56,188 nt of DNA, from the NCBI GenBank assembly GCA_964371565.1, contig CAYJND010000001.1, positions 1-56,188 on the forward strand, read 5' to 3'. Shown here piece by piece: positions 1 through 56,188 of this stretch. How positions within the stretch are numbered: the first letter of the stretch is position 1; every line of letters begins with the position of its first letter. A program made the position numbers and the translations under genes. The notes beneath the pieces are model-generated. The model saw only the letters and a program-made list of their open reading frames with translations. It was not told the origin of the DNA and searched no databases. This DNA comes from an uncultured Desulfovibrionaceae bacterium. Its GTDB lineage: Bacteria > Desulfobacterota > Desulfovibrionia > Desulfovibrionales > Desulfovibrionaceae.

Positions 1-32
1 GGGAAAACCTTTTGTGAATAAAAGGTTTTCCC
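1..32. terminator. Perfect 13-bp stem-loop at the window edge, possibly the terminator of a gene upstream of the window
   Basis: GGGAAAACCTTTT (1-13), loop GTGAAT, AAAAGGTTTTCCC (20-32). There is no clean U-run on the + strand and the context is truncated. Confidence 0.3.
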
Positions 33-220
33 CCATACCCCCCTTTCCAAAAAACTTTCCTTGCGACAATACGTTATCTTTGAAAGTAAAATCTTGCCGC
101 ATCAAAAAATTATAAAATTATATTTTTATTCACTTTATTTCAAAAATATTTTAGAACGCTGAAAAAAATGTAGACCTTATGTAAGGCTCATAAAGCTAAA
201 AAAACGCCCTCATAATCCCC

Positions 221-249
221 TTGCGTATCCCTCATATTCCCAGTATAAA
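221..249 (+). promoter_or_regulatory. Sigma-70-like promoter candidate for tgt
   Basis: TTGCGT (221-226), 17-nt spacer, TATAAA (244-249). Only 6 nt separate the -10 from the tgt ATG at 256 and no SD is visible, so the mRNA may be leaderless. Confidence 0.3.
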
Positions 250-255
250 AAGCCC

Positions 256-1377
256 ATGAATAAAACATTTACCATTACTGCCACCGACGGTGCAGCCCGT
301 ACCGGCATTTTGCAAACCGCCCATGGCGCCATAAATACCCCCATTTTCATGCCTGTGGGCACTGTGGGGTCTGTAAAAGCCATTGCCCCCGATGATTTAC
401 ATGCCATGCAGGCAGAAATTATCCTTGGCAATACCTATCACTTATACTTGCGCCCCGGTGATGACTTAGTGGCTCGCCGCGGTGGCCTGCACGGTTTTAA
501 TGCTTGGGATAAGCCCATTTTGACCGATAGCGGCGGCTTTCAAGTGTTTAGCCTTAATGATTTGCGCAAAATCAGCGAAGAGGGCGTAGAATTTCGCTCT
601 CACATTGATGGCTCTAAGCATTTTTTCACACCAGAAAATGTTATTAAAATTCAGCGCAATTTAAATTCTGACATTATGATGGTGCTGGATGAATGCGTAG
701 CCTTTGGGGCAGATTATGGCTATACAGAAAAATCACTGGCCCTCACCACACGCTGGGCCAAACGCGCCCGTGAGGCTTACCCTCAAGGCACCGCAGGCAA
801 TTTGCTGTTTGCCATTACCCAAGGCGGTTTTTATAAAGATTTACGTAAACGCTCGGTGGAAGAATTGTGCTCCATGGACTTTGACGGCTTTGCCATAGGC
901 GGCCTTTCTGTGGGCGAAAGCAAAGAAATTCTTATGGATTTTCTCTATTACACAGCGCCGCTTTTGCCACAAGATAAAGCCCGTTATCTTATGGGTGTAG
1001 GCACGCCCCTTGATATTGTCAACGGCATTGCCGCCGGTGTAGATATGTTTGATTGTGTGCTACCTACACGTAATGCCCGTAATGGTACCTTATATACTTC
1101 CCTTGGCAAGGTGAATATTAAACGCAAAGAATATGCCGAAGATGACGGTCCTTTAGATCCGCAGTGCAATTGCTATACATGCCGCACTTTTAGCAAGGCC
1201 TATTTGCGCCACCTCTATGTGAGCAAAGAGCTTTTATCCTTTAGGCTTAACTCCTTGCATAACTTAACGTATTTCTTAGATACGGTGCGCCGCGCTCGAG
1301 AGGCCATTAAGGCCGGCGAATTTGCGCGCTTTAAGGCGAGCATGGAAAGTATTTATCCTGAGGAAGTAGTTTCTTAA
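256..1377 (+). CDS. tgt: Queuine tRNA-ribosyltransferase
   Basis: 373 aa. The N-terminus [27 protein letters not shown], then LGNTYHL, DSGGFQV, and the zinc-site region CxCxxC(R) ([17 protein letters not shown]) are all typical Tgt. Confidence 0.95.
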
Positions 1378-1394
1378 TTTTTTCTTCATAAAAG

Positions 1395-1425
1395 GCGGTT
1401 ATGGTCTCACCATGCCGCTTTTTTT
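1395..1425 (+). terminator. Hairpin plus T7 run downstream of tgt (terminator or attenuator)
   Basis: GCGG(T)TATGG, loop TCTCA, CCATGCCGC, followed by TTTTTTT (1419-1425). It lies only about 22 nt before the next start codon. Confidence 0.4.
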
Positions 1426-1447
1426 GTTTTACTAGTATGAGGTTTAT

Positions 1448-2662
1448 ATGAGTACTTCCCCCACTCCTTTTGTTGATATAGCTTCTTTAACGCCCTCAGA
1501 GCGCTTAGGGCAGGCGCAAGATATAGCGCAAGACTTAACCTATGAAGCTCTTTTAGCCTTGCCTCTCAACCCCGATGAACGCATGTTGCAAAGTCGTGTT
1601 TTTGATACCAGACAGCGCCTTGTGCAAAAGCTTTTATGCCAATGCGCCGAAGCCTACACCGAGCAAAATAAAGAGCTTAAAATTTCTGCCGACGCCATGG
1701 AAGATGCCTGGCGCGAAGCCTTACCGCCTTTACTCTTGCCGCCCATTGGAAAAATAGCGCATTTTTCTGCATGGCGCACGGCTTTGCTTGCCCTTTTGGG
1801 CTTTTTGCTGGGCTTGGCTGTAGGGCAAGCTTTCACCTCTTTGGGTGTGCTTGGCGCCTACGATATGGGTGATGCGGCGCGGCAAGGTCAAGCCATGGGC
1901 GAAAGCTTGGGGCAGCCCTCTTTTTCCATGGGCATACAGCTTATATGTGGTCTTTTGGGCGCCATGGGTATAGTATGGTTTTCAGAATATTTACTGGGCG
2001 GCATGACCTCAGGGCGCTTGGTATTTTTAGGCAAAAAGTACACTTGGAAGCGTTTTAGACGATTCTTCACTTGGGGTGTGGGTGGCTTGCTTGTGTTGAG
2101 CCTTGTGCGTGACTTTATGGGGGCTAAGCTTGGCATTTTACACTTGGTGCAAGGCTTTGGTTTTATTTTTACCTCAGGACAAGTATTACCTTTTTTTGCT
2201 AATGTTTACGGCATTGTCTGCTTTTGCGTGGCCTTTGCGCTCTTATTGCAGCGCCCTTTGTCTTTTGATGAACATGATTTTTCTGAAAAATTACAAGTAG
2301 CCATTGCTCAGTGGTGGACAGGGGCAAGCCTTGTGGGGCCCTTGCTTATAGAGAATATGCAACTTAAGCACGATCCCACCAAGGATGCGTGGAAAAAAGT
2401 AGGCCTTGAGCTGTATTCTTTGGCAGGCGAATTACCTGAAGCACGCGGGCAATGGCTTAAAGAACGTTTGCGCCGTGTGGGTGTAGAGGCTACCCGCGAA
2501 CAAGGGGATGCAGGGGCGCTGTATTGGTCAGAAGAAATGAGCGAACGTTATACGCCTTTGGGCTTTATAGCCGTGGGGGATGCCTGCTATGTGGATGAAC
2601 CGCCACTACTTGAGCAAGGTCTTTTGGTGCGCAAAGGCACCGTGCGTAAGGTGAGGAAATAA
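1448..2662 (+). CDS. Polytopic membrane protein of unknown function, partner of the Hsp70-like ATPase
   Basis: 404 aa. GAGG lies 5 nt upstream of the ATG. The layout is a soluble N-terminal region of about 100 aa, about 5 hydrophobic segments (e.g. LLALLGFLLGLAVGQAF, LICGLLGAMGIVWF, VYGIVCFCVAFALLL), and a soluble C-terminal region of about 130 aa. I recognise no family motif. Confidence 0.6.
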   Translation: MSTSPTPFVDIASLTPSERLGQAQDIAQDLTYEALLALPLNPDERMLQSRVFDTRQRLVQKLLCQCAEAYTEQNKELKISADAMEDAWREALPPLLLPPIGKIAHFSAWRTALLALLGFLLGLAVGQAFTSLGVLGAYDMGDAARQGQAMGESLGQPSFSMGIQLICGLLGAMGIVWFSEYLLGGMTSGRLVFLGKKYTWKRFRRFFTWGVGGLLVLSLVRDFMGAKLGILHLVQGFGFIFTSGQVLPFFANVYGIVCFCVAFALLLQRPLSFDEHDFSEKLQVAIAQWWTGASLVGPLLIENMQLKHDPTKDAWKKVGLELYSLAGELPEARGQWLKERLRRVGVEATREQGDAGALYWSEEMSERYTPLGFIAVGDACYVDEPPLLEQGLLVRKGTVRKVRK

Positions 2663-2663
2663 T

Positions 2664-4763
2664 ATGCAACATATGATAGCCATGGATTTAGGCACCAGTA
2701 ATACCTGCATTGCCACCAGTGAAGAGGGGCAGGGCAAGGTACGCGTTATCAAGCCGCAAGATTGGCACAATCCCACCCTTGGCGGTGCCATACCCACCTT
2801 GATTTTGTATAAAGAGGGGCATCCCTTTCTCATTGGCGCGGCGGCAGAGTACGAATTTGGCGAGGCCAGCCCCCATGAGCGCAAAAGCTATCATTTGTAT
2901 AGCCAATTTAAGCCAGATATAGCCGTTAATGCTGAAGCTAGGGGCTATATGGTAGATTTTTTACGCCTTTTGCGCACGAGAGTTTCAGAGCTAGACGCGC
3001 CTCAAGTGCATGATCAGGTGGAAAATCCTGAAGCAGAGAAATCTTTAAGCTCTGCGCTCCCTGCCGTGTTAGTGGGCATTCCCTCGCAGGCAGAAAATCA
3101 TTATCAGCAAATACTGCGTCAATGCTTACACAGTACAGGTTGGCATAATGCGCAATTTTTGCGCGAGCCTGTGGGGGCGCTTTTGCACTATATGGCTAGC
3201 GGGGCTTTATCTCCTTCGCAAGCCGCTAAGGGTGTGCTTACGGTGGATTTTGGCGGCGGTACCTGCGATTTTGCTTATTTGCGCCGTGCTGATGTGGTGG
3301 GTCGCTATGGGGATATGCTGTACGGGGGGCGTCTTTTTGACGATTTACTCTATCAAGTGCTTTTAGAGCATAATCCCGGCCTTGAGCGTCAGTTAGTGCA
3401 AGAAAATAATGAATATTACGTGCACTGGGTGGCGTGCAGGCGAGCAAAAGAAGAATTTTCTGCCGCCATGGCACATAATCGCGAACAAAGTGTCACGGTG
3501 CGGGTGCGTTGGTCTTACTTTGACGGTAAAAAAAGCCAAGAATGTTCAGCCTATATAGAGAATTTTACATGGCTAGACTTTTTAGAACGCGCTGGAAATT
3601 ATAAGCCCACATCCAGTTTTTTGTTATCTTTACAAGAACATGGTGCGAGATCAGGCCTTTCTGCTCGCGGTGAGGGGCTTTTGGCGGGTAAAAGGGCTGA
3701 TCTTATCTCGTGGTTTGAGGACAGCTTTTTAGAAAGCCTTAAAAGCATGCGCCAAGAGCAGAGCTCACCCACAGGTTTTTATGCCACTACCCCCATGGTG
3801 CTTTTAACGGGGGGCAGCAGTGCGTGGCCCTTTGTGCAAGATATTATAAAGCAAAATCTTGGGGCAGAAGTGAAAATTCTCATGGGGGATGAGCCTTATG
3901 CAGATATAGCCAAGGGGCTTGCCCAGTACCATGTACTTACGGCGCATTTGCGCCAAGGGCGCGAAGCTTTAAAAAATGAGCTGGGCGTTTTTATGCATGA
4001 GCGTATTCGCCGTCATGGCATAGAGCGCATTTTAGAAAGCGGCTCTGAGGTGCTTATGCGCGAAATGGGCTCTTTTTTGCGCGATGTTATCCTTATGCCA
4101 GAATTTCGACGCTATAGAGAGCAAGGCGGTCCATTAAGCAAGCTTATGCAAGGCATTGCACACAATCTTTTGCAAGAAGAAAAAAGTGTGCAGCAACTTT
4201 TAGATGCTTCCATGGCACGCATGGGGCGGCAAATTGTAGATGCCTGCCGTCAAGAGCTTAAAAGCTGGTTTCACGAAAAGGGTATTCCCATAGTGCCAGA
4301 GCGCTTAGAACAAACTTGGATAGCCGTTGCCATGGATAATTTTGTGGCGCATATGGGAGAAAAGCTTGGTAAAAGCACCTTGTGCCAAGATCGTAATGCG
4401 GCGGAGCTTGCCACCATGGTGGCAGGGCCTGGCTTAGCGGCGTTGGCGGCCTCTGGGGCGCCCATGACGGCTACAGTTATTGGGGTAAGCGGTCTTGTGC
4501 TCATGAAAGTTTTTAATCTGAATAAATGGGTGGTAGACCAAGTGATGCATGTGCCCACGCCCTCACTTATTCGTAAAAAACTCTTTAGCGAAAAACGGTT
4601 AGAAAAACTCTGTGATGAACAGCTCAAAGCTTTTGGGGCAGAATTTAAAAAGCAGATTTTAGCTTCGTGGAAAATGAGCGAAGGGCAAATTATGGCAGAA
4701 GCGGCTCGCGTAGCCGAAGAAGAAATCTCTGCCCTAGATATTTTGAATATTTCACCAAATTAA
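2664..4763 (+). CDS. Atypical Hsp70/actin-fold ATPase with a non-canonical helical and hydrophobic C-terminal region
   Basis: 699 aa. The start is 1 nt after the upstream stop. Hsp70 NBD motifs present: MDLGTSNTCIA (phosphate-1), REPVGALLHY, VDFGGGTCDF (phosphate-2), LLTGGSSAWPFVQ (adenosine). There is no Hsp70 substrate-binding domain. The C-terminal part of about 270 aa is helical with one roughly 35-aa hydrophobic stretch (LATMVAGPGLAALAASGAPMTATVIGVSGLVLMKVF). Confidence 0.75.
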   Translation: MQHMIAMDLGTSNTCIATSEEGQGKVRVIKPQDWHNPTLGGAIPTLILYKEGHPFLIGAAAEYEFGEASPHERKSYHLYSQFKPDIAVNAEARGYMVDFLRLLRTRVSELDAPQVHDQVENPEAEKSLSSALPAVLVGIPSQAENHYQQILRQCLHSTGWHNAQFLREPVGALLHYMASGALSPSQAAKGVLTVDFGGGTCDFAYLRRADVVGRYGDMLYGGRLFDDLLYQVLLEHNPGLERQLVQENNEYYVHWVACRRAKEEFSAAMAHNREQSVTVRVRWSYFDGKKSQECSAYIENFTWLDFLERAGNYKPTSSFLLSLQEHGARSGLSARGEGLLAGKRADLISWFEDSFLESLKSMRQEQSSPTGFYATTPMVLLTGGSSAWPFVQDIIKQNLGAEVKILMGDEPYADIAKGLAQYHVLTAHLRQGREALKNELGVFMHERIRRHGIERILESGSEVLMREMGSFLRDVILMPEFRRYREQGGPLSKLMQGIAHNLLQEEKSVQQLLDASMARMGRQIVDACRQELKSWFHEKGIPIVPERLEQTWIAVAMDNFVAHMGEKLGKSTLCQDRNAAELATMVAGPGLAALAASGAPMTATVIGVSGLVLMKVFNLNKWVVDQVMHVPTPSLIRKKLFSEKRLEKLCDEQLKAFGAEFKKQILASWKMSEGQIMAEAARVAEEEISALDILNISPN

Positions 4764-4777
4764 AATTATTACTGAGC

Positions 4778-4798
4778 ATGGGGGATACTATCCCCCAT
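4778..4798. terminator. 8-bp stem-loop between convergent genes
   Basis: ATGGGGGA, loop TACTA, TCCCCCAT. It sits between the Hsp70-like stop (4763) and the mnmG stop (4826). Confidence 0.4.
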
Positions 4799-4825
4799 AC
4801 TATTTCATAATTTCTTTAAAAATAG

Positions 4826-6697
4826 CTATTTACCAAGCAAACCTAATTTGCGTAAATGTATTTCTAAACACGCAATGGCCGCAGGGGTTACGCCAGAAAT
4901 ACGTCCGGCTTGCCCCAAGGTATGTGGTTTTAGTTTTAAAAGCTTTTCTTGCACTTCTGCCGAAAGGCCTGCCACATGGGCATAGTCTAAATCTTGGGGC
5001 AGTGGAGTGTTTTCAAGGCGCGAGGCGCGTTGAACCAATTGCTCTTGCCTTTGCAAATAACCGGCATATTTCACTTGAGTTTGGCTTTCGGCCTGCACAT
5101 CATAAGCATAGTCAGCTATGGCTGGGCACAGCGGGCTTAGAGTCTGCAAGGTTACTGCTGGGCGACGCAAAAGCTCTGCTAAGCTGGCACCGCCATGGGG
5201 GCTATTTTCGCCAATGGCCTCTAGCGCTGTGCGTAGCTCTGGGCTTGGGCTTATGCGGGTGCTTTCAAGGTAGGTATTTAACTGCGCCACCTTGGCATAT
5301 TTTTCTTGAAAGGTTTGCCACTGCGCATCTTGCACAAGGCCAAGTTCTCTCCCCTTGGGGGTAAGACGCGCATCGGCATTATTTTCGCGTAAAAGCAAGC
5401 GGTGTTCAGCGCGAGAGGTAAACATGCGATAAGGCTCAAGGGTGCCTAAAGTGACAAGGTCATCAATAAGCACAGCCATATAGGCTTCTTCACGCCCTAA
5501 AATAAAGGGCGGCAAGCCAAGAATTTTTTGTGAAATATTAATGGCTGCCCACAAACCTTGCGCCGCAGCTTCTTCATAGCCTGAGGTGCCGTTAATTTGA
5601 CCTGCATGCCATAAGCCCTCTACCTTGCGCGTCTCTAGCGTGGGGTGCAATTGCACAGGGTTTACATAATCGTATTCAATGGCATAGCCGGGGCGCAGCA
5701 TATGGGCATTTTCAAGGCCGGGAATGGTGGCAATGAGCGCCAATTGCACATCTAACGGTAAAGAAGTAGACACGCCGTTTACATAGCACTCTGCGCTATG
5801 CACGCCCTCTGGTTCAATGAAAATTTGATGACGCAAACGCTCGGGGAAGCGCGCAATTTTGTCTTCAATGCTGGGGCAATAGCGCGCCCCTGTGCCTTGA
5901 ATAACGCCGGTAAAAAGGGGTGAGCGGTCAAAACCTGTGCGTATGACATCATGGGTTTTGTCATTGGTCCAGGTGATATAGCATGAAACTTGCTCTAAGG
6001 GAGGCTTTGGGCCATGAAAGCTAAAGCCTTCAATAAATTCTTCGCTTTTTTGTTCTTCCATTTGTGAAAAATCAATGGAAGAGCGCAAAAGGCGCGGGGT
6101 GGTGCCTGTTTTAAGGCGTCCTGTTTCTAAACCTAAATCTTGTAAAGATTTGGTTAAATGCGCTGTGGGAGCATCGCCAAGGCGCCCTCCCTGCACAGAA
6201 GTCATGCCAATATGAATGCGTCCGCATAAAAAGGTGCCCGTGGTTAATAGCACATGCTTTGCGTGAAATTCTCGCCCAAGGGCAGTACGCACACCGCGTA
6301 TGCCAGCATCCCCCGTGAGCAATTCCTCTACGCTATCTTGCCAAACTTTAAGATTTTTTAGAGAAAAAATACTTTGTTTGACCACGCTCATATAGGCATC
6401 TCTATCCATTTGTGCGCGTGTTGCACGCACGGCTGGGCCTTTGCTGGTATTTAAAATGCGAAATTGAATACCGCCGGCATCGGCCCAAAGACCCATCATG
6501 CCGCCAAGAGCGTCAATTTCACGTACCATATGCCCCTTGGCTAGGCCACCTATGGCAGGATTACACGATAAATGCCCAATGCGGTCAAGATTACCAGTAA
6601 TGAGCAAAGTGTTATGCCCAAGACGCGCCAGAGCATGAGCGGCTTCACAGCCGGCATGTCCTGCGCCCACCACGATGACATCAAATTGAGCGTCCAT
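4826..6697 (-). CDS. mnmG: tRNA uridine-5-carboxymethylaminomethyl modification enzyme MnmG (GidA)
   Basis: [19 protein letters not shown] motif, GPRYCPSIE-like [10 protein letters not shown], and a GidA C-terminal domain. The start is trimmed to the ATG at 6697 ([11 protein letters not shown]); the 22-codon upstream extension of the ORF looks spurious. Confidence 0.93.
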
Positions 6698-6813
6698 ACT
6701 AACCCTTAAAATACTTAAAAATCCATAGCAAAAAGGGCGGTAAGTTTGCCTTGCGTGATGCAAAACAAACCTCCACCCTCAAAAGTGTAGGGGCAAAAAT
6801 TTTATTTGCGCTC

Positions 6814-7080
6814 TTACTTGCGACCTTTTGCAGCACGCTTAGAAGCTTTAAGGGGGTTAACCTTAGCGGCTTTAGCAGCAGCAGCTTTTACGTGTGTAGA
6901 GAAATTACATCGACCACCCACCCATTTGCGAGCTGGTGTAGGGTAAGTAGAGCAGAAGTTTTCACCTTCAAATTCGCGAATACGACCGCAACCTTCACAT
7001 TGCTCAACAACAGGAGTAAGAGTAAAGCCGTTAAGCTCAACACCTGCAGCAGTTTTTACGGCATTTTCTAAAGTAGCCAT
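6814..7080 (-). CDS. Small PxxKW-type cysteine-rich protein with a Lys/Ala-rich basic tail
   Basis: 88 aa from the ATG at 7080, with GGAGG upstream. Contains CEGC...C...PARKW...C and then the tail KAAAAKAAKVNPLKASKRAAKGRK. Confidence 0.6.
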   Translation of the reverse strand: MATLENAVKTAAGVELNGFTLTPVVEQCEGCGRIREFEGENFCSTYPTPARKWVGGRCNFSTHVKAAAAKAAKVNPLKASKRAAKGRK

Positions 7081-7224
7081 TATAGACCTCCGGTACGCCT
7101 TATGGCGTGAAATTTCTTTTGGGAAGCAAAGTTTATACAAAATATTTTTTCTGTCAAGAAAAAAACCTTGGGTTTACACCGCACGCTCTATAAAATATCT
7201 TGTAATACTGGCAAGCTGTACTAT

Positions 7225-7746
7225 TTATACGTTATTACCCCATTTTTCCTGAAAAATTTTGCCTGCATCAAAGGTTTCGCGGCTTTTAAAATCTTGATCT
7301 GTATAGCCGCACACAATAATACCAAGCACTTCAGCATGCTCTGGCAAAGCAAAAAGCTCTTTAAAAGCGGCGGCGCGTTCGGCAATGGGGGTAACACCTG
7401 TCCACACGGTGCCCATGTTTAAATCTCGTGCGGCAAGCAATATATTTTGAATGGCAGCAGAACAATCTTGCACCCAAAAACCGGGGTATTTTTCTGCTTC
7501 AAGGTCTGCACAAACAACTATACATACAGAGCTTTCTTTTGCCATTTGTGCGTAAGGGTGCAGCTTAGCAATATTTTCAAAGGTGCTTTTTTCGCGCACC
7601 ACAATAAAGCGCCAAGGCTGGGCATTGCCGGCGCTGGGGGCAGCCATGGCAGCTTGTAAAAGCGTGGTGACATCTGTATCGCTCACAGCTTTATCATTAA
7701 ATTTGCGAATACTGCGACGAGTAAAAATACTTTCTAAAGTGTTCAT
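7225..7746 (-). CDS. Nitroreductase family protein
   Basis: 173 aa. RRSIRKF near the N-terminus and APSAGNAQPWRF, typical of the FMN nitroreductase fold. Confidence 0.85.
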   Translation of the reverse strand: MNTLESIFTRRSIRKFNDKAVSDTDVTTLLQAAMAAPSAGNAQPWRFIVVREKSTFENIAKLHPYAQMAKESSVCIVVCADLEAEKYPGFWVQDCSAAIQNILLAARDLNMGTVWTGVTPIAERAAAFKELFALPEHAEVLGIIVCGYTDQDFKSRETFDAGKIFQEKWGNNV

Positions 7747-7759
7747 ATTTTATCCTTTT

Positions 7760-9064
7760 TTAACGAGTGTCAGTAATACGTTTTGATTTACTAAAGGTAC
7801 GTGGTAATGTGGCATTATCCACTACTTGCACGCTTACGCGCGCCAATAAGGCCTTATGCAATTTACGGCTCACAGCTTCGGCCACATGAGCATCATTGTC
7901 ACGGCTGCCATCTTCGCTACGCTCAACACGTAACAGCATATGATCCATAGATTTATCATCGCGCGATAATTCCACATGATATTCACCGCCAAGCTCGGCA
8001 AAGCTGCCAATAACATCCATAATTTGACCGGGGTAAATATTCACCCCGCGGAAAATAAGCATGTCATCGCTGCGGCCTAAAATTTTATCATGGCGAGGTA
8101 TGGCACGCCCGCAACCGCACACGCCGCTTATAAGGCGTGATAAATCTCTGGTGCGATAGCGAATAAGGGGGCTAGCCTCTTTGCAAAGACTTGTGACCAC
8201 CATTTCGCCCACTTCTCCCTCTGCCACAGGTTCTAAAGTATCAGGGTTGATAATTTCTATATAAAAAAGATCAGCCCAATAATGCAAGCCTTCATGGGCA
8301 TCGCACTCAATGGCGGTGCCTGGGCCATACATCTCAGTCATGCCGGCAATGTCATAGCTACCTTCAAGGCCCAGTTTTTTCTCAATGGCAAGGCGCATTT
8401 TTTCACTGCGCGTTTCAGAGCCGCAAATGACTTTGCGTAAATGTATTTTATCTTTAAGGCCGTGGCGCTCTATTTCTTCTGCTACCAATAAGGCCATAGA
8501 TGATGTGGCGCCAAGGCAAGTGCTTTGCATATCTTGCAAAAGCTGAATATGCATTTCCATATTGCCAGGCCCCACCGGTATGGTAAGAGCCCCTAGCGCC
8601 TCACAGCCCTGCTGAAAACCAGCGCCTGCTGTCCATAAGCCATAACCTACAGCCACTTGCATTCTATCCATGGCAGTAAGACCTGCCATGGTGTAACAGC
8701 GCGCCATTTGTAAGTTAAAGGTATCCACGTCTTTTTGCGTATAAGCTAAAATTTTGCGCTTGCCTGTGGTACCCGAAGAGGCATGAATACGCACCACGTC
8801 TTCTTCTGGCACGCTGAGCAGGGGCAAGGGGTAGCCTTCGCGTAAATCTTCCACCGAAGTAAAGGGGAGCTTGCGCACATCTGCAAAGCTTTGAATGTCA
8901 TCTGGCTGAATATTCCCTAGCTTGGCACGGTATTGCGGCGAATATAGCGCCCTTTTTATGGTGTTGCGAATGCCTTGCAATTGAAAGCTTTCTAGGGCTT
9001 TTCCCCCATGAGCCATATGGTCAAGGCCTTGCAAGCTCTTAGTAAACATCTTGATATTATTCAT
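7760..9064 (-). CDS. Phenylacetate-CoA ligase-like adenylate-forming enzyme (PaaK / F390 synthetase family)
   Basis: 434 aa. SSGTTGKRK P-loop-like AMP-binding motif, YGPGTAIEC, and an overall PaaK-type length. Confidence 0.8.
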   Translation of the reverse strand: MNNIKMFTKSLQGLDHMAHGGKALESFQLQGIRNTIKRALYSPQYRAKLGNIQPDDIQSFADVRKLPFTSVEDLREGYPLPLLSVPEEDVVRIHASSGTTGKRKILAYTQKDVDTFNLQMARCYTMAGLTAMDRMQVAVGYGLWTAGAGFQQGCEALGALTIPVGPGNMEMHIQLLQDMQSTCLGATSSMALLVAEEIERHGLKDKIHLRKVICGSETRSEKMRLAIEKKLGLEGSYDIAGMTEMYGPGTAIECDAHEGLHYWADLFYIEIINPDTLEPVAEGEVGEMVVTSLCKEASPLIRYRTRDLSRLISGVCGCGRAIPRHDKILGRSDDMLIFRGVNIYPGQIMDVIGSFAELGGEYHVELSRDDKSMDHMLLRVERSEDGSRDNDAHVAEAVSRKLHKALLARVSVQVVDNATLPRTFSKSKRITDTR

Positions 9065-9332
9065 ATATTCCTCAGAGTATCCCCTAGGCTAGGGATTGCT
9101 TTTTACATAAGAAAAAGGTACATAGCCTAAATGCTTTTTGCACAAAAGCCGTAAAAAGACAAAAAGGCGTGCCATAGCAAGCCGTGTATAGATGCCCATA
9201 AGCCCAAAAGGCTTAAATAAGCTGTCTTTGCTCTTGGCGCTTAAAGGCATAGCAGTTTTTATGCTTTTTGAAAAGGCATACTGTATACAAAAATAAAAGT
9301 GTTTTTATTGGTATATAAACAAAGGAGTTATT

Positions 9333-10616
9333 GTGCGTGTACTTGTTATTGGTTCTGGTGGCAGAGAACATGCTTTGGTATGGAAGCTGAGCCAAAGCCC
9401 CACAGTGAAAGAAATTTATATAGCGCCAGGTAATGGCGGCACAGCCTTAGAAAAGGTTAAGCATGTGCCCATTGCTGTGGAAGAAATCAACTCATTAGTG
9501 CGCTTTGCCCAAGAAAAGAAAATTCAACTAGTGGTGCCTGGCCCAGAGTTACCATTGACTTTAGGTATTGTGGACGCCATGAATGCCGCGGGTATACCTT
9601 GCTTTGGCCCAGATAAATATTGTGCACAGCTAGAGGGCAGCAAATCATTTGCCAAGGGCATTATGGCTAAAGGTAATGTACCTTGCGCAGCAGGCTCGCA
9701 TTTTAGCAATCACGCTGCAGCTGTAGCTTATGTTAAACAGCACGGCGCCCCTGTGGTGGTTAAGGCTGATGGTCTGGCTGCTGGTAAGGGTGTGGTGGTT
9801 GCACAAACTGTAGAAGAAGCCATAGCCGCCCTTGATTCCATAATGGTAGACAAATTGCACGGCGCTGCTGGTGCGGCTGTTATCATTGAAGATTGTCTTG
9901 TGGGTGAAGAAGTTTCTTTCCTTTGTTTTTGCGATGGAAAACATGCCGTGGCCTTGCCCTCTGCGCAAGATCACAAGGCTATTTTTGATGGCGACAAAGG
10001 CCCCAATACAGGCGGCATGGGCGCTTATTCCCCTGCGCCAATTTTGCAAGCCGATCGCTATCAAGAGATGCTTGAAATTGCCATTTTGCCCATCTTAGAA
10101 GTGCTTGGCAGTTCAAAGCATCCCTTTAAAGGCGTGCTTTATGCTGGTCTTATGATGACAGCTGATGGCCCCAAGGTGTTAGAATATAATACACGTTTTG
10201 GTGACCCAGAGTGTCAGGCTTTGCTTATGCGCTTAAAAACACCCTTAGATACCATTATGATGGCCTGTGTAAAGGGCAACCTTGATACGGTGCGCATTGA
10301 ATACAGCAATGAAGTGGCTGTGGGCGTAGTTTTGGCGGCAGAAGGCTATCCTGATAAATATGCAAAGGGCATGGTAATTGGCGGCATTGAAGCAGCTGAG
10401 GCTGTGGGTAATGTGAAAGTTTTTCATAGCGGCACTAGCCTTGAAGATGGAAAACCTGTGGCCAACGGCGGGCGTATACTATGCGTGACTGCTTTAGGTA
10501 GTGATTTGAAAAATGCTCAAGAAACAGCCTATGCAGCCATGGGAAAAATTACAATGGAAAAAGGGCAATATCGTAAGGATATAGCTCTAAAAGGCATTAA
10601 ACGCTTACAAGGATAA
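9333..10616 (+). CDS. purD: Phosphoribosylamine-glycine ligase
   Basis: GTG start preceded by AAGGAG. MRVLVIGSGGREHALVWKL, an ATP-grasp core, and EYNTRFGDPE. Confidence 0.95.
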   Translation: MRVLVIGSGGREHALVWKLSQSPTVKEIYIAPGNGGTALEKVKHVPIAVEEINSLVRFAQEKKIQLVVPGPELPLTLGIVDAMNAAGIPCFGPDKYCAQLEGSKSFAKGIMAKGNVPCAAGSHFSNHAAAVAYVKQHGAPVVVKADGLAAGKGVVVAQTVEEAIAALDSIMVDKLHGAAGAAVIIEDCLVGEEVSFLCFCDGKHAVALPSAQDHKAIFDGDKGPNTGGMGAYSPAPILQADRYQEMLEIAILPILEVLGSSKHPFKGVLYAGLMMTADGPKVLEYNTRFGDPECQALLMRLKTPLDTIMMACVKGNLDTVRIEYSNEVAVGVVLAAEGYPDKYAKGMVIGGIEAAEAVGNVKVFHSGTSLEDGKPVANGGRILCVTALGSDLKNAQETAYAAMGKITMEKGQYRKDIALKGIKRLQG

Positions 10617-10620
10617 AACA

Positions 10621-11118
10621 ATGGCAAAAGTAGCTATTTTTATGGGTTCTATTTCTGATGAGCCCCAAATCAGCCCTTGTGCTGAAATTTTGAAAAAGTT
10701 AGACATTCCCTTTGTCTTTACCGTAACTTCAGCTCACCGTACCCCTGAGCGCACTGAAAAATTGGTGACAGAGCTTGAAGAGGGCGGCGTGCAAGTATTT
10801 ATTTGTGCAGCTGGTATGGCGGCACACTTAGCCGGCGCTGTGGCAGCCCGCACCATTAAGCCTGTGATTGGTATTCCTGTATCCAGCGCTTCATTGGCTG
10901 GCATGGATGCTCTTTTTGCTACGGTGCAAATGCCTCCCGGATTTCCGGTAGCAACAGTTGCCACCGACAAGGCTGGCGCTCGCAATGCCGCATGGCTTGC
11001 CGCGCAAATTCTTTCTTTGCAAGACCCTACGCTAGTAAAGAAAATTCAAGATGCGCGTCAGCAATTTAAAGATGATGTAGAAAAAGCTGGCCAAGAAGTA
11101 TTGCAAAGATATCAATAA
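10621..11118 (+). CDS. purE: N5-carboxyaminoimidazole ribonucleotide mutase
   Basis: 165 aa. IFMGSISD, TSAHRTPE and AGMAAHLAG motifs. It starts 4 nt after purD. Confidence 0.93.
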   Translation: MAKVAIFMGSISDEPQISPCAEILKKLDIPFVFTVTSAHRTPERTEKLVTELEEGGVQVFICAAGMAAHLAGAVAARTIKPVIGIPVSSASLAGMDALFATVQMPPGFPVATVATDKAGARNAAWLAAQILSLQDPTLVKKIQDARQQFKDDVEKAGQEVLQRYQ

Positions 11119-11140
11119 AGCTTGCTTTTATATATTTGTT

Positions 11141-11168
11141 AAAGCGCCTCTTTTGAGGCGCTTTTTTT
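11141..11168. terminator. Bidirectional intrinsic terminator between purE and uvrB
   Basis: AAAGCGCCTC, loop TTTT, GAGGCGCTTTTTTT. The 8-bp GC-rich stem is flanked by an A-run and a T-run. Confidence 0.8.
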
Positions 11169-11185
11169 ATAGACAAATTACAAAT

Positions 11186-13213
11186 CTACGATGCAACTAA
11201 AATCATTTCTTGCATTTTTTTAATTTTATCGCGTAATACTGCCGCTTGCTCAAATTCTAAATTACGCGCAGCTTCGCGCATTTCTTTTTCCCAAGCTTGT
11301 ACTTGCTTAGCCATATCTTGTGGCGATAAATCCATGGGGAAATGCCCCTCTGGCACTGCTTTTTTCCCCTTACCCCGCCCGCGACCAACGTTTGCCTCTG
11401 CATCACCAAAAATCTGATCAAAGTGCGAATCCATACTCTTACGAATGGTCACAGGCACTATGCCCTGCTCCGTATTCCACGCCTCTTGCAACTCTCTGCG
11501 TCGCGCAGTTTCGCCCATGGCAGCTTGCATGGAACGGGTAATTTTATCGGCATACAATAATACCTTACCCTCAGCGTTACGGGCAGCGCGCCCAAAGGTT
11601 TGAATAAGTGAGCCTTCAGAGCGTAAAAAACCCTCTTTATCGGCATCTAAAATGGCTACCAGAGAAACTTCGGGTAAATCTAGCCCCTCACGCAATAAGT
11701 TAATGCCCACCAATACGTCAAATTCGCCCATACGCAAGGCTTTAAGAATTTGCATGCGTTCAAGGGTATCAATATCTGAGTGCAAGTAACGTGTTTTTAC
11801 CCCCATTTGCTTGCAATATTCAGTAAGGTCTTCTGCCATACGCTTGGTCAACGTAGTCACCAGAACACGCTCATCCTTGGCAATACGCGCCCTGCACTCG
11901 CCAAGTAAATCTTCCATCTGTCCCTTGGTGGGGCGCACTTCCATAAGCGGGTCTAAAAGCCCTGTGGGGCGAATAATTTGCTCGGTAACAATACCTTGAG
12001 ATTGCTCAATTTCCCACTTTCCAGGCGTTGCCGAAACGTAAACAGCCTGCCCTATGAGATTTTGAAATTCATTGAATTGCAGAGGTCTATTATCTAAAGC
12101 AGAGGGTAAGCGAAAGCCAAAGTCCACTAGCGTTTGCTTGCGCGAGCGGTCGCCTTTATACATGGCACCCACTTGCGGCACTGAAATATGCGATTCATCC
12201 ACAAAGAGCAAAAAGTCTTTGGGAAAATAATTTATCAAACAATGCGGTGGTTGCCCTTCTACACGCCCATCTAAGTGGCGCGTATAGTTTTCTACACCAT
12301 TGCAATAGCCAAGCTCTTCAAGCATTTCTAAATCAAGTTGCGTACGCTGCTCAAGGCGCTGAGCTTCCACAAGTTTATTGCCTTGCTGAAAATATTGCAA
12401 ACGCTCTTGCAATTCATCACGAATATCACTCATGGCACGGCGCAAATTGTCTTGAGCAGAAACATAGTGCGAAGCAGGATAAATGACTGTTTTTTCAATT
12501 TTTTGCCCTACTTCACCAGTAAGGGAATCAATTTCATAAATACCCTCAATGTCATCGCCAAAAAATTCTATACGTAGCGCCATTTCATGATGATAAGCAG
12601 GGATAATTTCCAGCACATCGCCGCGCACACGAAATGTACCGCGGTGAAAATCGTAATCATTGCGCTCATATTGCACTTCCACAAGGCGCCCCATAAGAGC
12701 GTCCATAGAAATATGCTGATCTATAGCAATGGGTATGACCATTTGTGCATAATATTCTGGCGAACCCAGACCATAAATGCACGAAACTGAGGCCACAATA
12801 ATAACATCGCGCCTCGTAAGTAAGGCATGGGTAGCCCCGTGGCGTAATTTATCTATATTATCATTGATGGAAGAATCTTTTTCTATATAAGTATCAGAGG
12901 TAGGCACATAGGCCTCTGGCTGATAATAATCATAATAAGATACAAAATACTCCACAGCGTTATGCGGAAAAAAGGCCTTAAATTCATTATATAATTGCGC
13001 CGCCAACGTCTTGTTTGGCGCTAGAATAAGAGCAGGCCTATTGCACTGTGCTATGGTATTGGCCATGGTAAAGGTTTTGCCAGAGCCGGTAACGCCAAGC
13101 AAGATTTGATCTTTCACACCTGCATGAATATTGTCTACAAGTTGGGATATGGCTTGAGGCTGATGCCCTCTTGGAGTATACTCACTTTGCATGGAAAAAA
13201 TTTGTTGTGACAT
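11186..13213 (-). CDS. uvrB: Excinuclease ABC subunit B
   Basis: 675 aa. GHQPQAI, Walker A GVTGSGKT, helicase motifs, and the C-terminal UVR domain ([10 protein letters not shown]). Confidence 0.96.
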
Positions 13214-13242
13214 TTTTCACTTCTACCTTTGAGGAGTTTCTC

Positions 13243-13728
13243 ATGGAATACAGAATTATTGCCGCTTCCCCTTTTACAGAGCTTGACCGTGTCTACCTTA
13301 TACAGGCCACGCTTAAAAGCTTCAAGGGGCGCCGTGACGTAGCCGTGTATTTGTTTCGCAATGACACAGGCGAAGAAGAGTTGAATGAATTACGTGGCCT
13401 TGACCTTGTGGATAAAGCCAAAGACGATACCCCAGAAGACGCTTCGCCCGATGCGGCTCTGCGCTCGGTCTTAGAAGCTTTTACCGCCGAAGAGGGCAAT
13501 TTAGTGCTTGATTATCTTAAAGAGCGCTATGAAGAGCAAATTAGTGAGGTGGTGGTAAGCCCCATTGAGATTCCTGTGCCCCTTGGCATGGTACCTTTTT
13601 CTGCCATACCCGAAGGTAAAACCATGGGTTTTATCCGCTTTGAAGCTGTAGCAGACTATAATTTACCCTTTGTTGTACGTGGTTTTTATGATTTAGATGC
13701 CCACGAATCCCTCATGGCAGAAGTATAA
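13243..13728 (+). CDS. Hypothetical acidic cytoplasmic protein
   Basis: 161 aa from the ATG at 13243, with GAGGAG 6 nt upstream. No recognisable motif. It is divergent from uvrB, with 29 bp between the start codons. Confidence 0.5.
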   Translation: MEYRIIAASPFTELDRVYLIQATLKSFKGRRDVAVYLFRNDTGEEELNELRGLDLVDKAKDDTPEDASPDAALRSVLEAFTAEEGNLVLDYLKERYEEQISEVVVSPIEIPVPLGMVPFSAIPEGKTMGFIRFEAVADYNLPFVVRGFYDLDAHESLMAEV

Positions 13729-13763
13729 AAATACACTCACATTACATAACATAGGCTTTTTAA

Positions 13764-13814
13764 GGGCAGTGGCAAGGGTTTGATATAAATTCTTGCCACT
13801 GCCCTGTCTTTTTT
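13764..13814 (+). terminator. Intrinsic terminator
   Basis: Perfect 13-bp stem GGGCAGTGGCAAG / CTTGCCACTGCCC, followed by TGTCTTTTTT. Confidence 0.8.
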
Positions 13815-13876
13815 ACCCTCTTAACCACTTTTCATTGCATAAACGGCAAAGGCGATCTGGCTTTGTAAGTAATTTT

Positions 13877-14572
13877 TTACGGCACTAAAAATTCTACTCT
13901 GCCACTTTCTAAATCATACAAAGCCCCGCGCACCACAGCATGCTCACCTTGAAAATATTTTTGCAAAGGGGGGTGAGCTGCTACAGTTTGCAACACAGAT
14001 TGCACATTGGCTTTTTCAGCCTTACGCGGATCTTTTTCTCCTTGCAAAGTAGCGTGAATATGGCGCACCACGCCTGATAAGGCACTGGGGGCGACCTCTT
14101 GTTGCGCTTTACCATCATACGCTAATGCCGCGCCCACAGCGCCGCAATGGCTATGCCCTAAAACCACCACAAGCTTTATACCAAGATGCAACACAGCATA
14201 TTCTATGCTCGCTAGCACTGTTTCGCTAAGCACATTACCAGCATTACGCACCACAAAAAGCTCACCAATACCAGCTAAAAAAATGTGCTCCGGCGGCACG
14301 CGCGAATCTGCACAGCTTAAAATAAGCGTATGTGGATTTTGTCCCTCTTGAGCATTCTTTTGGCGCACAGCTAAAGAAATATCGGCATCATTGTGCTTTG
14401 CCTGCACGTAAGCGGTATTATTTTTTTGTAAAAGGACCAAGGCCTCTTGCCAAGGCATGGCTCCATACATAGCCGTGGCACCATGGCCTGCACGGGCTGC
14501 ATAGGCTGCATGGTCAAAAGATCCCACTAGCAAAAAACAACATATGTATAAAAATACTTTTTTTATCCGCAT
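13877..14572 (-). CDS. Beta-class carbonic anhydrase, secreted
   Basis: CADSRVPPE and HSHCGAV zinc-ligand motifs. Signal peptide MRIKKVFLYICCFLLVGSFDHAAYA. The start is set to the ATG at 14572, 5 nt after GGAGG; the ORF-track start at 14584 is a TTG. Confidence 0.88.
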   Translation of the reverse strand: MRIKKVFLYICCFLLVGSFDHAAYAARAGHGATAMYGAMPWQEALVLLQKNNTAYVQAKHNDADISLAVRQKNAQEGQNPHTLILSCADSRVPPEHIFLAGIGELFVVRNAGNVLSETVLASIEYAVLHLGIKLVVVLGHSHCGAVGAALAYDGKAQQEVAPSALSGVVRHIHATLQGEKDPRKAEKANVQSVLQTVAAHPPLQKYFQGEHAVVRGALYDLESGRVEFLVP

Positions 14573-14580
14573 ACAGGCCT

Positions 14581-14624
14581 CCAAACAAAAACAGCCCTCT
14601 CTGATAATACAGAAAGGGCTGTTT
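14581..14624 (-). terminator. 10-bp stem-loop downstream of the FG-GAP gene
   Basis: AAACAGCCCT (14589-14598) pairs with AGGGCTGTTT (15-24). On the minus strand it is followed by TTTTGTTTGG. It abuts the carbonic anhydrase RBS, so read-through is likely. Confidence 0.35.
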
Positions 14625-14649
14625 ATTTACATATTCTACCTAACCTAGC

Positions 14650-16326
14650 TTATCTGCTACCGCTTTCAAAGTCGCTGATATCAGGAGCGGTATTAGGATT
14701 GCTTTGGCTTAAATCTAAGGGGTAAGCCATGATAACGCCCTTACGCGAACCTACGCCCATGGCGCCGGGGTGGGTATTTAAGCCCACAATGAGGTCAATA
14801 ATGCCGTCATTATTAAGGTCGCCAAGGTCAGAGTTTACCACAGAGCCGCGAATGCGACGTGTTTTCCATTTAAGGCCAAGACCTACGCCATCCCAATACA
14901 AAGCGTGAATTTCACCTTGAGGATACATGCGATAGTTTTCAAAAATCTCAGAAGCGGTAGACACGGGCTTATTGATAAGCACCACATATTCGCCACGACC
15001 TTCAAGATCTGCAATGTTTAAACGCATAGGAGCATAGTAGTGGCTAGGGATTTGATATCTCTTATCCACGCCAAGGCCTTCAATGCCTTTGTAGTGCTCC
15101 ATGCCCACAGAGGAGCCAGAGAACTTATCCATGGTTTGGTGCATTCTATTTTTACCATTGTTACCGTATACGGTAATGCGCTCTTCGGGGCTAAAGACTA
15201 AAAGCTTATTACCATCGCCTTGATTACCGGCAGGAAGCCAAGCAAAGCTGTATAAGTTGGTACCGGAAGGTAAGTTAATTTTTCCGCCAAGGGTTACTGC
15301 GCCGCCACCAGTATTAGCTAAATGCACACCAGCGCGGAAAAGCTTTAAGCTATCCCAGCTTTGAGCCACCAAGGTAGGCTTAAAAGAAGGCGCCATGGGC
15401 ACCACGTTTAAAAAGTAACTCGCAGGCTTTACATATTCACGTAAAGAGCTACCGTCAAAAGCATAAATGTAGGAAAGAGGTCTATTGTCGCCCTCACCAA
15501 AAGTGCTGACGACTAATTTTTCGCCGCGTCCGTCAAGAGCAATTTTACGCAAAATAAAGGCTTGGTTAGCAAGACCTAAAGACACAGAGGCTTTTTCTTG
15601 CATGGCGCCATTATTCCAATCATAGACGTATAAGTGGTGGTCACCAAGTACGGCAATTTCTGTTCTGCCATTACCGCTAAAGTCACCTGCCACAAAGTCT
15701 ACCATATTGTAGGGCAAAGCCTTACTGCGTAAACGAGAACCATCTTCCGTACCAGAACCTTGATAACGGAATTGAGGATTCAAATAGACGCCTTGCTGTG
15801 TGGTTTCGTTAATAACAATACCAGCATTCATTTGATTCACGGGGCCTTGACCGCCGCCAGAATACATGGGAGTGCTTTGAGCCCTTGCAGGACGACCAAA
15901 AGCAGAAGTGCTTAGGCCATCAGCTACACTTTGCACAGCGCCCACAATATTACCCACAGTGCTTTGTCCTGTGCGCTTCCATTCTTTACCAGATTTATCG
16001 CGCAAAGTTACATTTAAGGTAACATTATTATTTAATACATTTACTTCACCCCATGCCACATAATCTGCACCGGTGCTTTTTTGAATTTGAGCAGCGGCTG
16101 CAGCGGAAGTGGGGGCCTTATCTGTAGTACTTTTAAATAAGTCTATATGTCCAGGCCACATAAGACGTGTGGACAATGTAGACGGAACGGCTTGACCAAG
16201 ATACTTATACCCCTCGGGGGCATTAACAGTAAAAGGAAGTACCATGACAGACTTTGCAGCCAAGGCAATACTTGCCCAGAGCAATGTTACCATTAGCACA
16301 AGGGCAATTCGTAATGTTATTTTCAT
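14650..16326 (-). CDS. Secreted FG-GAP/VCBS-repeat protein
   Basis: 558 aa. Signal peptide MKITLRIALVLMVTLLWASIALA. Ca-loop-like repeats GDFSGNGRTEIAV and DLNNDGIIDLIVG. Confidence 0.6.
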   Translation of the reverse strand: MKITLRIALVLMVTLLWASIALAAKSVMVLPFTVNAPEGYKYLGQAVPSTLSTRLMWPGHIDLFKSTTDKAPTSAAAAAQIQKSTGADYVAWGEVNVLNNNVTLNVTLRDKSGKEWKRTGQSTVGNIVGAVQSVADGLSTSAFGRPARAQSTPMYSGGGQGPVNQMNAGIVINETTQQGVYLNPQFRYQGSGTEDGSRLRSKALPYNMVDFVAGDFSGNGRTEIAVLGDHHLYVYDWNNGAMQEKASVSLGLANQAFILRKIALDGRGEKLVVSTFGEGDNRPLSYIYAFDGSSLREYVKPASYFLNVVPMAPSFKPTLVAQSWDSLKLFRAGVHLANTGGGAVTLGGKINLPSGTNLYSFAWLPAGNQGDGNKLLVFSPEERITVYGNNGKNRMHQTMDKFSGSSVGMEHYKGIEGLGVDKRYQIPSHYYAPMRLNIADLEGRGEYVVLINKPVSTASEIFENYRMYPQGEIHALYWDGVGLGLKWKTRRIRGSVVNSDLGDLNNDGIIDLIVGLNTHPGAMGVGSRKGVIMAYPLDLSQSNPNTAPDISDFESGSR

Positions 16327-16599
16327 GAAAATCTCCTTACAGTTCGAGAATTTAATCTCCAGTCCGTCTTATACATTATACCTGCCTGCTATAGCAAGCT
16401 TTAGCAAGAGAAGTTTTTTACTAGCAAAATATCATTTATCTATTTAATATAAAAGAATATTATAAAGTGTCAATTTTTTGGTACAAAAATTTTGTCTAAG
16501 CCCTTTTATCTTGTTGCCTTTAATACAACTATTTCATATGCTCCGCTTAAAGCGTCAAGCGTTAAAGCCACGCCCATCATTTTTCCCAAAAGAGAGCCC

Positions 16600-17907
16600 A
16601 TGTCACGCATTTTACGTTCTTTTAGGCTAGTATGTGAAGAGCCCCTTATCCCTCTTGTGGAATTGCTTTTACAAGCAGAGGGCTATGTTTTTAGCCCAGA
16701 GCCTTTTTCCCCTTGGTGCCGCGCCTTACATGAAGAGCCGCGCCCCCTAGGCTCTAGCCTTGCAGCCATTTTTGGGCTTATTTATATTCAAGACCGCTCT
16801 TCCATGTTGCCCCCCTTAGCTTTATTGGACGAGGCCACAAGAAATAGTGAAACTTTTTCGCAAAATCCTGTGATTTTAGATATGTGCGCCAGCCCAGGCA
16901 GCAAAACAGGTTTTTTAGGGCAATTAGCAGGTAGACATAGTTTTGTGCTTGGTAATGAGCCAGCAAAGCCAAGACTTGCTACCCTGCGCGCCAATATGCA
17001 AAGCCTTTCGCTTTTACATGTAGGCACCTGCTCTTATGGCGGTGAGACTGTGCCTTTACGTCCGGCTTCTTTTGACTTTATTCAACTAGACCCGCCTTGC
17101 TCTGGTTGGGGCACTGTTGAGAAAAACCCCAATGTACTTAAATTATGGCAAGGGGATAAAGTAAAACCCCTCATAGGCTTGCAGCAATTACTTTTACAAA
17201 AAGCGTGGGAGCTTTTACGCCCAGGCGGGCAAGTGGTCTACTCTACCTGCACCACCAATGTGCAAGAAAATGAAGATCAGGTGCGCTTTGCCGTAGAAGA
17301 ACTTGGCTTTGAAGTTGTACCCATTACGCCTTTTGCAGGCTTTGTGTGGGAAGATAGCGCCCATGCCTATGGTGAGGGAACCTTAGGCGTAGACGGCGAA
17401 CGCTCGCAAGCGCAAGGTTTTTATATTGCAAAGTTTCGTAAACCTCTCAGTGCAGAGATGCCAAATGAGGACGAAAGTGACCAATGCCCGACTTTTCAAC
17501 TTACAGACAGTCTAAATATCTCTGCCCTAGAAGCCCCCTGCACAGATATATCTTTGTTAGCCGAGGGACATATTGGCCTTTTTGGCGATATGGCTCGCTT
17601 TATTCCGCGCATGACTACAGAAATATTGCCTGCAGCCTTGCAATGGCAAGCCGCCCCCTTGGGTAAAGTTACAGGCAATACCATTCGCTTAGGTTCGCGC
17701 TGTCGCGCTTTACTACCCCTTGTTCCACCGACTGAAGCCTTAATACTTGATTCATTACAAACGCTACGCGCCTTATTACAGGGGCAAAGCTTACAAACCG
17801 GCCTTGAGGGAAGAGAAACAGGACTTTATCTTGATATGCAAGGAAAAGCTTTACCCTTAGGTCGCATTACCCTTAAAAAAGGACGCGCTCTCTGGTCAGC
17901 TAAGTAA
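16600..17907 (+). CDS. RsmB/RsmF (NOP2/Sun) family RNA m5C methyltransferase
   Basis: DMCASPGSKT SAM motif, DPPCSGWG and YSTCT catalytic Cys motifs. The start is set to the ATG at 16600 and is uncertain; the ORF opens at a TTG at 16492. Confidence 0.8.
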   Translation: MSRILRSFRLVCEEPLIPLVELLLQAEGYVFSPEPFSPWCRALHEEPRPLGSSLAAIFGLIYIQDRSSMLPPLALLDEATRNSETFSQNPVILDMCASPGSKTGFLGQLAGRHSFVLGNEPAKPRLATLRANMQSLSLLHVGTCSYGGETVPLRPASFDFIQLDPPCSGWGTVEKNPNVLKLWQGDKVKPLIGLQQLLLQKAWELLRPGGQVVYSTCTTNVQENEDQVRFAVEELGFEVVPITPFAGFVWEDSAHAYGEGTLGVDGERSQAQGFYIAKFRKPLSAEMPNEDESDQCPTFQLTDSLNISALEAPCTDISLLAEGHIGLFGDMARFIPRMTTEILPAALQWQAAPLGKVTGNTIRLGSRCRALLPLVPPTEALILDSLQTLRALLQGQSLQTGLEGRETGLYLDMQGKALPLGRITLKKGRALWSAK

Positions 17908-17921
17908 TTTTCTATACAATA

Positions 17922-17950
17922 TTGACAGGCATTGCCTTACAACGTATAGC
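17922..17950 (+). promoter_or_regulatory. Sigma-70-like promoter candidate
   Basis: TTGACA (17922-17927), 17-nt spacer, TATAGC (17945-17950), about 37 nt upstream of the ATG at 17987. Confidence 0.45.
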
Positions 17951-17986
17951 TATCAACATAAAAAACCCATATCTAAAGGAATTTTT

Positions 17987-18286
17987 ATGTTATTGCAGCA
18001 AATTACTGTTGTAGGTCATGCCACAGTAGAAAAGGAATATCACGAAGCTTTTCTTGCCGAAGCAAGCCAATTAGTTGCACTTAATCGCCAAGAAAAGGGA
18101 TGCATTCAATCTTTTGTTTTGCAACATATGAGCGATGCAAACCAATTTATTCTTCAAGAAATTTGGGCAAATAAAGACGCATGGACAGCACATTTACAGA
18201 AAAAACATGTGTCTGACTTTGTAGAAAAAAGCAATACCATGGGCAAGGGTTTTCAATTACACAAATTCCAACAATGCGACATATAG
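17987..18286 (+). CDS. Antibiotic-biosynthesis-monooxygenase (ABM) domain protein
   Basis: 99 aa. Its size and pattern (QEKGCIQSF...QEIWANKDAWTAHLQKKH) are typical of YgiN-like ABM proteins. Confidence 0.65.
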   Translation: MLLQQITVVGHATVEKEYHEAFLAEASQLVALNRQEKGCIQSFVLQHMSDANQFILQEIWANKDAWTAHLQKKHVSDFVEKSNTMGKGFQLHKFQQCDI

Positions 18287-18329
18287 CGCATTGCCATCAC
18301 ATATATTTTAATCAAAACCCACTACGCCC

Positions 18330-19259
18330 CTAGCGCAAAATCAAAATAGCCGCGCCGGAGCAAGCCACCACTGCGCCCCCTATGGCACCCCAAGGTGGCA
18401 AACGCCTTTCCATAACGCCTGTTATGATAAGGGTAGCAATGGGCTGCAGGCCAATAAGCGTAGCCCCCACGGCGGCGCCGGCATATTCTAGCGCCACAGA
18501 AGAAATCCATATGCCCCCTACAGGCCCCACAAAACAGCCCCACAAAAAATATTTTATAAGCTCAGGGTGTTCCCTCAGGCCAGTGATGGAGCTACGTACT
18601 CTATGAAAACGTAATGCCATAATCCATAGCAAAATCGAAGCAGCTACATTGCGTACAAAGGTCAGCATAAGCGGTGACATGGAGGCATTAAGCGCTTCTT
18701 TACTCATGACAAAAGAAACAGCCAAAAGAAAAGCCGATAAAAGCCCAAGGCCCACACCTGCGATATAATCCTTGATGCTTACATCTTGTTCTTGCTTTGC
18801 TTTTTTATCGCATGTGGTACGACTTTTTTCTGCCCGCACCACCACAATAACACCTAGGGTAGCCAGAGCAATACCCAGCGCCCCCTGCAAGCCCAAGTAT
18901 TCGCCCAAAAAAAGCACCGCCATTAAAGCGGTCATACTGGTAGAGAGCGAAAGAAACACTACTCCAGCGCGCAAACCAATGCGGGCAAAACATTCATACC
19001 CGCACCAGTCGGCAATACCTATGCCCAAAAAACCTGACAGCAAAGCCATGAGCCAAATATAAGCCGGTTGATGCGAAAATTGTCCTAAAAAAATACAGAG
19101 AAAGAAAAGAATCACAGCCGCCAAAGGCTGACGAAAAAGCATAAATCCATGCACCCCGAGCACGCGGGCTAAGGATGCATGGATATAGGCAGAAATGCCC
19201 CAAGAAAAGGCTGTTGCTATGCCTGCCGCAACGCCAAGCATGCCTGTAAAGGTCAACAT
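18330..19259 (-). CDS. DMT superfamily (EamA-like) transporter
   Basis: 309 aa with about 10 hydrophobic helices arranged as two EamA-like halves. Confidence 0.75.
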   Translation of the reverse strand: MLTFTGMLGVAAGIATAFSWGISAYIHASLARVLGVHGFMLFRQPLAAVILFFLCIFLGQFSHQPAYIWLMALLSGFLGIGIADWCGYECFARIGLRAGVVFLSLSTSMTALMAVLFLGEYLGLQGALGIALATLGVIVVVRAEKSRTTCDKKAKQEQDVSIKDYIAGVGLGLLSAFLLAVSFVMSKEALNASMSPLMLTFVRNVAASILLWIMALRFHRVRSSITGLREHPELIKYFLWGCFVGPVGGIWISSVALEYAGAAVGATLIGLQPIATLIITGVMERRLPPWGAIGGAVVACSGAAILILR

Positions 19260-19264
19260 AAAGT

Positions 19265-20476
19265 CTAGTTAGAGCTACGTAAAATATCTTCTAAAGCCGC
19301 TAAAAAAGCGTCCAATTGCGCTTCTTCTACGGTCAAAGCAGGCAGCAAACGCAGCACAGTATCTTGCGTAAGATTACAAATAAAACCGCGCTCAAGCAAA
19401 GCATCCCACACGGGCTTGCCAGGCACAGCTAAGTCAATACCAAGCATAAGGCCAAGGCCGCGCACTTCTTTAATGGTACCTGGCAAACGCTGCGACAAAG
19501 CCTCAACTTTAGCCATAAAAGAAGCGCCCACACGCCCTGCACGCTCTGCCAAATTATCGCGTAGCATAATATCCATGCAGGTGGCTGCCACTGCAGAGGC
19601 CAAGGCGCCGCCGCCAAAGGTGGTGGCATGACTACCAGCTTCAAAACCAGGATTTACTTCATTGGTGGTAAGCATGGCACCCATGGGCAGACCATTGGCT
19701 AAAGCTTTAGCCACGGTAATAATATCGGGCTTTACGTCAAAATTTTGGAATGCCCAGAACTTGCCTGTACGGCAAAGACCACCTTGCACCTCATCCACCA
19801 TAAAAAGAATATCTTTTTCGCGGCATAGGGCTTCGATGTCTTTAATATACTGCTCTGTCATGGGGCGAATGCCGCCCTCGCCTTGCACTACCTCAAAGAA
19901 AATACCAGCTGTTTGCGGGCCTACGGCATCACGTAGAGCCTGTATATCACCCCAAGGCACTTGGGTGAAACCTTCAGGAATGGGGGCAAAGCCATCTTGA
20001 AAACGCTCTTGCCCAGTGGCAGCAATGGCCCCTAAAGTACGCCCGTGAAAAGCACCCGTTAAGGTAATAATTTCATACGCATCACGATTTTTTACCTTAC
20101 GCATATAACGACGCGCCAGTTTAAAAGCTGCTTCGTTGGCCTCTGCACCGGAATTACAGAAAAAAGCTTTATCTAAATGACACGTAGAGAGCAATTTTTC
20201 TGCTAAATCCAATTGCTCTTCTTGGTAAAATAAATTGCTCACATGCCACAGCTTTTCGGCTTGCTTTTGCAAAGATTGCACAACTTCTGCATGACAATGC
20301 CCAAGGCCTGTCACCGCAATACCGGCTAAAAGGTCAATATACTCTTTGCCGTCAGCATCCCACAAAAGAGAATCCTTACCGCGCACAATGGCTAAAGGAT
20401 AGCGCCCATAGGTACGACATAAAGATTGTTCTTCTCTTGCTTTCATGGCCAAAAAAGTAGCTGATGCTTGCGTCAT
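19265..20476 (-). CDS. argD: Acetylornithine aminotransferase (class III PLP aminotransferase)
   Basis: DLLAGIAVTGLGHCH, FFCNSGAEANE, DEVQGGLCRTGK, TVAKALANG (PLP Lys). The start is set to the ATG 8 nt after GAGGAG. Confidence 0.85.
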   Translation of the reverse strand: MTQASATFLAMKAREEQSLCRTYGRYPLAIVRGKDSLLWDADGKEYIDLLAGIAVTGLGHCHAEVVQSLQKQAEKLWHVSNLFYQEEQLDLAEKLLSTCHLDKAFFCNSGAEANEAAFKLARRYMRKVKNRDAYEIITLTGAFHGRTLGAIAATGQERFQDGFAPIPEGFTQVPWGDIQALRDAVGPQTAGIFFEVVQGEGGIRPMTEQYIKDIEALCREKDILFMVDEVQGGLCRTGKFWAFQNFDVKPDIITVAKALANGLPMGAMLTTNEVNPGFEAGSHATTFGGGALASAVAATCMDIMLRDNLAERAGRVGASFMAKVEALSQRLPGTIKEVRGLGLMLGIDLAVPGKPVWDALLERGFICNLTQDTVLRLLPALTVEEAQLDAFLAALEDILRSSN

Positions 20477-20501
20477 TTCCATTCTCCTCAATATATTCTA
20501 A

Positions 20502-20987
20502 TTATTCTTGTCCTGTATGTCCAAAACCGCCGCAGCCTCTATGGCTGTCATCTAAATGCGTACACAGCTGTATTGCAGGGCGAAATATGGGCTGAAACAC
20601 CAATTGCGCCACACGCTCACCGCGCTGAATAGTGTAAGGGCTTTGCGAGGTATTTAAAAGCATAATCATTATTTCACCGCGATAGTCGGCATCTATAACC
20701 CCTACCCCTTGCGCTACCATAACACCATGCTTGGCACCAAGGCCACTTCGCGAATACACAAAGCCGGCTACATCTTGCCCGCCACTATTTTCACGCCCCT
20801 CGGTCACAGGTTGCACCGCCACCCCAGAGGGTATAAGTACTCGCTGCCCCGGGGCAAGACAATAGCTAGGCTCGGCAAAGCAGGCTCGCAAATCTAAGCC
20901 CGCAGAGCCTTCAGTGGCGTACTTTGGCGCGCCGTCATACAGCGCCTCAGCTTCTGGGCGCATAAAACAAAGATGAAGCATGTGCAT
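20502..20987 (-). CDS. dut: dUTP diphosphatase
   Basis: GSAGLDLRA, RSGLGAKHGV, GVIDADYRGE and RGCGGFGHTG motifs. The start is ambiguous (M1, M3 or M9). Confidence 0.9.
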   Translation of the reverse strand: MHMLHLCFMRPEAEALYDGAPKYATEGSAGLDLRACFAEPSYCLAPGQRVLIPSGVAVQPVTEGRENSGGQDVAGFVYSRSGLGAKHGVMVAQGVGVIDADYRGEIMIMLLNTSQSPYTIQRGERVAQLVFQPIFRPAIQLCTHLDDSHRGCGGFGHTGQE

Positions 20988-21049
20988 GCCTATGGCATAC
21001 CTTAAAGGCGCTCAGTGAGCAAGAAAGAATGAAGCGCTAAGTGTAGTTA

Positions 21050-21087
21050 CACAAAAAAAGGGCTCTTTCTAGGTAGAAAAAGCCCTT
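21050..21087 (-). terminator. Intrinsic terminator after the hybrid kinase gene
   Basis: On the minus strand: AAGGGCT, 16-nt loop, AGCCCTT, followed by TTTTTTTGTGT. Confidence 0.55.
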
Positions 21088-21108
21088 ATATACTATGTAA
21101 TCTCTACT

Positions 21109-23541
21109 CTATATTTCAATATTTTCCCATTTATCTGTGGGTAACCATTGGCGCAATACTCGCTCAAGCTCTTTAATAATCAGTGGCTTAGAAAGATAAT
21201 CATTCATACCACTACGTAAAAATTCAGAGCGCACATCGCCTACAGCGTTAGCTGTTAAAGCCACAATGGGCACCATGCGAAAACGATCGTCCACAAGGTT
21301 ACGAATATGCATGGTGGTCTCTACGCCATCCATTTTAGGCATCATATGATCCATAAAAATCACATCGTAATGCACTTGCTTCACGGTTTTAATGGCTTCT
21401 TCGCCGCTCAGTACCGTATCTACGGCAACGCCATATTCTTCGAGCACGCTTTGGGTAATAATAAGGTTAATATTATTATCATCAACCACCAAGGCACGAA
21501 CACCGCGTGTTTTGAGCGAGAAAGAGTTTTGGTTAGCAGCAGAGTCGCTCACATGATAGATAGAACCCTCTAAAAGGCGCGCCACTACAATGGTAGTCAA
21601 GGGCGCATAAGCCACGGTCACATTATCGGGCACATCTTTACTTTCAAAATAATTGCGCGACAATGCCAAAACATGCACATGGGGTACACTGGCCACATCA
21701 AAAGTAGAAAGCTTGGTGTATTCCATAAAGACATGTGTATATTCGCAAATGACCTCAGAAGAACTGATTAGCGAGGCATTTGCCCCCATATCATTAAGCT
21801 TTTGGCACAAAAATTCTGCTTTTATGCTATTTTCTAGCCACACAGCCACGCGCATATTTGCAAAGTTTTTGGTTACAAGCAGCGGCGTTGTATCTTCTAC
21901 AACTTGCGGCAATTCAAAAGAAAATACCGAGCCCTTACCATAGACGCTCTCTACATGTACCGAGCCGCCCATGGCTTCTATAAGGCTTTTGGTAATGGCA
22001 AGCCCTAGCCCCGTACCTTCAATATTTCTATTTTTCTTAGTATCAAGCTGTGAGAAATTATTAAAGAGCATGGGTAAATCTTCGCGGCGAATGCCTATGC
22101 CGGTATCTTCTACCCGCACTTTTAGCACCACCATTTCACCCTTGGCTGCAGGCTCAGCCCGCATGGTCAAGCGCACATGGCCTTGATAGGTAAATTTAAG
22201 TGCATTGGAAAGTAAATTTACCAGTACCTGCTTAATGCGAATACTATCCCCCACGAGAATGCTTGGCATGGCGTGATAGTCTTCTATAAGCAATTCAATA
22301 TCTTTGCGTCCTATACGTACATTCATAAGAGACACAATATCATTGATAAAAGACTCTACATAATACGCATCGGGGATAATTTCTATGGCGCCGGCTTCAA
22401 TTTTAGAAAAGTCTAAAATATCATTAATAATAGCCAGTAAAGACCCAGCAGCGCCCTTAATATTTTGTAAACATTCGTTGATTTGCCCTTCAGGATTATG
22501 ACGTAAGGCAATATCTGACATACCCAAAATGGCATTCATGGGCGTGCGAATTTCGTGGCTCATATTGGCAAGAAAGGTGCTTTTTGCCTGATTGGCTAGC
22601 TCTGCACTTTCGAGGCGTCTTTGTTCGGTAATATCACTTAAAAAGCCTTCTAAAAGGTATGGCTCACCAGCATGGGTAAACTCTGCCACACGGCTGCGCT
22701 CCCATACCCACTTTACTGTACCATCTTTAGTGATAATTCTAAAAGTGGTATCTAGCGGCAAGCCCACATCAAGGGTGGCTAGATTAACTGCAGCCAAAGC
22801 CTCCACATCGTCTGGGTGCACAAGATCAAAAAAGCGCACGCCGCCTTCGCGGGTAAGTTCGTCTGCCGTATAGCCATACAAAGCCTCACAGCCATCACTA
22901 ATGTAGGTAAATCTATATATGGGAGGCTCGTTAAAGCATTGATAAATGGCACCCGGCAAATTGTTCATGAGCCTTTCAGCACGGCTTTGGGTAATGCGAA
23001 TATCTTCCATGGCTTGATGGTGCAACTCTGAAGTCATGGCTAAGGCCACAAAGTCGGCTAACGAAGAGGTAAATTCTTTTTCTGCCTCTGTCCACACGCG
23101 CTCTGTACTCATTTGCTCTACGCAAATAACGCCCACTACCTCACCATGCATACGCACAGGTGCATCTAAAGTGGCACTCATAGACTCATTATAGCTGCCT
23201 ATAAGATCTATATAAGTATCCCCGGTGCCTGCATCAATGCTTAGAACACGATTTGCCCTAAGCCCTACCAAGTAATGAGGATGCGCCACCAGGCTCAAAT
23301 CATCCGCCACAGTAACGCTATCACTCTCCAGGGTATAGACCAAGATAGAACGCAATACATTTTCTTCTGGCATGATGCGCCATAAGGAAACGCGCGTTAC
23401 CGCTAAGGCCGAGCAGGCTTCTTTGGCAATAGTAGAGGCGGCCTCTTCTAGATTACCAGAGGTTAAAGTTGGAGACTTCGTTATTCGCGCTAAAGCGTCA
23501 CTTAAACTTCGTGCCCTATCAGAATCATTGGCAATATTCAT
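21109..23541 (-). CDS. Hybrid sensor histidine kinase / response regulator (GAF-PAS-HisKA-HATPase-REC)
   Basis: FLANMSHEIRTPMN (H-box), the N/G boxes (LLSNALKF, DTGIGI, GTGLGL), and the C-terminal receiver ALVVDDNNINL...DVIFMDHMMPKMDG. The start is trimmed to the ATG at 23541 (MNIANDS) to avoid overlapping the upstream gene. Confidence 0.9.
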   Translation of the reverse strand: MNIANDSDRARSLSDALARITKSPTLTSGNLEEAASTIAKEACSALAVTRVSLWRIMPEENVLRSILVYTLESDSVTVADDLSLVAHPHYLVGLRANRVLSIDAGTGDTYIDLIGSYNESMSATLDAPVRMHGEVVGVICVEQMSTERVWTEAEKEFTSSLADFVALAMTSELHHQAMEDIRITQSRAERLMNNLPGAIYQCFNEPPIYRFTYISDGCEALYGYTADELTREGGVRFFDLVHPDDVEALAAVNLATLDVGLPLDTTFRIITKDGTVKWVWERSRVAEFTHAGEPYLLEGFLSDITEQRRLESAELANQAKSTFLANMSHEIRTPMNAILGMSDIALRHNPEGQINECLQNIKGAAGSLLAIINDILDFSKIEAGAIEIIPDAYYVESFINDIVSLMNVRIGRKDIELLIEDYHAMPSILVGDSIRIKQVLVNLLSNALKFTYQGHVRLTMRAEPAAKGEMVVLKVRVEDTGIGIRREDLPMLFNNFSQLDTKKNRNIEGTGLGLAITKSLIEAMGGSVHVESVYGKGSVFSFELPQVVEDTTPLLVTKNFANMRVAVWLENSIKAEFLCQKLNDMGANASLISSSEVICEYTHVFMEYTKLSTFDVASVPHVHVLALSRNYFESKDVPDNVTVAYAPLTTIVVARLLEGSIYHVSDSAANQNSFSLKTRGVRALVVDDNNINLIITQSVLEEYGVAVDTVLSGEEAIKTVKQVHYDVIFMDHMMPKMDGVETTMHIRNLVDDRFRMVPIVALTANAVGDVRSEFLRSGMNDYLSKPLIIKELERVLRQWLPTDKWENIEI

Positions 23542-23560
23542 AAACCCTTCACAATAAAAG

Positions 23561-24736
23561 CTAATTTCCTTCCAAAACCTTTTCAATGCGAGAAAGAGCT
23601 TCCATAAGCACTTCATCGGCGAGAGCATAAGAAAAGCGAATGCATTTTTCATCACCAAAGGCAGAGCCAGGCACCACAGCCACATTGGCTTTTTCTAAAA
23701 GCACAGTGCACAGCTCAGCATCATTGGCAAGACCAGGGCGATAATAATTATGCACATCTACCATAAAGTAAAAGGCACCGCCAGGCTTAGGACAAATGGC
23801 CTTAGACCAAGTTTGAATGCGGGCATAACCAGCATCTCTACGGCGCGTAAAAGCGGCGCGCATTTCATCCATAAAGTCTTTGGGGCCGTCTAAAGCTGCA
23901 AAAGCGGCCTTTTGTGCAATGGAGCACACATTGGAGGTGCTTTGCCCTTGCAAGCTAATAATAGCCTTGGTTAAAGCGGGGCAGGTTACCGAAAAACCTA
24001 CGCGCCAGCCGGTCATGGCATAGCTTTTAGACACACCATTACATAAAGCCACTTGCTCAGGATAACGCACAAACCAGTGAGCCGCTGTGGCAGACTTTTG
24101 ACCATCGTATACCAATTGGTCATAAATTTCGTCAGATATAACAAAAATCCCCTTAGCCATGGCCCATTCCATAAGAGCATCAAGCTCTTCTTGGCTATAA
24201 ATAACGCCGGTGGGATTAGAGGGAGAATTTAAAATAAGCATACGCGTTTGCGGCGTAAGATATTTTTCTAATTGCGCGGTGCTTACCTTAAAATCTTCTT
24301 CTACCAAGGTGGGCACAGCCACAGGCTTAGCACCGGCAAGGAGCACCATATCTGGATAACTTACCCAATAAGGGGCAGGAATAAGCACTTCATCTGCTGG
24401 GTTTAGCAGGGCCTGCATAATATTATATAAAGGTTGCTTACCCCCATTGGAAACAACTACATTGGCAGGGGCAAAGCTGGCGCCGTATTCTTTTTCATAA
24501 TAAGCAGCAGCGGCGCGGCGTAATTCCATAATACCTGGCACCGCTGTATAGCGGGTAAACCCTGCATCAATGGCATCTTTGGCAGCATCGCAAATATGCT
24601 TTGGCGTAGTAAAATCAGGTTCACCCACGGCCAAAGAAATAATTTCTACCCCTTGGTTTTTTAATTCAAGAGCTTTGGCGTTAATTGCAAGAGTGGCAGA
24701 AGGTTTGACAGCGGAAAGTTTATCTGCGAGTTTCAT
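23561..24736 (-). CDS. Aspartate/aromatic-type class I PLP aminotransferase
   Basis: 391 aa. SLAVGEPDFTTP, NPSNPTG and SKSYAMTGWRVG (PLP Lys). Confidence 0.88.
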   Translation of the reverse strand: MKLADKLSAVKPSATLAINAKALELKNQGVEIISLAVGEPDFTTPKHICDAAKDAIDAGFTRYTAVPGIMELRRAAAAYYEKEYGASFAPANVVVSNGGKQPLYNIMQALLNPADEVLIPAPYWVSYPDMVLLAGAKPVAVPTLVEEDFKVSTAQLEKYLTPQTRMLILNSPSNPTGVIYSQEELDALMEWAMAKGIFVISDEIYDQLVYDGQKSATAAHWFVRYPEQVALCNGVSKSYAMTGWRVGFSVTCPALTKAIISLQGQSTSNVCSIAQKAAFAALDGPKDFMDEMRAAFTRRRDAGYARIQTWSKAICPKPGGAFYFMVDVHNYYRPGLANDAELCTVLLEKANVAVVPGSAFGDEKCIRFSYALADEVLMEALSRIEKVLEGN

Positions 24737-24879
24737 GGGGCAGTCCTTTAAAAAATTACTTTATTGATACAGCTTGCCTTTGTTTTTCATAACATATTAA
24801 AAAAAAACATAAAGGCCTCTTTATGCACACCAGACGCCAAGCGTCATAAAATAAAATCTGGTTAAAGCTACACAACACC

Positions 24880-25722
24880 ATGAAAAATGTAAACAGTCCG
24901 CAAGTAAAAAAAATTCCAAAAGGTTCTTTATTACCACACCCTGCCCATTGCCGTGTGGGGCAATTTTTACGCCGCCAAAAAAGATTTAGCGTGGCAGTAA
25001 ACTTACACCAAGGCTGCGCAGAGCCCAATCAAGAACGTGAAGAAACCTGGATTCACAGCAATAATTCAGGGTCCATGCTGGGTCTTTTGCGTCGCCATAG
25101 CCCTGTATTGCTCTCCCCTGCTGCCAATGCCAAACGTAAATTACCCTTTACTCAAGAGGCCGTGTGGATGCCGAGGCACTGGCATGCACAGCACATGCAG
25201 CACTTACACAGCACTAAGGCAGAAGATTATGACCAAGGTTTTTGGGTAGGTGTCAACACCTCTGTACCCAATAAACTTTTAGAGGCGGCCTTTTACGCTG
25301 ACCTGCTTCCCTTTGCCGCAGGTTATACACAATTTAAACGCGAAGCTAAACGCGGCGCTTCACGCCTAGATGCGTGTATCACAGGGCAAAACCTCCCCAC
25401 GCTTTGGGTAGAGTGTAAAAATGTGACCATGGTGGAAGATGACGTGGCGCTTTTTCCCGATGCCGCCACAGAGCGCGGGCAAAAGCACTTGCAAGAGCTT
25501 ATGGATATTGTGCATAACGGCGAACGCGCTGTGATGTTTTACCTTGTGCAAAGGCCAGATGGGCAATGCTTTGCCCCGGCAGACATTATAGACCCAGCCT
25601 ATGCCAAGCTTTTTTGGCAAGCGGTGGATTGCGGCGTAGAAATATATGCCATGCGCGGTGTGGTAAGCCCTGCGGGTATTGATCTTGGGGAAAGACTGCC
25701 GCTAGCATCATGCCCAAAATAG
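24880..25722 (+). CDS. sfsA: SfsA-family DNA/sugar fermentation stimulation protein homologue
   Basis: RRQKRFSV..., [32 protein letters not shown] (very SfsA-like), VEIYAMRG. It carries an extra His-rich insertion of about 40 aa ([12 protein letters not shown]) relative to the E. coli-type length. Confidence 0.8.
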
Positions 25723-25732
25723 TATATTTAAA

Positions 25733-26515
25733 TCACTCATACCAGACTTTTACTAGGCTAAGCCCCTGCGGCGGCGCTGTGGCAGGGGCAGCAGGTCTAT
25801 GCTTTGCCAGAAGCAAGGCCGGTATATCTTGCGCCTTAAATCGCCCTTGCCCCACTGCCACTAAAAGCCCTGTAATATTACGCACCATTTGCTTTAAAAA
25901 ACCATCTGCTTCAGCGGTGAGGGTAAGTAAATGAGGATGTAAAGCTTGCGGCGCCCAGGCTGAGCCTTGGCTTAATTCTAATGTATGCACCGTGCGCACG
26001 GTATCGGCTATGGGCGTGCCCACATTTTGCATGGCGGCAAAGTCGTGAGTGCCGCGTAAATGGGGCAAAGCTTCACGCATGGCTTCTATGGCAAGATTAC
26101 CCGGCGCCCAAACAAAAGGACGCAAGCGCGGCGGTAAAAAATTACGTTGCGTCCAGAGGGTATAGGTATAGGTTTTTTGCACAGCGGAAAAACGGCTGTG
26201 AAAATCTGCGCTCACTTCTTCTACTTTCATGACGCAAATATCGGCGGGCAACATACCATAAAAGATATTTTCCCATTCTGAGCAAGAGCGCACTTTACTT
26301 GTATCCGGCAAGGTAAAATGCATGACCTGCCCCTCGGCATGGACGCCGGCATCGGTGCGCCCTGCCCCATGCACACGCACGGGCTGGGAAGTAACTTTAC
26401 GCAATACCTTTTCTAACTCGCCCTGAATGGTGAGGGGCGCCCCGGGCTTTTCTTGAATTTGCCAGCCCGCATACTGCGTACCCACATAGCTTAGGGTACA
26501 TTTATAGCGCGTCAT
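25733..26515 (-). CDS. truA: tRNA pseudouridine(38-40) synthase
   Basis: YDGTxYxGWQ-like YVGTQYAGWQIQ and the catalytic GAGRTDAGVHA. Confidence 0.95.
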   Translation of the reverse strand: MTRYKCTLSYVGTQYAGWQIQEKPGAPLTIQGELEKVLRKVTSQPVRVHGAGRTDAGVHAEGQVMHFTLPDTSKVRSCSEWENIFYGMLPADICVMKVEEVSADFHSRFSAVQKTYTYTLWTQRNFLPPRLRPFVWAPGNLAIEAMREALPHLRGTHDFAAMQNVGTPIADTVRTVHTLELSQGSAWAPQALHPHLLTLTAEADGFLKQMVRNITGLLVAVGQGRFKAQDIPALLLAKHRPAAPATAPPQGLSLVKVWYE

Positions 26516-27639
26516 TACTGCTCAATGCGCATGCGGCTCAGCAATTCTGTCAGCTTCGCCGTCTTTATGGGATTCATATAGCTTAAAATTTCACCCGACT
26601 GCTTGGGCTTCATGCTCACTAAAATTTTAGCAGCAATATTTTCATCCATATTTTCCATGGCGGCACCAGCTTGGCGCGGCTTCATATTAGAGTACATACT
26701 GATTAAAGTATTCACTTTTTCGGCTTCTACTTCTTTAGCATCTTTAAGCATACCCTGCACCTTGCGCTCAGCCGCTTGCAACTCTGCCAGCCTTTGTTCC
26801 ATTTGCTTTTTCAGCATAAGGATTTCTTGCTCGCGTCTTGCTAGCTCTTGCTGTTGACGGGTAGGATCTTCTGGCGGCACATACGCATCTAATTGCGGCG
26901 CAGGAGGATTGCTATTGGGCACAAGCAAATTATCGGTGGTACTAGGTGTAAGCTGTGGCCCTGCAGTGCCCGCGGGTAAAATTTGCGTAGGCGGCGTAAA
27001 GGGTGACATGGTGCCGGTTTTGGGTGGCGGCGGTGGCGGCACGGTGAGCGGCGTATCAATGGTGGCGGCATAGGCCACTTGGTCTACCCCAAGGCGCGGA
27101 ATGGGTAAGGAGGTCATAGAGCGAATATTATCCCACCACGAAACATCTTCTTTAGCAGGCTTTTCTGCTCTTGGGCGCATAATTTCTGGCTCAAGGCTAG
27201 GCGCCTCAGCCACAGTATTGGGTAATTGATCTGCATAGTTATTGCGCGAATCAGCCTTATAAGCTAAAGCCGCACGCACAGCGGCAGAGCCTTGGGGCAT
27301 GGCGTCTTGCTGTAAAGCATTTTGGGCATGCCCTTGCGGTGTAGCGGGGTTTTGCTCTGCGTTGATGCTGTCTACACCATGACTAGGGCGCACCTCTGCT
27401 GTCAAAGTATTGTCAGAAGGGCTATTTTCTAAGCCAAGAATTTGCTCATATTGCGCAGTGATGGCGCTCATAATGCCCATATCCGGCAGGGTATAGCCAA
27501 AAGCTAAGGCTACAAAAATAACAATTTTTAGCGAGCACAGCCCCAAAAGAGCATGACAAACTCTAAAGAGAGACCATGTTGAACCGGAGCGTTGCTGCTT
27601 CGTCATTGGTTTTTCTTTCGTGTTCTTTTTCTGCCGCAT
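26515..27639 (-). CDS. MotE-like flagellar-associated protein (N-terminal TM helix, Pro-rich linker, coiled coil, MgtE-N/FliG-like C-terminus)
   Basis: 374 aa. AGGAG lies 7 nt upstream of the ATG at 27639. TM helix LFRVCHALLGLCSLKIVIFVALAF. The C-terminus is AAMENMDENIAAKILVSMKPKQSGEILSYM. It lies directly after fliJ. Its stop overlaps the truA start (TAATG). Confidence 0.55.
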   Translation of the reverse strand: MRQKKNTKEKPMTKQQRSGSTWSLFRVCHALLGLCSLKIVIFVALAFGYTLPDMGIMSAITAQYEQILGLENSPSDNTLTAEVRPSHGVDSINAEQNPATPQGHAQNALQQDAMPQGSAAVRAALAYKADSRNNYADQLPNTVAEAPSLEPEIMRPRAEKPAKEDVSWWDNIRSMTSLPIPRLGVDQVAYAATIDTPLTVPPPPPPKTGTMSPFTPPTQILPAGTAGPQLTPSTTDNLLVPNSNPPAPQLDAYVPPEDPTRQQQELARREQEILMLKKQMEQRLAELQAAERKVQGMLKDAKEVEAEKVNTLISMYSNMKPRQAGAAMENMDENIAAKILVSMKPKQSGEILSYMNPIKTAKLTELLSRMRIEQ

Positions 27640-28000
27640 AGTGACGCTCCTGCTGTTTTTCTTTCAGCTTTTCTAAAACTTTTTTATCTTTAGCTCGTAT
27701 AAGCACCATTTCTTTACATTGATTTACACTTTCATGCAATTGGCGCAAACGGGTATGACTTTGACTCAAATCAGATTTTAAACCTTTGATAAAATTTTCA
27801 AAAACCCAACGCGAGCCTGCATCAATAGTTCTATTTTCGCACATTTGCGCTTCGGTGGCTTGCAGCTCTCCTTGCAGGGCAGCAAAGCGTTCTTCTTCAC
27901 GCTTTAGCATTTGCAAAGCTTTACTCAGGCGCACCTTGGCTTCTTCTTCAAGCATGGCCCTGTAATCAAGGATTTTTTGCATGGGAAATACAAAAGACAT
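27563..28000 (-). CDS. fliJ: Flagellar export chaperone-like protein FliJ
   Basis: 146 aa from the ATG at 28000. MQKILDYRAMLEEEAKVRLSKAL... is an all-helical coiled coil of FliJ size and pattern. Confidence 0.7.
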   Translation of the reverse strand: MSFVFPMQKILDYRAMLEEEAKVRLSKALQMLKREEERFAALQGELQATEAQMCENRTIDAGSRWVFENFIKGLKSDLSQSHTRLRQLHESVNQCKEMVLIRAKDKKVLEKLKEKQQERHYAAEKEHERKTNDEAATLRFNMVSL

Positions 28001-28039
28001 ATAACCACCCGTTAGGAAAATGACAATGTAAAAAGTTGA

Positions 28040-28055
28040 TGCAAAACCCTTGCCA
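28040..28055 (-). promoter_or_regulatory. Sigma-54 (-24/-12) promoter upstream of fliJ
   Basis: The minus strand reads TGGCAAGGGTTTTGCA. The GG and GC elements have exact consensus spacing (TGGCAC-N5-TTGCA). It lies about 40 nt upstream of the fliJ ATG. Confidence 0.55.
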
Positions 28056-28113
28056 AGTGTAGATATATTCACTAAATTTCTCTGAGTATATTTACAACAT
28101 AGCGGGAGAGCAC

Positions 28114-28947
28114 ATGACAACAGCAGGCATTAAACTGTGTATTATAGGTCAGCCCTTGGGGCATTCATTAAGCCCGGCTTTTCACACCAAGGCCTTTGAA
28201 AATTTAGGCATACAGGGCCAGTTTGACGCTTGCCCTCTTGACGCTGACGCTGTGCCAGATTTTTTGCAAGCGCTACGCCAAGGGCAATATCACGGCGCCG
28301 CTGTGACCATTCCGCACAAAGAGCTAGCGCTATCGCTGGTAGATGAGCTTACCCCGCGCGCCAAAAGTGTCGGCGCTATCAACACTCTCTACAAAGAAGG
28401 CTCTGTAATTTGGGGCGATAATACCGACGTGCAAGGTTTTTTACAGCCTCTTTTAGGGCGAAAAATCCCCACGCGCGCCATGGTTTTAGGGGCAGGCGGG
28501 GCAGCAAGAGCCGTCATTGTGGGGCTTAAGCAATTACGTAGCGCCGGCATGAATAGAATTTTTATCAGCGCCCGCAACCTTGCTAAAGCCGAAGCCTTAA
28601 GCGAAGAATTTTCCCTAAGCCCTGTACCTTGGGAAAAGCGCCATACCATAAAATCCCCTTGGCTTATCAATACTACCCCCCTTGGTATGAAAGGCGAGCT
28701 TGTAGATGAAAGCCCCTTTCTGCCCAAGCACTTACTACAAAACTTTGAAAAACAAAGCCTTGCCTATGATATAGTGTATAACCCCTTGCAAACACGTTTT
28801 TTGCGCGAAGCACAAGAGGCTGGCTGGCAAGTGCAAGATGGCTTAGATATGTTTGTGGCTCAAGCACTAGAACAAGAGCGTATTTGGCTGGGGCAAAGCG
28901 CAGATTTTGCCACCATGCGCGCTTTTCTGGAGCAAGGGTTCAAATAA
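28114..28947 (+). CDS. aroE: Shikimate dehydrogenase
   Basis: GxPxxHSxSP (GQPLGHSLSPAFH), NVTIPHK-like AVTIPHKE, GAINT, NTD and the Rossmann motif LGAGGAARA. Confidence 0.92.
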   Translation: MTTAGIKLCIIGQPLGHSLSPAFHTKAFENLGIQGQFDACPLDADAVPDFLQALRQGQYHGAAVTIPHKELALSLVDELTPRAKSVGAINTLYKEGSVIWGDNTDVQGFLQPLLGRKIPTRAMVLGAGGAARAVIVGLKQLRSAGMNRIFISARNLAKAEALSEEFSLSPVPWEKRHTIKSPWLINTTPLGMKGELVDESPFLPKHLLQNFEKQSLAYDIVYNPLQTRFLREAQEAGWQVQDGLDMFVAQALEQERIWLGQSADFATMRAFLEQGFK

Positions 28948-29061
28948 GGCTTGGTTGCACAACCTATACAACACAAGCTCTCGCAAAAGCTGTTGGCGCC
29001 GAAAATAAATTTCGTTCTGCCTCTTCCCCAAAGGTGCTTACCGCATCCTGTAGCAGGCTGT

Positions 29062-30030
29062 TCAAAACAATTTACCTAGGGATAAGCGTACAAGCTCTCG
29101 CATAAGATCTTGCCGTAAGTGTTTATCAGAAATAGACGCCAATAAGCGTTCTACTTTATACGCAGTAATGCGCAAAAAAGCTTTGTGCTGTATATCTTCA
29201 CGCGCAAGTACAGCCTCATACACTTGATTTGCCCAGTGCAAAAGCGTTTGCGGTGCCATATCTGGCACCAAACTAAAATCAGAATTAGCGAGCATGGCAT
29301 GTTTTTGCGTACTCAATGTATCGTGGGGCAAATGCAATGTTTGCAAAAGGCGCTTAACTGCCATGGCATGGTATTTTGTATTGGTAGGCCGGTGAAAATA
29401 GCGGTATTTATACAATATTTGCCCCGTATTACTCATACGCAAGGGGCTTGTAAAAAGTGTATCTAGCCAAAAGGCATAATCTTCTACCCGCGAAAGCTGA
29501 GCATCGTAGCGTAAGTTCGTATTCACAAAATCTTTAAGGCGCACACACGCTGTGGCGCTAACAATGGGGCTTATCCACAAAGATTGCGCCTTCATAATAG
29601 CATGACTTAAAGCCGGCTTAACAACGTGCTCAGCGCCCCCAAAGCATTGCATGGCTGTTCCTTGTACGCTTATGTCCGCACGGCTCTCCATAAAGACAAT
29701 TTGCCTTTCAAGCCGCTCTGGCAAAGAAATATCATCGCCATCCATCCAAAAAAGATATTGCGCGCCCTCTTCTTTATGGGCAGTGCAGGCGGCATCTAAA
29801 GCTCTATTGCGTGCCCTAGGCCGCCCCACATTTTCTTGCAAGGAGATGCAACGGATACGCCCATCAATTTGCGCAAAGTTCTCTATAATATGAGCACTCT
29901 CGTCGGTACTACCGTCATTAATTATAAGCAGCGTAAAATCTGCAAAAGTCTGCGCAAGAATAGATTGAATAGCTTCAGCTAAATAAGCAGCATCATTATA
30001 GACGGTTAAAGCGACAAAGGCTTTAGACAT
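29062..30030 (-). CDS. Family 2 glycosyltransferase
   Basis: VALTVYNDAAYLAEAIQSILAQTFADFTLLIINDGSTDES plus a DGDD (DxD) motif. It starts 2 nt after the uvrA stop. Confidence 0.85.
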   Translation of the reverse strand: MSKAFVALTVYNDAAYLAEAIQSILAQTFADFTLLIINDGSTDESAHIIENFAQIDGRIRCISLQENVGRPRARNRALDAACTAHKEEGAQYLFWMDGDDISLPERLERQIVFMESRADISVQGTAMQCFGGAEHVVKPALSHAIMKAQSLWISPIVSATACVRLKDFVNTNLRYDAQLSRVEDYAFWLDTLFTSPLRMSNTGQILYKYRYFHRPTNTKYHAMAVKRLLQTLHLPHDTLSTQKHAMLANSDFSLVPDMAPQTLLHWANQVYEAVLAREDIQHKAFLRITAYKVERLLASISDKHLRQDLMRELVRLSLGKLF

Positions 30031-30032
30031 AG

Positions 30033-32954
30033 TTATACCTTGCGTTTACGACGCAAATTTCTCTCTTCCATAAGAAATTTGCCCGTCACGGAATTAGGAT
30101 CAGCCACAATGGCTTCGGGGGTACCCTCTGCCACAATGCGCCCGCCATTTTCACCGCCGCCAGGGCCTAAATCCAGCACATGGTCAGAGCTTAAAATCAC
30201 ATCGGTATTATGCTCAATGACCACCACCGACGCGCCGCGCTCTACCAATTTATGCAATACGGTTATAAGCTTACCCACTTCGTGCATATGCAAGCCTGTG
30301 GTGGGTTCATCTAAAATGTATAGGGTGCCGGGCAAAGATTTTTTGCCAAGCTCACGAGAGATTTTAATTCTTTGCGCTTCACCGCCAGACAAGGTAGTAG
30401 CAGGCTGCCCTAAACGAATATAATCTAAGCCCACATCTTTAAGCACTGCCAAGCGCCGCGCCAATACAGGGTAATTTTCAAAAAAAGTATAAGCTTGATC
30501 TACAGAAAGATCTAACACTTCGGCAATATTAAGCCCCTTATACCTAACTTCAAGGGTTTCGTGATTATAGCGCTTCCCTTTGCACACATCGCATTGCACA
30601 TACACATCGGGCAAAAAGTGCATTTCTACACGAATTTGCCCATCACCATTACAGGCCTCGCAACGCCCACCACGCACATTAAAGCTAAAACGGCTCGCCG
30701 TATAGCCGCGCTTACGTGCATCGGCTGTACTGGCAAAGATATTACGTATTTCATCAAAAATCTTGGTATAGGTAGCAGGGTTAGAACGCGGCGTACGACC
30801 AATGGCGCTTTGATCAATGGAGACAATACGCTCAATGCCCTCATGTCCGCTCATACCGGCAATAATGCCGGGCTGATCCACACGAATGCCTTGTGACAAA
30901 GCCAAATGCTTATATAAAGTATCTACCACCAAGGAAGACTTACCCGAACCCGAAACACCGGTAACGCAAGTCAGCACCCCAAGGGGTATATGGCAATCAA
31001 TATTTTTAAGATTATTGGTGGTAATGCCTCTTAAGGTAAGGGTGCCTTTTCCCTCGCGGCGCTCATCGGGCAGGGCTATACCCATATCACCGCGCAAATA
31101 TTTAGCCGTAAGGGTTTCGGCCTTATTCATGAGGGTGGGCACATCGCCCAAAAATACAAGATCGCCGCCGAAAGAACCAGAACCAGGCCCAAGCTCAATG
31201 ACGGTATCAGCCTCGCAAATGGTGGCTTCATCATGCTCTACCACCAGCACCGTATTACCGCGCTGTTGTAATGAGCGTAAGGTGCCTATAAGGCGTTCAT
31301 TATCCCGCGGGTGCAGACCAATGGAGGGTTCATCTAGCACATAGGTAACCCCCACAAGGCCAGAGCCAAGCTGCGAAGCTAAGCGAATGCGCTGGGCTTC
31401 ACCGCCAGACAAAGTAGACATGGCGCGCCCCAATGAAATATATTCTAGCCCCACATCATGCATAAAGCGCAAACGATGACGAAGCTCTTTAAGCAAAGGT
31501 TCAGCAATAAGGGCGTGGCGCCCGCCAAAGTTTTGTTCTTCAAGCCAATCAATGGCTTTTTCTACAGAAAGGCGGCAAAAAGCATCAATATTACTATCTC
31601 CTACGCGCACAGCCAAAGACTCAGGGCGTAAACGCGCCCCCTGACAATCAGGGCAATAGGTGGATTGACGATAACGAGAAAGGGTTTCGCGCCAGGCATC
31701 GCCGTATTGCATGCCTTTTTCTAACAAGGGCATAACACCAGTCCAGCGCTTTTCATTGATGGGCACAGCGCCTTGTGCCTCTTCATCATGGCTAAAACTT
31801 TGGCTGTTATAATCGCCTTGTGCGTCCAAAGCCACATTGCCGCCCATCCAATTGCGGCGTAAACCTTGCGAGCCCTGAGCAGGTTTACCCTTGGCATCTT
31901 CACCGTAAAAAAGAGCAGAAAGAGCCTTTTCGCTAAAATCTGCTAGGGGAGTATCTAGGGTAAATTTCCATCTTTTACCAAGAGCCGTTAAGGCATCGGC
32001 ATAGCGAGCAAACATTTTAGGTGAAGCCCAAGGCAAAAGCGCCCCACCCGTCAAGGACAGCCCCTTATTGGGCACCACTAGCAATGGCTCAAAATAATCG
32101 ACAGTGCCAAGACCCACACAACGCGGACAAGCGCCTTGGGGGCTATTAAAAGAAAATAATTGCGGACTGGGCGCCGGCAAAGAGAGACGACATTTCTTAC
32201 ACACAGATGATGTGGCATGCACAATATCTTCTTTGGTGTCAGGCATATGCAGGGTCAGGCGTCCTTCGCCATAGCGCAAAGCCAGCTCTACCGAATCTGC
32301 CAAGCGTCCGCGTAGTCCCTCTTTGTTCACCAAGCGGTCTACCACCAAATCAATGCTGTGTTTTTTATTTTTATCCAGCGCCGGCACATCATCAATGCCC
32401 AAAATCTCGCCATTGACTCGCACGCGCACAAAGCCCTCGGCTTTAAGCTTTTTAAAGCGATCTGCATGGGTGCCTTTTTGATGCTCTACCAGTGGCGCCA
32501 TAAGAATGAATTTTGTGCCTAAGGGAAGTTGCAAAATATCTTCAATAATTTCATCGGCAGCGCGTGCTTCAATGGGTTCATCACATTGAGGGCAATACAT
32601 ACGCCCAAGGCGTGCAAAAAACACACGCAAAAAGTCGTAAATTTCTGTCACGGTGCCCACGGTAGAACGGGGGTTACGGGCGGTAGATTGCTGCTCTAAA
32701 GAAATAGCCGGCGATAAACCTTCTATTTTTTCCACAGCAGGTTTATTCATTTGCGGTAAAAATTGGCGTGCGTAAGCAGAAAGAGACTCTACATAGCGGC
32801 GCTGCCCCTCAGCATATACTATATCAAAGGCTAAAGTAGACTTGCCAGAACCAGAAGGACCACAAATAACTACCAAAGCATCACGGGGAATATCCAAAGA
32901 AATATTTTTTAAATTATGGTGCTTGGCACCTTGTATGGAAATGCAATTTTTCAT
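30033..32954 (-). CDS. uvrA: Excinuclease ABC subunit A
   Basis: Two ABC modules (GPSGSGKSTLAFD and GVSGSGKSSLV; LSGGEAQRI appears twice) plus zinc-finger Cys pairs. The start is trimmed to the ATG at 32954 (MKNCISIQGAKHHNLKNI); the 93-codon upstream ORF extension is spurious. Confidence 0.96.
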   Translation of the reverse strand: MKNCISIQGAKHHNLKNISLDIPRDALVVICGPSGSGKSTLAFDIVYAEGQRRYVESLSAYARQFLPQMNKPAVEKIEGLSPAISLEQQSTARNPRSTVGTVTEIYDFLRVFFARLGRMYCPQCDEPIEARAADEIIEDILQLPLGTKFILMAPLVEHQKGTHADRFKKLKAEGFVRVRVNGEILGIDDVPALDKNKKHSIDLVVDRLVNKEGLRGRLADSVELALRYGEGRLTLHMPDTKEDIVHATSSVCKKCRLSLPAPSPQLFSFNSPQGACPRCVGLGTVDYFEPLLVVPNKGLSLTGGALLPWASPKMFARYADALTALGKRWKFTLDTPLADFSEKALSALFYGEDAKGKPAQGSQGLRRNWMGGNVALDAQGDYNSQSFSHDEEAQGAVPINEKRWTGVMPLLEKGMQYGDAWRETLSRYRQSTYCPDCQGARLRPESLAVRVGDSNIDAFCRLSVEKAIDWLEEQNFGGRHALIAEPLLKELRHRLRFMHDVGLEYISLGRAMSTLSGGEAQRIRLASQLGSGLVGVTYVLDEPSIGLHPRDNERLIGTLRSLQQRGNTVLVVEHDEATICEADTVIELGPGSGSFGGDLVFLGDVPTLMNKAETLTAKYLRGDMGIALPDERREGKGTLTLRGITTNNLKNIDCHIPLGVLTCVTGVSGSGKSSLVVDTLYKHLALSQGIRVDQPGIIAGMSGHEGIERIVSIDQSAIGRTPRSNPATYTKIFDEIRNIFASTADARKRGYTASRFSFNVRGGRCEACNGDGQIRVEMHFLPDVYVQCDVCKGKRYNHETLEVRYKGLNIAEVLDLSVDQAYTFFENYPVLARRLAVLKDVGLDYIRLGQPATTLSGGEAQRIKISRELGKKSLPGTLYILDEPTTGLHMHEVGKLITVLHKLVERGASVVVIEHNTDVILSSDHVLDLGPGGGENGGRIVAEGTPEAIVADPNSVTGKFLMEERNLRRKRKV

Positions 32955-33098
32955 GGGGCAAAGGTAGTGCCTATCTTGCCCTTTGGCAAGGCAAGGAAAC
33001 GAATTTTTATAAAAATTTTCGTAGAAATTTACCCCTGAATGGTATACTTTATACGGCGCAAACCAGCATAGCACCAAGCGGTGCCCAAGGAGATGTCT

Positions 33099-33944
33099 AT
33101 GCGTGAAATTCAGGCTGAGGCCATTAGTAAAACCGTAGCGGAACTTGCCATTAAAGCTTGCTGTAAACTTCCATCCGATGTGTACCAAGCCTTTAAAGAT
33201 GCCAAGGATAACGAGCCCTCCCCCGTGGGGCAAAACATTTTAGAGCAGCTTATTTTAAATGCGGACATTGCCGCACAAGATAGCATTCCCATCTGTCAAG
33301 ATACGGGACTGGCCGTAGTTTTTGCCGATGTGGGTCAAGATGTGCGCATTGTGGGCGGCGATTTTGAAGCAGCCATTCACGAAGGTATTCGCCGTGGATA
33401 TACTGAGGGATATTTGCGTAAATCCTGCGTAGAAGAACCACTTTTTGAAAGAAAAAACACTAAAGATAATACCCCTGCCATTATTCATACCCGCATTGTG
33501 CCTGGTGATGCTTTGCATTTGCGCTTAGCCCCCAAGGGCGCCGGCTCAGAAAATAAAAGCGTTTTAAAAATGTTAGTACCTGCCGATGGCATTGAGGGCG
33601 TGCGCCAAGTGGTACTTGATGCCATTAAACTTGCCGGCCCCAACTCTTGCCCTCCCATGGTGGTGGGTGTAGGTATTGGCGGTAATTTAGAAATGGCAGC
33701 CATCTGTGCCAAACGCGCCGCCGCGCGTGATATTGATACACAAAACCCCGATCCGCGCTATGCCGCCTTTGAAAAAGAGCTTTTAGAAATGGCCAATAAA
33801 ACCGGCATAGGGCCACAAGGGCTTGGCGGTAAAAACACCGCCCTGCGCGTGCATGTAGAATGGTATGCTACCCACATTGCGTCTTTACCCGTAGCAGTAA
33901 ATATCAACTGTAACGCCGCGCGTCACGCCGAAGCCATTTTGTAA
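33099..33944 (+). CDS. Fe-S type fumarate/tartrate hydro-lyase, alpha (N-terminal) subunit
   Basis: PICQDTGLAV, the PMVVGVGIGG region, and the NINCNAARH end. The start ATG at 33099 is 6 nt after AGGAG. Confidence 0.9.
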   Translation: MREIQAEAISKTVAELAIKACCKLPSDVYQAFKDAKDNEPSPVGQNILEQLILNADIAAQDSIPICQDTGLAVVFADVGQDVRIVGGDFEAAIHEGIRRGYTEGYLRKSCVEEPLFERKNTKDNTPAIIHTRIVPGDALHLRLAPKGAGSENKSVLKMLVPADGIEGVRQVVLDAIKLAGPNSCPPMVVGVGIGGNLEMAAICAKRAAARDIDTQNPDPRYAAFEKELLEMANKTGIGPQGLGGKNTALRVHVEWYATHIASLPVAVNINCNAARHAEAIL

Positions 33945-33955
33945 GGAGAGCCGCC

Positions 33956-34510
33956 ATGTCTGCAAAAAAAATCACTGCCCCCTTTGATGATGCCACGGCG
34001 CGCTCTTTACGCGCTGGTGACCGTGTACTTATTAGCGGCACCATTATTGCCGCGCGCGACGCTGCTCATAAAAAATTAGTAGAAACCTTAGATGCAGGGC
34101 AAGAGCTGCCTGTGGATTTAAGTAATGCCGTTATTTATTATGTAGGCCCATCCCCTGCTAAACCTGGCGAAGCCATTGGCGCTGCTGGCCCCACCACTTC
34201 TGGACGTATGGATGCCTATACCCCCCGCATTTTAGAGCAAGGGGTACGCGGCATGATTGGTAAGGGCTATCGCAAGCCAGAAGTGGTAGAATCCATGAAA
34301 AAACACGGCGTGCCTTATATGGCTGCTGTGGGCGGCGCAGGTGCACTTATTGCCAAAAGTATTAAAAAATACACGGTACTTGCCTATGAAGACTTAGGCC
34401 CAGAAGCAGTGGCTGCCATGGAAGTGGTAGATTTTCCTGCCATTGTGGTTGTAGACTGTGATGGTAATGATTATTACGAACAAGGCCAAGTGCCCTACCG
34501 TCAAATCTAA
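33956..34510 (+). CDS. Fe-S type fumarate/tartrate hydro-lyase, beta (C-terminal) subunit
   Basis: 184 aa. LRAGDRVLISGTIIAARDAAHKKL, GPTTSGRMD, IGKG. Confidence 0.9.
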   Translation: MSAKKITAPFDDATARSLRAGDRVLISGTIIAARDAAHKKLVETLDAGQELPVDLSNAVIYYVGPSPAKPGEAIGAAGPTTSGRMDAYTPRILEQGVRGMIGKGYRKPEVVESMKKHGVPYMAAVGGAGALIAKSIKKYTVLAYEDLGPEAVAAMEVVDFPAIVVVDCDGNDYYEQGQVPYRQI

Positions 34511-34696
34511 AACCTCTTTATGCGTATTGCCCCTATTTTATTGAAAAAGGGGCAATGCGTAGTACAGCACTTTACTTTTCTTAGCTTACGCCCCCTTGCC
34601 ACCATGGTGAAAAGGTTTTATATTGTAGCCATGTTGACAGTACACACTTTTTCTTCTTTCCATAAGCGGCATTTGCTTAAGGCAAAGGGTTATGTC

Positions 34697-35299
34697 ATGA
34701 CTTTTTGCGCTCTTTTGAGTCTAGGTATTATACATTTAGGCTTTACCCCCGCTCTACATGCCAAGACCCTTATGGACGCCCCTGAACTTTCAGAACTTTC
34801 AAGCGCCTCCTCAGCAGAGCAGCAGCGCGCTGCCGCCTTTGGCGTGTGGCAAAATCAAGAAAGTGTTTTACCGCGAAAAGAAGATAAAATTTGGCAACAA
34901 GGCACCTCCGCTGGTGAGCTTTTGCGCCAAAAAAACCCGCTACAAGCAAAGCCTACCCCTAACCCCACCCCCGACATGGGTCCGCAACAAGCCCCAGCCC
35001 CCACTGAGCCTGCCAAAGAAGGTATAACCTTAGCCGGCGGAGCTATTAAGGGCGACTCTGATGTAATAGGCAGCACTTGGCATGCCCCTGGCTCTCAAGA
35101 GCCTATTATTGACGAAGATATGATGCATAGACAGCACGACGTGGTGGGTGCTTATGGGCAAATGGCAAGCGGTGACGATTTTAAAATGACCATGGGCCCA
35201 GAGCTGTATATTCCCGGTGAGGGGGCAGACGTGCTTGGTAAAGACAGCTCTGAAGCATCTGAGCTTGGCATGAGCATGAAGTTTAAATGGGGCTTTTAG
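34697..35299 (+). CDS. Secreted low-complexity hypothetical protein
   Basis: About 200 aa from the ATG at 34697, with signal peptide MTFCALLSLGIIHLGFTPALHA. It has a Pro/Gln-rich centre and ends in MKFKWGF (aromatic terminus). The start is uncertain; the ORF opens at 34520. Confidence 0.45.
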   Translation: MTFCALLSLGIIHLGFTPALHAKTLMDAPELSELSSASSAEQQRAAAFGVWQNQESVLPRKEDKIWQQGTSAGELLRQKNPLQAKPTPNPTPDMGPQQAPAPTEPAKEGITLAGGAIKGDSDVIGSTWHAPGSQEPIIDEDMMHRQHDVVGAYGQMASGDDFKMTMGPELYIPGEGADVLGKDSSEASELGMSMKFKWGF

Positions 35300-35810
35300 A
35301 CACTTTTTCACCTTCTCAAAGAGCCTACGAAAAAATCTCGCCCTAGCAGTACGTTCCAGCATATTCATTATTGACTAAGCTCATTAAAAATAAGCCCAAC
35401 AATAGCACTTTTATCAATATAAAAAAGCCATGTGTACCACATGACTCTTTATGGATATAAACATAAGCAACCGCAGGCTGATAGCCCAAAAGTCACTGAA
35501 AAACACCCTATACAGAATGTGTTGTTATATCTCTCCTCTATGGGGCCTCAAAAAGCAGCTTCATCAAGAAAATACACAGCGCTTTTAAGAACTACTCATC
35601 ATCTATTTGGCACTTCACATAGAATATATAAATAACAAATCTACAGCGATTATCATGTTTATTTTTATACGATTTTACCCCGCAGTTATAAATTTTTCTC
35701 AAGTAAATAGCCAAGAGTTAGTAGCTTGCCACAGTGCGCATTTTTATGGTACCTGCTCTCATATACGAAAACCTCTGCACAATTATTTTTAAATATAACT
35801 TTACCAGTAA

Positions 35811-35842
35811 TTATTTTTAACATTGCATAAAGTTAAAAATAA
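35811..35842. repeat. Perfect 11-bp AT-only inverted repeat in a 630-bp non-coding region
   Basis: TTATTTTTAAC (35811-35821), 10-nt spacer, GTTAAAAATAA (35832-35842). It lies about 85 bp upstream of the ATG at 35927. Confidence 0.5.
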
Positions 35843-35926
35843 ACGTGCAAAGGTCTTATACGGCTCATAGTGCGAGGTTGCACTTGCCAGAGCCGCATAT
35901 AAGCCTCTATAGATAAAGATAAGGGT

Positions 35927-36934
35927 ATGAAAACAAAATACTGTTTACGCTTTTTGGGTTTAAGCCTTGGCGCTAGCCTTATGCTCTATTTTGCGCTTAC
36001 CCTGCACTGGAAAGAATTCATTGCCCTTTTCACAGGTATACATTTACTTCCACTTCTAGCGGCGGCGGCGCTTTTTATTTTTGCAAGTTTTTTTCGTGCG
36101 CTGCGTTTAGAAATTATTCTACGCACGCAGTGCCATGCATCCCATAGCCTCGGCGCCCGCCTCAGGCACTGTTTACACGCCATTTATATTGGCAATTTTG
36201 GTAATTTTATTTTTCCTGCTCGTGCAGGTGAAGTGCTACGCATGTACCATGTGCATAAAAAATTACGCATACCTTTTATTGATACCATTACCCTATGCAT
36301 GGTAGATAGGCTTTTTGATGTATGGAGCCTTTTTCTCTTGGGCGGCGTGCTGGTATGCAGTGTATTTAGTCATATGCCTACCTTGTTTACAGCTTTTTTC
36401 TCGCTGCTTGGTATCACAGCTTTAAGCCTTGTGGCCTTGGGTATTGTTTTTATCTACCCTGTGCATATATACACGCTACTATGTGTTCTATTTAAGCCTC
36501 TCCCCCCATTTTTACAAAAAAAATTACGCCATTTTTGCAAATCTAGCCTCTTATCTTTACAAAGAATACGCTCGTTAAAAATACTCTTTCTTGCCCTTGG
36601 CTACTCTCTTTGCTCTTTTGTTATAAGCATATTCATGTGCCAAGAGCTTTTTTTCGTTTTTGGCTGGCAATTACCCCTTACCGCGGCCCTTATGATGAAG
36701 CTGTGTTTAAGCTTTGCAGGCAGTTTACCCTCTGCACCAGCATTTTTGGGCTTATACCAAGCTGCGGCGGTTTTTGCCTTAGCCCCTTTTCACCTTGGGC
36801 GCGAAGAAGGCGTAGCCTATGCCCTTATGCTGCAAATGCTCTCTTTTTGCCTCTATGCCCTTTTAGGGGGCGGCGGATTTTTAGCTTTAAGAAAAAAGCA
36901 AAGCCACTTACAAGCCCAAAAACAGAACACGTAA
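35927..36934 (+). CDS. Flippase-like membrane protein (lysyl-phosphatidylglycerol synthase TM-domain / UPF0104 family)
   Basis: 335 aa with about 8 TM helices. Family signature FRALRLEIIL ... IGNFGNFIFPARAGEVLRMY ... MVDRLFDV. Confidence 0.8.
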   Translation: MKTKYCLRFLGLSLGASLMLYFALTLHWKEFIALFTGIHLLPLLAAAALFIFASFFRALRLEIILRTQCHASHSLGARLRHCLHAIYIGNFGNFIFPARAGEVLRMYHVHKKLRIPFIDTITLCMVDRLFDVWSLFLLGGVLVCSVFSHMPTLFTAFFSLLGITALSLVALGIVFIYPVHIYTLLCVLFKPLPPFLQKKLRHFCKSSLLSLQRIRSLKILFLALGYSLCSFVISIFMCQELFFVFGWQLPLTAALMMKLCLSFAGSLPSAPAFLGLYQAAAVFALAPFHLGREEGVAYALMLQMLSFCLYALLGGGGFLALRKKQSHLQAQKQNT

Positions 36935-36969
36935 GTGCTTTTCCACTATCCAGAGGGATAAATCATGCC
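36888..36969 (+). repeat. Direct repeat copy A (3' end of the flippase-like gene plus downstream leader/RBS/ATG)
   Basis: 36895-36926 AAAGCAAAGCCACTTACAAGCCCAAAAACAGA matches 41462-41493 at 30/32 nt. 36945-36969 ACTATCCAGAGGGATAAATCATGCC matches 41541-41566 ACTTACCCGAGGGAGGAAAGCATGCT. Confidence 0.85.
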
Positions 36970-37123
36970 GAAAGCACAAGATGTATTTGATGAAATGAAT
37001 TTAATATAAATTGGAATACTCTTGAAAGACTCGTTTTACAAGAGGCAATAAGAGCTAAGGTGACAATAGCTCCATTATTCTTACCAGCACTAGACTGTTA
37101 AGAAAAAGTTAACAACTCACCCC

Positions 37124-37169
37124 CCCCTTGGCTTCGAAAATCCGAAACCAAGGGGATTTTTTTATTTTT
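37124..37169. terminator. Strong hairpin with T-run between the flippase-like gene and the end of the minus-strand cassette
   Basis: CCCCTTGG(C)TTCG, loop AAAATC, CGAA(A)CCAAGGGG, then ATTTTTTTATTTTT on the + strand. It lies 18 nt downstream of the stop at 37173 of the minus-strand gene. Confidence 0.65.
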
Positions 37170-37172
37170 ATG

Positions 37173-38528
37173 CTACAGCACACTTTCTAGTGATAGGCAA
37201 AGTTTATCCACCAAAAAGTCAGCATTTTCTTTGGTGAAAATCAGCTGTGGGCGGAGTTTTAGGCTAGCGCCATAGGCACTGGTGGTTCCCACAAGAACGT
37301 GATTATCTTTCAATGTATTCACTATCTTTACCGTAAGTTCTGGCTGCACTTCCTTATGCGGCCCCACAATATCGATGCCATAGAAAAAGCCCTTGCTGCG
37401 AATTTCACCCACCATGGGATACGGCGCCACCTTGCTTTGCAATAGCTGATCAAAATAGGCACCAACCACATTGACATTTTCTATAAGACGTTCACTTTCT
37501 ATGAAATCAAGTACCGCTGTGGCGGCGGCTACAGCGCCGTGTGAGCTGGCAAAAGTATTAAAATAGCCCTGCCCCTTGTTAAGCTGTGCAAGGTATTCAG
37601 CATTGGTGGCAATGGCGGCTACAGGGTAGCCATTGCCCATGGGCTTACCCATGGTCACTATATCCGGTGTGATATTTTGACTCTCAAAACCCCACATGGT
37701 ACCCGTTCTGCCAAAGCCTGGTTGCACCTCATCGGCTATATACAGGCCTTTTTTCGCATGCAAATGCGCAATGCCGGCACACATAAAGCCCAGTGGTTCG
37801 CTATACACGCCATCACTAGAAAAAATAGTATCTGCCAAAAAAGCCGCGCAACCATAGCCCTCTTTTTCTAGGGCATCAATGGCTTGCTCCATGGCCTGTA
37901 AAAAGGCTTGTGCAGGATCATCCGAAGCGCAGATAGCCACCATATCAATGGGTTTTAGCCAAGGCTCTTTTTGATTGTGACGCATGGCAGAGGGCGAAAC
38001 CTTGGACACCAAATCTGTATTGCCATGATAAGCCAAGGCGCTCACAATAATGCCGTGCTTTTGCGTCACTTCGCGTGCGCAGCGAATGGCTAAATCGTTA
38101 CTCTCGCTACCCGTACAAGTCATCATGATCCTATCAATATTTGTAGGTAAAGTAGCAAGCAATCTTTCTGCATAATCATGTAAGCCCTGTGAAAGGTAGC
38201 GATTATGGCAATTAAGTTCCTGCCACTGCGAGGCAATGGCTTTACCCACTTGAGCATTGCTGTGCCCTATGGACTGCACATTATTATAGGCATCTAAATA
38301 GGCTTTACCCTCATAATCATACAGCCATACATCTTTACCCCGCACAAGCTCTAAGGGCTGCTTATAAAAAAGCACAGACATGGGGCCAATAAGGTTTTGC
38401 CTACGCTCTACTTCCTTTTTTAAACGCACATTAGATGTGGGAATAGATGCAGGATCATAGGAATTTTGCTCTAATATGGAAAAATTGGCCTCAGAAATAA
38501 CGGCACTTTCACTAGCATTACACAGCAT
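37173..38528 (-). CDS. Class III aminotransferase-fold enzyme of the ETNPPL/PHYKPL (AGXT2L) ammoniophospholyase type
   Basis: 451 aa. YNNVQSIGHSN, NRYL, YAERLLATLP, GSESNDLAIRCAR, ADEVQPGFGRTG and PDIVTMGKPMGNGYPVA (the hallmark MGKPMGNG PLP-Lys motif of the AGXT2L family), and LKLRPQLIFTKENADFLVDKL. Its start overlaps the upstream kinase stop by 11 nt. Confidence 0.75.
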   Translation of the reverse strand: MLCNASESAVISEANFSILEQNSYDPASIPTSNVRLKKEVERRQNLIGPMSVLFYKQPLELVRGKDVWLYDYEGKAYLDAYNNVQSIGHSNAQVGKAIASQWQELNCHNRYLSQGLHDYAERLLATLPTNIDRIMMTCTGSESNDLAIRCAREVTQKHGIIVSALAYHGNTDLVSKVSPSAMRHNQKEPWLKPIDMVAICASDDPAQAFLQAMEQAIDALEKEGYGCAAFLADTIFSSDGVYSEPLGFMCAGIAHLHAKKGLYIADEVQPGFGRTGTMWGFESQNITPDIVTMGKPMGNGYPVAAIATNAEYLAQLNKGQGYFNTFASSHGAVAAATAVLDFIESERLIENVNVVGAYFDQLLQSKVAPYPMVGEIRSKGFFYGIDIVGPHKEVQPELTVKIVNTLKDNHVLVGTTSAYGASLKLRPQLIFTKENADFLVDKLCLSLESVL

Positions 38529-39537
38529 CTCTATATACCTCTACAGAGTGATTATTAATATATTGTTGCGCCAAATACACGGTACCCTTGGCATAGCCAT
38601 CAATATGCTCTTCTGCCGTGGGGGTATCGTCATGGCTCGTAAGCCAAGCCACCAAAAGCACACGACGTAAAAAGATAAAGGTCTCCATTTCGTCATAGTC
38701 TTCTTGGCGTATGGGGGTTACAGAAGTGTACCCTTTTAGCCATGATGCTTGCAAAGCTGCAGCTTCTTTATGCAATTCATAAAAGGAAAGCGCCGCGGCA
38801 AAGTCATACATATACCAGCAAAAACCACTATCATCATAGTCAATAACAATAAGGTCATCGCCATCCATAAGCAGATTAGACAAACGTAAATCTGCATGAA
38901 TAAGGCCATAATTCTCGGGGGTATGATATTTTTCAAGCCTTTTTTTCACTATGTCCAAGGCATAAGAAATAGTTTGAATATCCTCTTGGCTTAGGTCTTT
39001 GCAGGTACGCCAATCCCCCCAATAACCGCTGGGGCTCACCATGGTTTCCACATTCCAATGCTTGCGCACAAAACCTTGTGGCGGTGTCCAAGTCTTGGCA
39101 TGTTTGTGCAACTCTGCCGTCACTTGGCCTAATTTTTCAAACCACGGTACCAAATTTTTACCAGCGCGCGGTTCAACACCTTGGCAATACTCAAATGCCA
39201 CCACTTGCAGCTCAATATCCGTAGAATTATAGATAAAATTAATGGGTACAAGGTTGGCGCCCGTGCAGGTTTCAAGCACCATGGGGCTTTTTACGGCGCA
39301 ACCACTGACCGCAATGGCCTTTACCCATTCAATCTCCGATTGCAACTCTTCTAAGCTATGATAAAAGGCTCTATTTACGCGAAAAATAACTATTTTACCA
39401 TCTTCATACACACCTTTGAATGTAGCATTTTCTGATACCGTAAGCAGGGAAAGTTCGTGTAATGGCTCCGTATGCCATAAGGGGGCAACTTCTAACAAGG
39501 CCTTGTGCATGCAATGGATAAATTTCTCTGTATACAT
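38518..39537 (-). CDS. APH-fold (aminoglycoside phosphotransferase / choline-ethanolamine / hydroxylysine kinase-like) small-molecule kinase
   Basis: 339 aa. Catalytic loop LIHADLRLSNLLMDGDD followed by VIDYDDSGFCWYMYDFA (Brenner / APH motifs). Confidence 0.75.
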   Translation of the reverse strand: MYTEKFIHCMHKALLEVAPLWHTEPLHELSLLTVSENATFKGVYEDGKIVIFRVNRAFYHSLEELQSEIEWVKAIAVSGCAVKSPMVLETCTGANLVPINFIYNSTDIELQVVAFEYCQGVEPRAGKNLVPWFEKLGQVTAELHKHAKTWTPPQGFVRKHWNVETMVSPSGYWGDWRTCKDLSQEDIQTISYALDIVKKRLEKYHTPENYGLIHADLRLSNLLMDGDDLIVIDYDDSGFCWYMYDFAAALSFYELHKEAAALQASWLKGYTSVTPIRQEDYDEMETFIFLRRVLLVAWLTSHDDTPTAEEHIDGYAKGTVYLAQQYINNHSVEVYRDAV

Positions 39538-39570
39538 GATAATCTCCTTATTTTTTTATTATGTGTTTGC

Positions 39571-40959
39571 TTAAGCTTCTTCGCTGGCTAAAAAGAGCAT
39601 GGCGAATTCTTCTTCGGCAGATTGAGCCACCACATGGCTACGGCTGTAGGCAAAGTAATATAAAACAGCGCAGAGGAAGAGAATTACTGTGGCGTAAAAA
39701 GCTTTAGTATCAAAGGCGTATACACCAACCATAGCAATGAGAGACAAGACAAGTGAAAGACCAGAAGTGAACACGCCGCCCGGAGTACGATAAGGGCGAG
39801 CCAGCTCTGGTTGCTTGAAACGCAATACTATATGACTCAATGACATGAGCGCGTAGGACGCAGTAGCAGCCACCACAGCCATGCCAATGATGAAATCCCC
39901 CTTACCGGTCAAAGAAACTATAAAGCCTAAAATGCCGGGTAAAATAAGAGCACGCGCGGGAATTTTCTTTTCATTGGTGACCGAAAGAAATTGTGGTAAA
40001 TAGCCTGCTCTTGAAAGGGCAAAGACCAAACGGCTGTAACCATACACCACAGAGAAAAACGAAGCCACAAGCCCAGCCAAAGACAGCACGTTAATGGCGG
40101 TAGCCAGCTCAGGGCTATTGCTATACTTCAGGGCATCCACCAAGGGTACAGCGCTTTTGCTTATCATATCTGCGCCCACGGCACCGGAAAGGAAAAACAT
40201 CACTAAAGCAGCGGTAATCATAAGAAACACCATGGCTGCAATAATACCTTTGGGCACATCTTTAGCAGGATTTTTAGCTTCTTCAGCGGCTAAGGGCACG
40301 CCCTCAATGGCTAAGAAAAGCCACATGGCAAAAGGAAGCGCCGCCCATACACCTTCAAGACCAAAAGGTAAAAACTCACTGGCAGCCGTGCCTTGCGTCG
40401 CAGCCATATCAAAGAGGTTTGCCCATTGGAAATCATCCACGAGCCCCACAGAAGTTATAACAATGGCAAGCACAGCCACAGCGCTGATGCACAGCATGAG
40501 CTTTAAGGCTTCGCCAACGCCTGTGAGATGAATGCCAATAATAAGCAGATAAAAAGCGCCGTATACCAGCGGCCCATCTATGCCAAACAAAGAATTAATG
40601 GCGGCGCCGATAAAAATAACAATGGCCGATGAAGCCAAAATATATTCAATAAGCACTGCAATTCCTGTGATATATCCACAAAATTGCCCAATGGCTTGAC
40701 GCGCAAAGCTATAGCCACCGCCAGCGGTGGGAATGGCAGCAGACATTTCTGCCAAAGAAAAAACCAAGCTAAAATACATAATAGCCATGGCTATGGCCGC
40801 CACAAGAAAGCCGCCCCATCCAGCTTGAGCTATGCCAAAATTCCAACCGGAAAAATTTCCGGATATAACATACGACACACCTAAACCGGCCAAAAGTATC
40901 CAACCGGCTTTGCCCCTTTGCAATTGCCTGTTGGCAAGGTACTCTTTGTAGTCAACCAT
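39571..40959 (-). CDS. APC-family amino-alcohol permease, ethanolamine permease (Eat)-like
   Basis: About 462 aa from the ATG at 40959, with AAGGAG 6 nt upstream. 12 TM helices. The N-terminal signature is LGVSYVISGNFSGWNFGIAQAGWGG...AEMSAAIPTAGGGYSFARQA. Confidence 0.75.
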   Translation of the reverse strand: MVDYKEYLANRQLQRGKAGWILLAGLGVSYVISGNFSGWNFGIAQAGWGGFLVAAIAMAIMYFSLVFSLAEMSAAIPTAGGGYSFARQAIGQFCGYITGIAVLIEYILASSAIVIFIGAAINSLFGIDGPLVYGAFYLLIIGIHLTGVGEALKLMLCISAVAVLAIVITSVGLVDDFQWANLFDMAATQGTAASEFLPFGLEGVWAALPFAMWLFLAIEGVPLAAEEAKNPAKDVPKGIIAAMVFLMITAALVMFFLSGAVGADMISKSAVPLVDALKYSNSPELATAINVLSLAGLVASFFSVVYGYSRLVFALSRAGYLPQFLSVTNEKKIPARALILPGILGFIVSLTGKGDFIIGMAVVAATASYALMSLSHIVLRFKQPELARPYRTPGGVFTSGLSLVLSLIAMVGVYAFDTKAFYATVILFLCAVLYYFAYSRSHVVAQSAEEEFAMLFLASEEA

Positions 40960-41020
40960 AATAAACTCCTTTGTTGAGAATGACACATAACCTAAAGCAA
41001 CATGCATACCAACACTGAGC

Positions 41021-41061
41021 CATTGAAAAATGTTTATATTTTCAATGTATTACAGTTTCAA
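41021..41061 (-). promoter_or_regulatory. Promoter candidate with an overlapping palindromic operator, for the permease-kinase-lyase operon
   Basis: On the minus strand: TTGAAA (41061-41056), 17 nt, TATAAA (41038-41033). A perfect 9-bp inverted repeat CATTGAAAA-N9-TTTTCAATG (41021-41047) covers the -10 and the spacer. Confidence 0.35.
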
Positions 41062-41452
41062 ACAAAGAGATAAATCTACATTTTTGTAAAAACTTCTTTT
41101 ATAAAAAGCCTTTTTTATTTGAAAATAATAATCAAAAATAAAACCTATTTCCCTGCATTTCAAAATAATTAGCGCACAAAAAAAGCCCTTTCCCCTACAG
41201 AAAAGAGCTTTCTACCACCAAGGCACTTTGATGTATTTCATACATTTTTTGTATAATTGCGTCTTTTTTGGGGTTTTTACCGCATTTATAAAAAATTTTG
41301 TCGTGAATTCCTAGAATGAACACCTTAACATAATACGTATTTTTATGGCATTTGCTTTTACATACTCTTCATAACATCATGTAATATAATGCCCTGATAC
41401 CATAGAATATTATATCTTCCTGCTCTGGGCATACAAGCTATCGCATAGGGAA

Positions 41453-41566
41453 TAAGATTTGAAAGCAAAGCCATTTACAAGCCCAAGAACAGAGTGCATA
41501 AACCTTTTCTTTTACCAAAAAAGAGCTTATACTTTTTTTCACTTACCCGAGGGAGGAAAGCATGCT
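41453..41566 (+). repeat. Direct repeat copy B (relic of the flippase-gene 3' end plus the functional leader/RBS/ATG of the next gene)
   Basis: 41463-41501 still reads KQSHLQAQEQSA-stop, in register with the real C-terminus KQSHLQAQKQNT-stop at 36896-36934. It contains an insertion of about 28 nt relative to copy A. Confidence 0.85.
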
Positions 41567-43424
41567 CGATTATTGCGCCATACTCAAAGCTGCCACCGTG
41601 CCCGAACATTCTGTGCACTTTATGCATGCCGTTTCAGGGGGAAAGCCCTTTATACAAGATGGCTATCTGTGCTTTAGCGCTGATGACTGGCTGACCATCA
41701 TCGGGTACCCTCTGCAGGATGCGCACCTAGGCGCCCCGCAGCACTGCCCTGATTTTTTTTCTGAAGTAGTGCATAAAGCCCTGCAAAAAACTGACGCCGC
41801 CCAGTGCTTTGTCATAACAGAGCGCATGCCCCAAGATTTGCAAACGCACATTCAAGAAAAGGATGTGTTTTACACCTTAGACGCGCATGCCCCCATCCCC
41901 CCAAAGCTACGGCGCCCCGTACAAAAAGCTAAAGAAAAACTACGTATAGACAGGGGAAACATTTTTACACCAGAGCATCGTCGACTGTGGACAGAATTTT
42001 TACATCGCGGCGCTAGAGAAGATACACAACCTATGCCCCCCATGTCCCCCATGGTAAAGAAATTATTTTTAGCCACACCCGCTGTACTGCAAGCCCCAAA
42101 CACAGAGCTTTGTTTGCTTAATGCCTGGAATACAGAGGGACATTTAACCGCAACCTTACTTATAGACACAGCACCTACACATTTTTGTTCCTATCTTTTA
42201 GGTGCGCATTCACGCAAACATTATGTACCCCATGCCGCTGACGCCCTGTTTGCCGAAATGCTTAGCCTAGCCCAAGAGCAAAATAAAAAATATATTCATT
42301 TAGGCCTTGGGGTGCATGAGGGCATTAGCCGCTTTAAGCGCAAATGGGGCGGCAAACCGAGCCTTGATTATGAAATGGCAACTTGGGACACTACGCAGAG
42401 TATAAGCACGCAAAGTAGCGTTAACTCAAGCTTTGGGCAAGACATGCGCGATCTTTTTAGCGCCCTTATTCTGCCCCCCGCTGAGCGTAAAGAAAAAACA
42501 AAAGATGCAGACCAAAAGTCGGAAGATATGAGCGCCTTTTTAGGCAAATCCAAACGTCAAATACTGGCTTCACTGCCCGAACAGCGCCCCCATGCCATGC
42601 TTTGGAAGGTACAAAAAGGCGATAAAATATCTTGGATTGGCGGTTCGGCACACTTTTTTTGTTATTCTTTTGAGCAATCTTTTCGTAAGCTCTTTGAGCA
42701 AGTAGACTCGGTACTTTTTGAAGGCCCCCTCGATGGCGAAGCCTTGCGCGTGGTTGAGGCTGCTGGCAAAACCCTTACCCCAGAGCAGCAGCCCTTATTA
42801 CCTTTATTGCAAGAAGAAGAAATTCGCCGCCTAGAGCGTGTGGTGCGCGGCCCAGAGGGAGCGCTGGCGCGTTTGCTTAATATGCACGCCAAAAAGCCCA
42901 CAGACGTGCGTTGGTATTTAGCCCATGCCCGCCCTTGGGCTGCCCTTTTTACCCTTTGGACGGGTTTTTTGGAGCGCAAAGGCTGGCAGCAATCGGTGGA
43001 TTTAGAGGCTTGGAATTTAGCCCATAATATGGGCAAGCAAGTGGTAGCCATGGAAAGCCTAGAAGAACAATTGGCCTCGCTCAATGCCGTGCAACCAGAG
43101 CGTGTGGTGCGCTATTTTCAAAATTGTCACCTTTGGAAAACTAAAATGCGTAAAAATGTGCAAGCCTACTTACGCGGTGACCTTTTGGGACAAATGGGAA
43201 CCAGTGCAGAGTTTCCCACGCGCACCCATACTATTATTAATGTTCGCGATGAGCGCTTTCGCCGGCGTATGCGCCCCTTTTTAGAGCAAGGGCGAGCTGC
43301 TGTTTTTGTGGGCACAGCGCATATGCTTAATTTACGCACCATGCTGGCAGAAGATGGCTTTAGCCTTACGCAAGCGCAACCCACCCTCAGCCATAAAATT
43401 CGCCATTGGTTTGCCCATGAATAG
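41562..43424 (+). CDS. Fusion protein: FemAB/MprF-C-like GNAT-fold transferase domain plus TraB/GumN (Tiki-like) domain
   Basis: 620 aa, with GGAGG 6 nt upstream of the ATG. The N-terminal part of about 290 aa ends in IHLGLGVHEGISRFKRKWGGKPSLDY (the FemAB-type G-x-x-x-FK-x-K-W/F-G motif). The C-terminal half has the two TraB/GumN GxxH motifs (WIGGSAHFF, VFVGTAHMLN) and LFEGPLD. Confidence 0.6.
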   Translation: MLDYCAILKAATVPEHSVHFMHAVSGGKPFIQDGYLCFSADDWLTIIGYPLQDAHLGAPQHCPDFFSEVVHKALQKTDAAQCFVITERMPQDLQTHIQEKDVFYTLDAHAPIPPKLRRPVQKAKEKLRIDRGNIFTPEHRRLWTEFLHRGAREDTQPMPPMSPMVKKLFLATPAVLQAPNTELCLLNAWNTEGHLTATLLIDTAPTHFCSYLLGAHSRKHYVPHAADALFAEMLSLAQEQNKKYIHLGLGVHEGISRFKRKWGGKPSLDYEMATWDTTQSISTQSSVNSSFGQDMRDLFSALILPPAERKEKTKDADQKSEDMSAFLGKSKRQILASLPEQRPHAMLWKVQKGDKISWIGGSAHFFCYSFEQSFRKLFEQVDSVLFEGPLDGEALRVVEAAGKTLTPEQQPLLPLLQEEEIRRLERVVRGPEGALARLLNMHAKKPTDVRWYLAHARPWAALFTLWTGFLERKGWQQSVDLEAWNLAHNMGKQVVAMESLEEQLASLNAVQPERVVRYFQNCHLWKTKMRKNVQAYLRGDLLGQMGTSAEFPTRTHTIINVRDERFRRRMRPFLEQGRAAVFVGTAHMLNLRTMLAEDGFSLTQAQPTLSHKIRHWFAHE

Positions 43425-44373
43425 CACTTCCACGCCCCTTGAACACATAAGCTTACAGGCCTATACCCCAGACCAAATCTTGCCCTATGTGCATGCTGTA
43501 AGCTCGGTAAAAACCACCCTTGAACAAGATTTTCTAGTGCACACACACGGCTCTCATGCCATAGTGGTGGGTTATGCCCTAGGTGCTGACCTAGCTACTT
43601 ATATGCAAGCTAACGAGCAATCTTCCCAACCCACCCAATTATACAATCATAAATTAGAAAAACTTTTGCAAAATCTCAACCAGCAAGAACACCTTGAGCG
43701 TATTACCCTTTTAGCCGCACAAAAATCCGCCCTTGTGCCAAGTAACGCCCTTTGTCAGCAAGATGCCTATTACTTTTTAGCCTTACCCCTTGTCAAAGCT
43801 CAAGCCCGCAACGCTTTTTCCATGTGCCGGCGCGCTTTACCCCATATACAACTCACTCAAGATACAGGAAAAGAAGCTTGGACGGGCGCGCATCAAGAGC
43901 TTATGCTTAGCTATTTACAACGCCAAGATGTAAGCAAAGAAATGGGAAGTATTTTTCAGCGCTTAGATGCCTATTGCCGCCTATCGCCGCATGTTGTTCT
44001 TTTTTCTGCCTATGATACACACACAGGGGCGCTCATGGGCATGACCTTGGGGGATTTTAGCTCTCTACATACAGCTTTTTATATGTTTGCTTTTCGCCAC
44101 CCCCATGCTGAACCCGGCGTTAGTGAAGCGCTTTTAGGCGCCTTGGTGCAAGAGGCCGAAGCCCGCGGTTATGCTTGGTGCAATTTAGGATTAGGCATAC
44201 ATGATGGCATACGCTTTTTTAAAGAAAAATGGGGCGCACGACCACTCTTGTCCATGGTAGAATGTAGCTGGGATTTACAAGCACAAACGCCCGAGCACAA
44301 GCACGGGCACAAGCACGGACACATACAGGCAAGCGATACAAAAAAATCGTGGTGGCAAAAACTTTGGGAATAA
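43417..44373 (+). CDS. Stand-alone paralogue of the FemAB-like domain, with a His/Lys-rich Trp-containing tail
   Basis: 318 aa. Its ATG overlaps the upstream stop (ATGAATAG). It aligns with the upstream protein at HAVS, VVGYAL / IIGYPL and CNLGLGIHDGIRFFKEKWGARP. The tail is EHKHGHKHGHIQASDTKKSWWQKLWE. Confidence 0.6.
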   Translation: MNSTSTPLEHISLQAYTPDQILPYVHAVSSVKTTLEQDFLVHTHGSHAIVVGYALGADLATYMQANEQSSQPTQLYNHKLEKLLQNLNQQEHLERITLLAAQKSALVPSNALCQQDAYYFLALPLVKAQARNAFSMCRRALPHIQLTQDTGKEAWTGAHQELMLSYLQRQDVSKEMGSIFQRLDAYCRLSPHVVLFSAYDTHTGALMGMTLGDFSSLHTAFYMFAFRHPHAEPGVSEALLGALVQEAEARGYAWCNLGLGIHDGIRFFKEKWGARPLLSMVECSWDLQAQTPEHKHGHKHGHIQASDTKKSWWQKLWE

Positions 44374-44378
44374 AAAGC

Positions 44379-45467
44379 ATGAATACAGACTTTCCTCTCA
44401 AGCTAGCTCAAACGCAAGGCGTAGATGTGTTTAAGCACAAAGCCTTTCAAGAGGCCGGCGTATGGCAACTTATTAAAGAATTGGTGCGCCCCGCACAACG
44501 CCCCTTTGACTGTCTTCAAGTGGAGATCACCTCACACTGCGCCGCCCGTTGCAGCTATTGCCCCCACACTACCCATGGAGAACATTGGCAAGGACAACAT
44601 ATGCAAGCGACTACCTTTGCAAATCTGTGGCCTCTTTTGCTGCAAAGCGCGCGCGTGCATTTACAAGGATGGGGCGAGCCCCTCTTGCATCCCCACTTTT
44701 TTGATTTTGTGGCCTTTGCCCGCAAAGCTGGCTGCCAAGTGTCTACCACCTCTTGCGGTTTACACCTAAGCGAGGCGCAAGTTTTGCGTATTTTAGACAG
44801 CGGCATAGATATATTTGCCTTTTCTCTAGCAGGCACTGATGCTGATACTAATAGCGCTCGCCAAGGGGCAGATTTTCATAAAGTCTGTGAAAAAATAGAG
44901 CTTTTGCAAAGCTTGCGCAAAAAGCATTGGGCTGTGCACCTAGATGTGCATGTGGCGTATATTCTTTTAGCTGATCGCATGGAAGCCGTGCTTGCTTTAC
45001 CTAAGCTTATGCAAAAGCTTCAGCTAAGCACCGCCATTGTGAGCACTTTAGATTATGTGCCAGAGCCTCATTTGCAAGCACTGGCGCTGCGCCCCGAAGA
45101 AGACATAAAAATTGCCCGCGCCAAAAAACTCTTACAAGAGGCTAGCGCTCATGCAAAAAGTCTTGGTATGGATATACATTATGCGTTGCCAAGCGTAAAC
45201 ACCAAGGGAACCTGCCGCGAAAATATCCAAAAAAGTTTATATATTAACGCCGCCGGTTTTTGTTCGCCTTGCGTATATCTAAATATACCTTCTTTACAAG
45301 AAGGCAGTCGTAAAGCAGGGGCTCTCTTTGGCAATGTGAATGAGCAACACCCCTTAAATATTTGGCAAAGCACAGATTTTACCCATTTTCGTCAAAGCCA
45401 TGCGGCCAATACGCCTACACATGCTCTTTGCCATAGCTGTATTAAGCGCCACGAAGATAGCTGTTAG
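44379..45467 (+). CDS. Radical SAM enzyme with a SPASM/twitch-like C-terminal Cys domain
   Basis: CAARCSYC (CX3CX2C), GWGEPLL (the GGE-type SAM motif), and C-terminal CX13GX4C (CRENIQKSLYINAAGFCSPC) plus CX2CX7C (CHSCIKRHEDSC). A GTG at 44349 is an alternative start. Confidence 0.75.
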   Translation: MNTDFPLKLAQTQGVDVFKHKAFQEAGVWQLIKELVRPAQRPFDCLQVEITSHCAARCSYCPHTTHGEHWQGQHMQATTFANLWPLLLQSARVHLQGWGEPLLHPHFFDFVAFARKAGCQVSTTSCGLHLSEAQVLRILDSGIDIFAFSLAGTDADTNSARQGADFHKVCEKIELLQSLRKKHWAVHLDVHVAYILLADRMEAVLALPKLMQKLQLSTAIVSTLDYVPEPHLQALALRPEEDIKIARAKKLLQEASAHAKSLGMDIHYALPSVNTKGTCRENIQKSLYINAAGFCSPCVYLNIPSLQEGSRKAGALFGNVNEQHPLNIWQSTDFTHFRQSHAANTPTHALCHSCIKRHEDSC

Positions 45468-46798
45468 CGTACGCTTTCCCCTTTGGCGGCGCGTTCGTCT
45501 TTAACGCGCTTTTTCCACGCATACATACGCTCATCAGCCTTGGCTAAAATTTCTGCCATAGAGTTGCCCTCTTGGGGAAATTGCCCAAAGCCAATGCTGG
45601 AAGATATATTTATATTAAGCGTATCGATATAAAATTGCTTTTTGGATAAAGCATCAATACGTGCAATAATACTTTTTAAAGCAGTTTCAGAAAACTCTTG
45701 CTGTAAAATAAGCACAAATTCATCGCCGCCCATGCGCGCCACCACGCTATCAGCCTTAAAATTATGGCGCATGCGCTCCACAAAGGCTACGAGTAATTTA
45801 TCACCCACCTCATGCCCGTGCACATCATTAACAGGCTTAAAGTCATTTAAATCCATATAAAACAGGGTAAAAGCATCTTTTGGGGTCAATTGACGCTGTT
45901 CTATGTATTCTTCCACCATCTTTCTATTATAAGCAGAGGTTAACACATCCATATAGCTTAATTTTTTAGATTTTAAATGTTTAAGCTCAAATTTTTTAAT
46001 TATATAATACATAATAGTAGCAAGCACAGTGTAACTTACAAGAAAAGACAAAAAGACTATATTCAATTGCTCTATCTTGCTCTTATCATACAGATATAAG
46101 CTCCATGTTTGATCGCCTAAGGTAAATATGCGCTTATAACCTTTATCCTTATCAAAGCCTTCGCTACTACCCACCTCTACAGCTTGCCCCTTAAATATGG
46201 TATATACGCCATATTCAAAGTCAAAGTTAGCAAGAGTACCTATACCTATAACGTCTTTGAGAATTTTTTCCACATCAAAGCCCACAGATATAAAGCCCCA
46301 AAATTCACGCTTGCCATCAGCAGTATAGTGAAAAACGGGACGCCGAGACACAATGGCTTCTATATTTCCTGTTTTATAAGGGCCGGCAAAAATAGTACGT
46401 CCGCTATTTTTTGCATATATGGCATCTTCGCGGCTATGCTTTTCTGTGAGCACATCCATACCCACAGTCCATTCATATTTTTCTTCAGGATAAATATACT
46501 GCACAACCCCCTCAGGTTGATACGAGATAAAAACATAGTATTGTGAGTTAAAAATAATACGCGATATATCATCAAAATTTTTCTTGCTCAATGCTCCGGG
46601 GAAAAGATTAAACATCTCTTGCAAAACGCGCCCATCATCTACAATTTCTTGTACAACGCTTTGAATGCGCCCAGCATAGAGCACGGCTACTTCCTGCTCT
46701 TTTTTATGGGTACCTTCCCAAAACTTATGCGCTTGAAAACTAGCAAACAGCACAGAGCAAAAAAGCATGATAATATAAAATTTTTTTGAATAACGCAT
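45464..46798 (-). CDS. Diguanylate cyclase with a periplasmic Cache-like sensor
   Basis: 444 aa. TM helix, periplasmic domain of about 230 aa, TM helix, then GGDEF (ARMGGDEFVLIL, DLNDFKPVNDVHGHEVGD). Confidence 0.88.
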   Translation of the reverse strand: MRYSKKFYIIMLFCSVLFASFQAHKFWEGTHKKEQEVAVLYAGRIQSVVQEIVDDGRVLQEMFNLFPGALSKKNFDDISRIIFNSQYYVFISYQPEGVVQYIYPEEKYEWTVGMDVLTEKHSREDAIYAKNSGRTIFAGPYKTGNIEAIVSRRPVFHYTADGKREFWGFISVGFDVEKILKDVIGIGTLANFDFEYGVYTIFKGQAVEVGSSEGFDKDKGYKRIFTLGDQTWSLYLYDKSKIEQLNIVFLSFLVSYTVLATIMYYIIKKFELKHLKSKKLSYMDVLTSAYNRKMVEEYIEQRQLTPKDAFTLFYMDLNDFKPVNDVHGHEVGDKLLVAFVERMRHNFKADSVVARMGGDEFVLILQQEFSETALKSIIARIDALSKKQFYIDTLNINISSSIGFGQFPQEGNSMAEILAKADERMYAWKKRVKDERAAKGESVR

Positions 46799-47064
46799 AA
46801 GAACCCACCTTTATGAAGAAAATATAAGGCAGAGCGAAAGAAATGACACATGTTCATAAGAACCTATGAGCAATGCCTCAATAAAATAAGATATATGCCC
46901 ATAAAGAGTCAAGTATAAAACCAGTACACTCATGACTTTTTCATCTACGCTTACAATAAAAAATTTATAGCATATTAGCACTATTTGTGTTTTTAAAGCA
47001 GATACTTTATTCTAGTCATATTTCAAAAAACATAGTCCATAACAGGCTGATAAGGATCGCAACT

Positions 47065-49296
47065 ATGGCTAAAAAAATTAGCAGAGAATTACGCGAACGT
47101 TTAATTCGTTTTAGCATTGGAATAGGCATTTGCTGCACCATGCTGGTTCTTTTCATCTGGCAACCCAACATATTGCAACAAGCCGACAGAAACGTCTATG
47201 ATGTGCTTTTACGTGCCAACGGCGGTGGCGAGCCCGCTGCTGCACCAGGCCTCATTGACCTTGATGATCCAAGTTTAGCTGAATTTGGGCAATGGCCTTG
47301 GCCGCGGCATTTGGTGGCAAAGCTTGTGGCAAACCTTACCGAATACGGCGCCGCTGCCATAGGGCTTGATATACTTCTGGCTGAGCCAGATAATGCTTCT
47401 GTTATAAATTTACAAAAATCTTTTCAGCGCCACTTTAACATTGATATACCTTTAGATAGCATCCCCCAAGCCTTACACGATAACGACCGCATCTTGGCTA
47501 CTATTTTAGCCCAAAGTCCCTCGGTTCTTGGCGTTTATGCCCGCTTTACCGGAGAGAAAATCCCCCTGCCTAAAGATATGCCCACCCCCGAAGGTATTAT
47601 TGAAATGACGGTTGCAGGAGGGCTTTCGCCTCGCACGCATATTATGACAGGCAAGGGCGCCACTGTGCCCCTGCCTGAACTACGCGCTGTGGCCCCTTTA
47701 GGCGCGCTTAATGTGGCGCAGGATGCTGACGGCATCATTCGCTCTGTACCTCTAATTTCTCAGGTAGATGGGCGCATTATGATCTCTTTATCCTTACGCT
47801 CACTCATGCGCGGCCTTGGCACAACTACACTTTCCCTCATTGGGGGCGCTGACGGCCTGCAAGCTTTACGTGTGGGTAAATATACCATTCCCGTCACACC
47901 CGATGGTCGCTTTATGGTGGCTTTTCGCGGGCCGCGTAATTATTACCCCACCTTTAGCGCCGCTGACATTCTCAATAAAAAAGTACCCCCCGAAGAAATA
48001 GAAGGACGCGTGCTCATTGTAGGCACCTCAGCAGCGGGGCTTTTAGATATTCGCGCTACGCCCTTTGACTCTATGTACCCCGGCGCAGAAGTGCACACCA
48101 CGGTTATTGATGCTATTTTAAGCAATCGTTTTATCGAAACACCAGCCTGGATACCCGGCGCGCAAGTGGCTTCTATTCTCTTTTTTGGGGGCATTGCCTC
48201 GCTCATTTTTGCCTTGGTGCCAGCCATTGCCTATTTGCCCCTTTTGGCAAGCCTTGTACTTAGTGTGAGTTGGGGTAGCTGGCATATTTTTCAGCAAGGC
48301 ATTTATCTCTCGCCCCTCTACACCCTTATTACCTTTGTGGCTTTAGCCGTAACCTTGCTCGGGGTGCGTTTTTGGCAAGAGGCTAGACAAAAAAGAACTC
48401 TTCGTAATGCTTTTAGCCGCTATATTGCCCCTGATATGGTGGCACGAATTGTTGACGTTGGCGAGGCAGTATTGGTGGGTGAAGAGCGTGTGGTAACCCT
48501 ACTCTTTACCGATATTCGCGGCTTTACCACCCTATCTGAAAGCCTTACCCCAGACCAAGTGGTAAATGCCCTAAATAGATATTTTACCCCCATGACTTCT
48601 ATCATTCGTGGCAGTCAAGGCACCGTGGATAAATTTATTGGCGATGCGGTCATGGCCTTTTGGAATGCGCCCTTAAATGTGCCCCGTCACCCATTGTTAG
48701 CTGTTAAAAGCGCCATGCAAATGCATGTGGCCTTGGCAGAACTTAATGAAGGCTTTCAAGAAGAAATAGGTATTAAATTGCGCATGGGAGCCGGTGTGCA
48801 CACAGGCAAGGTGTATGTGGGTAACATGGGTAGCGCCGAGCTTTTAGACTATACTTGCATTGGCGACACTGTAAACCTAGCCTCACGCCTTGAAGGCATG
48901 TGCGCCGTTTATGGCGTTGGCGTGGTTACCAGCGCCGAAACTGCCGACCAGTGCCTAGCCTACGCCACGGGTGATGACCCTATACCAGCAGAAGAAATAC
49001 CTTTCTTTATTCCGCTAGACTCCATTCGCGTAAAAGGTAAAACCCTGCCCGTAGAAATTTGTACGCCCATTTCTCACGAAGAAAAAGCCGCTCGCGCCGA
49101 TGAAATTGACCTTTTCATGCAAGCGCGCGCTCATTACGTAGAAGGTAATTTCACCAAAGCTTTAGAAGATTTTAACACCCTTAAAAACAACTTCCCAGAC
49201 TCTTTACTCTACGCACTGTATGCTGAGCGCAGTGAAGTATTACTGCAAGAACCCCCTGAAAATTGGCAAGGCGTGTGGACATTTACGAAAAAGTAA
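47065..49296 (+). CDS. CHASE2-sensor class III adenylate/guanylate cyclase
   Basis: CHASE2 signature DLDDPSLAEFGQWPWPRH...GLDILLAEPD, a TM bundle, the cyclase core LLFTDIRGFTTLSE...KFIGDAVMAFWNAP...GDTVNLASRLEG, and a TPR-like tail. The start is set to the ATG at 47065 (AAGGA upstream). Confidence 0.88.
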   Translation: MAKKISRELRERLIRFSIGIGICCTMLVLFIWQPNILQQADRNVYDVLLRANGGGEPAAAPGLIDLDDPSLAEFGQWPWPRHLVAKLVANLTEYGAAAIGLDILLAEPDNASVINLQKSFQRHFNIDIPLDSIPQALHDNDRILATILAQSPSVLGVYARFTGEKIPLPKDMPTPEGIIEMTVAGGLSPRTHIMTGKGATVPLPELRAVAPLGALNVAQDADGIIRSVPLISQVDGRIMISLSLRSLMRGLGTTTLSLIGGADGLQALRVGKYTIPVTPDGRFMVAFRGPRNYYPTFSAADILNKKVPPEEIEGRVLIVGTSAAGLLDIRATPFDSMYPGAEVHTTVIDAILSNRFIETPAWIPGAQVASILFFGGIASLIFALVPAIAYLPLLASLVLSVSWGSWHIFQQGIYLSPLYTLITFVALAVTLLGVRFWQEARQKRTLRNAFSRYIAPDMVARIVDVGEAVLVGEERVVTLLFTDIRGFTTLSESLTPDQVVNALNRYFTPMTSIIRGSQGTVDKFIGDAVMAFWNAPLNVPRHPLLAVKSAMQMHVALAELNEGFQEEIGIKLRMGAGVHTGKVYVGNMGSAELLDYTCIGDTVNLASRLEGMCAVYGVGVVTSAETADQCLAYATGDDPIPAEEIPFFIPLDSIRVKGKTLPVEICTPISHEEKAARADEIDLFMQARAHYVEGNFTKALEDFNTLKNNFPDSLLYALYAERSEVLLQEPPENWQGVWTFTKK

Positions 49297-49303
49297 AAGT
49301 CAT

Positions 49304-49337
49304 AAAAAAGGGTGTCATATAGTGACACCCTTTTATT
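49304..49337. terminator. Bidirectional intrinsic terminator
   Basis: AAAAGGGTGTCA, loop TATAG, TGACACCCTTTT (12-bp stem including the A/T flanks), between convergent genes. Confidence 0.75.
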
Positions 49338-49358
49338 TATTCATAGTTAAAAAAAGGT

Positions 49359-51446
49359 CTACCATTCACTCTTGGGTTCAATAATAATATCTTGATACTT
49401 GCTTTGAATAGCCATCATGGTATCTAATATTTCCATAAAGCTTTCTACCATTTCTGGGTCAAAGGCTGTGCCTGATTCACTTTTAATAATGCTCAGAGCC
49501 TTATCTAAAGGCATGGGTTCTTTATAACAACGGCGTGATACCAAGGCATCGAAGACATCCACAATGGAGGTAATACGCGCTTCCATGGGAATATCAGTAC
49601 CAGCCAAGGGACAGTCGCCCTCAATACCTGTATAGCCTTTGCCATCCCAGCGTTGATGGTGATGCAAAGCAATAGTAGCTGCCATTTTATCCACAGTACG
49701 CTTGGCGCCTTTAAAAATTTCTGCCCCAATGCAACTATGTTTTTCCATGATGGCGCGTTCTTCTGGGGTGAAGCGACCGGGCTTTTTAAGTACTTTATCC
49801 GAAATACCTACCTTACCTACATCATGTAGCATGGAAGCCAAACGAATATTAGGCTTAGCGGCTAAAATTTCAACCAGATCTATGCCTTTTTTCAAAGCCC
49901 AATGATGATAAAGCTCTGCAGCCATAGAGCCTACACGTAATACGTGAGGCCCTGTTTCTAGAGGGTCTCGCAAACGTGTGGTTTCTAAAACGCGTAAAAG
50001 CATATCTACGGTCACAAGGGCTTGTTCAATTACCTGCGCGCCCACAATGCATAGTTCGCGCAGTGAACGCTCTACTTGAAAAGAAAAAGGTATAGCACTA
50101 CCATCAAACATGCTGTTAATAATTTGCATAACAGCCAGCAATTCACCATCTGCAGACACAATAGGCAAAGCACAAATAGATACGGTATTATAGCCGGTGG
50201 CTTTATCAAAAGAGTCGTTAAAAGAATAAGGCGCGCCCTCTGGCAAGTTACGCACATTACCAATATTAAGCACAGATCTATTACAAGCCACATAGCCAGC
50301 TATAGACTCTGGCGTCATGGGTAAACGTGCATTTAAATATTGCTGACGTGCCGATTGTGAAGAGGTAAATAAAGTTTCGTTGTGAGAGTAAGAAAAGACT
50401 AATTGCCCATCTTCCACCAAATAAATAGTACCTGCATCGGCATGGGCTAAACCGCGCGCCTTAAGTAATAAAAGGTCAAGCACGGTGCTGATATCGGGAA
50501 TATTCATAAGCTCTGAAGAAAAGCTGCAATTATCGCAGTCAAACATGCTTGCCACATATTCATGGGGGCTTGTATGTATATCTGCGCAGCGCAATATAAG
50601 ACCTTCATAAGCCATGCACATTCGATTGCACAAATTTTCATTACTACTCAATAAACCGTGAGCAAGATTATCTAAATATTCATCATCGCTATAGGGGCCA
50701 TAATGCGATGGCACAAAGGTTTTAACATTAAACTCTTCAATAAGAGGAATCCACTGCTCAATGGCAGAGTGCCCCCAGCCCACATGATCCTTATAGGTGC
50801 TTAAGGTGTATTGCGAGTCTAAAATGGCAATATCTGCCCCCCTAAGCCCTTGGAAAAAAGATTTTTTCTTATCTTCTTCACTCACTTCAAGACCTAGTTC
50901 ATGGTCACCACTATAAAAAACACTATGTCCATTATACTCTACGCGGTACGCAGTGGCATAGAGGCCTTGCACATGGTCTCCGCCATGCCAAGCTTCATAG
51001 GGAGTTACCGTAACGCCCCCCTCAAGGGTGATGCGTTCTTGATCTTTTAAAGGAATAATGCGCCGTGTGCTCGCCAAGCTTTCCCACGATACAGGAAAAA
51101 AAGATGAGGAAAAAAGACTTTTCACAAAAGCATCCGCCGTCATCCCCCCAATGGATTCGGGGGCATAAATATCTATTTCCCAACCTTTTTTATATAAACA
51201 GTCAAAAAATGGCAGACCAGACACATGATCCCAGTGGCTATGAGTTAAAAACAAAGCGCACTTTTTCACCTTGGGCGCATCCTTAATGGACTCACCAAAG
51301 TTACGTATGCCAGAACCGGCATCTAGGATAATGTACGGAGCTTCAGCAACCTCTATGCCATAACAAGAGGTATTACCGCCGTGATGCATGTATGCCTCAC
51401 CGCCACTAGCTAAAGACCCACGCACGCCCCAAAGATGTACTTGCAT
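49359..51446 (-). CDS. MBL-fold hydrolase / GAF / HD-GYP three-domain protein
   Basis: 695 aa. N-terminus WGVRGSLA...GGNTSCY...LTHSHWDHVSGLPFF (metallo-beta-lactamase fold), a central GAF-like region, and C-terminal HDVGKVGI...HHHQRWDGKGYTG (HD-GYP). Confidence 0.8.
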   Translation of the reverse strand: MQVHLWGVRGSLASGGEAYMHHGGNTSCYGIEVAEAPYIILDAGSGIRNFGESIKDAPKVKKCALFLTHSHWDHVSGLPFFDCLYKKGWEIDIYAPESIGGMTADAFVKSLFSSSFFPVSWESLASTRRIIPLKDQERITLEGGVTVTPYEAWHGGDHVQGLYATAYRVEYNGHSVFYSGDHELGLEVSEEDKKKSFFQGLRGADIAILDSQYTLSTYKDHVGWGHSAIEQWIPLIEEFNVKTFVPSHYGPYSDDEYLDNLAHGLLSSNENLCNRMCMAYEGLILRCADIHTSPHEYVASMFDCDNCSFSSELMNIPDISTVLDLLLLKARGLAHADAGTIYLVEDGQLVFSYSHNETLFTSSQSARQQYLNARLPMTPESIAGYVACNRSVLNIGNVRNLPEGAPYSFNDSFDKATGYNTVSICALPIVSADGELLAVMQIINSMFDGSAIPFSFQVERSLRELCIVGAQVIEQALVTVDMLLRVLETTRLRDPLETGPHVLRVGSMAAELYHHWALKKGIDLVEILAAKPNIRLASMLHDVGKVGISDKVLKKPGRFTPEERAIMEKHSCIGAEIFKGAKRTVDKMAATIALHHHQRWDGKGYTGIEGDCPLAGTDIPMEARITSIVDVFDALVSRRCYKEPMPLDKALSIIKSESGTAFDPEMVESFMEILDTMMAIQSKYQDIIIEPKSEW

Positions 51447-51610
51447 TTTGTTAATCCACTGTTTTTAATTCGTTATTTTAAGACCACTGTCTGAAACATG
51501 TATGCACAAAGCATTTACACAAAAATGTAGCGAGTTCTCACAAAGTAGACTTTGCCTCAATCTTTGTCAATGAAACTCATATGCCTTTTATATAGTTAGC
51601 TTTATACTTT

Positions 51611-52804
51611 TTACATCCCAGCTGTAAGGCGAGCTATGTATTTTGGTAACAGCTTTTTCTCATCATAATGCTCTAGCACAAAAGCTCTTGCCTTTTGCCG
51701 CATTCTTTCTAAATTACTATGATGTTCTAAGGCATAACAAACCTTAGCCGCTATATCTTTAGCATCATGCATATCCGTTAAAAAACCATTTTCACCATCT
51801 TGTATCATTTCATGCACAGGAGCCGTATCAGAGCCCACCACTGTGCAAGCGCAGCTCATGGATTCTAACAAAGACCAAGAAGTGGTAAAAGGTACCGTTA
51901 AGTGCACGTGTACCGTAGATAAATGCAATAAAGATCTATAAACAGGATAACTTTGCATAGGTAGTACATGCACACGACTTGTATCTACAGCGACATGTTT
52001 TTGCATATAGTCCAAATAGCTTTGCCCCTGCGGTAAAGCTAAGGAATAAGAAACTTTCTCATCGCCCGCTATCACAATATGCGCCTCGGGAAATTTTTCC
52101 AAAATACGAGGAATCGCGCTGTAAAAACTCATAAAACCGCGATGCGGTTCTAAGGATCTAGCCAAAAAGGTCACCACGGCTTTGCCTTTTAGCGCTGCAA
52201 GGCTTTGGGGTAAAAAGTCCTCACTTTGAGCGCGCGCTTGGCAAAAAAAGTTTGTATCAATGCCATTATGCACGCTTTGCACCTTAGGCAGATACGGCGC
52301 GGGAAATTGCGCCCTTTGCCACTGGGTGGCAGTGATGGCCACATCTACCATATCTAAAGCGCCTAAAGTTATAATATTGCATTGCCTTTGTTGCACCCTT
52401 GTAGAAAAATCTGGCTGCAAAGATGTATAATGAATAGCCCTTTCTGTCTCTGGCCTATACATCCACTCAAAAAAACCCGTTTGCCTAGCCAAGGGGAAAA
52501 CTTCCTTACTATAGCTTATAGTGCCAAAATTAGCATGCCCGTGAATAAGGTCAGGTTCAAAGCCTTGCCTTTTTATACTGGCTTGTCCCTCGGCAAAAAT
52601 TAAAGACATTTCATTGATGCTCACCTTAGAAAGGTCTTTATGCTTGCTTTTAATTTGCAGCCAATTCACGCCCTTAGCCGCCAAGTCTTGCCGACGACGA
52701 AAAAGCGAAAGAAAGCACACTTCATTTTGAGGATTTTGTGCTAGCAGTTCAGATAATTTATGAAATTGTGCAGGGTAATTATGATGCACAAAAAGAATTT
52801 TCAT
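51611..52804 (-). CDS. GT-B fold (family 4-like) glycosyltransferase
   Basis: 397 aa. MKILFVHHNYPAQF N-terminus and a C-terminal region of E-x7-E type (ESMSCACTVVGSDTAPVHEMIQDGENG). Confidence 0.75.
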   Translation of the reverse strand: MKILFVHHNYPAQFHKLSELLAQNPQNEVCFLSLFRRRQDLAAKGVNWLQIKSKHKDLSKVSINEMSLIFAEGQASIKRQGFEPDLIHGHANFGTISYSKEVFPLARQTGFFEWMYRPETERAIHYTSLQPDFSTRVQQRQCNIITLGALDMVDVAITATQWQRAQFPAPYLPKVQSVHNGIDTNFFCQARAQSEDFLPQSLAALKGKAVVTFLARSLEPHRGFMSFYSAIPRILEKFPEAHIVIAGDEKVSYSLALPQGQSYLDYMQKHVAVDTSRVHVLPMQSYPVYRSLLHLSTVHVHLTVPFTTSWSLLESMSCACTVVGSDTAPVHEMIQDGENGFLTDMHDAKDIAAKVCYALEHHSNLERMRQKARAFVLEHYDEKKLLPKYIARLTAGM

Positions 52805-52818
52805 CTTTTTTCCTTATT

Positions 52819-53169
52819 TTACAAGCGCAACAAAATAATACCGCAAAAAAGCAAAGCCATACCCGCAAAGGCTTGCCAGCGCATTTTTTGCCCCAAAAAT
52901 ATCCATCCGCATAAAGAAGTGCCCAAAATACCAAAACAGCCCCAAAGGGCATAAGCCACAGATAAATCTAACTCTTTGACTGCTTTAGAAAGCAACCAAA
53001 AAGCAAGCCCCACCAAGGCTAAGGCTGTATATCCCAAAATCTTTTTCTTAAACCCTTGAGATTTTGCCAAAAGCACATTGGCCACAATATCGAGCATAGC
53101 CGAAGCCAGTACCAAGAGCACAGAAAAATTCACCAGCGGCGAGCCAGAAGCAAGCGTATTTACGTCCAT
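52819..53169 (-). CDS. SMR-family small membrane protein (subunit B of a paired SMR)
   Basis: 116 aa from the ATG at 53169, with 4 TM helices. It has SVAYALWGCFGILGTSLCGWIFLGQKM. TM1 carries Asp (MLDIVANVLLAK) where drug-type SMRs have the essential Glu. Confidence 0.7.
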   Translation of the reverse strand: MDVNTLASGSPLVNFSVLLVLASAMLDIVANVLLAKSQGFKKKILGYTALALVGLAFWLLSKAVKELDLSVAYALWGCFGILGTSLCGWIFLGQKMRWQAFAGMALLFCGIILLRL

Positions 53170-53170
53170 A

Positions 53171-53551
53171 TTACTTACCTGCCTCCTCAGTGCTTTCACC
53201 GCCATCAGTGCCCTTATGCACCAAAAAGCCCCCTAAAAGCACACAAAGAAGACCCAAGGAAGTTTTAAGACTTAAACTTTCTTGTAAGTAAAAAACCGAT
53301 ACGCCCACTATAAGCACGAGCCCCACAGCATCCCACAAGGCAAAAGCTACCCCCACAGGAATGCGTAACGTGGCCTTAGCCAAAGAAAAATACGATATGC
53401 CAAGGCAAGCCCACATGCAAAGTAATCCAAGCTCTGCCCCTAAAGACAATTCCCAGCCGTGGGATATTTTCATAATAGAGGTGCCTGCCACTTCAAAAAC
53501 AATGGCAGCCATAAGCCAAAGCCATGGTTGCCAAAAAATATGCGTTTTCAT
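53171..53551 (-). CDS. SMR-family small membrane protein (subunit A of a paired SMR)
   Basis: 126 aa from the ATG at 53551, with 4 TM helices. TM1 is AAIVFEVAGTSIMK with the conserved Glu, followed by VGVAFALWDAVGLVLI. The upstream 81 codons of the ORF run through the tandem repeat and are not coding. Confidence 0.7.
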   Translation of the reverse strand: MKTHIFWQPWLWLMAAIVFEVAGTSIMKISHGWELSLGAELGLLCMWACLGISYFSLAKATLRIPVGVAFALWDAVGLVLIVGVSVFYLQESLSLKTSLGLLCVLLGGFLVHKGTDGGESTEEAGK

Positions 53552-53574
53552 ACTGTTATTCCTATTGTCTCCCT

Positions 53575-53603
53575 TATATACCTGTTCTTGCCTTGGGCGG
53601 CAA
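53575..53603 (-). promoter_or_regulatory. Sigma-70-like promoter candidate for the SMR-SMR-GT4 operon
   Basis: On the minus strand: TTGCCG (53603-53598), 17 nt, TATATA (53580-53575). A 6-bp hairpin CTTGCC-N6-GGCAAG overlaps the -35 and the spacer. Confidence 0.35.
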
Positions 53604-53610
53604 GTCTTTA

Positions 53611-53962
53611 AGATAACGCTTGGTCGTACGTCCTGTACGACACAAGCTATCGCAAGCAGCGCCTGCGCATGGAGTAAATCCATGCTTGCCTTTCCCCCCA
53701 AGAAACTTGTTATACTTGAGGGGCTTGCTCCGCTGCGCGGCTTGCCGCCTCCTGCGGCTAGATAACGCTTGGTCGCATACCCTGTACGACACAAGCTATG
53801 GCAAGCAGCGCCTGCGCATGGAGTAAATCCATGCTTGCCTTTCCCCCAAGAAACTTGTGATACTTGAGGGACTTGCTCCGCTGCGCGGCTTGCCGCCTCC
53901 TGCGGCTAGATAACGCTTGGTCGCATACCCAGTACGACACAAGCTATGGCAAGCAGCGCCTG
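53611..53962. repeat. Tandem repeat, 2.4 copies of a 149-bp unit
   Basis: Copy 1 is 53611-53759 (149 bp), copy 2 is 53760-53907 (148 bp), and copy 3 is 53908-~53962 (partial). Copies 1 and 2 differ by about 7 substitutions and one 1-nt indel. Each unit keeps the hairpin GCATGGA-GTAAA-TCCATGC. Confidence 0.9.
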
Positions 53963-54081
53963 GGCTGATAGCAAATTGTTAGACATTTGCCATGCTTTTG
54001 CCACAGACAAAGCCCATAAAAAGACATCACCAAAACACTGTAACCCTAAAGCATATGACATGCCATAACACAGGAGTATAT

Positions 54082-54780
54082 ATGAGTGCAGTGAACTCTC
54101 TAAATCAAAAGGCTCTTATTCTCGCTTTTGAAAATGCCTTTGTGGATGAAGACGTTTTTGACGATGCCATAGCCAGTGCACAAAAAACCTTTCGTACCGT
54201 GCTCGCCGCCATGGCAAATCCGGGGCATATATTTTCTTTAAGCCCCGTCCCCACCTTACCTGTATGGCTTAAAGGAAGTGATGCAACAAGCTGCGCGCAA
54301 AGCCAAGGTCGCCTTGCCGGATTTATAGCCCTAGCCCGCGCCTTGTGCGATGGTGATACCGCTTTATGGCTCGATGAAAGCTTACGCAGTCCAGCGCTGT
54401 GCCAATATTTACGCTTTCACTGCGCTGCCCCCTTGCTTGACAGTCACTGCCCTGGCGAAAGCAACTTTGCCTTTATTGCTTCGCCGCAAAACATGCCGCG
54501 CCTCAGCGTGTTCCAGCAAAATTCTTTGCCCCAAGAAAAACACAATACCACAGTATTGATTGCTTGCGCCCTAGAGCACACTGCGGCGCATTCTTGCCAA
54601 GATACACCTAGCCTTCCTCTTGCAGGAACAGATAATGACCAACTCCCCCTATGGTTTTGGGAAGATTTTCAACACAATCATCATGCCTACCCCACCGGTG
54701 TAGATTGCATTTTTGTCGATGCCCATGCTGACGGTGTATATATTATGGCTTTACCCAGATCTGTGCGCATTAAAAAATAA
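54082..54780 (+). CDS. phnH: PhnH-like protein (C-P lyase complex subunit family)
   Basis: 232 aa from the ATG at 54082, with AGGAG 5 nt upstream. It aligns with E. coli PhnH blocks: AQKTFRTVLAAMANPG (cf. QHSFRRLLKAMSEPG), DGDTALWLD, LRFHCAAPL and PTGVDCIF...ALPRSV. Confidence 0.7.
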   Translation: MSAVNSLNQKALILAFENAFVDEDVFDDAIASAQKTFRTVLAAMANPGHIFSLSPVPTLPVWLKGSDATSCAQSQGRLAGFIALARALCDGDTALWLDESLRSPALCQYLRFHCAAPLLDSHCPGESNFAFIASPQNMPRLSVFQQNSLPQEKHNTTVLIACALEHTAAHSCQDTPSLPLAGTDNDQLPLWFWEDFQHNHHAYPTGVDCIFVDAHADGVYIMALPRSVRIKK

Positions 54781-54860
54781 AAACCTTAGCTGATACCTAG
54801 TCAAACTAGGCTTTGCATGATAATTTTTCGCTAGTATATTTTGTAAGATAAAGGAAAACT

Positions 54861-55457
54861 ATGCCTCATAAAGAACGCAAAACTCAAGGTAAACTTATTT
54901 ACCTTATGGGCGCTTCTGGCGCGGGTAAAGACACTTTACTCAAAGCCGTGCGCCCCCTTATGGATGAAGAGCAAGAAGCCACAAAACGCCCGCTCATTAT
55001 TATGCAAAGACATATTACTCGCCCAGCCTCAAACAACGCCGATGACGAACAACATAAAGCCTGCACAGAAGAAGATTTTTTGCACGCCCTAGCCGCAGGA
55101 GAATACACCATGCACTGGCAAAGTCATGGCCTGCATTACGGCATAAGCAAGAGCATATATAGCCATTTGCAGCAAGGCGCTTTGGTGCTGGTTAATGGAT
55201 CACGTGAATACTTACCCCAAGCGCAGCAAACGTTTCCTGAGCTTATCCCCCTATTAGTACAAGTAAAAGCCGAGGCACTACGCGCACGCCTTATGGCTCG
55301 TGGACGCGAAAGCCAAGAAGACATAGAAAGGCGCGTACAAAGAGCCACGCAATATAATCCTAGCCATGACAAAATGATTGTCATTGACAATTCACAAGCT
55401 TTAGACAGCACTTTACACTATTTTAAAGCGCTTATAGAAGATTTACGCCAAATATAA
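54861..55457 (+). CDS. phnN: Ribose 1,5-bisphosphate phosphokinase PhnN
   Basis: GKLIYLMGASGAGKDTLL, WQSHGLHYG, LVNGSREYLPQA and RLMARGRES closely follow E. coli PhnN. Confidence 0.85.
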   Translation: MPHKERKTQGKLIYLMGASGAGKDTLLKAVRPLMDEEQEATKRPLIIMQRHITRPASNNADDEQHKACTEEDFLHALAAGEYTMHWQSHGLHYGISKSIYSHLQQGALVLVNGSREYLPQAQQTFPELIPLLVQVKAEALRARLMARGRESQEDIERRVQRATQYNPSHDKMIVIDNSQALDSTLHYFKALIEDLRQI

Positions 55458-55473
55458 TTGCTCTGTTTTACAC

Positions 55474-55505
55474 AAAAAAAAGCCCGACACATGCCGGGCT
55501 TTTTT
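55474..55505. terminator. Bidirectional intrinsic terminator
   Basis: AAAAAAAAGCCCG, loop ACACATGC, CGGGCTTTTTT, between phnN (+) and ahcY (-). Confidence 0.8.
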
Positions 55506-55548
55506 AGTTCATATAAAAGTATAAATTTATACTTTATGCGCATAATTC

Positions 55549-56188
55549 TTAGTAGCGATAGTGATCAGCCTTAAAGGGGCCGTCAATATTCACACCAAGA
55601 TAGTCAGCTTGTTCTTTTGTCAATTTAGTAAGCTTTACACCAAGGCGCTCAAGGTGCAAACGTGCCACGTCTTCGTCCAATTCCTTAGGCAAGGTATACA
55701 CTTTCTTCTCAAGGCTGCTATCGCTAGCAAGGCGAATTTGTGCAAGCACTTGGTTGGTAAAGCTGTTGGACATAACAAAGCTAGCATGACCTGTAGCGCA
55801 ACCAAGGTTTACTAAACGACCTTCAGCAAGCACCACGATGGAGCGACCGCTTTTTAATGTCCATTTATCCACTTGGGGCTTGATATTTAAGCAAGTAATA
55901 CCAGCAGTATCTTCTAAGTAGCTCATTTCGATTTCATTATCAAAGTGACCTATATTGCACACAATGGCTTCGTCTTTCATGCCTTCCATATGAGCGCCGG
56001 TGATAACATGATAGTTACCGGTACACGTTACAAAAATATCACCTTCAGCCAAGGCATCTTCCATGGTGGTTACTTCATAACCTTCCATGGCAGCTTGCAA
56101 GGCGCAAATGGGGTCAATTTCTGTTACCAATACGCGAGCACCAAAACCACGCATAGATTGAGCGCAGCCCTTGCCCACATCACCATAG
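55549..56188 (-). CDS. ahcY: Adenosylhomocysteinase (C-terminal part; the gene continues past the window end)
   Basis: [44 protein letters not shown] and the C-terminal ...PFKADHYRY are diagnostic. The N-terminus is truncated by the window edge. Confidence 0.93.

Follow-up and report, generated by a model that had tools for sequence, protein, structure and literature searches.

In the window, the 56,188-nucleotide stretch of DNA from an uncultured Desulfovibrionaceae bacterium that was analyzed as a whole, three plus-strand genes in close succession (41,562–43,424, 43,417–44,373 and 44,379–45,467) form a real, self-contained module that is conserved in Desulfobacterota. The trio comprises a tandem-GNAT protein fused to a TraB/GumN domain (gene 1), a tandem-GNAT paralogue (gene 2) and a radical SAM/SPASM-type enzyme (gene 3) and, judging from its modelled folds, probably attaches amino acids from charged tRNA to a target. 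The ORFs lie where an earlier note, made from the letters alone, had placed them, and its domain calls were upheld by Pfam, profile and structure comparisons. Its description of tight packing, with an 8-nt overlap and a gap of at most 6 nt, also held when the junctions were read directly: gene 1 starts at the ATG at 41,562, preceded by the Shine-Dalgarno sequence GGGAGG, and stops with TAG at 43,422–43,424; gene 2 starts with the ATG at 43,417, overlapping gene 1 by 8 nt, and stops with TAA at 44,371–44,373; gene 3 starts with the ATG at 44,379, after a gap of 5 nt.

Relatives are encoded in at least 275 species genomes, with hosts in the Desulfovibrionaceae (Bilophila wadsworthia, Mailhella and Desulfovibrio), Syntrophobacteraceae and Desulfobacteraceae. 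Gene 2 directly follows gene 1 in 71 of 74 loci, of which 69 come from a scripted count and two, L007 and L008, with overlapping genes, are added to it; the radical SAM gene directly follows gene 2 in 57 of 63. Because the radical SAM gene is non-adjacent in six loci and gene 1 stands alone in three, the trio is not obligatory at all loci; conservation extends to three genes, in some loci to two. Natural GNAT-TraB-GNAT fusions of ~890 aa (P0082, P0241 and P0244) and GNAT::rSAM fusions of ~615 aa (P0245, P0255 and P0264) were also found, one of the latter encoded directly 3' of a gene 1 homologue. The 129 immediate neighbours of the module are spread over 124 Pfam families, the largest with no more than 4 members. 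At locus L001, polA ends 25 nt ahead of gene 1 and an opposite-strand gene begins 16 nt past the radical SAM gene. We found no conserved small ORF beside the module beyond 5 closely related loci, and no conserved fourth gene among the neighbours of the module loci. That dozens of genomes with unrelated flanks share this gene order places the arrangement far beyond chance.

Gene 1 encodes 620 aa. Its residues ~1–283 (41,562–42,410) are modelled as a tandem GNAT fold (AF2, pLDDT 88.3) with an invariant C-terminal LGLGV..GI..FK.KW motif, and the best Foldseek matches are FemX (1xe4/7z6a), L-PGS (4v36) and MprF (7duw), at E ~1e-10 and TM 0.5–0.59. The N-terminus of the window copy has no Pfam match; 23 of 40 family members match PF13480. 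Residues 346–604 (42,597–43,373) form a TIKI-like TraB_PrgY_gumN domain (PF01963, E=4.2e-34, 119 bits, cut-off 26.8), in which both GxxH motifs (GSAH and GTAH) are intact and their residues nearly invariant across 40 family sequences, in agreement with the C-terminal domain that the earlier note had described. Gene 2 (318 aa) is a stand-alone paralogue of the gene 1 N-terminus, with 22% identity over 285 aa (BLASTP, E=3e-14) and, between the family profiles, an hhalign probability of 100% (E=5e-39, 267 columns). The paralogy and every motif quoted for it are substantiated: HAVS, IIGYPL in gene 1 against VVGYAL in gene 2, and LGLGVHEGISRFKRKWGGKP against LGLGIHDGIRFFKEKWGARP, with the LGLG...F-K-x-K-W core invariant across both paralogue families. 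The gene 2 model (pLDDT 90.8) is closest to FemX (1ne9, E=3.6e-11), DUF2156 (2hqy), A-PGS (4v35) and MprF. Gene 2 itself matches PF09924 and PF13480 weakly, below cut-off (17.9 and 18.5 bits); 25 of 45 relatives match PF09924 (LPG_synthase_C), and one, P0266, clears its cut-off (38.8 against 27.5 bits). Curated NCBIfam models gave no match for genes 1 and 2, and the source names in the family are solely "hypothetical", "TraB/GumN family" and "GNAT family N-acetyltransferase" (the more than 500 gene 1 homologues are named only TraB/GumN or GNAT family), in keeping with the earlier view that the composition is uncharacterized.

The 362-aa product of gene 3 is a radical SAM enzyme whose C-terminal Fe-S domain is of the SPASM/twitch type (Pfam Radical_SAM 1.6e-12 and SPASM 1e-9, each over its cut-off). 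Among 64 orthologues the CX3CX2C cysteines (C54/58/61) and C279, C298, C351 and C354 are 100% conserved, so that the radical SAM and auxiliary-cluster cysteines are intact; C362, the last cysteine of the CX2CX7C proposed earlier, and C295 are kept in only 9% and 8%. This is the sole correction to the observations of the earlier note. The nearest curated full-length relatives are the "metalloenzyme maturase" families TIGR04317 (W_rSAM_matur) and TIGR04311 (rSAM_Geo_metal), at E ~1e-34. However, gene 3 scores ~120 bits against cut-offs of 380–400, has other gene partners, and conserves only four C-terminal cysteines, plus three extra in the core.

A flippase-like gene (LPG_synthase_TM/UPF0104, 35,927–36,934, plus strand, Pfam E=1.1e-34) was once the upstream neighbour of gene 1, in this clade only. 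The earlier note had proposed this from a direct repeat, and both the repeat and the cassette-free order of related loci bear it out. Copy 1 of the repeat (36,895–36,926, plus strand) lies within the 3' end of the flippase-like gene, outside the module, and agrees with copy 2 (41,462–41,493) at 30 of 32 nt, extendable to ~60 nt. Copy 2 begins a plus-strand relic of the 3' end of the flippase gene and the original spacer to gene 1 (41,462–41,561), which aligns with the flippase–gene 1 junction of L008. In between, on the minus strand (37,173–41,007), are an ethanolamine permease (TIGR00908, 469 bits, over cut-off), an APH/choline-kinase-like kinase (Pfam APH and Choline_kinase) and a class-III aminotransferase-like enzyme (Aminotran_3, best match PRK06148-like). 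This cassette is absent from L007–L010, and in L008, L009 and L010 the order runs flippase, gene 1, gene 2, radical SAM gene, GGDEF gene (minus strand) and cyclase gene. The ethanolamine-utilization cassette was inserted later, with a ~45–60 bp duplication.

We give about an even chance to the reading of genes 1–3 as a soluble unit of three enzymes, which would aminoacylate, radical-tailor and hydrolyze an acceptor encoded elsewhere. None of the three proteins has a predicted transmembrane segment (Kyte-Doolittle, no 19-residue window with a mean above 1.25). The gene 1 N-terminus and gene 2 would act as FemX/MprF-C-type transferases, moving aminoacyl groups from charged tRNA to an acceptor that the cluster does not encode; the paralogue pair suggests that there are two consecutive addition steps, or that one member catalyzes while the other holds the substrate. 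The SPASM-type enzyme may then tailor the acceptor or the added residue. The TIKI/TraB-type domain may cleave an ester or amide bond, by which the product would be trimmed, released or recycled, and a physical complex of the three proteins is probable. The acceptor would be a soluble small molecule, peptide or protein and not a membrane lipid, to which the resemblance to the MprF-C fold was the sole pointer found in this analysis. Known members of the TIKI/TraB family, such as Tiki and PrgY, are secreted or membrane-anchored, whereas the gene 1 domain, a full-length match, is predicted to be cytoplasmic and is fused to a tandem GNAT; we know of no bacterial TIKI/TraB/PrgY/GumN member with a defined reaction. 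Stand-alone aminoacyl-tRNA-dependent transferases such as VlmA, PacB, DhpH and BlsK serve natural-product pathways, some of which later remove the aminoacyl group again. The soluble, FemX/DUF2156-like natural-product enzymes Sbb17 and Sba18 (PDB 9wqx/9wqy), whose type uses small-molecule acceptors, are among the fold matches of the module. Such transferases reside in biosynthetic gene clusters, whereas the module is found on its own in hundreds of genomes, surrounded by housekeeping genes that vary.

The choice of donor depends mainly on the folds. For both GNAT units the top Foldseek matches of the AlphaFold models are FemX, L-PGS/A-PGS/MprF and DUF2156 chains (E ~1e-10 to 1e-11), with Sbb17, like Sba18, further down both lists, and the earlier assignment to a FemX/MprF-C-type rather than an unrelated fold, for which structure prediction and a fold search of the gene 1 N-terminal domain had been suggested, is thus supported. 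Matches stronger than E ~3e-9 (ranks 1–16 for gene 1, 1–13 for gene 2) are exclusively FemX, L-PGS, A-PGS, full-length MprF and DUF2156, and all such chains of known function are aminoacyl-tRNA-dependent. A rather unlikely alternative is that the units are acyl-CoA-dependent or otherwise tRNA-independent acyltransferases that N- or O-acylate a metabolite or protein, with TraB as the matching deacylase. This would agree with the public annotation as GNAT family N-acetyltransferase and with PF13480 (Acetyltransf_6) matches, which are as frequent as those to PF09924 and belong to a family that includes enzymes other than tRNA-dependent ones. Acyl-CoA tandem GNATs (4ius, the clavulanate tandem GNAT, VipF and NMT; E ~3e-9 to 1e-7) also appear among the fold matches, starting at rank 17 for gene 1 and 14 for gene 2 (first at ranks 14–21, ~3e-9 to 1e-8), with more MprF/DUF2156 chains interleaved below. 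Against it stand the family members that clear the PF09924 cut-off and the conserved C-terminal G..FK.KW sequence motif, which is typical of the FemABX/DUF2156 lineage. Because TM-scores are moderate (0.5–0.6) and the acyl-CoA enzymes are only ~1.5–2 logs weaker than the best match, the aminoacyl-tRNA donor is tentative. An exhaustive HMMER profile search collected 456 relatives only and did not reach the large MprF and FemX families, so homology to tRNA-dependent enzymes rests mainly on the fold and on weak profile matches; in the profile alignment to L-PGS 4v36, for example, APPGvADaLL pairs with APKGIMDALF at an E of only 0.2.

With a tRNA donor, the acceptor could also be an envelope component. 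For both units the best match of all in the fold searches is FemX of Weissella viridescens (E ~4e-11 to 1e-10, TM 0.55–0.59). This enzyme is likewise soluble, paralogue pairs are common in the FemABX family, and the pair found here echoes FemA/FemB. But branching of UDP-MurNAc-peptide or lipid II by added residues is very improbable here: none of 85 family members matches Pfam FemAB (PF02388), the module has no recurrent mur or division gene beside it, and peptidoglycan branching involves nothing comparable to the radical SAM and TraB partners. To our knowledge, branched stem peptides do not occur in these Gram-negative bacteria. The earlier note had favoured a four-gene "disassembled MprF", in which the GNATs would attach aminoacyl groups to a membrane lipid or envelope precursor, for the hydrolase and radical SAM enzyme to tailor and the UPF0104 protein to translocate. 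MprF and the other aminoacyl-phosphatidylglycerol synthases (LPG_synthase_C, DUF2156, PF09924; 4v34-36, 5vrv, 7duw) do share with the module the tandem-GNAT fold, a profile similarity that is weak but recurs, an APxGxxDaLF-like region and the C-terminal F-K-x-K-(F/W) motif. The flippase-like gene was directly upstream in the clade ancestor, and aminoacyl-lipid synthases paired with hydrolases are a recurring theme. However, the window proteins fall below the PF09924 cut-off, the module is soluble, and its GNATs are fused to a TraB hydrolase or radical SAM enzyme instead of a flippase. While synteny of genes 1, 2 and the radical SAM gene is conserved, the flippase-like gene adjoins them in only 3 of the 69 loci with room for it. 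Only 11 homologues of it were found at E<=1e-10: the MAG with the nearest homologue of gene 1 carries a 78%-identical orthologue on a separate contig, flanked by genes for an MFS transporter and a LapA-like adhesin, and more distant ones are located within a cluster for sugar biosynthesis or downstream of rpsB-tsf. Since its adjacency is this rare and its orthologues occupy other contexts, the "disassembled MprF" reading is unsupported, and we consider it improbable. Moreover, the adjacency was lost twice within the clade, here by insertion and in the closest MAG by rearrangement. Downstream of the flippase gene lies a stem-loop with a T-run after it (37,124–37,163), and over ~40 independent neighbourhoods one chance flippase-like adjacency is not very improbable.

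Our preferred reading therefore remains a soluble, putatively tRNA-dependent three-enzyme unit. The trio is a module of sulfate-reducing bacteria, and it is present in the gut pathobiont Bilophila.

The module consists of three plus-strand genes: gene 1 (41562-43424, 620 aa), encoding a tandem-GNAT::TraB/GumN protein, gene 2 (43417-44373, 318 aa), encoding a tandem-GNAT paralogue, and gene 3 (44379-45467, 362 aa), encoding a radical SAM/SPASM-type enzyme (rSAM). A GGGAGG ribosome-binding site lies 7 nt upstream of the gene 1 ATG, the gene 2 ATG overlaps the end of gene 1 (TAG stop) by 8 nt, and 5 nt separate the gene 2 TAA from the gene 3 ATG. Hydrophobic or predicted TM segments are absent from all three proteins, which are soluble. 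An Rfam scan of window positions 35-47 kb returned no match, and a promoter and terminator scan showed no excess over shuffled expectation.

The N-terminus of gene 1 and the whole of gene 2 had been called paralogues in the earlier note from a set of shared motifs, all of which we found in the two proteins. The relationship holds in BLASTP (22% identity over 285 aa, E=3e-14) and in a profile-profile comparison of the trimmed alignment (hhalign probability 100%, E=5e-39); against the untrimmed gene 1 family alignment, the gene 2 profile matched the C-terminal part of 890-aa fusions. The core LGLG..GI..F-K-x-K-W is invariant across both families. AlphaFold (AF2) models, built with 40-45 homologues each, had a pLDDT of 88.3 for the gene 1 unit and 90.8 for gene 2, with two GNAT subdomains in a chain of ~300 aa. 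In Foldseek searches of the PDB, the top match for both units was Weissella viridescens FemX, followed by L-PGS (4v36), A-PGS (4v34/35), full-length MprF (7duw and 9goe) and DUF2156 proteins (5vrv and 2hqy), with the aminoacyl-tRNA-dependent peptide synthases Sbb17 and Sba18 lower in the list. These matches had E-values of about 4e-11 to 1e-8 and TM-scores of 0.5-0.6. Tandem GNATs that use acyl-CoA (4ius, the clavulanate protein, VipF and NMT) came in only at ranks 14-21 (E about 3e-9 to 1e-8), below which they alternated with more MprF and DUF2156 chains. The nearest structures are thus those of the FemX/MprF group, and the FemX/MprF-C-type fold proposed for both units is upheld.

In sequence comparisons, by contrast with the fold, the link is weak. 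Gene 2 scored 17.9 bits (E=0.0018) against LPG_synthase_C (PF09924), under the Pfam gathering threshold of 27.5 bits, and was likewise under the cut-off for Acetyltransf_6 (PF13480, E=0.0024), while the gene 1 N-terminus had no Pfam match to PF09924. Among relatives, PF09924 matched 25 of 45 gene 2 proteins at E<=0.01, and PF13480 matched 23 of 40 gene 1 proteins; two homologues, P0266 (38.8 bits) and P0262 (27.6 bits), were above the PF09924 cut-off. By profile score, the family borders PF09924 and the window proteins do not qualify for it. No match to FemABX (PF02388) at E<=0.01 was found in the 45 + 40 family members, and no NCBIfam model matched gene 1 or gene 2 at E<=0.1. The gene 2 profile found only matches of E=0.14-0.7 among PDB sequences, with L-PGS only at E=0.2, where APPGvADaLL is sensibly aligned to APKGIMDALF. 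When 1.84 billion representative proteins were searched exhaustively with HMMER, only 456 matched at E<=0.001. Taken with the weak sequence-level link, this number marks the GNAT units, on sequence grounds, as a small, sequence-isolated branch of the fold. Five gene 2 homologues (P0166, P0174, P0199, P0202 and P0224) carry the public name 'translation initiation factor IF-2', which appears to be a propagated mis-annotation, since no Pfam result here backs it.

The C-terminal TraB/GumN domain reported for gene 1 is confirmed: residues 346-604 cover profile positions 1-263 of 263 in TraB_PrgY_gumN (PF01963; 119 bits vs 26.8, E=4.2e-34), and both GxxH motifs, GSAH and GTAH, are close to invariant across the family. 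The domain had no match among PDB sequences. Gene 3 exceeds the Pfam cut-offs for Radical_SAM (PF04055, 48.4 bits vs 29.5) and SPASM (PF13186, 39 vs 21.5), and its nearest PDB sequences were BtrN and PqqE only, both weak. The cysteine motifs described earlier for gene 3 fared unevenly in 64 orthologues. The CX3CX2C cysteines (C54, C58 and C61) are 100% conserved, and in the C-terminal domain only C279, C298, C351 and C354 are retained; C362, the last cysteine of the proposed CX2CX7C, is not conserved, being kept, like C295, in just 8-9%. Three further cysteines in the core, outside known motifs (C45, C119 and C126), are 94-97% conserved. With the full two-cluster SPASM pattern taken as the seven-cysteine CX9-15GX4C...CX2CX5CX3C...C, gene 3 may carry one or two auxiliary Fe-S clusters, and their ligation may be atypical for SPASM. 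Assignment to the rSAM maturases TIGR04317 or TIGR04311, the nearest NCBIfam models, was rejected, as the scores of 120.1 and 120 bits are below the curated cut-offs of 380 and 400. Membership of a known anti-phage defence system was also rejected: PADLOC defence-system models gave no match for gene 1, gene 2 or the flippase-like protein, and gene 3 showed only a generic radical SAM likeness to pVip.

Relatives were present in at least 275 species in a scan of one genome per species, and the best 80 loci of that scan were compared by tblastn with the window proteins. They belong to the Desulfovibrionaceae, Syntrophobacteraceae, Desulfobacteraceae and Desulfatitalea; in the first of these families they include Bilophila wadsworthia ATCC 49260, Mailhella, numerous Desulfovibrio and many uncultured MAGs. 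The carriers, sulfate and sulfite reducers, include abundant organisms of the human gut, for example B. wadsworthia, Desulfovibrio fairfieldensis-like strains and Mailhella. The order gene 1-gene 2 was scored by script in 69 of 74 loci, to which two with overlapping genes (L007 and L008) can be added, and gene 2 is followed by the rSAM gene in 57 of 63. As exceptions, the adjoining rSAM gene is missing in six loci and gene 1 is alone in three. Natural fusions join the same partners: GNAT-TraB-GNAT proteins of about 880-910 aa (P0082, P0241 and P0244, in Mailhella and elsewhere), and gene 2::rSAM/SPASM proteins of 615-633 aa (P0245 and P0255), one of them directly behind a gene 1 homologue. The three genes are therefore a conserved unit, tightly coupled by gene order and fusions. 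Metagenomic clusters of these proteins are large and bear generic names only, the B. wadsworthia type having 1,706 member sequences; with no NCBIfam model for gene 1 or gene 2, the earlier description of the composition as uncharacterised stands as far as databases go.

Some loci depart from this layout in detail. Gene 1 lacks an adjoining gene 2 or rSAM gene in L060, L061 and L064 9932-11695; in L064, a MAG labelled 'Bacillota bacterium' (MAG053), it is close to gatA/gatB and recD2, and the label may reflect a binning error, or else transfer. The TraB-domain match and the gene 2 match are 360-850 nt apart in B. wadsworthia ATCC 49260 and in an uncultured Desulfovibrio (gaps at L051 11719-12081 and L055 6351-7200).

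The flippase-like gene at 35927-36934, a clear LPG_synthase_TM protein by Pfam, had been proposed both as a former upstream neighbour of gene 1 and as a fourth member of the module. Its former position can be accepted. A 32-nt direct repeat (30/32 identical, reaching about 60 nt) has one copy at the 3' end of the flippase-like gene (36895-36926) and the other 70 nt before gene 1 (41462-41493), positions 41462-41561 align to the flippase-to-gene 1 junction of the relative L008, and L008, L009 and L010 all have the order flippase, gene 1, gene 2, rSAM, GGDEF (minus strand), cyclase, without the intervening 4.5 kb. A four-gene functional module does not follow. The flippase-like gene adjoins the module in 3 of 69 loci, all in this small clade, and a search at E<=1e-10 returned only 11 homologues of the protein. 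Its orthologue in the MAG that has the nearest gene 1 homologue is on another contig beside an adhesin gene, and more distant orthologues are found in a sugar-biosynthesis cluster or behind rpsB-tsf. For the same reasons, and for want of any TM segment, we rejected the trio as an MprF.

Several features around this gene can be noted. At L089 2913-13002, a 42%-identical orthologue is located in a sugar-modification cluster with a UDP-GlcNAc 2-epimerase, an asparagine-synthase-like gene, a methyltransferase and a DegT aminotransferase, a context that hints at glycan or lipid-linked sugar handling as the usual job of the flippase-like family. Upstream, an AT-rich 600-nt spacer separates the gene from a 259-aa ORF (34520-35299) with a hydrophobic N-terminus, a Pro/Ala/Gln-rich middle and no significant Pfam family. 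Downstream, the flippase-like gene and the aminotransferase gene converge on a stem-loop (CCCCTTGG ... CCAAGGGG) with a T-run behind it (37124-37163), which resembles a terminator of the flippase gene; the 16-nt loop caused the consensus scan to miss it. The two repeats flank a cassette of three minus-strand genes (37173-41007), missing from the closest relatives L007-L010, that encode an ethanolamine permease (TIGR00908, above cut-off), an APH/choline-kinase-like kinase and a class-III aminotransferase-like enzyme, the last resembling the C-terminal half of PRK06148 kinase-aminotransferase fusions. The cassette looks like a microcompartment-independent route from ethanolamine through phosphoethanolamine to acetaldehyde.

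Beyond the trio, the surroundings of the module differ by lineage (polA, PPK2, proline dehydrogenase, GatAB, Mla genes and others). All-against-all ORF clustering across the 80 loci returned only the module and antisense artefacts, with no fourth conserved gene. The 129 immediate flanking genes fell into 124 Pfam families, the commonest being DnaJ (four times) and LPG_synthase_TM (three times), and no family recurred among immediate neighbours; a link to MlaE lipid transport, considered for genes near the module in L001 and L066, was rejected on this census. When ORFs of 18-90 aa beside all modules were clustered for a precursor peptide, none was common beyond five close relatives, and no small ORF at 41010-41570 of the window was conserved beyond close relatives. 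In L001 (Desulfovibrio sp. SGI.169), polA is 25 nt upstream of the module and an opposite-strand gene 16 nt downstream, so there is no space for a precursor gene. Without a conserved small ORF, space in L001 or a conserved neighbour, a RiPP biosynthetic cluster was rejected, and the module encodes no substrate. Four related MAGs do have an 87-aa cysteine-rich ORF (...CVECD...YPTPERKW...) just 3' of the rSAM gene (L021 12246-12509; also L022, L024 and L031), which is not conserved with the module elsewhere.

The Foldseek ranking of the models and the conserved F-K-x-K-W motif suggest that aminoacyl-tRNA may be the donor for the GNAT units. The module would then work most like the stand-alone tRNA-dependent FemX/DUF2156 transferases: the GNAT units would take aminoacyl groups from tRNA and attach them to a soluble acceptor encoded outside the module, the radical SAM enzyme would tailor the acceptor or the added residue, and the TraB domain would hydrolyse an ester or amide bond so that the product is trimmed or released. 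We give this scheme about an even chance. That the GNAT units instead perform acyl-CoA-dependent acylation is unlikely, though acyl-CoA enzymes do enter the structural list behind the FemX/MprF group. MprF-like lipid aminoacylation together with the flippase would fit the MprF chains among the nearest structures, but the rarity of the flippase-like gene beside the module makes it improbable. For peptidoglycan branching of the FemX kind, FemX is the top structural match of both units, but not one of the 45 + 40 family members matches PF02388, and we rate this as the most improbable of these readings.

The module is not a member of MprF, FemABX, TIGR04317 or any other curated family tested, and has neither a curated family nor a functional name; as far as databases show, its domain combination and its TraB and radical SAM fusions are undescribed. 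What gene order and natural fusions reveal is a sequence-isolated fold branch locked to a TIKI-like hydrolase and a radical SAM enzyme. Enzymes of the FemX/MprF type divert charged tRNA from translation to cell-wall, lipid and antibiotic chemistry, and every new acceptor has opened new biology. Somewhat doubtfully, we suggest that the trio could be a previously unrecognised tRNA-dependent 'aminoacylate, radical-tailor, hydrolyse' pathway specific to those Desulfobacterota that reduce sulfate and sulfite, B. wadsworthia included, making an amino-acid-derived metabolite or cofactor or a post-translational modification. Should the GNAT units prove to be ordinary acyl-CoA acyltransferases, the finding would lose some of its importance. 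If the tRNA-dependent scheme is true, a bacterial TIKI/TraB domain would for the first time be given a defined reaction, and a radical SAM enzyme would for the first time be seen in physical coupling with a transferase of the FemX/MprF type. Since the module is compact, is present in cultivable strains and lends itself to clear assays in vitro, it offers a tractable way into what may be a new tRNA-dependent pathway.
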